Below, piece after piece: positions 1 to 32,000 of a DNA stretch of 32,000 nucleotides. The DNA is from Methanococcus maripaludis (GTDB lineage Archaea > AGJL01 > Methanococci > Methanococcales > Methanococcaceae): the NCBI RefSeq assembly GCF_002945325.1, contig NZ_CP026606.1, positions 1,080,001 through 1,112,000 on the forward strand, given 5' to 3'. Each line of letters opens with the position of its first letter. Position 1 is the first letter of the stretch. The notes under the pieces are model-generated. The model worked only from the letters and a program-made list of their open reading frames with translations, was not told the origin of the DNA and did not search any database. Position numbers and translations under genes: made by a program.

Positions 1-906
1 TATCCCGAATACTTAAAAAATGCAATTAATACGCTTGTTGAATTTACAAGTTCGAGCGATAAATATACTAAAATATATTCGCTTTTAGCGCTGAATAAAT
101 TAAGCTACACGGAACCACTTAAATTTGAAAATTTAAACATAAATCCATTATTGGATGAAGATCCTGATGTCATTTATCCTTCAATCACGCTTCTTTACAA
201 TTTATCAAAATACAGCCCGAAAGTTACTACAAGACACTATAAAAAAGTCTGTGTATTGATGAACAATCCTGATAAATACATTTCAAAGCAGGCTCTTCGA
301 ATTGTCGGTAATCTTGGAAAATACGATCAAAAGTACATTAACAGATATATTAATAATGTAAGATTGAAACTTTCAGACGAAGAACTTTCAAAAGAAGCAA
401 CGATCGCAATGGTAAAATCCGGCTACATTGAGAAAAAGAATCTTGAAATAATTTTAAAGGCTGCAGACAAGGCTAAATATAATATGGAGTTTTTAAGAGA
501 AATAATTGAAGAATATCCAAAAGAACTTCTTTCATCCCTTGAAAAAGAGTTATTTAATTTAAAAAGAACGTGGAATCAAGAATATATCAATGAACTCTGT
601 TATTCTATAAATGAGAGATTATCATTAAATGATCCAGATTTTACGAATATAAAATTGGAAAGACCTGAAATTGAAGAACCTCCCGTAATTGTTGCTTTAA
701 AATCAGAGTGCACAGAAGTAGAACTTGAAGATGGAAAACAGGTTTATATTTTAGATAAAAGCAAATGCATTGAAACTTCGCTTTCGGGGGACCTTTTAGA
801 ACTTTTAGATGTGGAAAATAAAAATGAATTCGATATTTACAAATTATCGCACGATTTAATGATTCAATCATTAATCGAATCTGCAATAAATGAGCCAAAA
901 AGATAG
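1..906 (+). CDS. HEAT/ARM-like alpha-helical repeat protein, C-terminal part (gene starts upstream of window)
   Basis: Frame 1 is open from base 1 (YPEYLKNAINTLVEFTSSSDKY...) to the TAG at 904-906, so the track start at 151 (TTG) is internal. Units such as LLDEDPDVIYPSITLLYNLSKY and LMNNPDKYISKQALRIVGNLGKY resemble HEAT repeats. Confidence 0.55.
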   Translation, partial: YPEYLKNAINTLVEFTSSSDKYTKIYSLLALNKLSYTEPLKFENLNINPLLDEDPDVIYPSITLLYNLSKYSPKVTTRHYKKVCVLMNNPDKYISKQALRIVGNLGKYDQKYINRYINNVRLKLSDEELSKEATIAMVKSGYIEKKNLEIILKAADKAKYNMEFLREIIEEYPKELLSSLEKELFNLKRTWNQEYINELCYSINERLSLNDPDFTNIKLERPEIEEPPVIVALKSECTEVELEDGKQVYILDKSKCIETSLSGDLLELLDVENKNEFDIYKLSHDLMIQSLIESAINEPKR

Positions 907-937
907 ATATTTTATTTTAATTTTTTACTTTTTTAAA

Positions 938-1834
938 TTATTCACATTTTACAATAACTAATGGGCTGTGTTCCATCTCTTTTAAAACATCAACAGTTAT
1001 TTCAAAAGTGTTGTATTTTTTCATTAAATCATGAATTGACTTTGTATATGGGACTTGAGACGTATCTGATAGATTTGCAATGTATAGAATCGTTTTTAAG
1101 GGATATTTTTTGTAATTCTCATTTCCCACAATTGCAAGCGGGGTTGCACCACAAAGGCCGCCCTGTTTTAATATTTTTCCAAATTTCCCTAAAATATATC
1201 CAAAAACACCTATTTTTGAAATTATTCCATCAATTGCAATTGGAAGTGCTGTAACGTACCAGTTAAAAAACCTGTATGTTGCATCTGTATCGATTACCAT
1301 AACCGTTAAATCGAGATTCAGTTCTTCCTTTATTTTTTTATGGAGTTTTTTTGCAGAATTTTCAGGTTTTTCTGGAAGGAGGGATGCATAAGTACCCGGA
1401 ACGTTTGTTAAGTCAATTCCGCCTTCTGATGCAGGTTTTAGTGCGTATATTAACCCTACATTTTCAATTACTATTTGTTTGTGTTTTAGTGTTTCCGTCT
1501 TTGGCATTTTTCTTAAATTTTTAACCCTGTCGCCCCTAGTACCTAAAAGAGGGCCTAATACATATCCCCAGCCGTATTTTGATAGATAATATGTAAAATA
1601 TGCCCAGAATTTAGGATTCGCCAAACTTTCATCTACGAAGTTGTCTTCGCTTGTAGCTATGAATTTTTCACTGACGACTAAAAAATCCCCGTTTTTTATT
1701 TCAAATCCGTTTTCAATTTCATTTTTTAAAGAATTGATGGATTCTGATACAAAATCTTCGTTTCTATCGATATATCTGGTTCTTATCGGTGTTGCATTTA
1801 TTTCCATTTTTTCACGAATTAAAACTATCTCCAT
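938..1834 (-). CDS. CofE-family (F420-0:gamma-glutamyl ligase-like) protein, long paralog
   Basis: The block ASEGGIDLTNVPGTYASLLPEKPENSAKKLHKKIKEELNLDLTVMVIDTD and the N-terminal IKNGDFLVVSEKFIATSE match the F420-ligase fold signature as I remember it. The start is ambiguous between ATG 1834 and ATG 1807. A TATA-like AATATAAAAATA lies immediately upstream. Confidence 0.55.
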   Translation of the reverse strand: MEIVLIREKMEINATPIRTRYIDRNEDFVSESINSLKNEIENGFEIKNGDFLVVSEKFIATSEDNFVDESLANPKFWAYFTYYLSKYGWGYVLGPLLGTRGDRVKNLRKMPKTETLKHKQIVIENVGLIYALKPASEGGIDLTNVPGTYASLLPEKPENSAKKLHKKIKEELNLDLTVMVIDTDATYRFFNWYVTALPIAIDGIISKIGVFGYILGKFGKILKQGGLCGATPLAIVGNENYKKYPLKTILYIANLSDTSQVPYTKSIHDLMKKYNTFEITVDVLKEMEHSPLVIVKCE

Positions 1835-1884
1835 TATTTTTATATTTTGGTACTCTATAATTAGTAAGGAAAAAGGTGAAAATT

Positions 1885-3090
1885 ATGCATCTAACGAGAG
1901 AAGAGGAAAAATTGTATGCAGGAGAATACGGGGAAGCCCTAGAAACCTGCATGAACTTACTTGTGTCATTAGGCGATATTTACGGAGCAGAAAAACTGGT
2001 AGATATATCTTCTGCACAGGTTTCCGGAGTTTCTTACAAAACTATCGGTGAAAAGGGACTGGAATTTTTAAAAGACCTTGCAGATCAGGGTTTAAAGGCA
2101 ACAGTTCCAACAACGTTAAATCCTGCTGGAATGGATTTGATAAGGTACGATGAACTCAAATTCCCAAAGGATTTTGCAAAAAAACAGCTCGAAATAATTG
2201 ACTGTTTTAAAAGAATGGAAATTGAAATCAGCTGTACATGTACGCCTTATTTAACTGGAAATGTTCCAATGTTTGGTTCACACGTTGCATGGGCAGAGTC
2301 TTCTGCAGTAGCTTATGTAAATTCAGTAATCGGTGCAAGAACCAACAGGGAGGGCGGACCTTCAGCATTAGCAGCTGCAATCATTGGAAAAACACCATGT
2401 TACGGATACCATTTGGATGAAAACAGGCTTCCAACACAAGTTTTTGAAGTTGATATGGAACTTGAAGATGCAAGTTCATTTTACGGAATTTTGGGAAGAA
2501 TTACGGGAAAAATTGTAAAAAACGGAATTCCATACTTCAAATTTAAAAATTGTGAATCAGTTAAAAATGATTATTTAAAAGCACTTGGAGCCGCACTTGC
2601 AGCAAGCGGCGGTGTTGCATTATACCACGTTGAAGGAATAACTCCCGAAGCAAAAAAAGGACTGGAAATAACAGGTCTTGAAAAAGTAGTTATCGGAAAA
2701 GACGATTTTGAAAAAGAATATGATTCTTTCAAAACTTCAGAAAAACCAGATTTAATTTGTATCGGATGTCCACACTGCAGTCTTGATGAAATCAAAGAAG
2801 TTGCAGAGTTTGTAAAAGCTGAAAATGCAAAATTCAATGCAGAAGTTTGGGTTTGTACATCAATTCACATGAAATCGATTGCTGACAGGATGGGATATAC
2901 GAAAATTATTGAAGATGCTGGCGGAAAAGTAGTTGTTGACACGTGTATGGTCGTAGCTCCGATTGAAGACATGGGATACAAAAACGTTGCAACGAATTCT
3001 GGAAAAGCTGCAACGTATCTGCCGGGTTTTTGCAAAAGCAACGTGATATACGGAACAACTTATGAAATTTTGAAAAAAGCAACTGAATAA
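1885..3090 (+). CDS. Aconitase-X (DUF521) catalytic subunit; in archaea this is the phosphomevalonate dehydratase large subunit
   Basis: The N-terminus [18 protein letters not shown] and overall length fit the AcnX large subunit. The track start 1876 is a GTG inside the RBS AAGGTGA (1874-1880). ATG 1885 follows it at proper spacing. Confidence 0.7.
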
Positions 3091-3119
3091 TTTATTAATT
3101 TTAATAAATCGGTGAAATA

Positions 3120-3884
3120 ATGAAAAAGATGATTATTGTTGGTGCGGGTCCTGGAGACAAGGAATTAATCACGATAAAAGGAAAAAATGCAATTGAAAGT
3201 GCAGATATCTTAATTTATGCAGGTTCGTTAGTAAATCCGGAAGTTTTAGATTACAACAAAAAGGATGCAAAAATCTACAACAGTGCAACGATGACACTCG
3301 ATGAAGTAATCGAAGTTGCAGTAAACGGAATTAAAAACGGATTAACTGTTGTAAGGGTTCATACTGGAGACCCTGCACTTTACGGTGCGATAAAAGAGCA
3401 GATCGATGAATTGAAAAAATATGAAATCGATGTAGAAATAATTCCAGGAGTAACTTCCCTTTTTGCAGCAGCGGCAACTTTAAAATCAGAATTAACGCTT
3501 CCTGATGTATCACAAACAGTAATAATTACACGGCCTGAAGGAAGAACTCCAAAACCTGCAAAAGAAAGTTTAATCGCGCTTGCAAAACACAACGCTACAA
3601 TGGCAATTTATTTGGGAACAGGAATGATAGAAAAAGTATGTAAGGAGCTAATTGAAGGTGGATATCCGGAAAACACTGCGGTTTCAGTGGTATATCATGC
3701 ATCATGGCCTGACGAGAAAAAAATTACTGGAACACTAAAAGACATATCTGAAAAAGTAAAAGGCGAAGGAATTACAAAAACAGCACTTATAATCGTTGGA
3801 AATGTAACAAATCCTGACAGTTATGATTATTCAAAACTTTACGACAAAGACTTTGAACACGAATTTAGAAAACCTAAAAATTAA
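3120..3884 (+). CDS. cbiF: Cobalt-precorrin-4 C11-methyltransferase
   Basis: IIVGAGPGDKELITIKG, VRVHTGDPALYGAI, IPGVTSLFAAAA and ITRPEGRTP are collinear with CbiF/CobM. The RBS GGTGA precedes the ATG. Confidence 0.85.
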   Translation: MKKMIIVGAGPGDKELITIKGKNAIESADILIYAGSLVNPEVLDYNKKDAKIYNSATMTLDEVIEVAVNGIKNGLTVVRVHTGDPALYGAIKEQIDELKKYEIDVEIIPGVTSLFAAAATLKSELTLPDVSQTVIITRPEGRTPKPAKESLIALAKHNATMAIYLGTGMIEKVCKELIEGGYPENTAVSVVYHASWPDEKKITGTLKDISEKVKGEGITKTALIIVGNVTNPDSYDYSKLYDKDFEHEFRKPKN

Positions 3885-4081
3885 AGATTTAATTCTTCTA
3901 TTTTTTCCATTAAAATTTTTAAATCAGTTTTTTTTGCAACGTTCTGCTCATTACCTATTAATTCAGTTAATTTTATTTTTAATTCTTCAATATTTTCCGA
4001 TTCTTCAATTAATTCTCTTATATATTCCATATTTTGAACATAAGGCGCAGTTTCCATTACTAATTCTCTATTTTCCATCAT
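3881..4081 (-). CDS. Small (66 aa) coiled-coil protein, function unknown
   Basis: The minus strand reads AAAAGGTGAAA-ATG-ATG at 4081, a strong RBS. The product MMENRELVMETAPYVQNMEYIRELIEESENIEELKIKLTELIG... is heptad-like. The track start 4156 lies inside the upstream gene. Confidence 0.4.
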   Translation of the reverse strand: MMENRELVMETAPYVQNMEYIRELIEESENIEELKIKLTELIGNEQNVAKKTDLKILMEKIEELNL

Positions 4082-4427
4082 TTTCACCTTTTGTTTTTTT
4101 ATCGTATCTTTCATTAATTGCAATTTCTGAAACAATTGTTGTAATTTCTCTTTCAAGGTGTTCTGTCCTTAAATATGATTTGTAAACTAAGAAAAACAGA
4201 ATTATAATTCCAAAATACACTAAAACGTCAATACCTCTTCCTACACCCAGACTGTTTGCAATTTTTCCAAGAAAATTTGGAAAACTTACCATTAACATTA
4301 CAAAAATCCATCCTAAAATCCATATAACTGCAGTAAATGGTGAAATAGCACTTTTTTTAGCCTGGACTGCAACTTTTAAAATAACAATTAATCCAACGAT
4401 AATCCCGATAATTTGAACAGGTTCCAT
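4068..4427 (-). CDS. Small integral membrane protein (DUF2304-like, 3-4 TM helices)
   Basis: Hydrophobic helices IIGIIVGLIVILKV, VIWILGWIFVMLMV and VLVYFGIIILFFLVY are followed by a charged tail. The RBS GAGGTG contains the track GTG start. ATG 4427 is the likely start. Confidence 0.5.
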   Translation of the reverse strand: MEPVQIIGIIVGLIVILKVAVQAKKSAISPFTAVIWILGWIFVMLMVSFPNFLGKIANSLGVGRGIDVLVYFGIIILFFLVYKSYLRTEHLEREITTIVSEIAINERYDKKTKGENDGK

Positions 4428-4464
4428 CAACACACCTCGTCTGCATATATACTTTACACCATAA

Positions 4465-4476
4465 TTTTATATATAT
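4465..4476 (+). promoter_or_regulatory. TATA box candidate for pyrB
   Basis: TTTTATATATAT lies about 37-48 bp upstream of ATG 4513. A start about 25 bp downstream would leave a short leader carrying the RBS GGTGG (4504-4508). Confidence 0.4.
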
Positions 4477-4494
4477 TTAATTTATAACTAATGA

Positions 4495-5421
<927 letters not shown>

Positions 5422-5579
5422 TTAAATTATTATTCTTATTTAACCTATTTTAAAATGCAGTTAATTTTTTATACTATCATATCAATCACATATTATACTC
5501 GCATACTCTCTCAAAAAACTTATTATATAAGGAAAAACTTCGATTTTTTTTTAAAAATAAACACAAATAAGGTGTAAAC

Positions 5580-5966
5580 ATGGCAATTTGGCAAGGAGCA
5601 AGCAGAAGACTCTCAACAGGAGCTAAAGTTTGGAGAGCTGCAAAAAAACATAAAAGAGAAATGGGAAGACCTGCAGCAGAAACACAAGTTTCAGAAGTAA
5701 TCAAAAGAAAAATTGTAAGATGCAGAGGCGCAAACTTAAAAGTTAAGTTGGAAAAAACAAACTATGCAAACGTCTTTGATCAAGCAAACAAAGTTTGTAA
5801 AAAAGTTGCAGTAACAAATGTTATCGACAACAAAGCAAACAAACACTACATCAGAAGAAATGTTATGACAAAAGGCGCAATCATCGAAACAGAAATGGGT
5901 AAAGCAAAAGTTACCTCAAGACCTGGACAAGATGGTGTTGTAAACGCTGTTTTATTAACAGAATAA
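5580..5966 (+). CDS. rps8e: 30S ribosomal protein S8e
   Basis: The MAIWQGASRRLSTGAKV... N-terminus is typical of S8e. The RBS AAGGTG is at 5569-5574 and a TATA-like TATTATATAA is at 5521-5530. Confidence 0.9.
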   Translation: MAIWQGASRRLSTGAKVWRAAKKHKREMGRPAAETQVSEVIKRKIVRCRGANLKVKLEKTNYANVFDQANKVCKKVAVTNVIDNKANKHYIRRNVMTKGAIIETEMGKAKVTSRPGQDGVVNAVLLTE

Positions 5967-5971
5967 TTCTC

Positions 5972-5991
5972 TTTTTTTATTTTAAAAAAAA
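5972..5991. terminator. Bidirectional oligo-T terminator region between convergent rps8e and the BpsA-like gene
   Basis: A T7 run on the plus strand (5972-5978) lies just after the rps8e stop. An A8 run (5984-5991) reads as T8 on the minus strand downstream of the gene ending at 6013. Confidence 0.4.
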
Positions 5992-6012
5992 TTAAAATTT
6001 TAATTTTCAAAT

Positions 6013-7185
6013 TTATTTTTGTTTTACTTTAGCTCTTTTAATCATCGAAAATTTTTTTCCACCGCATTCGCAGGTTAAATCTTCGATTCTTTTTACATTA
6101 TTTCCCACTTCATGGATTTTTTTACAATTCATGCATTGGTAGTATCTTAAAGTTGGTTTTAATTCTCCAGTGTATATTTTTTCAGAATTAACTTCTATTT
6201 TTTTCAAATTTTTACCAACAAGTCTTGCCAAAAATGTAGTGTTTCCAATAATTTCGGTTCCTTCATAGAAATTAAATCCAGGAATCAATTCGTAAATTAA
6301 AAAGTTCATATTGTTGATTGATTTTTGAAGTTCAATGTATTCTTCTACAGGCTTGTGAGAGAATGCAAGATACAATATTCCGTTATCTCCGAGTGCTTCG
6401 ATGCCCCTTGACATGAAAAGCACTGCGCCGTTTAGTGTATATGGTGGATCGGTAAATATTGTATCAAATTTATTTACAAATTCACTTGGAAGTTCATTTT
6501 TAAAGTCCCATTTTACAGTTCTAATGTTTAAATTCTCTTTTTTAGAAACTTCTGAAATTAATTTCAAAAGTCTATCATCAATATCTAAAACAACAACTTC
6601 ACTGCAAAGCCCTGTCATCGCAGTTGGAATTGATGCAAGGTCATCGTCACCTACAAATAAAACTCTTTTTCCTTCCAAATCTCCCCTATCCGCCATTATT
6701 GCAGCTCTTGCAGTGGCGGTTTCAGGCGTTGCAAAAGACTGGTCAATCATTGTGTTTACTTGCGGTCTTAATTTAGCGTAAGTTTTGTGCTTTTTCAATA
6801 TCTTTTCAAATTTTTCATCAAACACGATATTTCGCCCACTGCATACTGGACATTTCATGTCAGATTTAAGCTTAAGTCCAAGTTCATTTTCAACAAAATC
6901 AATACCTTTTTTTGAAAGCACAGCTCCTTTATCATCTCTTTTTAAGAGCGATTCTCTTTCAAGAATTGATCTAACTTTAGATACAATTGGGAGGGGCAGT
7001 TTTACATACTGACCAATCTTTTTTGTTGAAATTGGCTGATTTCTATATATGCATCTTAAAATATCTTCAACAGCTCTTTCCCCTTCTGAAACTTTCACGT
7101 TTTTTGCAATACGCTTCAAAAATGATTTTTTAGCGTCAATTTTTAAGTTTTCCGTTTTTTTACCCATGCTTCCGATAATCTTCAT
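6013..7185 (-). CDS. BpsA/DUF43-family aminopropyltransferase-like protein with N-terminal wHTH and C-terminal zinc ribbon
   Basis: The core IDQSFATPETATARAAIMADRGDLEGKRVLFVGDDDLASIP and FTDPPYT match the branched-polyamine synthase (DUF43) family. The N-terminus ILRCIYRNQPISTKKIGQYVKLPLPIVSKVRSILERESLLKRDDKG looks like a winged helix. The C-terminus carries CMNC...CECGG. The RBS GGTGG precedes ATG 7185. Confidence 0.6.
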   Translation of the reverse strand: MKIIGSMGKKTENLKIDAKKSFLKRIAKNVKVSEGERAVEDILRCIYRNQPISTKKIGQYVKLPLPIVSKVRSILERESLLKRDDKGAVLSKKGIDFVENELGLKLKSDMKCPVCSGRNIVFDEKFEKILKKHKTYAKLRPQVNTMIDQSFATPETATARAAIMADRGDLEGKRVLFVGDDDLASIPTAMTGLCSEVVVLDIDDRLLKLISEVSKKENLNIRTVKWDFKNELPSEFVNKFDTIFTDPPYTLNGAVLFMSRGIEALGDNGILYLAFSHKPVEEYIELQKSINNMNFLIYELIPGFNFYEGTEIIGNTTFLARLVGKNLKKIEVNSEKIYTGELKPTLRYYQCMNCKKIHEVGNNVKRIEDLTCECGGKKFSMIKRAKVKQK

Positions 7186-7307
7186 GAATCCACCAGTTTA
7201 TATTACAATAAAATAATAGTATCTTATTATTAAAAATAACATATTAAAAAATAACACATAAAACCGTATATTCAAATTAATAAATTAATATTCCCAAAAT
7301 AAAAACG

Positions 7308-7381
7308 TGCCAAGGGGGTGATTCGAACACCCGACAACTGGATCTTCAGTCCAGCGTTCTCCCAGGCTGAACTACCTTGGC
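7308..7381 (-). tRNA. tRNA-Phe (GAA)
   Basis: The reverse complement is GCCAAGGTAGTTCAGCCTGGGAGAACGCTGGACTGAAGATCCAGTTGTCGGGTGTTCGAATCACCCCCTTGGCA. All four stems pair. The anticodon loop is CTGAAGA. No CCA is encoded. Confidence 0.95.
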
Positions 7382-7419
7382 AATTTCCAGTTAAATCCAC
7401 AATTAAGCATATCTTTTAT

Positions 7420-7430
7420 GATATAAATAC
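7420..7430 (-). promoter_or_regulatory. TATA box candidate for tRNA-Phe
   Basis: The minus strand reads GTATTTATATC, about 40-50 bp upstream of the mature 5' end at 7381. Confidence 0.4.
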
Positions 7431-7444
7431 TTTACTACGAAAGG

Positions 7445-7452
7445 TTTATATA
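7445..7452 (+). promoter_or_regulatory. TATA box candidate for the plus-strand tRNA cluster
   Basis: A consensus TTTATATA lies 46 bp upstream of the tRNA-Asn 5' end. It is divergent from the tRNA-Phe promoter. Confidence 0.45.
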
Positions 7453-7497
7453 TCAGAATGTTGATTGTTATTGTGCGGTCAAGTAGTATGACAGCGA

Positions 7498-7574
7498 GCC
7501 TCCTTAGCTCAGTAGGTAGCAGCGACGGACTGTTAATCCGTAGGTCGCAGGTTCGAGCCCTGCAGGAGGCGCCA
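7498..7574 (+). tRNA. tRNA-Asn (GTT), CCA encoded
   Basis: GCCTCCT...ACGGA-CTGTTAA-TCCGT...GCAGG-TTCGAGC-CCTGC-AGGAGGC-G-CCA. The acceptor, anticodon and T stems pair. The D stem has one 13:22 mismatch. Confidence 0.93.
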
Positions 7575-7612
7575 TTTTTTCTAACAAATTATTCACTCTC
7601 AAGACCGGGTAC

Positions 7613-7687
7613 GGGCCCGTAGCTCAGGCTGGTTAGAGTGCTCGGCTCATAACCGAGTGGTCATGGGTTCAAATCCCATCGGGCCCA
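7613..7687 (+). tRNA. tRNA with CAT anticodon: Met by code, more likely archaeal tRNA-Ile2 (C34 to agmatidine)
   Basis: GGGCCCG-TA-GCTC-AGGCTGGTTA-GAGT-G-CTCGG-CTCATAA-CCGAG-TGGTC-ATGGG-TTCAAAT-CCCAT-CGGGCCC-A. The cloverleaf is clean. The GGGCCCG acceptor stem is the isoleucine-type stem in archaea, as far as I recall. Confidence 0.9.
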
Positions 7688-7701
7688 TATATTTGAAACA
7701 A

Positions 7702-7776
7702 GCTCCAGTGGTGTAGTCCGGCCAATCATCCGGCCCTTTCGAGGCCGGGACTCGGGTTCAAATCCCGGCTGGAGCA
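7702..7776 (+). tRNA. tRNA-Glu (TTC)
   Basis: GCTCCAG-TG-GTGTAGTCCGGCCAATCAT-C-CGGCC-CTTTCGA-GGCCG-...-TTCAAAT-...-CTGGAGC-A. This is the typical archaeal Glu D-arm. No CCA is encoded. Confidence 0.93.
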
Positions 7777-7789
7777 TTTTATTTTAAGT

Positions 7790-7874
7790 GCAGGGGTTGT
7801 CGAGCCTGGCCAAAGATGCAGGACTTAGAATCCTGTCCAGTAGTGGTTCCAGGGTTCAAATCCCTGCCCCTGCA
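7790..7874 (+). tRNA. tRNA-Leu (TAG), long variable arm
   Basis: GCAGGGG...CAGGA-CTTAGAA-TCCTG, then the variable arm TCCAGTAGTGGTT, then CCAGGG-TTCAAAT-CCCTG-CCCCTGC-A. Confidence 0.93.
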
Positions 7875-7902
7875 TTATAGTAATATTAAAAAACGATATT
7901 GT

Positions 7903-7978
7903 GGCCGTGGTAGGGTAGTGGCTATCCTGAGGGACTGTGGATCCCTCGACCCGGGTTCGATTCCCGGTCTCGGCCCCA
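7903..7978 (+). tRNA. tRNA-His (GTG) with encoded G-1 and CCA
   Basis: G(-1)-GCCGTGG...AGGGA-CTGTGGA-TCCCT...CCGGG-TTCGATT-CCCGG-TCTCGGC-C-CCA. G-1 sits opposite C73, the His identity feature. Confidence 0.9.
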
Positions 7979-7984
7979 TTTTTT
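7979..7984 (+). terminator. Oligo-T terminator after the tRNA cluster
   Basis: A TTTTTT run directly follows the tRNA-His 3' end, with further T tracts (TTTTATTTTA) downstream. Confidence 0.4.
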
Positions 7985-8092
7985 ATTTTAGGAAAATATA
8001 TTTGTTAATTTAAATATATAATTGATTATACAAATTTTTAAACAATGATTTACTATCCGTATTAACCACAATTTATAAAAAACGGTGAATTT

Positions 8093-8656
8093 ATGAAAAT
8101 AATCGGGATACTCGGCATTCAGGGCGACATTGAAGAACACGAAGATGCAGTTAAAAAAATAAACTGCATCCCTAAACGGATAAGAACGGTAGATGATTTA
8201 GAAGGAATAGACGCATTAATAATTCCCGGCGGAGAAAGTACCACAATTGGAAAATTGATGGTAAGTTATGGATTTATCGATAAAATTAGAAATTTAAAAA
8301 TCCCGATACTTGGAACTTGTGCAGGAATGGTTCTTTTATCTAAAGGAACTGGAAAAGAGCAGCCATTACTTGAAATGTTGAATGTGACGATAAAAAGAAA
8401 TGCATACGGTAGTCAAAAAGATAGTTTTGAAAAAGAAATAGATTTAGGCGGAAAAAAAATAAATGCAGTATTTATTCGAGCACCCCAAGTTGGGGAGATT
8501 CTCTCAAAAGACGTTGAAATCATTTCAAAAGACGATGAAAATATTGTAGGAATAAAAGAAGGAAACATAATGGCAATATCATTTCACCCGGAACTTTCAG
8601 ATGACGGGGTTATTGCATATGAATACTTTTTGAAAAATATTGTAGAAAAAAAATAA
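8093..8656 (+). CDS. pdxT: Pyridoxal 5'-phosphate synthase glutaminase subunit
   Basis: [31 protein letters not shown] and FHPE carry the class-I glutamine amidotransferase triad in the PdxT arrangement. The RBS GGTGA precedes the ATG. Confidence 0.9.
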
Positions 8657-8657
8657 A

Positions 8658-11600
8658 TTAATAATTCATATTCATTTTTCTTTTTTTAATGAGTTCTGCT
8701 ATTTCTGAACTTACATAAGGATTTGAACTCGTTTCAAAGGTTTTTAATTCATCAAATAAATAATCAGGTATTTTATCGATTCCTTTTATTTTAAAGAATT
8801 TTATCAGGAAGAGTTTAGAATCGTCATTTGATGTTTTAAGATACTCAATAATTTGTTTGCTGACCTTTTCAAGCATTTCAAGGTTATCCTCAAAGTTGCA
8901 TGAGTAAATTACTTCAAGAGCTTTTTTAAAGATTATCCATTTTTTATCGTCACTTATTAATTCTAAAACTTTTTTAGAAATTTCAGGATGCTCTGTGCAT
9001 TTAACATTTAATTTTACCATGCTGGCAAGCGTTTCTAACGCTTCAACCTGTATTTGCGGTTCATTTTCATCGAGAAGTTTTGAAATAAGTGGTAAGTATT
9101 CTTCAAAATTTTCAGCATTTAAAACTGATTCTTCAAACCAAGAAGTTTTTTTAGTTATTATCACTTTTAAACATTCAAGTCCCTTATACGCTAATAACGG
9201 GTATTTCTCATTGAAAATTATTTTGAAAATGTTATTAAGTACTGATTTTTTGTATTTTCCAAGTTCGTACATTAAATTAGTATCACCGGATTTTAAATTG
9301 GCTTTAAAAATATCCAGTAAAATTATCGTAATAATTAGTGAATTTCTTTCAGAGTTAAGGATGCTAAATTTCATAAAATCAAAGAATTCAAGATCCACGT
9401 AGTTTAGTGTTTTATAATCATGTGTTAACAGGTATTTTAGTGAAAAATAAATCTCTTGCCAGGTTTGATTTTTGATATCGACAACTTCTGACTCAAAGTT
9501 ATTTTCCAAGATATAATTTTCAAGCTCCTGTTTTTCTTCAAATATTTTTTTAGATTCTTCTGTATCGATTTTTTCAAGTATTTTTAAAGATAGTGATGTG
9601 ATTTTCGGGGTTGCTTGCGGATATATCACAAACTCTTTTATTTTTCGAGTAATTCTTTCGCTGATTTTATAGCCTTCCAAAATGTATTCAAAAATTTCAT
9701 TTACTGCATTTATACGCCTTGAAATTATCATTTCGTTTAAATTCCCATATATAATTGCTTCACGCGGTTTTGGAACTTCTGAAAATTTATTTTTGAGTCT
9801 ATTTAATAACTCGCCTGCGATTTCAAAGTCTTTTTTAAGTTTAAATAATTCATGAAATAAGTCAAAATATTCTTCAGTTAATTCCTGCATTTCAATGAAT
9901 TCTAGGATTTTTACGATATTTTCGCTATCTTCTGATCTAATGTAACTTTTTAATTTTACTTTAAGTCTGATTACTACTGATTTATTAAGTTCAGGATGAT
10001 TCAGCGCTTTTTCAAGTGTTTTAAACTTTTCTTCCAGATTTTTAGATTCATAACCAATTAATTCTTTTGATTCTGGAATCATTTTTAAAGTATCTTCGCA
10101 GATTGTTCGAATAATAGTAAAATGGTCTGTAAAATATTTTGTTGCAAGGGCACCTTGTAATTTAGAACTTATTTCGGAATTTTTCAAAATTTCAGGATAT
10201 TTTTTGATTAATTTGTTATAAAAAATTGCACAATCCTGCCTTATTTCCATATTTGGATCATCAAGACATGCAATGGATTCGATTATTAATTTTTTTGGAA
10301 TTTTAAATCCTCTTTCAAGAATGATCTGAAGAATCCATGCGCCAATAGATCTTACTAGATACACTCGATCGGCAAGAATTGTCTGTATTAAATCTTGTTT
10401 ATAATCTATTTCGCTTGGAAATGCATACAGCAAATTTCCAATTTTTTTTCCAATTTCAAACCTATAAAGCCAGTCTTCGTTTTTAAACTCTTTTTCAAGG
10501 TTTTTAAACTGTTCGATTGCCCGGTTTTTTGGAAGTTCACTGTATTCGATCATGAGGTCTTCATCAAAATACATATTTTTTTCAGGGCTTAATAAATCAT
10601 AACGCCCCAAATTTACAAGCAATCTCGTTCCACTATAATAATTTAGGTTGTTTTTTCTGAATAGCTTTCCAAGGTCATTATTTTCAAGAACTTTTTCAAT
10701 ACGTAAATTCAATTCATCATTATTTAACAAAACAAAAGAATTCAGCATTTCAAATCCATAAAAGCTTATTAAGTAGTTTTCGTGTGTTAAATATTCTTTA
10801 ACTGGATTTTCGATTAGTTTTAAACATTTTTTAGTATCCATTTCTAAATTCATGTCAATTGTTAGGTATGAAAAAGCAAGCATTGCATTTATTGCAGTAA
10901 TTTCATCCGATCCATATAATTTATCACTGATTAAAGAATGCACATCTAATTCGTTTTTTGATTGAATTAAATTTTTTAATGACTTTTGGTGTTTTTTAAG
11001 AGTAATTGCAGAAAGCAGTGCGATTCTATAATCTGCATCGTCCACATATTCTAAAATAAATAATAATTCGTCATTTTTAATCTCATTTTTTAGATTAAGA
11101 ATTACAAGTTTTTTAAGTAAATCATTTTCAGCATTTAGGTTATCTTCATTAGCATCTGGCGATTCTATCAAAAATTTTAAGTCTTTAATAATTGATTTAG
11201 GAATGTTTTCAAATTCATCAAGTATTGCTTGAGACAAAATCCTCAAAAGTTCTGAGCGAGAATAAAGCGAAATCATCGAAAGTTCGGGAAGTGAGTTTTT
11301 AAGGTACCTTGGAGAGTGCATTGATACAAAACCAAGTACTAAAAGTGCCCGTGCAACTTCAAAATTATTTTTCGAGTATAACTTTGAATTATAATGAACT
11401 ACAAGGTTATCGATTACCTTTGGATTTATTGAATCAATAATCTGTCTTGAAAATTCTTTTACCAGGTGGTTTGAAAATTCAGTATTGATATAAACGTGTA
11501 TTAAAAGTTTTTCGGCTTTTTTAGGATATTTTAAAAGAATAACTTTTATGGAACTAAGTAAATTTAGTAAAACTGCGATATTTGGGTCCGAATTTAATAT

Positions 11601-11747
11601 CACAATTTTTTGCATTCTTTCGTCAAGTGCCTGTTCATCAAGCAATCCTAAAATTTTTGCAGCTTCTGTTTTATCTTTATAATTATCAGACTCAATATAT
11701 TTATCAAAAAGTGCTGCAAGGTCGTTTTTATCCGTGCTTTGGTACAT
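8658..11747 (-). CDS. Large HEAT/ARM-like alpha-solenoid protein (1029 aa), paralog A
   Basis: A 3.1-kb stop-free frame in AT-rich DNA is very unlikely by chance. HEAT-like units include DRVYLVRSIGAWILQIIL and LDDPNMEIRQDCAIFYNKL. It is collinear with the upstream gene. Its ATG lies 2 nt after the upstream stop (TGA-AT-ATG). Confidence 0.8.
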   Translation of the reverse strand: MYQSTDKNDLAALFDKYIESDNYKDKTEAAKILGLLDEQALDERMQKIVILNSDPNIAVLLNLLSSIKVILLKYPKKAEKLLIHVYINTEFSNHLVKEFSRQIIDSINPKVIDNLVVHYNSKLYSKNNFEVARALLVLGFVSMHSPRYLKNSLPELSMISLYSRSELLRILSQAILDEFENIPKSIIKDLKFLIESPDANEDNLNAENDLLKKLVILNLKNEIKNDELLFILEYVDDADYRIALLSAITLKKHQKSLKNLIQSKNELDVHSLISDKLYGSDEITAINAMLAFSYLTIDMNLEMDTKKCLKLIENPVKEYLTHENYLISFYGFEMLNSFVLLNNDELNLRIEKVLENNDLGKLFRKNNLNYYSGTRLLVNLGRYDLLSPEKNMYFDEDLMIEYSELPKNRAIEQFKNLEKEFKNEDWLYRFEIGKKIGNLLYAFPSEIDYKQDLIQTILADRVYLVRSIGAWILQIILERGFKIPKKLIIESIACLDDPNMEIRQDCAIFYNKLIKKYPEILKNSEISSKLQGALATKYFTDHFTIIRTICEDTLKMIPESKELIGYESKNLEEKFKTLEKALNHPELNKSVVIRLKVKLKSYIRSEDSENIVKILEFIEMQELTEEYFDLFHELFKLKKDFEIAGELLNRLKNKFSEVPKPREAIIYGNLNEMIISRRINAVNEIFEYILEGYKISERITRKIKEFVIYPQATPKITSLSLKILEKIDTEESKKIFEEKQELENYILENNFESEVVDIKNQTWQEIYFSLKYLLTHDYKTLNYVDLEFFDFMKFSILNSERNSLIITIILLDIFKANLKSGDTNLMYELGKYKKSVLNNIFKIIFNEKYPLLAYKGLECLKVIITKKTSWFEESVLNAENFEEYLPLISKLLDENEPQIQVEALETLASMVKLNVKCTEHPEISKKVLELISDDKKWIIFKKALEVIYSCNFEDNLEMLEKVSKQIIEYLKTSNDDSKLFLIKFFKIKGIDKIPDYLFDELKTFETSSNPYVSSEIAELIKKRKMNMNY

Positions 11748-11749
11748 AT

Positions 11750-14700
11750 TCAGCCCCTTAATTTGATTTTCATGGATTCTATTTCTTCAATATCTCTTTT
11801 AATATCGTAATTTTTAGAATTTTTCAGATTTAAAAGTTGAGCTACTAAATTGCTGTTTAATCTTGATATATCTTGAATTTTAAAGAATCTCAACAGTATT
11901 AACTTAGAGTCATCGTTTGAATTTTCGATTTTTTCAAGTAAAAGTTTGGAAAACCTGTTTAACATTTTTTCGTCCATTTCGTAATTTCCAAGTACCTTTA
12001 CAATTTTTTTGAAATTTTCCCAGTTTGATGTATCTAGCCGGTTTACAAGTTTTTCAAGAAACTCTGAGGATAAATCAAACGAATTTGAATTTTTGGCGTA
12101 ATAATTAAATGCATTTATAGTTTCCTCGAGTACTTTATCGTCAGGATAATCTAAAAGTGAATTTAAAAATAATGGCCAATTTTTACTTTTATTTTCAGAA
12201 ACATTGGTTATATTCCTTAATAACCATTCAGGTTTATGTTTAACAATTTCTACAGTTAATATAATTGCATTTTTTGATAATATTTCGTAATCGGTTGAAT
12301 AAATCAAATAATATAAATTTTCAAGGACTTTTGGATTATCTATATCAGGACTGTTTAATATATTTGAATTTGGGTCAGTTATAACATTTTTTAGGATTTT
12401 TAATATCATTGTTGTCAGGATTACTGATGGACGTTTTGAATAATCTGATAAAAAGTACAAAATATCGTTAAAATTAATGGATTGGTAGTCATATTCTGAA
12501 GTTTTATGCAGTTGGCTGCTTAATTTTACATAGAGCTCTTCAGTGGTCATTTTTTTAATGTTTTCATCAGATTTTTCTTTAATATCTTTTAAGTCGTTCA
12601 AATGAGTATCAAATTCTCTTTTTTCAAAAATCAGTCTTTTACTTTCGATATCTTTTTGTAAATTTAGTATATTTATGCAGAGGTCAGTCAGTTTTTCATC
12701 CCTGTACATTACTAAAATTTCCTTTATTTTAAGGCCTATACCGTTATTAATCTTAAATCCTTCATTTAAATACGTAATAATCTCTTCCAGCCCATCTTTT
12801 TTATATTCCGGGATAGGGTTATTCAGGCTGTTTAATATCCTGATTTCAAGAGGTTTTGGAATTAATTTGTACCTATTTTTTATGTTATTTAAAAAATAAT
12901 TCGCATCTTGATAAGTATCTTTCAATTTTACGAGTTCTTCCAAAAGATAGGAACAATCAACTTTTGATTCATGCGTTTTTAGGAATGTTAATACTTTTAA
13001 AATATTTTTTTCATCATTTTTTAGTATGTAACTATCAAGGTTTATTTTTAATTTTTCTAAAAATGCAGCAGAAGTTACCGGGTTTTCAAATAACTGTTCT
13101 GAATATAATTCCCCGCTTAGTTCCTCCTGAAACTTTTTTGGAGTATTTTCTAAATTTTTTAATATTTTATCCAGTATACTTTTTATCGCTATTTTGAAAG
13201 GAGGATAATTTTCATTTACGTAGTGACTCCCCAATATTGATTTAATTTTTGAAGCAGTGTTAAATTCAGTTAACAGTTCTGGACGTTTTTCCAGTAATTC
13301 ATTTAATAAAAGGTAATATTCAAACCTTAATTCCCAGTATGGACTGTTTAAATCGTGAATTACTTCTAAAATAATCCTTTCAGGAAGTTTTATGTTGTAT
13401 TTTACAAGTATTCGAAGTATCCATATTCCAATATTTCTTACAAGATATATTTCGTCATGGAGGATACTTTTTACAAGTTCAAAATTCATAAACTCTTTTG
13501 ATTCATCAAAATATAATGCACTTCCAATTTTTTTTGCCCCATTATATCGTTCAAGCCAGTAATCACTTTTAATATTCTTTTCGGCTGATTTTATGTAATG
13601 TTGGCGTTCTGTCGGGGCCATATACTGCATTTTTAATTCAAGAGACCGGATTAGATACGGATTTTTGTCAACTTCCGGCAAAGTATTATATTTTTCGGCC
13701 AAAAGAGGCATTCCAAAGTAGTAGCAAAGCGGATGTTCTTTCAATATATTTTCAAAAGGATAATTATCAAAAATTTCATCAATTTCTTCATCCAGATTCA
13801 ATTTTTCCATTTTGTGTAGCAAATAGAGAATGATTAAAGAGAATGCTTTTGAAATGTGGTCTTTTCCAGAAATATTCTTTTTTAAATAATAAAATATTTT
13901 TTCAAAATCCACGTTTTCAATTTCTAAATTTAAAGAATGGGTTATATCTAAAATTAAGGAATAAGAAATCAGCTGTTGAACATTGTTTGGATGTTTTTTG
14001 TAAAATTTTGAGAGTTGGTCTTGAAATATTAACGGATATTCTTCAAAATTTTTTTCAACTTTTAAAATATTATTTTGAAGGGATATGGCTGCAAGCAGTG
14101 TACAAAAATCGTTTTCAATTGATAAATACTTCAACAACTCATTTATTGTATTTTCATCGATTTCGTCTGAAACTGTAAGTCTGATCAATGATTTAGTGAT
14201 TTCAGCGCCGGTTTTTGATTTATTTAATGGTGTTATATCCATTTTTTTATTAAAAACGAGGTAGGAATATCTTAAAAAGTTTCTATTAAGTTCTGAAAAA
14301 TCGTCAAGGGTTCCAAGTGCAAGCAACTGTATTAATGCAGATGAATCATAAGTAGACGCCATTACAATCTCAGATAATGCTTTATCCAAATATTCCGGGC
14401 TGAATCTAGATATTAACGAAAGTAATATAACTGATTTTAATCTTTCTTCAGTATTTTTTGAATAAATTCCGTTTCGAAAGTGTTCAACGTGTCTTTCGAT
14501 TACTTCGGGTCCTAGTGCTTTTATTTCGTTTTTTGCATGTTCTGATAAAATATTATTTGAAAATTCGGTATTGTAGTAGATACAACCAATTAATTCGCTA
14601 AAAACTTCCGGAAATTTGTTTAAAATATTTGAAAAAGCAGTTATTAAATTTAGCCGTATTGAAATGTCATTTTCAAAAGTAAGGCTTAAAATATTATCCA

Positions 14701-14833
14701 TTCTACTTTTAATGTCGTTTATTCCGAGGTATCCCAATATTTTGGTCGATTCTGCTCTTTTTTTAATATCTTCTGAAGTAATATACTCATCAAATTTTTC
14801 TAACAATTCTTCTTTAGACAGTTCTCTATACAT
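11750..14833 (-). CDS. Large HEAT/ARM-like alpha-solenoid protein (~1027 aa), paralog B
   Basis: It is collinear with paralog A (YYNTEFSN, DEIYLVRNIGIWILRIL, PKPLE, SNDDSKLILLRFFKI). ATG 14833 has the RBS GGTGA (14842-14838) and aligns with MYQS... of paralog A. The track start 14866 is an upstream TTG. Confidence 0.8.
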   Translation of the reverse strand: MYRELSKEELLEKFDEYITSEDIKKRAESTKILGYLGINDIKSRMDNILSLTFENDISIRLNLITAFSNILNKFPEVFSELIGCIYYNTEFSNNILSEHAKNEIKALGPEVIERHVEHFRNGIYSKNTEERLKSVILLSLISRFSPEYLDKALSEIVMASTYDSSALIQLLALGTLDDFSELNRNFLRYSYLVFNKKMDITPLNKSKTGAEITKSLIRLTVSDEIDENTINELLKYLSIENDFCTLLAAISLQNNILKVEKNFEEYPLIFQDQLSKFYKKHPNNVQQLISYSLILDITHSLNLEIENVDFEKIFYYLKKNISGKDHISKAFSLIILYLLHKMEKLNLDEEIDEIFDNYPFENILKEHPLCYYFGMPLLAEKYNTLPEVDKNPYLIRSLELKMQYMAPTERQHYIKSAEKNIKSDYWLERYNGAKKIGSALYFDESKEFMNFELVKSILHDEIYLVRNIGIWILRILVKYNIKLPERIILEVIHDLNSPYWELRFEYYLLLNELLEKRPELLTEFNTASKIKSILGSHYVNENYPPFKIAIKSILDKILKNLENTPKKFQEELSGELYSEQLFENPVTSAAFLEKLKINLDSYILKNDEKNILKVLTFLKTHESKVDCSYLLEELVKLKDTYQDANYFLNNIKNRYKLIPKPLEIRILNSLNNPIPEYKKDGLEEIITYLNEGFKINNGIGLKIKEILVMYRDEKLTDLCINILNLQKDIESKRLIFEKREFDTHLNDLKDIKEKSDENIKKMTTEELYVKLSSQLHKTSEYDYQSINFNDILYFLSDYSKRPSVILTTMILKILKNVITDPNSNILNSPDIDNPKVLENLYYLIYSTDYEILSKNAIILTVEIVKHKPEWLLRNITNVSENKSKNWPLFLNSLLDYPDDKVLEETINAFNYYAKNSNSFDLSSEFLEKLVNRLDTSNWENFKKIVKVLGNYEMDEKMLNRFSKLLLEKIENSNDDSKLILLRFFKIQDISRLNSNLVAQLLNLKNSKNYDIKRDIEEIESMKIKLRG

Positions 14834-15109
14834 GGCTTCACCAAAAAAAGACTCAAATAAAATCAAAAATATCGAGTTAAAACTATCGTTATTACTTTCT
14901 CTTTTCCTACATATATCAACATTTCCATAATTTCTGTTTAAGGGCTGTTTTAAAAAATCCTTTAAAATATATTTTAGGCCAAAATCTCTTTAAAAAAGTC
15001 TTTTTAAGACATGGGTAATCACTATCAATTACTAATTTTGCTCAAATAATATCATTAATTATAAAGTATTACTTCTGAAATTATCTCGTAATGTATATAT
15101 AATTTTTAA

Positions 15110-16189
<1,080 letters not shown>

Positions 16190-16271
16190 TTAAAATCCCC
16201 TATTTTTTTTCGCATTTTTTAATTTTAAACATATGTGCGAAATTATTATTTCACGTTGTTTTGGTGATACT

Positions 16272-17075
16272 TTGAAAAAAATATTAGTGCTAGGACTTGT
16301 TGGAGTTTTACTCCTAACGTGTTTTTCGGGCTGTACTGACAATTCGGCAGATGCAGGTTCTGAAAAGATATACGATGGTAAAACATTGAGATTATGCTGT
16401 GGAGCAGGTCTGATGAAACCTATGAATGATATAATTGCTAACTTTGAAAATGAAACTGGAGCAAAAGTTCAGGTTCATTATGGTGGAAGCGCTGAATTAT
16501 TCGGCGTTTTAACAACAACGGGTGAATGTGACGTATTTATTCCTGGTGCATACAAATATACCCAAGACGCAATGAACGGCGGATACATATTAAATGAAAC
16601 TGTTTTAACCGTAGTTGACCACGTTCCTGTGATCGCAGTTCCTCAAGGAAATCCTAAAAATGTGCAGTCTCTTGAAGATTTGGCAAGAGATGATGTAAAA
16701 GTTGTTTTAGGGGATCCACAAGCATGTGCTATCGGAAAAACTGCTAAAAGCATATGTGAAAAGAACGGTGTATGGGAAGATGTAAATTCAAATGTTGAAG
16801 TTTTCACGCCTACTGTAAACCAGCTTTTAATATATGAAGCAACAGGGCAGGCAGATGCAACTATAATTTGGGAAGACATGGTTACATGGGCAGAATCTGA
16901 AGGAAAAATTGTAGTTATTCAAATACCTAAAGATCAAAACACCATAAAAACAATTCCAACAGCAGTTACCACAATGGCAGAAGATGTTGAAGTTGCAAAA
17001 GCTTTCAATGATTATGTAGTTTCCGAAGAATCGTTAGAAATCTGGCAGAACTGGGGTTTTAATCCATGCAACTGA
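16272..17075 (+). CDS. modA: Molybdate ABC transporter substrate-binding protein, ModA type (lipobox signal peptide)
   Basis: CCGAGLMKPMNDIIANFE, VHYGGSAELF and IPGAYKY are ModA-like. I prefer TTG 16272 after the RBS GGTGAT (16263-16268), giving MKKILVLGLVGVLLLTCFSGC. The track ATG 16233 would add a non-signal extension. Confidence 0.75.
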   Translation: MKKILVLGLVGVLLLTCFSGCTDNSADAGSEKIYDGKTLRLCCGAGLMKPMNDIIANFENETGAKVQVHYGGSAELFGVLTTTGECDVFIPGAYKYTQDAMNGGYILNETVLTVVDHVPVIAVPQGNPKNVQSLEDLARDDVKVVLGDPQACAIGKTAKSICEKNGVWEDVNSNVEVFTPTVNQLLIYEATGQADATIIWEDMVTWAESEGKIVVIQIPKDQNTIKTIPTAVTTMAEDVEVAKAFNDYVVSEESLEIWQNWGFNPCN

Positions 17076-17848
17076 TTAGTTTTAAAAAAATGTCAATATT
17101 TCTGACATTTTTGTTTACCTTTTTACTATTTTTATCGATAAGTTCACTTATTTTAGTTCCAAAGTTTGAAGATGTTTTGAGTTCAATTTTTAATCCAGAA
17201 ATGATTTATTCACTTAAAGTATCGTTATATTCCTCTTTAATTTCAACAGGAATTGTTTTGGGTTTTTCAATACCTACAGGCTACGCCATATCGAGGTATT
17301 CATTTCCTGGAAAAAGCATTGTAAAAGCAATACTTGATTTACCTATAGCTTTTCCTGAACTTGTACTGGGCCTTGCACTTTTACTTTTATTCGGGCAAAC
17401 TTTTATCGGAGACATTTTAGAATTTTTTGGAATAAAAGTAGTATTTACTAAACTAGGAATAGTTGTAGCTCAGATTTTTACCGCACTTCCCTATGCAATA
17501 AGGATAGTATGTTCTACTTTTCAGGATATTAATCCAAGATACGAACTTGTTTCAAGAAGCCTTGGATACAGCGAGTTTGAAACTTTTAAAAATGTTACCC
17601 TGCCAATGGCAAGAAGCGGGATTTTTGCTTCATCTATAATCGCGTTTGCAAGGTGTATGGGTACGTTTGGAACGGTTTTGATGCTTGCAGGTGGAACGTA
17701 CATGTACACAGAAACGCTTCCAATAACTTTGTACCTAAACATGTCATACGGTAATCTTGGAATGGCGATTTCAAGCGGAATTGTGCTTTTAATGATATCA
17801 TTTATCGCGATTTTGATATTTGAGAAATACGAAGGAGGGAAATTTTGA
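17066..17848 (+). CDS. Molybdate/tungstate ABC transporter permease
   Basis: It has six predicted TM helices and an EAA-like loop (ELVSRSLGYSEFETFKNVTLPMARSGI). It overlaps the modA stop by 10 nt. An alternative start is ATG 17090. Confidence 0.8.
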   Translation: MQLISFKKMSIFLTFLFTFLLFLSISSLILVPKFEDVLSSIFNPEMIYSLKVSLYSSLISTGIVLGFSIPTGYAISRYSFPGKSIVKAILDLPIAFPELVLGLALLLLFGQTFIGDILEFFGIKVVFTKLGIVVAQIFTALPYAIRIVCSTFQDINPRYELVSRSLGYSEFETFKNVTLPMARSGIFASSIIAFARCMGTFGTVLMLAGGTYMYTETLPITLYLNMSYGNLGMAISSGIVLLMISFIAILIFEKYEGGKF

Positions 17849-18906
17849 GTTTCGTTAAAATTGAAAACTTGAATATCAATCTGGGCGAATTTAAGTTAGA
17901 AGACGTTAATTTAAGCGTTGAAAAAGGAGATTATGTAACAATAATCGGGCCAACAGGTAGTGGAAAATCTATTCTTTTAGAAACTGCACTTGGATTTTAT
18001 ACTCCTGAAACTGGAAAGATATTTTTGGAAGAAAAAGAGATAACAAACTTAAATCCTGAAAAAAGAGATATAAGTATAATTTATCAAGATTATGCACTGT
18101 TTCCGCACATGACGGTTTATGAAAATATTGAATACGGTCTTAAAAAACGGTTGAATGACAAAAAAGCCATAAAAGAGGAAATTCTTCAAATAACAAAAAT
18201 GCTTGGAATTGATCATCTGTTAAACCGAAAACCTGAAACACTGAGTGGTGGGGAAATGCAGAGGGCATCCATTGCAAGAGGGCTTATCATAAAGCCAAAA
18301 ATCCTGTTTATGGACGAACCATTCAGTGCTCTGGATGTTAAAACTAAAGAAAAGATAAGAATTCTTGTTAAAACTGCGATAAAAAAATATGGAACAACGG
18401 TACTCCATGTAACACACGATTTTGAAGATATTTGGAGTCTTGCAGATAAAGTCTTGATAATGAAGGGCGGTAGGGTTTATCAGTACGGAACTCCTGAAGA
18501 AGTATTTTCAAATCCTTCATCTGAAATTGTTGCAGATTTTGTTGGTACAAACATTTTGGATTCAAAAGTGGAAGAAATATCTGGAAATATTTCAATTTTG
18601 GATGTTTCCGGAGTAAAAATATATTCTTCAGACATTGCAAAAGTCGGCGAGAATGTAAAAGTATCAATAAGGCCCGAAAATATAATCGTTGCTTTAAAGT
18701 GTTTTGACAGCTCCGCAAAAAACGTATTCAATGGAAAAGTTACTGAAATTAAAAAAAGAGGACACTTGGTCTGGTTAACACTGGATATCGGCGGTGTTGA
18801 TTTAAAAGTACTTGTTACACCAAATTCTCTTGAAGCTTTGGAAATTGAAGAAAATAAAAATTTATGTGTGATGTTTAAAGCAACAGGCGTTAAAATAATA
18901 AGATAA
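17845..18906 (+). CDS. Molybdate/tungstate ABC transporter ATP-binding protein with C-terminal TOBE/Mop-like domain
   Basis: It carries Walker A GPTGSGKS, signature LSGGEMQR, Walker B ILFMDEPFSALD and an H-loop VTHD, followed by a ~120-aa beta-rich tail. The TTG start follows the RBS GGAGGG and overlaps the permease stop. Confidence 0.88.
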   Translation: MSFVKIENLNINLGEFKLEDVNLSVEKGDYVTIIGPTGSGKSILLETALGFYTPETGKIFLEEKEITNLNPEKRDISIIYQDYALFPHMTVYENIEYGLKKRLNDKKAIKEEILQITKMLGIDHLLNRKPETLSGGEMQRASIARGLIIKPKILFMDEPFSALDVKTKEKIRILVKTAIKKYGTTVLHVTHDFEDIWSLADKVLIMKGGRVYQYGTPEEVFSNPSSEIVADFVGTNILDSKVEEISGNISILDVSGVKIYSSDIAKVGENVKVSIRPENIIVALKCFDSSAKNVFNGKVTEIKKRGHLVWLTLDIGGVDLKVLVTPNSLEALEIEENKNLCVMFKATGVKIIR

Positions 18907-18910
18907 TAAT

Positions 18911-20110
18911 TTATTTTTTTAATTTTTCGATATGGTTTAAAACTGCAATAACACTCATTGCAACCCCTTCAACTTCGATTCCACCGACTCCTTTTACGCC
19001 ATCTCCAACAAGTAATAAGTTGTTTTTAACGATTGGATTTAAGTCAGTTCCATTTGAGGCATGATTTACAGGCCAACCATTACCGTAACTTTGGATAGAT
19101 ATTACTTCGTAATCTTTTCCACCAAATAATGATTCAACATCATTTAAAGCAAGGTTTATCTCTTCTTTAGTATTGTTTTTTATTTGGGTTGCATGTAGCA
19201 TTATTAAATTGTAGTCTTCCTTTGCCAAACTCCTGTCAACGTTTGAAGGCTGGTTTAAACCGTTAATTCTTTCACAATCTGTTGTAAATATGACACTTGC
19301 GCCATCCACGAGACTAGATTTACTTGCAACGTTTATTTTTATTCCTTTTGATGGAACCGGCTCTTTTTCAATAAATTTAATATTTGAAAGGCTTTCCGTT
19401 ACTTTTGGAGATGCATTGCTGATTATTATGTCAAATGGTTCTGAATCAATAAAAGCACCATTTTCTTCAACTTCAATTTTTTCTACCGTATGATTTGTGT
19501 GGATTTTCCCGCCGTTTTTATTAATTATTTCAATAAGGCTATCTGTAACGCCCTTGCAACCACCAACCGGAATTCCTGGGCCCCCAAATTTATGGTATAA
19601 TTTACTTATTTCGATAATTTCTGACATTGGGGTATCATATGCATTTAAACTTAAAGCCCAACCACTAAATGAGTTTCCAACAGCAAGGGCAAGAGGAATA
19701 TCCTCTAAAAATTCACCAAATGACATATTTTTGTCGATTTTTCCAAGTTTAAGGCTTGCAGCAAGTTTTAATGCTTTTAATTTTTCTTTTGCACTAACTA
19801 ATCCAAAAATGTCTTTATAAAGATGATTTTTTCCATTTATTCTAAAATAACCGTCCGGCACGGAATTTACTATTTTTACATTACTTCCTGCTCTTCGAAG
19901 GGTTTGTGCTAAATACCCGTAGTTTCCATGAGGGATCATGTGAAGGGCTCCTGTTGTCAGTTGGAATCCTTTGTAGGGAATATTTGTAAATCTACCTCCA
20001 ACAAATGGAAGTTTTTCGTAAATTGTAACTGAGTGTTCTTTTGATAAAATTGCACCGCTTAATAGGCCCCCAAGGCCTGCTCCAATAATTCCAATCTTCA
20101 TAAACATCAC
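18911..20110 (-). CDS. FAD/NAD(P)-dependent oxidoreductase, phytoene-desaturase (CrtI)-like family
   Basis: It has the N-terminal dinucleotide fold KIGIIGAGLGGLLSGAIL...YEKLPFVGGR and the C-terminal LLLVGDGV. The start is ambiguous between GTG 20110, ATG 20107 and ATG 20101. Confidence 0.65.
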   Translation of the reverse strand: MMFMKIGIIGAGLGGLLSGAILSKEHSVTIYEKLPFVGGRFTNIPYKGFQLTTGALHMIPHGNYGYLAQTLRRAGSNVKIVNSVPDGYFRINGKNHLYKDIFGLVSAKEKLKALKLAASLKLGKIDKNMSFGEFLEDIPLALAVGNSFSGWALSLNAYDTPMSEIIEISKLYHKFGGPGIPVGGCKGVTDSLIEIINKNGGKIHTNHTVEKIEVEENGAFIDSEPFDIIISNASPKVTESLSNIKFIEKEPVPSKGIKINVASKSSLVDGASVIFTTDCERINGLNQPSNVDRSLAKEDYNLIMLHATQIKNNTKEEINLALNDVESLFGGKDYEVISIQSYGNGWPVNHASNGTDLNPIVKNNLLLVGDGVKGVGGIEVEGVAMSVIAVLNHIEKLKK

Positions 20111-20155
20111 TTAAAAAAATTTAAAATAAAAATAAGTTGAAAAAATAGTAGTTAA

Positions 20156-21379
20156 TTATCCGTACATTACGGTTAATTGTGGCATGTCGTAACTGCATTT
20201 TTCTTTCTTACCTGTGATTTTTGAGATAGCTTCTCTGAAGTCATCCATTTTGATGAATTCTCTTTCTTCTCTTATTGCAAACATACCAGCTTCAGTACAT
20301 ACTGCTTTTAAGTCAGCACCGACCATGTTTTCTGCAATTTTTGCAACTTCTCTTAAGTCCACACCTTTAAGGTTCATTTTTTCAGTGTGGATTTTTAAGA
20401 TTTCGAGTCTTCCATCTTCATCAGGCATTGAAATTTCAATGATTCTATCAAATCTTCCAGGTCTGAGTATTGCAGGATCTAAAATGTCTGGTCTGTTTGT
20501 CGCAGCAATGATTTTTACATCGCCTCTTGAATCAAAACCATCCATTTCTGCAAGAAGCTGCATTAAAGTTCTTTGAACTTCTCTATCTCCACCGGTTAAT
20601 GATTCAGTTCTTTTGCTTGCAACTGCATCGATTTCATCAATAAATATGATGCAGGGGGATTTTTCTTTTGCAAGTTTGAAAACATCTCTTACAAGTTTTG
20701 CACCTTCACCGATGAATTTTTTGACGAGTTCTGAGCCGACAACTCTAACAAATGATGCATTGGTTTCGTATGCAACAGCTTTTGCAAGGAGCGTTTTTCC
20801 AGTTCCTGGCGGACCATAGAGTAATACTCCTTTTGGTGGAACGATACCCACTTTTTCAAATAATTCTGGGTTTTTAAGTGGGAGTTCTACTACTTCTTTA
20901 ATATCTCTAATCTGGTTGTTCAAACCACCGATATCTTCAAAGGAAATGTCTGGTTTTTCCTCGATTTCCATTGCCATAGCTCGGTAGTCTTTTTCTTTAG
21001 GCAATACTTCAACAATCGCTAAAGTCTGCTGGTTTAAACAAACTCTTGCTCCTGGAACAATATCCTCAGGATCTACGAATTGTGAAAGGTTTACAAGGAA
21101 GTTTGGCCCTGTAGAACTTTTAACAACAGCCTTTCTTTCATTTACTTTATCAAGTATTGTACCGAGTATGAGTGGTGGAATTCTTAATTTATCAAGTTCT
21201 CGCTTTAATATTTCATTTTCTTTTTTAATTTGTACATTCTCTCTATTAATATCTTTATTTTTTAATTCCAATCTCAATACTTTGCTTTCTAACTCTGCGA
21301 TCTGAGTTTTTTCTTTAAATTCTTTTAAATCCATTTTATTTTTTTCTATATCTGTGGAATAATCATCTGGGTAACTCAT
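20156..21379 (-). CDS. pan: Proteasome-activating nucleotidase (AAA+ ATPase)
   Basis: An N-terminal coiled coil is followed by an OB region and an AAA module with [24 protein letters not shown] and [20 protein letters not shown]. The RBS GGAGGT precedes the ATG. Confidence 0.95.
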
Positions 21380-21684
21380 GATTTACCTCCGTAATAAATA
21401 TGATAAAAATAGTTCTATATAGCGCTTTCTCATTGATTTTCTTTCTCGCAAAACAGTTTTTACACCTATCGAAAACATTTTTACAACTATTATTCAATAA
21501 GGGTATATGTTTATAATTTATTTGGACTATATAAATTTATGGATATAATATATAAATAGCAAAAATAGATAATATTAAATAATTGAAGATATATTCTCTA
21601 ATGAAGCATTTACCATTTGAATGCTATGTAATCAGGATAACTTGGACAAAAATATCTTTAAATTTAGTATATTAAGGTGTAGGT

Positions 21685-22161
21685 ATGCAATGCGAACTCT
21701 GCGGAAAAGAGGTTACGAATATCATTAAAACAAGAGTAGAAGGCGTAGAAATGAATGTTTGCGAGGCTTGCGCAAAATTTGGAATGTCGCCTAAAGGATA
21801 TTCTAGAAAACCAAAGGCAGTATTCAAAAATGAAACAAAACAAAAACAAGCTAAAAGACCTAGAAGAGACATGTTTGATAATTTAAAAACCCTAGTCGAA
21901 GATTACGGTTCTCTTGTAAAAGAAGCAAGGGAAAAGAAAAACATGACTTTAGAGGAACTTTCAAGAGCTGTTGGAATTAAAGAATCCCTCATTCATAAAA
22001 TAGAAAGAAATGAAATCGAGCCTGAGGAAAAATACGTAAAAATCCTTGAAAAAGAACTTGGAATTTCTTTCTACGAAGAAGGAGATCTAAATTACGAAAC
22101 AAGCAATGAAGATAGTGAATTTACTCTTGGAGACTTCATTAAAGTTAAAAAAAGAAAATAA
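21685..22161 (+). CDS. mbf1: Archaeal MBF1 (zinc-ribbon plus Cro/C1-type HTH multiprotein bridging factor 1)
   Basis: The zinc ribbon is MQCELCG...CEACAKFG. The HTH is REKKNMTLEELSRAVGIKESLIHKIERNE. The RBS AAGGTG precedes the ATG. Confidence 0.85.
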   Translation: MQCELCGKEVTNIIKTRVEGVEMNVCEACAKFGMSPKGYSRKPKAVFKNETKQKQAKRPRRDMFDNLKTLVEDYGSLVKEAREKKNMTLEELSRAVGIKESLIHKIERNEIEPEEKYVKILEKELGISFYEEGDLNYETSNEDSEFTLGDFIKVKKRK

Positions 22162-22169
22162 CTTAATAA

Positions 22170-22943
22170 TTAATTTATCAATGTTCCTTTTACATTTTTT
22201 AAAAGGGCATTGTATATATTTCTTTTTTTATTTCCATTGAAAATTATCGTTTTAATGCCTAATTTGTAGCATTCCATTACTTTTAGATGCATTCCACCCG
22301 TTACATCTTTTTTATTTGATGGTTTCAACGATTTTAAAACATCATTGATATTTTTTGAATTAATATTCTCGATTATTTTAAACTCTGAATCCCATACTCC
22401 ATCGACGTCCGATGCATGAAGGCTTAAATCAGGATTTAATTTTTTTGAAAGAAATGGAAGTGCATGATCTCCTGAAAAAATCTTGAAATTATCTGTTTTT
22501 TCATCAATTACGATATCTCCATGAATTACTGGAATCAATCCCTTATCGAGCATTTTTTCAACTGCGTTAGTGTCAAAATGTAAATTTGAATCATTATCAA
22601 AAGTAATGAATGACGAAGCTTGAATTGAAACTGCAGGAATTTCAAAGTTTTGAAGTTCTTCAATTACAATGTTGTTGAATTTACGCATTGCTTTTTGAAT
22701 TTCCCAGTATCCTTTTTCCATATTTTCAAATTTTCCATCTTTAAGATATTTTTTTGCAACAGGGTGGCCAAAAGAGCCTCCACCATGAACAATAATTAGT
22801 TTAAACTCTTCGTTTTTAGATTTGTAGTATTCAATTGATTCTTTTATTTCAATCGCGATATTTTCTAAATTTTCCCAGTTTATTGAGTAAGGGATGTTTT
22901 TATCGCAGAGGATGCTCCCGCCTAGTTTTAAGATTGCAAACAT
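22170..22943 (-). CDS. ipk: Isopentenyl phosphate kinase
   Basis: ILKLGGSILCDKNIPYSINWENLENIA, IIVHGGGSFGHPVAKKY, VIHGDIVID and DVTGGM are near-collinear with the Methanocaldococcus IPK as I remember it. The RBS is GGTG. Confidence 0.9.
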   Translation of the reverse strand: MFAILKLGGSILCDKNIPYSINWENLENIAIEIKESIEYYKSKNEEFKLIIVHGGGSFGHPVAKKYLKDGKFENMEKGYWEIQKAMRKFNNIVIEELQNFEIPAVSIQASSFITFDNDSNLHFDTNAVEKMLDKGLIPVIHGDIVIDEKTDNFKIFSGDHALPFLSKKLNPDLSLHASDVDGVWDSEFKIIENINSKNINDVLKSLKPSNKKDVTGGMHLKVMECYKLGIKTIIFNGNKKRNIYNALLKNVKGTLIN

Positions 22944-22964
22944 GGATATACACCAAAAAAAAGA

Positions 22965-23816
22965 TTATTGGGGGTTTTCTGTAAAATAAGGTAGCGTTTC
23001 ATTTGTAGTTATTAAAATAGGTTTATCAATTTCTTTTAATCTTTCAAATAAAAGTTCTTTTCCAGAATTTGAAAGTGCAAAAATTGGAACTCCGCTTCCA
23101 GCCTGCGCTTTTATATTAAATGATTTTGATTTTAAAAGGTTTTTCGATGCACATGCTGAAATTAAGTCGATATATTGTAGATATTCATCATAATCTGAAA
23201 GACCAATTCCTGTCGTATGAACTCCAAAAGTTATGATTTTTACATCATTCTTTTCCAACTTTTTTATTTCTAAAGCATCTTTTAAATTGGAAACTGAAAC
23301 TCCGATTTTTTTGTAGCCCAGTTTAATTGCAAGTTCTACTCCCTTAATCTGATTAATCAAAGCATCATCTTTTGACAAAACTATTCCGTTAGCTTCTTCA
23401 ATTTTTTCGATTACTTCTTTTATTGGGGTAGTCTGAATAATTCCAGAAATCCTTCCGCAAAGTCCTTGAACGAGTTTCGGGTTATTTGTAATAACAGTTC
23501 CAGCACAGTCACTTACAACAACAACAGCATCTAAAAATCCTTTTTTTAAAGCACTCATAAAAATTTCAGAGGTTCCAAATCCAACAAAGGGCGAATCATC
23601 TAAAACAACCCTGTTTTTTGTAAACAAACCAAAACTTTCAATCCGAAATTCAACGTTTTTCTGGATTGATTCTTTGTTAATTTCGTTAATTCCTCGATGT
23701 TTTGCAAAAAGTGGGCAAAAAGAGATAATAGGATCGCTAACATCGACTATTTTTCCATTTTTTACGGTAACTTTCGCGTTTCCGAGAACTTCCATTACGT
23801 GGATATCATCAGTCAA
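22965..23816 (-). CDS. Conserved archaeal protein, possibly DUF2099 / methanogenesis-marker-8-like
   Basis: The TTG start follows the RBS GGTGG (23826-23822). The family assignment rests on memory of the length and context of this methanogen-restricted family, not on a diagnostic motif. Confidence 0.35.
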   Translation of the reverse strand: MTDDIHVMEVLGNAKVTVKNGKIVDVSDPIISFCPLFAKHRGINEINKESIQKNVEFRIESFGLFTKNRVVLDDSPFVGFGTSEIFMSALKKGFLDAVVVVSDCAGTVITNNPKLVQGLCGRISGIIQTTPIKEVIEKIEEANGIVLSKDDALINQIKGVELAIKLGYKKIGVSVSNLKDALEIKKLEKNDVKIITFGVHTTGIGLSDYDEYLQYIDLISACASKNLLKSKSFNIKAQAGSGVPIFALSNSGKELLFERLKEIDKPILITTNETLPYFTENPQ

Positions 23817-23839
23817 TTAAGCCACCATTCTTAAGTTAT

Positions 23840-24232
23840 TTATTCTTCTTCAATTTTGGGAGTTTCTTCTTTTACCATTCTTTCGATTGTGGTATTTGAA
23901 GGGACTGCTAAAACTTTGGTTTCACAGAGTCTTACTATTTTTCCGCCAGTTTTTCCAACTTTTTCTTTTAAACTGGATAAAATTTTTGCGTAGTCGTCAT
24001 CAAGATCTCTTTCAAGGTTGATCGTGTTTGCAATAACTAAATAACCTGCTTCAGTTAAAACAGCTATATCTGTTGCATCTTTGAAGTCTTCTAAATCGCA
24101 AACTTTAATTTTTATAGTTTCGAGTCCTTCGTAGCCTTTTACTGGGAGTTCTACGTATTCTTCAATAGGTACAGGACTGCTTGTTTTTAATGAATCGCCT
24201 GAAATCATTTTTTTGATTTTTTTGAACAACAC
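23840..24232 (-). CDS. sepF: Cell division protein SepF (archaeal FtsZ membrane anchor)
   Basis: EEYVELPV...IKIKVCDLEDFKDATDIAVLTEAGYLVIANTINLERD...GGKIVRLCETKVLAVPSN aligns along its length with archaeal SepF (the Haloferax type EDYVELDL...VIADIT...GDIVQKGDDQIVITP). The N-terminal MLFKKIKKMI looks like an amphipathic membrane-targeting helix. Confidence 0.8.
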   Translation of the reverse strand: MLFKKIKKMISGDSLKTSSPVPIEEYVELPVKGYEGLETIKIKVCDLEDFKDATDIAVLTEAGYLVIANTINLERDLDDDYAKILSSLKEKVGKTGGKIVRLCETKVLAVPSNTTIERMVKEETPKIEEE

Positions 24233-24235
24233 AGA

Positions 24236-24790
24236 TCACCTTCTCAATATTTCTATGATTGTACTTAGTAATTCCCCGATACCTTCGTACGTGTTTGAGG
24301 ATGTGAAAAAAACCTTGTTTTCCAATCTCCCCTCAACATACTTTCGCAGATCTTCTCGTTTGGAATTTTCTATCAAGTCACATTTATTAATAACTACTAT
24401 AATAGGTTTTCGATATCGGAATTTCAATAAGTGGTGCAGTTTTTCGAAACTTTTGAATAAGTCAGTACTTCCATCGATTATGTGGATTATCAAGTCCGAG
24501 TCATCAATTTCTTCATAAGTTTTTTCAAGAACGCTGCCGACCATAACAACCGATCTATTTTCGCCTGCGTAGAGTCCGCCCAAATCTACAAACGTGATTT
24601 TTGCAAAATCCGGATTAATTTTTTGTTTCCCTATCTTAATTTTGCCCCAGAACTTTTTTACGGGCATTTTGGTGGTTCCACCAACTTCTGAAACTTCTGA
24701 AATGTTTTTTCCGAAAATGGAATTTACTAACGACGATTTTCCAGAATTTTCCGGGCCAACAAGTGCTATTTTAAACTGGTGTTCTTCCAT
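24236..24790 (-). CDS. Small single-domain GTPase (TRAFAC class, Era/EngA/HSR1-like)
   Basis: G1 is GPENSGKS, G2 is GGTT, G3 is DLGG and G4 is NKCD. Its TGA stop (24238-24236) lies inside the RBS GGTGA of sepF. Confidence 0.8.
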   Translation of the reverse strand: MEEHQFKIALVGPENSGKSSLVNSIFGKNISEVSEVGGTTKMPVKKFWGKIKIGKQKINPDFAKITFVDLGGLYAGENRSVVMVGSVLEKTYEEIDDSDLIIHIIDGSTDLFKSFEKLHHLLKFRYRKPIIVVINKCDLIENSKREDLRKYVEGRLENKVFFTSSNTYEGIGELLSTIIEILRR

Positions 24791-24865
24791 TTTTATCCCA
24801 AAGTTTGTTAATTATAAAGTATAATAAAACATAATATTTAATGTATAACAATTTTTAGGGATAAC

Positions 24866-25657
24866 ATGAAACTCGCGGTAGTTTTTGATGCATCGGGCAC
24901 TCTTGTAAGCATAAGAAGAATTATCAAAAATGTGATTACTCAGAAGTTTTTATGCAACTGCCAGACAGTTGATATTGTAGATCAGAAAGAAGGAAGAAGC
25001 CTCGTAATTTTAAAAGAAAATCCCCTTGAAGTATTAGATAATGAAAACCCCGACATTTTAATTTCAAGTTTTTTAAATGGTGTAAACTGGGGAATTTCTT
25101 ACTGCAACCCTCCAATTGACAAATCTGGAATTTTTAAGGACAATGAAACAAAATTAAAAGAACTTCAGGACCCTTTAACAGTTTTAAAAAGATTTGATAT
25201 TGAAACAGATTATGGTTCAGCAATTATTGCAGATACAATCTCGGGTAGGATAGAATATACGGTTGCAACAGGGGGTTGTATTTTCCCAGAAGTTTCAAAA
25301 ACAATTCAGGCCCTCGAAAATATGGGTGCATCTGTCTTTATTGCATCGGGAGACAGCAGAAAATTCATAGAACGGCTTGGAAATATTGTTGGAGTTCAAA
25401 ATAAGTGTTTAATGCCTGAAGCCCACCATAAATTAAAAAGAGACCTTATTTTAAATTTAAAACAGGAAGGATATACTGTAGTAATGGTTGGGGATGCATC
25501 AAACGATATTTTAGCAATGGAAGAAAGCGATTTATCAGTTATAACTCTTCAAAACGGAAATGTATCAAAAAAAGCTCTCGAAACAGCACAGGTAAAAATT
25601 GAAAATATCTCAGAAATAGTTGATATAGTTAAAAATTACATGAATGAAAAAAAATAA
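24866..25657 (+). CDS. HAD-superfamily hydrolase of the soluble P-type-ATPase-like group
   Basis: Motif I is VFDASGTL (a Ser at the +2 position where canonical HAD hydrolases have Asp; the catalytic loop resembles the P-type DKTGT). It also has ASGDSR and MVGDASNDILAM. Confidence 0.7.
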   Translation: MKLAVVFDASGTLVSIRRIIKNVITQKFLCNCQTVDIVDQKEGRSLVILKENPLEVLDNENPDILISSFLNGVNWGISYCNPPIDKSGIFKDNETKLKELQDPLTVLKRFDIETDYGSAIIADTISGRIEYTVATGGCIFPEVSKTIQALENMGASVFIASGDSRKFIERLGNIVGVQNKCLMPEAHHKLKRDLILNLKQEGYTVVMVGDASNDILAMEESDLSVITLQNGNVSKKALETAQVKIENISEIVDIVKNYMNEKK

Positions 25658-25662
25658 TTTAA

Positions 25663-26892
<1,230 letters not shown>

Positions 26893-27009
26893 TTAAATTT
26901 ATGGTACTCTCGATAAAAATACTAAAAGCATAATTGAATTTATATTATTTAAATCTTCCTTTTTTAAAATAACACAAAAATTCAAGTAATATATGTAGAT
27001 TTTTTGATT

Positions 27010-28212
27010 TTATCTATTTTTAATCAGTTTTTCAATCTTTTCAAGCTTTTTAACAATTTCTAGGGAATTATCCCCGAGAATTGTTAAATTGGGTTTTTTT
27101 TCTTCAAAATATAGAATATCCGAAAAGTTTTCATCGAAAAGAGTTCTGGATCTGTTCTGAATTAATTCTTCTTTTAATGACGAAATAGGGTCATTTAAAA
27201 GTTTCATCGGACATATTGAAAGTTTTGAGTTTTCCAATTTACTTTTAATCGATTCATCACTTTTTAAAGAAATGCAGGATCTTATTTTTGGATTAAATTC
27301 TTTTAATTTTAATAATAAATCTGAATTAGTATTTGAAATTCCAAAGTTGATATCTCCGTTATTTTTGACTGTTGCAATATCTAAATACGTTTCTGGTAAA
27401 AGAATACTTTCTGAAATTATAAAATTAGGATCAGCTAACGAAATGTCTATATTTTTAAGTAAATTAAATGCATAGGCTAAATTTTTTTCAACAGATTCTT
27501 TATCAATACTTGTTGGATTTGAATTGTATCCAAATTTTGTTTTTTCCGCGTAGATTACTGATCCTAACACAAATTCTTTTGCAGATACTATTGAATCTTT
27601 AACAGTCATTCCAGTGGATAAAAAACAGGTGATTGCAGAAGAATATGTGCAACCCGTTCCGTGAACTTCTTTTTCAACGTATTTTCCAGTTATTTCGATA
27701 TTTTTATTATTAATTTTTAAAACATCTGTTTTTCCGGTTACAAGTACATTAATATCATTTAAATTGGATTTGGACGTTTCAAACATTTTTTCAATGATTT
27801 CAAACTCTTTTAAATTTGGAGTTATCAAAAAGCACTCTTTAAAAAATTCGAAATACTTTTTATTTAAAAAATCATCAGAAAATTCGAAATCTGTGGTTGA
27901 TTTTAAAACAGGATCACAAATTATGTTAAAACCATACTTTTCTTTAAATTCCAAAATAATATCAATTGAATCAATGGTTAAAACTCCTGTTTTAACCCAA
28001 TTTACGTCAAAATCTTCAAAAATTGCATCAAATTGTGCTTTTATCTCTTCTTTTGATAGATCTTTTTTTAAAAAAACTTTATTATTATTTTGGGGGATAA
28101 TTGATGTTATTATTGAAAGAGGATTTTTTTGGAGTTCTTTTATCGTTTTTACATCTGCAACGATTCCTGCACCGCCTGTTGGATCAAAACCTCCAACTGT
28201 CAAGATATTCAT
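27010..28212 (-). CDS. thiDN: Bifunctional ThiDN (HMP/HMP-P kinase fused to a ThiN-type thiamine-phosphate synthase)
   Basis: The ThiD part has GGFDPTGGAGIVADVKT and HGTGCTYSSAI, followed by a ~150-aa C-terminal ThiN-size domain. ATG 28212 follows the RBS AGGTGA, which overlaps the upstream TAG stop. Confidence 0.8.
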   Translation of the reverse strand: MNILTVGGFDPTGGAGIVADVKTIKELQKNPLSIITSIIPQNNNKVFLKKDLSKEEIKAQFDAIFEDFDVNWVKTGVLTIDSIDIILEFKEKYGFNIICDPVLKSTTDFEFSDDFLNKKYFEFFKECFLITPNLKEFEIIEKMFETSKSNLNDINVLVTGKTDVLKINNKNIEITGKYVEKEVHGTGCTYSSAITCFLSTGMTVKDSIVSAKEFVLGSVIYAEKTKFGYNSNPTSIDKESVEKNLAYAFNLLKNIDISLADPNFIISESILLPETYLDIATVKNNGDINFGISNTNSDLLLKLKEFNPKIRSCISLKSDESIKSKLENSKLSICPMKLLNDPISSLKEELIQNRSRTLFDENFSDILYFEEKKPNLTILGDNSLEIVKKLEKIEKLIKNR

Positions 28213-28221
28213 GAAAATCAC

Positions 28222-29085
28222 CTAAAAAGAAATTGGAGTGTATTCCCTTTTTATTACCGGAACTTCCGAAACACAGTCGCTGTTTATTGAATTTAGTATA
28301 AATCCATCCATTGTTTTTAAATAAACAAGTAAACATCCTTTAATTGTAACATTTACGTTTGGTGCAACTTTTTTGATTTTTTCAACCAATAACAATAAAT
28401 CTTTTATTTTTCCAACGTTTTCAAGATTTCCAACGTTTTCAAGTTCTTCCAAATTTTCAGGATGAATTACGAGCTGGTGAACCATCATTTCGGAAACTCC
28501 AATTTCATTTAACATTTCACCAAGTTTTATTAATTCTTCATCATTAAACCCGGGAATATATATCGATCTTACGATTGTATGGAAATATTTTGAAGAGAGT
28601 TTTATATTTTCTAAAACTTTTTCAAAAGTATCGTCTTTTACAAGTTTTTCATGCGTTTTTTTGTTTGAAGCACTTAAACTGATCATTACTAAGTCCAAAC
28701 CAAGGTCCTTAAATTCTTTTAAAAGATCTTCGTTTAAGATTACTCCATTGGTCTGTAAATCGCACCGCAACCCTTTAGATTTTACATATTTAATTGCATT
28801 TTTTACTTTTTTTGGATACATCAGTGGTTCGCCATACTGGCTTATGGTAACTGCTTTAAATTTGCTTAAATCTCCGTATAACCCTGGTTTTACACTAGTT
28901 AAATTAGAATAACAGAATATACAGTCATGATTACATTTTTGCGTTATTTCGATAGTCGGGTGGTGATGAGGGTCTTCATTTTTCAGATCCATTCCTTCGC
29001 AACCAATACAGTGTTTTATAACTCTTAAATCACTTACAATATTTTCTAAACGGTCACAAATCTCATTTCTTAACGTTATTTTCAA
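28222..29085 (-). CDS. Radical SAM protein, subfamily unknown
   Basis: It has the CX3CX2C cluster motif CNHDCIFC followed by QYGEPLMYP (a SAM-binding GGE-like motif). An extra N-terminal CIGC pair is present. The TTG start follows the RBS GGTGA (29096-29092). Confidence 0.8.
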   Translation of the reverse strand: MKITLRNEICDRLENIVSDLRVIKHCIGCEGMDLKNEDPHHHPTIEITQKCNHDCIFCYSNLTSVKPGLYGDLSKFKAVTISQYGEPLMYPKKVKNAIKYVKSKGLRCDLQTNGVILNEDLLKEFKDLGLDLVMISLSASNKKTHEKLVKDDTFEKVLENIKLSSKYFHTIVRSIYIPGFNDEELIKLGEMLNEIGVSEMMVHQLVIHPENLEELENVGNLENVGKIKDLLLLVEKIKKVAPNVNVTIKGCLLVYLKTMDGFILNSINSDCVSEVPVIKREYTPISF

Positions 29086-29170
29086 AATTTCACCGGATTA
29101 TTTCGAAAGATATTTATTTTTCAATTTTTAAAATTTATTCTGCATATAATAATATATAGATAAAAGGTAG

Positions 29171-29191
29171 TTGTGTATAGATCTAACACAA
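29171..29191. promoter_or_regulatory. Palindromic operator candidate 1 (TTGTGT-N9-ACACAA)
   Basis: It has perfect 6-bp inverted arms at 29171-76 and 29186-91, flanked by TAG and ATA. Confidence 0.5.
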
Positions 29192-29200
29192 ATAAAAACA

Positions 29201-29208
29201 TTTATATA
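29201..29208 (+). promoter_or_regulatory. TATA box candidate for the DUF169 gene
   Basis: A consensus TTTATATA lies 64 bp upstream of ATG 29272 and midway between the two palindromes. Confidence 0.5.
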
Positions 29209-29224
29209 TTACGGATGTTTATAG

Positions 29225-29245
29225 TTGTGTGTAAAGTATACACAA
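29225..29245. promoter_or_regulatory. Palindromic operator candidate 2 (TTGTGT-N9-ACACAA)
   Basis: It has perfect 6-bp inverted arms at 29225-30 and 29240-45, flanked by TAG and GTA. It lies where transcription from the 29201 TATA box should start. Confidence 0.5.
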
Positions 29246-29271
29246 GTAGGTATAATGGACTGGTGATATAG

Positions 29272-29964
29272 ATGGAAATTCAAAAAATTAAAGAACTCGG
29301 AAAAAAACTTCAAGACCTTTTAGCTCTAGAAAAACCTGCAACAGCAGTTAAACTTGTAAAATCAAAAGAAGAAATTCCAGAAGGCTATGCTGAAATAGAA
29401 ACTCCTGTAAGGCACTGTGAAATGATTCAAAATGCAAGAACTGAAGGTAAAAAGTTCTACGCAACAGTCGAAAAACAAGCATGTAAAGGTGGAGCATACG
29501 CGATTGGAATTTTACAAAATCCTCCTGAAGCATTGAAAAGCGGTGTTTTGTACCACAACTTAGGAAACTTCCCAACCGAAGAAGCTGCAATTAAAACAGT
29601 TCAGGCAATTCCAAGGGTTAAAGAAGCAATTTACGCTGGAGTTTATGCACCATTAAACGATGCAGACTTTGAACCTGACAGCATTGTAGTTTTAGTAACT
29701 CCAAAACAGGGTTTAAGACTTACTCAAGCACTTAATTATGCAGCAGGTGGAAGATTCCAGGCAGACTTTGCAGGAATTCAATCTTTATGTGCTGATGCAG
29801 TAGCTGCTGTAAAAACAAGAGGTGTAGCAAACGCAACACTCGGATGCAACGGTTCAAGAGCTTATGCACATATTAAAGACGATGAGCTTGTATTTGCATT
29901 CCCACTTTCAGATTTGGAAAACGTAATTGGTGCACTTGAATACTTCAAGGAAAAATGGAATTAA
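29272..29964 (+). CDS. DUF169-family protein
   Basis: The length (230 aa) and blocks such as ACKGGAYAIGIL and LGCNGSRAYAHI fit my memory of DUF169 (COG2043). The RBS GGTGAT precedes the ATG. Confidence 0.55.
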   Translation: MEIQKIKELGKKLQDLLALEKPATAVKLVKSKEEIPEGYAEIETPVRHCEMIQNARTEGKKFYATVEKQACKGGAYAIGILQNPPEALKSGVLYHNLGNFPTEEAAIKTVQAIPRVKEAIYAGVYAPLNDADFEPDSIVVLVTPKQGLRLTQALNYAAGGRFQADFAGIQSLCADAVAAVKTRGVANATLGCNGSRAYAHIKDDELVFAFPLSDLENVIGALEYFKEKWN

Positions 29965-29974
29965 AATTAAATAA

Positions 29975-31357
29975 TTAATTTTGATTTCTGATATTTTTTC
30001 TTGCAAGTGAAGCAAAAATTCCGAATAAACAAAGAATGGCAGAAACTTTAAATGATGCAGTTATCCCTTGAAGGAATAGCGGACTGAATTCTGCGGAAAT
30101 TGGGTTATTTCCAACATAAAATGCGATCAATACAGTTATTATTGCCATACTGGTCATCTGACCCAAAATCCTTACAGTTGCAAGCATTGCAGAAGCAACT
30201 CCTGCAAATTTCCTTTCAACTGAACTCATTATTGCATTCGTGTTTGGGGAGCTAAAAAGTGCAAATCCAAATCCGAGAAGCATTAAATTTAATATTATCT
30301 GATAAATACTCGTATCTAACTTAATAAATGAAAATAGCACTAATCCGCTACAGGTAATTCCCATTCCAAGGGATGCTAAAATCCTAGGTTCAATTTTATC
30401 GGATAATTTTCCGGTAATTGGTGAAAATATTGCCTGTACAAGGGGCTGTGCTAAAAGGATTATTCCTGCATCTTGGGCAGAAAATCCTCTCAAACTTTGA
30501 AGATAAAAACTGATCAAAAATGCCACTGCATAAGTTGCACCGTAATTTAACAGTGCAGCAAGGTTCGACATTGAAAATGCAAGATTTTTCGTAATGAGTT
30601 TGATGTTCAGAATTGGATTTTCTGTTTTATGCTCTCTATGGATAAATATAGATCCAAAAAGCAATGACACGAGTATAAAAATAGATCCTCCTGAACTAAA
30701 GGTAATAAATCCATATACTAAGAATACAAGTGAAATTATGTATGTAATCGAGCCGAAATAGTCAAATGTTTCGCCTTTTGCGTCACACCACTCGTTTAAA
30801 ACGAATTTCTTGGCAATAATGTATGTTAAAATTCCAATAATTCCTGAAAATAAAAATATACTTCTCCATCCAAAATAATGGGTCAAAATTCCTCCGAGGA
30901 ATGGCCCTAAACTAAGACCAATGTAAACTGTGGCAATATTAATTCCAAGGGCTTTTCCTCTTTCGTTTAAGGGGTAAAATGAGGTTAATATTGCAATAGC
31001 AGTTCCAAATATCATGGCACTACCTATTCCTTGAAGTATCCGAAGTAAAATCAAATGAGTGATTGATCCGGAAAATATCCCCATTAACGAGGATAATCCA
31101 AAAATTAACAGTCCATTTAATAAAATTCGTTTCCTACCAATAATATCTGCAATTCTTCCAAAGGGGAGTAAAAGTGCAGAACTTGCAAGTAGGAATGAAG
31201 TTACAAGCCAGCTTAAAAGGATAGTATCGGCTGAAAATTCTGTTCCAATACTTGGAAGAGCAAGATTCAATGCAGTGCTCATAAAAGGAGTTAAAAATGA
31301 TGATATCGCGGCAACAACTGCCACAATGGATTTTTCATTTTTCATGTGAATCGCCAA
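29975..31357 (-). CDS. MFS transporter (14-TM drug:H+ antiporter-like)
   Basis: About 14 hydrophobic helices are present, with the MFS loop motif GRIADIIGRKR between TM2 and TM3. The start is either TTG 31357 or ATG 31345 (MKNEKSIVAV). Confidence 0.8.
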   Translation of the reverse strand: MAIHMKNEKSIVAVVAAISSFLTPFMSTALNLALPSIGTEFSADTILLSWLVTSFLLASSALLLPFGRIADIIGRKRILLNGLLIFGLSSLMGIFSGSITHLILLRILQGIGSAMIFGTAIAILTSFYPLNERGKALGINIATVYIGLSLGPFLGGILTHYFGWRSIFLFSGIIGILTYIIAKKFVLNEWCDAKGETFDYFGSITYIISLVFLVYGFITFSSGGSIFILVSLLFGSIFIHREHKTENPILNIKLITKNLAFSMSNLAALLNYGATYAVAFLISFYLQSLRGFSAQDAGIILLAQPLVQAIFSPITGKLSDKIEPRILASLGMGITCSGLVLFSFIKLDTSIYQIILNLMLLGFGFALFSSPNTNAIMSSVERKFAGVASAMLATVRILGQMTSMAIITVLIAFYVGNNPISAEFSPLFLQGITASFKVSAILCLFGIFASLARKNIRNQN

Positions 31358-31419
31358 ATATATATTGTCCTAATTCTATAATCTATTTAAGCAAATAAAA
31401 AAACTTATCGGGTGAATTT

Positions 31420-31662
31420 ATGGTAAAAATTGAAGTATTTACATCACCAATGTGTCCACACTGTCCAGCAGCTAAAAGAATAGTTGATGAAGTTGCAAAA
31501 GAGATTGAGGGAATTGAAGTTGTACATATCAATGTAATGGAACACCCTGAAAAGGCTGCTGAACTTGGAATCATGGCAGTTCCTACCGTTGCAATAAACG
31601 GGGAAGTTAAGTTTGTTGGAGCCCCAACAAAAGATGCATTAATTGCAGAACTTAAAAAATAA
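31420..31662 (+). CDS. Small thioredoxin/glutaredoxin-like protein (CPHC active site)
   Basis: It is 80 aa with VFTSPMCPHCP and cis-Pro VPT, as in small methanogen thioredoxins. The RBS GGTGA precedes the ATG. Confidence 0.85.
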   Translation: MVKIEVFTSPMCPHCPAAKRIVDEVAKEIEGIEVVHINVMEHPEKAAELGIMAVPTVAINGEVKFVGAPTKDALIAELKK

Positions 31663-31775
31663 CTCATTTTATATTTTATTTAATATTAATTCACTTTTAA
31701 AAATCAGGAAGGATTGAAAACACATAAAGAATGGTTGTGTACAATAATGACATATCTACAAATTATGGTGTAATC

Positions 31776-32000
31776 ATGATAAAAGAGATAAACGTAAAAT
31801 CACTCAGAAGTCCCGCAATGCTCGTTGAAAAAGTAATCGAGAACACGAAAGGCGGAATTTTGTTGATCGAAACCGATGGGGATTCCCAAATCAAAGAAAT
31901 TTCCGAATTAATTAAAAAAATGGGTTATAAAATGGAAGTTGACGGAACAAACGTTAAAGTAAGCATTGGAGAAATTGAAGCTACAAAATCCATAAATGTT
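31776..32000 (+). CDS. TusA/SirA-like small protein lacking the active-site Cys, 3' end beyond window
   Basis: This ORF is not in the track because it runs off the window. ATG 31776 follows the RBS GGTG (31767-70). The product MIKEINVKSLRSPAMLVEKVIENTKGGILLIETDGDSQIKEISELIKKMGYKMEV... fits the TusA pattern, but it has RSPAML where TusA has CPxPxL. Confidence 0.5.
   Translation, partial: MIKEINVKSLRSPAMLVEKVIENTKGGILLIETDGDSQIKEISELIKKMGYKMEVDGTNVKVSIGEIEATKSINV

Follow-up and report, generated by a model that had tools for sequence, protein, structure and literature searches.

What do two related proteins of about 1030 residues, encoded side by side on the minus strand, do in the archaeon Methanococcus maripaludis, and do they work as an obligate pair? 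The question is raised by the window, a stretch of 32,000 nucleotides (NZ_CP026606.1:1080001-1112000) analysed as a whole. A sequence-only reading had described the upstream gene (A) and the downstream gene (B) as translationally coupled HEAT/ARM-like paralogs, and had considered such large solenoids to be uncommon in archaea, in agreement with the reported rarity of long alpha-solenoids in this domain (PMC3837014). The features of the locus are collected in Table 1.

Table 1. Features of the A-B locus (window positions).
Feature	Position	Strand	Evidence and remarks
pdxT	8093..8656	+	NCBIfam TIGR03800, 8e-58; convergent with B, stop codons 1 nt apart
Gene B, downstream paralog	8658..11747	-	ORF with ATG start, 1029 aa, 121 kDa, pI 5.5
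Canonical HEAT block in B, residues 420-540	10128..10490	-	DW..R...GK.IG.L, D..YLVR..G.W.L, DDP..E.R; invariant columns
A8 homopolymer in B, codons K434-K435	10442..10449	-	A7 in strain S2
A/B junction	11745..11759	-	AAGGGG (SD-like; GGGG 11757-11754), C, TGA stop of A (11752-11750), AT spacer, ATG start of B (11747-11745)
Gene A, upstream paralog	11750..14833	-	ORF, 1027 aa, 121 kDa, pI 5.6
Homologous canonical HEAT block in A, residues 420-540	13214..13576	-	A/B alignment, conservation profile
264-nt segment of A, residues 426-513	13295..13558	-	flanked by 8-nt direct repeats ATTACTGG
A8 homopolymer in A	13528..13535	-	nt 1299-1306, identical gene position to that in B
Intergenic region between A and divergent wtpA	14834..15148	-	putative site of the A-B promoter and 5' region, from ORF layout and sequence

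Both genes and the TGA-AT-ATG junction are present as they had been read. An alternative TTG start at 14866 would extend gene A to 1038 aa (11750..14866, minus strand); the 1027-aa product is the better model, because the ATG at 14833 is preceded by GGTGA, a Shine-Dalgarno-like motif, and, in alignment, the N-terminus that it defines coincides with MY(R/K/Q), the start of B and of every ortholog. The tight junction, with AAGGGG upstream, is consistent with the proposed coupling; A and B probably share a transcript, on which B is probably translated in coupling with A. The junction sequence of strain KA1 is identical to that of the window, and A and B are still adjacent in KA1, S2, L006 and Methanococcus sp. 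CF, the spacer being 13 nt with GAAGGG in L006 and 16 nt in sp. CF.

BLASTP of A against B gave a single full-length collinear alignment with 306 identities in 1047 positions (29%), 53% positives and E=1e-106. The similarity in sequence is far above chance, as expected of end-to-end collinear paralogs from a whole-gene duplication. The shared blocks noticed by eye were also recovered: exactly 29 identities in 75 ungapped N-terminal positions, from residue 86 in both proteins; 20 of 44 central positions identical, from residue 460 in both; the common PKP(R/L)E block, with PKPRE and PKPLE each beginning at residue 659; and the C-terminal SNDDSKL... block, which starts at residue 973 of B and residue 972 of A.

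The AF2 models of B (pLDDT 85, pTM 0.76, ∼60 helices) and A (pLDDT 80.7, all-alpha) are continuous alpha-solenoids of ∼58-60 helices without a beta domain. The best PDB matches in Foldseek are CAND1 and karyopherins for B, and CAND1 and Kap121 for A. Both models match many HEAT proteins with a Foldseek probability of 1.00, and CAND1, Kap121, Kap95, transportin, SF3B1 and huntingtin are matched in alignments of >1000 columns with E values of about 1e-10 to 1e-9. The HEAT/ARM-like reading is borne out by these models and by long HEAT proteins as their best matches, and the predicted fold of A and B is a HEAT-type alpha-solenoid. The Pfam HEAT score of the pair stays below the gathering cut-off (15.1 bits vs 23.5). 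Among 13 family members, HEAT_2 is matched in six (best 1.3e-10), HEAT in four (9e-10) and Cnd1 in three (3.6e-9), these significant scores belonging to members that are more canonical than A and B.

Like A and B, CAND1 (PDB 4a0c, 7z8v, 1u6g), Kap121p (3w3t), Kap95p (2bku) and transportin (2z5j) are acidic proteins of ∼1000-1200 aa with ∼20-27 hairpins, and CAND1 and the beta-karyopherins have no catalytic domain; in alignments longer than 1000 columns their Foldseek E values are 5e-10 to 1e-7. However, identity to the pair is only 10-14% and the TM-score 0.15-0.2, so the overall superhelix differs, and the resemblance is one of fold class, not of family. Importin-beta membership was rejected, as no IBN_N was detected in the Pfam scan of A and B at E<=1; CAND1/TIP120 membership was likewise rejected, there being no TIP120 Pfam match and a Foldseek identity of 11-13% at a TM-score of ∼0.16. 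Of the partners of these proteins, Ran is not known from Methanococcales, nor are cullins from archaea. One family member shows a weak match (1.4e-3) to the transportin TPR-like domain. Weak profile matches (E-values only 0.005-0.7) were also obtained at residues ∼14-70, 65-181 and 880-970 to PBS-lyase-type HEAT-like proteins (alphaRep parents, P. horikoshii 2db0, E. coli YibA 1oyz), whose repeats are the commonest archaeal alpha-solenoid type (PMC3837014). These proteins are short (∼150-300 aa, few repeats), whereas members of the A/B family are continuous solenoids of 1000 aa that have conserved blocks of their own.

The HEAT repeat signature D..(V/L)R..a...L is present at B residues 425-503, in DRVYLVRSIGAWIL, DWLYRFEIGKKIGNL and DDPNMEIR. 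Family-invariant residues of the surrounding block of B (420-540) are W426, R429, G437, D460, R466 and W471, with R429, D460 and R466 invariant in 13 family members. Besides these repeats, conservation is highest at residues 1-180, at residues 600-720, which include the PKPxE / EG(F/Y)K beta-bridge insert, and in the block SNDDSKL...FFKI at the C-terminus; 14 invariant residues and the conserved blocks persist across three genera.

It is in this 420-540 block of B that sub-threshold Pfam matches to Cnd1 and Nipped-B_C fall, which raises the idea of a chromosome-organisation factor akin to HAWKs (Cnd1/Ycs4, Nipped-B) that would bind kleisin-SMC or DNA. Among Pfam families, the Cnd1/Ycs4 C-terminal HEAT (PF12717; E=2.5e-4 at B 442-583, 4.8e-3 in A) and Nipped-B_C (PF12830; 1.8e-3) match the central canonical repeats of the pair best. 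Cnd1 is significant in another family member, as given above, human condensin II stands at rank 34 in the Foldseek search with A, and the M. igneus ortholog bears the UniRef name 'Condensin complex subunit 1 C-terminal domain-containing', which derives from the Cnd1 match. Yet the Cnd1 (21.6 and 17.4 bits) and Nipped-B_C (18.8 bits) scores of A and B each lie below the gathering value of 26.4, the region matched by Cnd1 is just the most canonical HEAT repeats, and the top fold matches are CAND1 and karyopherins, not HAWKs. Both proteins are, moreover, acidic (pI about 5.5), genes for SMC, ScpA, kleisin or ScpB are absent from the eight neighbourhoods inspected (the window plus seven related loci), and dedicated prokaryote searches in the literature found no HAWKs. 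HAWK membership was rejected on the gathering scores and on the lack of SMC/kleisin linkage in these loci, and a HAWK-like function appears extremely improbable.

In scans of both sequences neither Walker A nor CxxC was detected, the 5 and 7 Cys residues being scattered. The highest Kyte-Doolittle means over 19 residues, 1.26 and 1.62, give no convincing TM segment, and Pfam/domain searches revealed no enzyme domain; the absence of Walker A, Cys/His cluster and TM segments noted previously stands for both proteins after this motif and Kyte-Doolittle check. These negatives suggest that A and B are most likely non-catalytic and cytoplasmic, while their fold class points to a scaffold as the most likely function. 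Enzymes (AlkD-type glycosylases) and nucleic-acid binders also occur among HEAT-like solenoids.

The domain scans of the locus revealed neither an enzyme nor a client gene within the operon, as had been claimed. No operon partner is conserved in the neighbourhoods compared, and no link to SMC or mobile elements was seen in them. A literature and database look-up for the locus returned no expression, interaction or fitness data. A conserved syntenic neighbour outside the A-B operon is pdxT, its convergent adjacency being found also in Methanothermococcus, the P0044 contig, M. vannielii, L006 and sp. CF.

A profile search among 1.84e9 representative proteins revealed 25 relatives at E<=1e-3, all of them Methanococcales (named ones from Methanococcus, Methanothermococcus and Methanotorris), and profile, Pfam and NCBIfam searches of A and B matched no characterised family. 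A single copy is carried by four outgroup lineages, namely Methanothermococcus (Ax23, adjoining pdxT), Methanotorris igneus and M. formicicus, and the basal Methanococcus-like lineage P0044 (between wtpA and pdxT). M. vannielii has one gene, of B type (Mevan_0955), at the syntenic slot, the absence of A resting on protein-database searches. The single copy at the pdxT-adjacent slot in two outgroup lineages points to an in-situ tandem duplication within Methanococcus. In a neighbour-joining tree on BLOSUM62 distances, 100 of 100 bootstraps each supported a monophyletic A, B with vannielii, and A with B to the exclusion of P0044, and 98 supported vannielii with B_div. Long-branch attraction in this tree could make the duplication seem older than it is; the mirrored A and B topologies in the L006 lineage argue against it. 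Judged from these comparisons, the duplication is a genus-level tandem event inside Methanococcus.

Strains of M. maripaludis differ in the integrity of both genes. In S2, shortening of the A8 run causes a frameshift that splits B into ORFs of 446 and 591 aa beside an intact A; the same lesion is present in 117 collection blocks, and transcriptional slippage at the A-run could restore part of full-length B. The KA1/X1/OS7-type allele has lost the 264-nt segment of A in frame, which removes 88 aa of its most conserved block and leaves 939 aa. In strain MIC1C10, A is a 650-aa fragment.

Purifying but relaxed selection acts on both genes: omega is 0.12-0.22 in A and 0.12-0.31 in B, compared with 0.007-0.07 for pdxT and BpsA_C. 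A and B evolve several-fold faster than the flanking genes: B and its ortholog in M. vannielii share 44% identity, as against 68-89% for the flanking genes. The relative-rate test counted 199 unique changes on A vs 132 on B (p=2e-4), by which A is the faster-diverged copy. B is the ancestral-like one, closest to the single-copy orthologs.

Such rates, an omega above that of housekeeping neighbours, three independent lesions among strains together with one species lacking A, a tiny phyletic range, and an FYINK-rich composition at low GC (28%), consistent with drift under AT bias, would suit decaying or near-neutral lineage-specific genes of little present function, undergoing piecemeal loss. 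However, the omega range over ∼1000 codons signifies clear purifying selection, ORFs of 3 kb have remained intact at 28% GC in lineages that are only 24-50% identical, the conserved blocks and invariant residues span three genera, the models are confident and well packed, and the KA1 deletion is in frame, with the ORF otherwise kept in 17 member sequences. Decay is, on balance, distinctly unlikely. A defence or conflict component, for example a sensor solenoid, would also explain the fast evolution and the strain-level presence/lesion polymorphism, and IS elements lie near both Methanotorris loci; but the locus occupies a stable core-genome position, syntenic across genera amid housekeeping genes, its GC3 equals that of its neighbours, and it encodes no effector domain. 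A known anti-phage defence protein was ruled out, the PADLOC-DB search of A and B giving nothing better than E=0.2, and a defence role is hardly credible.

The sequence-only reading had further held that an old duplication was kept as an obligate pair. An obligate heteromeric A:B solenoid of fixed stoichiometry would imply that an ancestral homomer became a heterodimer after duplication, with both copies required. It agrees with the tight junction and its SD-like motif, with adjacency in all the genomes examined from the M. maripaludis clade and L006, with purifying selection at nearly equal omega, and with similar within-clade divergence (54% for A, 50% for B against L006); a homomer-to-heteromer route has also been proposed for the eukaryotic A-type and B-type HAWK HEAT proteins (bioRxiv 10.1101/2024.01.07.573240). 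Against it, M. vannielii keeps B only, S2 has a frameshifted B beside an intact A, KA1-type strains lack 88 aa of the most conserved block of A, MIC1C10 has a 650-aa fragment of A, and the 2-nt junction is not conserved in L006 and sp. CF. Since one intact copy suffices in M. vannielii, S2 and all outgroup genera, this species and strain pattern suggests that the pair is separable; constant co-occurrence does not hold, and genomes with one paralog lacking an intact other, which that reading had itself named as evidence against it, were found. The duplication thus stands, but neither its great age nor the obligate pairing does, the event lying within Methanococcus with M. vannielii and the outgroups single-copy. 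The obligate heteromer is therefore considered unlikely.

We regard it as fairly probable that A and B are accessory, non-essential, lineage-specific cytoplasmic HEAT scaffolds, partly redundant or separable rather than an obligate heteromer. The ancestral state would be one gene convergent to pdxT, and a tandem duplication in Methanococcus, before the M. vannielii split, would have yielded the pair. B would have retained an ancestral-like sequence, while A may have diverged faster early and then come under similar constraint. Each protein would comprise ∼25 helical hairpins and belong to a small Methanococcales-confined family. The most likely role of the two is that of scaffolds or adaptors that bind proteins and are not catalytic, and whose superhelical surface would grip a client or complex; their most conserved regions may serve as structural core and binding sites, and A, as the diverged copy, would be partly redundant with B or cooperate with it.

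A bolder proposal is that a giant HEAT solenoid passed from homomer to A/B heteromer and acts on a large Methanococcales complex, for instance SMC-ScpA, proteasome/PAN or basic nucleic-acid-binding proteins, in the role of clamp, exchange factor or chaperone. We consider it very unlikely; if true, archaea outside the Asgard lineage would have evolved, independently, an analogue of the adaptor machinery of eukaryotes.

The two minus-strand genes, termed B (downstream) and A (upstream), are both present, and BLASTP of A against B returns one full-length collinear alignment with 306/1047 identities (29%, E=1e-106), in agreement with the collinear paralogous pair described in the sequence-only reading. 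The identities counted there by hand are reproduced exactly (29/75 starting at residue 86, and 20/44 for the central block), and both proteins carry PKP(R/L)E and SNDDSKL blocks in corresponding places. Each protein is of ∼121 kDa with a pI of 5.5, and a scan of both sequences revealed neither a Walker A motif nor a CxxC, and no hydrophobic stretch of TM grade, upholding what had been said of Walker A and TM. The 1027-aa product is the better model of A, since GGTGA stands before its ATG (14833), which also aligns with the MY(R/K/Q) N-termini of B and of every ortholog. Across the 6.2-kb A-B region, the window, part of a Methanococcus maripaludis chromosome, and strain S2 share 97.3% DNA identity; a 6-nt in-frame indel in A also separates the two strains.

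The junction of A and B reads AAGGGGC-TGA-AT-ATG. In the window and in strain KA1, A and B are 2 nt apart, compared with 13 nt in L006 (a divergent Methanococcus lineage carrying both genes) and 16 nt in Methanococcus sp. CF, and a G-rich SD-like motif is present in each of these cases. This spacing is consistent with co-transcription, but close coupling is not conserved among these genomes.

Positions of features in the window and, where a locus is named (L001-L011, related loci from other genomes; L004, KA1), in that locus
Feature	Position	Strand	Remarks
B	8658-11747	-	1029 aa, ATG start
A	11750-14833	-	1027 aa from ATG; alternative TTG start gives 11750-14866
A8 homopolymer in B	10442-10449		gene position nt 1299-1306, codons Lys434-Lys435
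A8 homopolymer in A	13528-13535		gene position identical to that in B
939-aa A allele and its deletion	13295-13558 (deleted segment); L004 6001-8820 (allele)		deletion of 264 nt, in frame, between 8-nt direct repeats ATTACTGG
In-frame indel in A	12192-12197		6 nt, window strain vs S2
B/pdxT stops	8656-8658		1 nt apart
HEAT gene/pdxT ends, other loci	L001 11084/11096; L006 11117-11120; L007 10069/10095; L010 7487/7501; L011 8093/8094
Six-tRNA cluster	7307-7978	Phe -; Asn, Met, Glu, Leu, His +	between BpsA_C-domain gene and pdxT
Third HEAT-type protein, C-terminal part	1-906; L003 17536-17776	+ (window)	621 aa in S2
ABC_tran + TOBE ATPase	17845-18906; L004 1929-2989		downstream of wtpA; two ORFs (235 + 108 aa) in KA1
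DDE-type IS transposases, both Methanotorris genomes	L005 5618-6553; L008 12587-16857		near single-copy HEAT gene; three in M. formicicus

The fold of the two proteins was examined by domain searches and structural modelling. Pfam matches of the window proteins to Cnd1, Nipped-B_C and HEAT are all sub-threshold, NCBIfam gave nothing for A and B, and phmmer with either single sequence against PDB sequences gave nothing. Profile searches with two family alignments yielded marginal generic HEAT matches alone (2db0, CNOT1, alphaRep, transportin and YibA), and the more canonical family members score significantly in Pfam (HEAT_2 1.3e-10, HEAT 9e-10, Cnd1 3.6e-9). Confident AlphaFold2 models built from a 15-sequence alignment (pLDDT 85 and pTM 0.76 for B; 80.7 and 0.69 for A) display ∼60 helices each, the sole beta structure being a beta-bridge of two residues, around positions 657 and 694. 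Foldseek matched these models to hundreds of long HEAT solenoids in the PDB, including CAND1, Kap121p, Kap95p, transportin, SF3B1, huntingtin and mTOR, with E values of 5e-10 to 1e-7 over >1000 aligned columns, but at an identity of merely 10-14% and TM-scores of 0.15-0.2; the resemblance is thus one of fold class and not of family membership. The models, the Foldseek matches and the family-level Pfam scores together support the HEAT-like alpha-solenoid read from the sequence.

Residues 420-540 constitute both the most conserved central block and the most canonical HEAT repeats, bearing a classic Asp/Arg ladder in which D460, R466 and R429 are invariant. These canonical repeats explain the Cnd1 matches as well as the UniRef label of the M. 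igneus ortholog, and a "condensin-like" identity is unsupported. A chromosomal role like that of the HAWKs, the HEAT-type condensin/cohesin subunits (Cnd1/Ycs4, Nipped-B), is considered very improbable, as the membership features tested came out negative and HAWKs are reported absent from prokaryotes (bioRxiv 10.1101/2024.01.07.573240).

The A-B unit is flanked by pdxT, convergent with B, and by wtpA (tungstate-binding protein), divergent from A. At other loci the HEAT gene and pdxT are likewise convergent, overlapping by up to 4 nt or separated by up to 25 nt; as this arrangement is kept from Methanothermococcus through to Methanococcus, the 3' ends of both transcripts must overlap antisense. 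The remainder of the window is housekeeping in nature (tRNA cluster, S8e, OTCase, PAN, SepF, GTPase, AdoMet synthetase, ThiD/N), and Rfam reported the tRNA cluster and nothing else. The neighbourhoods compared across genera share no conserved partner gene, and the locus shows no link to SMC/kleisin genes, defence systems or mobile elements. PADLOC also returned nothing; a role in defence is without support and very improbable.

A third HEAT-type protein is encoded ∼7.7 kb from B, with an Adaptin_N match (5e-6), a weak Trans_reg_C-like winged-helix match (2e-3) and no detectable sequence relation to A or B. The ABC-transporter ATPase gene, a single 353-aa ORF in S2 and in the window, is split in KA1, a probable frameshift or pseudogene. 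The HEAT gene of Methanotorris is non-syntenic with the Methanococcus locus, and the next gene after it in M. igneus encodes an ATPase_2/MJ1010-like ATPase.

When 1.84 billion cluster representatives were searched exhaustively with an HMMER profile, just 25 proteins, several being fragments, were recovered at E<=1e-3; those named belong to Methanococcus, Methanothermococcus sp. Ax23, Methanotorris igneus and M. formicicus. A further search with a broader family profile added no members, its word filter of 8000 candidates saturating on these AT-rich sequences. This distribution is drawn from protein databases; searches of GTDB contigs, with the family alignment and with the single protein, gave pattern matches and no confirmed locus. 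Gene neighbourhoods reveal a single copy in M. igneus, M. formicicus, Ax23 (convergent to pdxT, the arrangement of the window) and P0044, a contig of a basal Methanococcus-like lineage (between wtpA and pdxT). These single-copy genes, some of them at the same slot, show that the ancestor had one gene at the position seen in the window, from which the pair arose by in-situ tandem duplication.

In the neighbour-joining tree (100 bootstraps), support is 100 for a monophyletic A clade, for B together with M. vannielii, and for A plus B with P0044 and the other genera outside. The syntenic slot of M. vannielii holds only one gene, which shares 44% identity with B and 29% with A and is placed as sister to the B of L006 (support 98), a lineage that also has A. 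This is best read as a duplication that predates the vannielii split, followed by the loss of A in M. vannielii, with a long-branch artefact possible in a tree of this kind. With P0044 as outgroup, A has accumulated 199 unique substitutions as compared to 132 in B (p=2e-4), and since the maripaludis/L006 split the two have diverged about equally (54% identity for A, 50% for B). The excess in A together with the near-equal later divergence indicates an early asymmetry, followed by constraint.

Three independent lesions of A or B occur among strains (S2, KA1-type and MIC1C10). In S2, B is broken into ORFs of 446 and 591 aa because one A is lost from the A8 run at codons K434-K435 (A7); 117 collection blocks contain the 591-aa product. 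With A, these two ORFs lie at about 1594017-1600218 of BX950229 in S2. At the A7 run, transcriptional slippage could rescue full-length B, or the site could act as a contingency locus. A 939-aa allele of A is widespread (17 member sequences), being found in KA1, X1, OS7, related assemblies and metagenomic/Logan contigs. The deletion in this allele takes out residues 426-513, which form the most conserved block, and with them about two HEAT repeats including most of the family-invariant residues, yet leaves the ORF open; in KA1 the allele stands beside an intact B. In MIC1C10, a 650-aa fragment of A adjoins an intact B. The A-B pair is neither ancient nor obligate: single-copy genomes and strain lesions, evidence of the kind that the sequence-only reading had itself named as refuting, speak against an old duplication kept as an obligate pair. 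The same evidence weakens the corresponding proposal that A and B act as an obligate heteromer, which we regard as unlikely.

The dN/dS values are similar for A and B, being 0.13 and 0.12 in the comparison with KA1 and 0.22 and 0.21 in that with L006, and B scores 0.31 with M. vannielii; the neighbouring genes give 0.007-0.07 (pdxT and BpsA_C) and 0.11-0.24 (wtpA). B of the window strain is 44% identical to its M. vannielii counterpart, as compared to 68-89% for 12 flanking proteins. These substitution patterns show that A and B are real genes evolving under purifying selection, albeit relaxed. That they are instead decaying is quite unlikely, as evident from omega values well below 1 and from 3-kb ORFs that stay intact at 28% GC. 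A foreign origin was also rejected: the GC3 of A and B equals that of their neighbours, synteny is kept across genera, and the low GC of the region originates from a FYINK-rich composition.

We consider it probable that A and B are non-catalytic cytoplasmic HEAT scaffolds or adaptors, in which B would be the ancestral-like copy, whereas A, having diverged, would work together with B or be partly redundant to it; the module would be accessory and its copies separable. The earlier observation is confirmed in full, and of its interpretation the paralogs and the solenoid stand, while the ancient, obligate pair does not. Alpha-solenoids account for ∼1 in 1200 archaeal proteins and are mostly short PBS-HEAT proteins (PMC3837014), whereas the present family forms a continuous 1000-aa solenoid; a Methanococcales-specific family of this length, rare in archaea, is therefore unusual, though within a known fold class, and uncharacterised. 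Among the papers searched, none is on the locus or mentions MMP1653-1655, the one match for HEAT repeats in M. maripaludis concerns haloarchaeal chemotaxis proteins, and the RB-TnSeq preprint leaves the locus unmentioned.

Nothing in the evidence points to a new kind of system; the family is otherwise a typical lineage-specific, fast-evolving accessory one that touches no long-standing open question. It is nevertheless a Methanococcales-restricted family without a name, a Pfam/NCBIfam model or literature, in a genetically tractable model methanogen. As B is already broken in S2, the standard laboratory strain, negative Tn-seq or RB-TnSeq results at this locus need care. The natural alleles, namely the single-copy species, the frameshifted B of S2 and the in-frame deletion in A, provide a ready-made dissection of the contribution of each paralog.

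Follow-up and report, generated by a model that had tools for sequence, protein, structure and literature searches.

A palindrome pair bracketing the core promoter of a DUF169 unit in Methanococcus maripaludis: predicted operators of a thiol and sulfur regulon

In archaea a protein site that lies past the TATA box and over the start of transcription is in the classical position for blocking recruitment of RNA polymerase. A site that adjoins the BRE on its upstream side is where activators sit that recruit TBP or TFB. SurR and TrmBL1 of the Thermococcales are dual regulators that act according to position, with the motifs GTTn3AAC and TATCAC-N5-GTGATA. SurR is concerned with redox and sulfur chemistry by way of a cysteine switch. 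The described members of the Lrs14/Sta1 family are crenarchaeal, and we know of no thioredoxin-type regulon for any of them. In M. maripaludis itself NrpR, the subject of work by Lie and Leigh, is said to use GGAA-N6-TTCC operators at nif and glnA, both reportedly downstream of the TATA box. The same organism has EarA, which is associated with four TACATA boxes immediately 5' of the BRE at the fla promoter, and Ptr2 and TFB-RF1 are discussed with it (PMC5512572).

Here we consider two copies of a palindrome, TAG-TTGTGT-N9-ACACAA-nTA, on either side of a TATA box before a DUF169 gene of M. maripaludis. The pair resembles the NrpR system in that it comes from the same organism, consists of paired palindromic operators (predicted ones in our case) with one over the start (again a predicted one here), and has a regulator that would be encoded elsewhere. 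It differs in that the TATA box stands between the two sites, and in that the genes point to thiol and sulfur chemistry, whereas NrpR belongs to nitrogen. A direct reading also gives TTGTGT-N9-ACACAA at both sites rather than GGAA-N6-TTCC. The likeness to EarA, Ptr2 and TFB-RF1 is one of position, since a gap of 8-10 nt separates the TATA box from the end of the upstream site, and likewise from further copies at cdc48 and at tRNA genes. Those proteins work at a weak BRE or TATA, but the TATA box here is the consensus TTTATATA, and EarA has boxes of 6 bp where we find an inverted repeat of 21-27 bp. As with SurR and TrmBL1, a single motif takes two positions, upstream of the promoter for some genes and past the TATA box for others. 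The motifs are different, however, and our candidate regulator is a protein of 130 aa with a single, Lrs14/Sta1-like domain. No orthologue of SurR or TrmBL1 was found linked to this motif.

We argue that the palindromes are DNA sites for a dimeric winged-helix regulator that bracket the proximal promoter (P2) of a DUF169, thioredoxin and TusA/DsrE unit within a thiol and sulfur regulon. From the sequence comparisons below we put the probability of this reading at roughly 0.7. It would be an archaeal operator pair of a familiar type with its regulator not encoded nearby. The motif and the regulon appear to be new, in that we found no published description of either in the literature.

The palindrome pair and its promoters

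The window is the whole stretch of 32,000 nucleotides that was analysed. Its features around the pair are as follows.

27010-28221, minus strand: ThiDN gene (S2 MMP1639), after the radical SAM gene
28222-29085, minus strand: radical SAM gene (S2 MMP1638), with the ThiDN gene coming next
29103-29118, plus strand: distal promoter P1 of the DUF169 unit, BRE/TATA TCGAAAG-ATATTTATT, identical to the MMP1637 promoter string of PMC6705878
29142, plus strand: equivalent of the primary start mapped for the S2 orthologue, with a 130-nt leader, placed by sequence identity with S2
29168-29194, no strand: site 1, TAG-TTGTGT-ATAGATCTA-ACACAA-ATA, ending 9 nt 5' of TTTATATA and adjoining the BRE (activator-type position)
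29201-29208, plus strand: TATA box of the proximal core promoter P2, TTTATATA, invariant between both sites in G000 (this genome) to G003, G020, G021 and G022
29222-29248, no strand: site 2, TAG-TTGTGT-GTAAAGTAT-ACACAA-GTA, beginning 16 nt past the TATA box (an operator-type position that covers the predicted P2 start)
29272-29964, plus strand: DUF169 gene (PF02596, Pfam E-value 6e-64; S2 MMP1637), first gene of the putatively controlled unit
29975-31357, minus strand: MFS transporter gene (DHA2-type efflux, by Pfam; S2 MMP1636), inserted into the ancestral DUF169-Trx-TusA/DsrE cluster
31420-31662, plus strand: small CPHC thioredoxin gene (by Pfam; S2 MMP1635), after DUF169 in all genera
31735-31755, no strand: weak third site TTGTGT-N9-ACATAT (score 11.8 with the position weight matrix described below), ahead of the TusA-TusA-DsrE gene
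31776-32000, plus strand: TusA-TusA(CPGP)-DsrE fusion gene (271 aa; TusA 6.8e-20, DsrE 2.7e-15; S2 MMP1634), continuing beyond the window end

Sites 1 and 2 are identical 27-bp palindromes apart from letters in the spacer and flanks. Each is a perfect 6-N9-6 dyad, or 9-N9-9 with the flanks counted, a size that suits a dimer. Their centres are 54 bp apart. The initial annotation had reported twin perfect palindromes at this distance bracketing a TATA box, and a direct reading agrees with it exactly. The window contains TTGTGT-N9-ACACAA twice against an expectation of 0.06, and none of 100 shuffles reaches two copies. These are the only perfect copies in the genome (one contig, 1,714,918 bp, 32.9% G+C). 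Two perfect copies 54 bp apart are thus far beyond chance. There are 4 more copies with one mismatch, which is no excess over what the same arms give at other spacings between 0 and 24. One-mismatch copies are therefore at chance level, and the strict motif does not define a genome-wide regulon. It had been proposed that a search with one mismatch would define one, but a regulon emerges only by way of orthologous promoters.

A conserved block GTT(T/C)ATAG lies directly 5' of site 2 (window 29214-29224 and the orthologous positions), and many sites have nn-AT(A/G)AA(C/T) after the right arm, so the element is not fully symmetric. The genus g2 version of the block reads TTGTTTATAG-TAGTGT and adds a third sequence that resembles a half-site, TTGTTT, directly oriented and 10 bp 5' of the left arm.

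The ATG of the DUF169 gene is at 29272 and GGTGAT lies 5' of it at 29262-67. A sequence search found no solved structure for DUF169. Gene order across the order gives an ancestral cluster of DUF169, CPHC-thioredoxin, a small Cys-rich protein, TusA/DsrE, a V4R-like protein in some genomes, and DUF5400. M. maripaludis has lost the small gene and gained the MFS gene on the opposite strand, which is absent from this position in all other genera of the order. In G003 the TusA-DsrE gene is a pseudogene (C1:957258-957665, a match with 5 TGA and 4 TAA stops), and both sites before DUF169 are kept there.

The unit has two promoters to consider. A dRNA-seq table for strain S2, which gives one start per gene, lists MMP1637 with 9837 reads, the promoter TCGAAAGATATTTATT... 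and a 130-nt leader that begins with GCATATAATAATATATAG and contains both palindromes and TTTATATA (PMC6705878). The beginning of that leader matches the window at 29142-29159. This makes 29142 the counterpart of the S2 start, 130 nt 5' of the ATG, and means that both sites are also transcribed from P1. P1 is conserved in an alignment of G000-G003 and G020. The mapped S2 start is 83 nt 5' of site 2, and the P2 start is predicted from geometry alone; with a single start tabulated for each gene, a second one may exist. In genera g2 and g5 the only obvious TATA box before the site is the P2-type TTTATATA. The initial annotation had put site 2 where the DUF169 transcript should start. This would hold for the predicted P2 start, which site 2 covers, but not for the start mapped in S2, which leaves both sites inside the leader.

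Published transcripts also bear on the reach of this promoter region. A transcript antisense to MMP1636 (Antisense_27) is co-transcribed with MMP1637 and MMP1635 at r > 0.96 (PMC3814884), which implies that the DUF169 promoter region also feeds the thioredoxin gene. MMP1635-1633 form a single operon with an internal terminator, and the FPKM values are about 1200 for MMP1637, 860 for MMP1635, 320 for MMP1634, 65 for MMP1638 and 13 for MMP1639 (PMC10450193). Since DUF169 reaches about 1200 in standard growth, the sites do not silence the unit under those conditions. The S2 table lists no start for MMP1638, MMP1635 or MMP1634, and it gives thiDN a separate start, mapped 181 nt upstream and within the radical SAM gene (PMC6705878). 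An internal terminator with a 5-fold drop lies between the radical SAM gene and thiDN in S2. With this separate start and the terminator, the "translationally coupled" pair is not simply co-expressed.

Conservation and the choice between DNA and RNA

DUF169 orthologues were taken from 37 genomes of the order Methanococcales, which cover five genera and two families. Among 30 primary orthologues, 23 have an upstream site that departs from T[T/A]GTGT-N9-ACACAA by at most two mismatches, and 4 more have a site with three mismatches in the same place. It was not found in the upstream regions of G004-G006, which make up 3 of the 30. The genome holds 78 copies with at most two mismatches per 1.71 Mb, which gives a chance expectation of about 0.01-0.03 site per 300 bp. 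The element is present upstream of DUF169 in all five genera.

Its position is constant when measured from the TATA box. The equivalent of site 2 always begins 16-22 nt past a BRE/TATA with the pattern cgaaa-N-TTTATATA. Genera g1 (the M. maripaludis group and G003), g3 and g4 also retain site 1, where it always ends 9-10 nt 5' of the same TATA box. It is absent from genus g2, in which the neighbour is often a tRNA gene. The centres are 54-56 bp apart in genera with both sites. An alignment of the five closest genomes shows no change in the arms, in the TATA box or in the second BRE/TATA farther upstream, while both 9-nt spacers vary, and the layout is fixed as site1-N9/10-TATA-N16/18-site2. 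The phylogenetic footprint that had been proposed as a check therefore exists: across five genera the arms and their distances to the TATA box are conserved and the spacers drift. Conservation of arms and TATA spacing is as predicted for operators, and agrees with the earlier suggestion that the sites are regulator-binding palindromes at a core promoter.

The repeat could in principle be a neutral by-product that serves no function today, such as a duplicated promoter module. Such a module can indeed duplicate. Before DUF169 in G021 (L018, C34:689-790) a module of palindrome, accg(a/t)aaca and TTTATAT(A/T) stands twice in tandem, giving two promoters that each have a site in the upstream position. 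But a by-product should not keep its arms over family-level divergence while its spacers change, nor recur at unrelated genes, and the motif does both. We consider neutrality extremely improbable.

Since both sites are transcribed from P1, the palindromes must also be considered as RNA. They could form two hairpins in the 130-nt P1 leader, each with a 6-bp stem and a 9-nt loop, that influence how stable the transcript is, whether it ends prematurely or how it is translated. The RNA chaperone TRAM0076, for one, might recognise them. The minimum-free-energy fold of the leader does contain both hairpins. The S2 study places both palindromes within the leader, finds MMP1637 mRNA 2.3-fold lower in a TRAM0076 deletion, and includes the leader among those drawn with Mfold hairpins in its S6 Fig (PMC6705878). 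Predicted leader hairpins in this supplementary figure are the only, and implicit, appearance of the palindromes in the literature.

Against this, the fold is not an unusual one. Its free energy is -23.3 kcal/mol with z = -1.28, 21 of 200 shuffles are as stable, and there is no Rfam match at E-values up to 1. The arms do not evolve like a stem either. Across 56 non-identical sites the share of canonical pairs at the six arm positions is 89, 59, 100, 100, 82 and 70%, and changes are not systematically compensated. Among frequent forms TAGTGT...ACACAA, TAGTGC...ACACAA and TTGTTC...ACACAA are uncompensated, and the g5 form TAGTTC...ACACAA retains just 3-4 pairs. The distance to the TATA box is constant, but that to the P1 start changes through indels of 22-50 nt. 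The copies at cdc48 and tRNA genes are upstream of the TATA box and hence untranscribed. The conserved arms and TATA spacing, the drifting spacers and the uncompensated arm changes together argue that the element acts as DNA and not as an RNA hairpin. This evidence favours recognition as double-stranded DNA and makes a hairpin function in place of it quite unlikely, though an additional effect at the RNA level may exist in M. maripaludis.

The DNA reading leaves the question of which genes the pair serves. The initial annotation had one regulator on both sites controlling the radical SAM/thiDN unit together with DUF169, possibly by looping, and placed a minus-strand promoter at about 29140-29165. 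There is something to be said for this. On the minus strand site 1 is 3-6 nt from an AT-rich stretch that could hold a TATA box; it would adjoin any minus-strand TATA box within 29150-29165 on the upstream side. A comparable site-N4-TATA layout precedes a Memo-like gene in genus g5. In M. voltae grown on FeS2 versus Fe(II)/sulfide the Trx homologue is 8.4-fold up and the adjacent radical-SAM protein is 2.9-fold up along with it (PMC8516115). It must be noted that G004-G006 share the rSAM-DUF169-Trx gene order of M. voltae and do not have the motif, so the FeS2 response of M. voltae cannot be credited to the motif.

Gene order argues the other way. In G021 and G022, where DUF169 has a neighbour other than the radical SAM gene, site 1 is still present at its promoter, fixed at 9-10 nt from the plus-strand TATA box, and the radical SAM-DUF169 pair persists without any site in G004-G006. 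The proposed minus-strand promoter fares no better, because the stretch 29145-29165 is not conserved and is full of indels, of up to about 30 nt, among the five closest genomes. MMP1638 has no listed start and thiDN has its internal one (PMC6705878), and the two genes are expressed 20- to 100-fold below DUF169 and uncoupled from it (PMC10450193). Since site 1 follows the DUF169 promoter and the gene pair exists without the motif, co-control of the radical SAM/thiDN unit is unsupported, and we regard it as improbable. Looping is likewise unsupported.

Sites at other genes

A scan of 40 genomes for TWGTGY-N9-ACACAA gives 70 strand matches versus 19 for a reversed control. One recurrent target is the TusA-TusA(CPGP)-DsrE fusion gene. 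The weak third site of the window, at 31735-55, lies 5 nt past a BRE/TATA-like TTGAAAAC-ACATAAAG (31714-29) and is conserved in G001 and G002. In genus g5 it takes the form TTGTGY-N9-RCATAG, and the TusA-TusA-DsrE orthologues of that genus have full sites 3' of their TATA box.

A position weight matrix was made from the orthologous sites. The two window sites score 29.3 and 28.1, and the next match in the genome scores 17.5. This third-best match, TAGTGT-N9-ACACTA at contig coordinate C1:29418, is just 3' of TATATATA. The site (C1:29418-29444) precedes a gene for a 335-aa protein without a Pfam match (S2 MMP0960), which heads the trxB operon and is followed by thioredoxin reductase (MMP0959) and then an exported thioredoxin. 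A site is upstream of this gene in 14 of 15 orthologues and in all five genera. A CcdA-like gene is in or beside these clusters in some genomes. The motif thus stands before the DUF169 unit, TusA-DsrE and the operon of the 335-aa protein, trxB and exported thioredoxin, which indicates that the regulon concerns thiol/disulfide and sulfur-carrier chemistry.

Other copies are specific to lineages. The site precedes cdc48 in G008, G021 and G022. It precedes tRNA-Met in genus g5, annotated as such at three loci with the same site sequence at two more, and it is also found at two tRNA-Gly genes and a tRNA-Leu gene in G022 and at tRNA-Val in G020. All of the cdc48 and tRNA copies are 8-10 nt upstream of the TATA box. 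In this genome no site was found at the promoters of cdc48, the Memo-like gene, UPF0179 or amt.

A perfect TTGTGT-N9-ACACAA also lies beside an origin-like gap in G008, G025 and G036. In this genome the gap is a 700-bp AT-rich stretch (C1:976268-976967) between the gene of a wHTH-Zn protein and that of a 363-aa protein with a C-terminal wHTH. Here and at L042, L097 and L099 it has long inverted repeats, ttttcgggttttcgag...catgtat / atacatg...ctcgaaaacccgaaaa, and the two families of the order both preserve these. The gap has the look of a replication origin beside a divergent Orc1/Cdc6-like gene.

The three genomes G004-G006 (L011, L015, L017) jointly lack the motif, TusA-TusA-DsrE, the MMP0960-family gene for the 335-aa protein and the candidate regulator. 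They keep the rSAM-DUF169-Trx genes.

A link to selenium was considered and set aside. DUF169 appears there only as a STRING neighbour of YedE (PMC5322559). In strain JJ the TusA/TusD induced by selenium depletion (MMJJ_07490/07500) could not be tied to this locus, and the part of the table that was covered has no DUF169-type entry.

A candidate regulator and a model

The initial annotation held that the regulator is not encoded adjacently, and no regulator gene is indeed next to the locus. The wHTH families of G000 were profiled against those of G004 and G005. This singled out a TrmB-type wHTH protein of 130 aa at genome position C1:77524-77916. Its gene is in 35 of 40 genomes and absent from G004-G006 and two MAGs (54 and 85% completeness), so that among complete genomes only the three without the motif are missing it. 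Gene and motif thus occur together, but the pattern goes back to one joint loss in one clade, so it gives weak support for the pairing.

The protein passes the Pfam TrmB wHTH domain (53.8 against a cut-off of 25.6). It resembles the Lrs14/Sta1 family (PDB 3r0a, 2d1h, 6cmv), with 66.3 bits to the Sta1 model and 47.8 bits to Lrs14, but these are below the curated cut-offs of 80 and 90 bits. It is therefore a relative of that family rather than a certified member. The match to PDB 3r0a has an E-value of 1e-8 and includes both N-terminal cysteines. Of these Cys10 is present in 28 of 30 orthologues and Cys21 in all 30, and they possibly form a thiol switch. A search for related loci found the protein almost exclusively in Methanococcales.

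The candidate's own gene carries elements that look like the motif. In genera g4 and g5 there is TAGTTA-N9-NCACA(A/C) between the TATA box and the SD, and in g1 and g3 there is ATGTGT-N7-ACACAT upstream, with N7 and not N9 in M. maripaludis. These elements are suggestive of autoregulation. In this genome the perfect ATGTGT-N7-ACACAT is at C1:77380-77400, between a CBS-domain gene and the candidate's gene, and it is conserved in G001-G003 and G020. It shares the arm core of TTGTGT-N9-ACACAA with a spacer 2 nt shorter. We name this protein as the regulator of the motif only tentatively, as a possibility with the odds somewhat against it.

Several other proteins were considered and rejected as the regulator. 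The small Cys-rich protein (64 aa) and the V4R-like protein (148 aa) of the cluster are both absent from this genome. The wHTH-Zn protein beside the origin-like gap (genome 975747-976268) is present in G004-G006 and absent from G007 and G014, which have the motif. Small wHTH paralogues of 89-121 aa number 1-5 in each of the genomes tested, and their distribution does not fit that of the motif. Profiling of the Rrf2 and MarR_2 families gave no differential member. The 335-aa protein is present in only 15 of 40 genomes.

We propose the following model for the operator pair. A dimeric regulator would bind both sites, possibly as a dimer of dimers. On site 2, over the predicted P2 start, it would hinder recruitment of RNA polymerase at P2. 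On site 1, adjoining the BRE, it would sit where archaeal activators contact TBP or TFB. With one site in an activator position and the other in a blocking position, the same protein would activate or repress according to which is occupied. As P1 starts 130 nt 5' of the ATG, bound protein may also be a roadblock for P1 transcripts. The signal would be thiol or sulfur, as the controlled genes suggest. Any cooperative action of the sites, which share a face of the helix at a distance of 54-56 bp, is speculative.

A wider scenario can be drawn for the whole order. Methanococcales would share a thiol/disulfide and sulfur-carrier regulon under a small Lrs14/Sta1-like regulator with a two-cysteine switch, which activates next to the BRE and represses over the start. 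Its members would be DUF169, CPHC thioredoxin, TusA-TusA-DsrE, the 335-aa protein, an F420-type thioredoxin reductase and exported Trx, with CcdA in some species. In some species it would have been recruited to cdc48, to tRNA promoters and to the replication-origin region. Taken with all of its parts this scenario is doubtful.

Both the binding site and the regulon are known for very few methanogen transcription factors, and for this motif one candidate regulator gene can now be named. A promoter with an activator-type and a repressor-type copy on either side of a consensus TATA box would be useful for studies of the action of archaeal regulators on TBP, TFB and RNA polymerase. The motif also ties DUF169, the 335-aa MMP0960 family and DUF5400 to the thioredoxin system and the TusA/DsrE sulfur carrier. 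This would give these genes a physiological context, stress of a redox or sulfur kind, in a model organism that lends itself to genetics.
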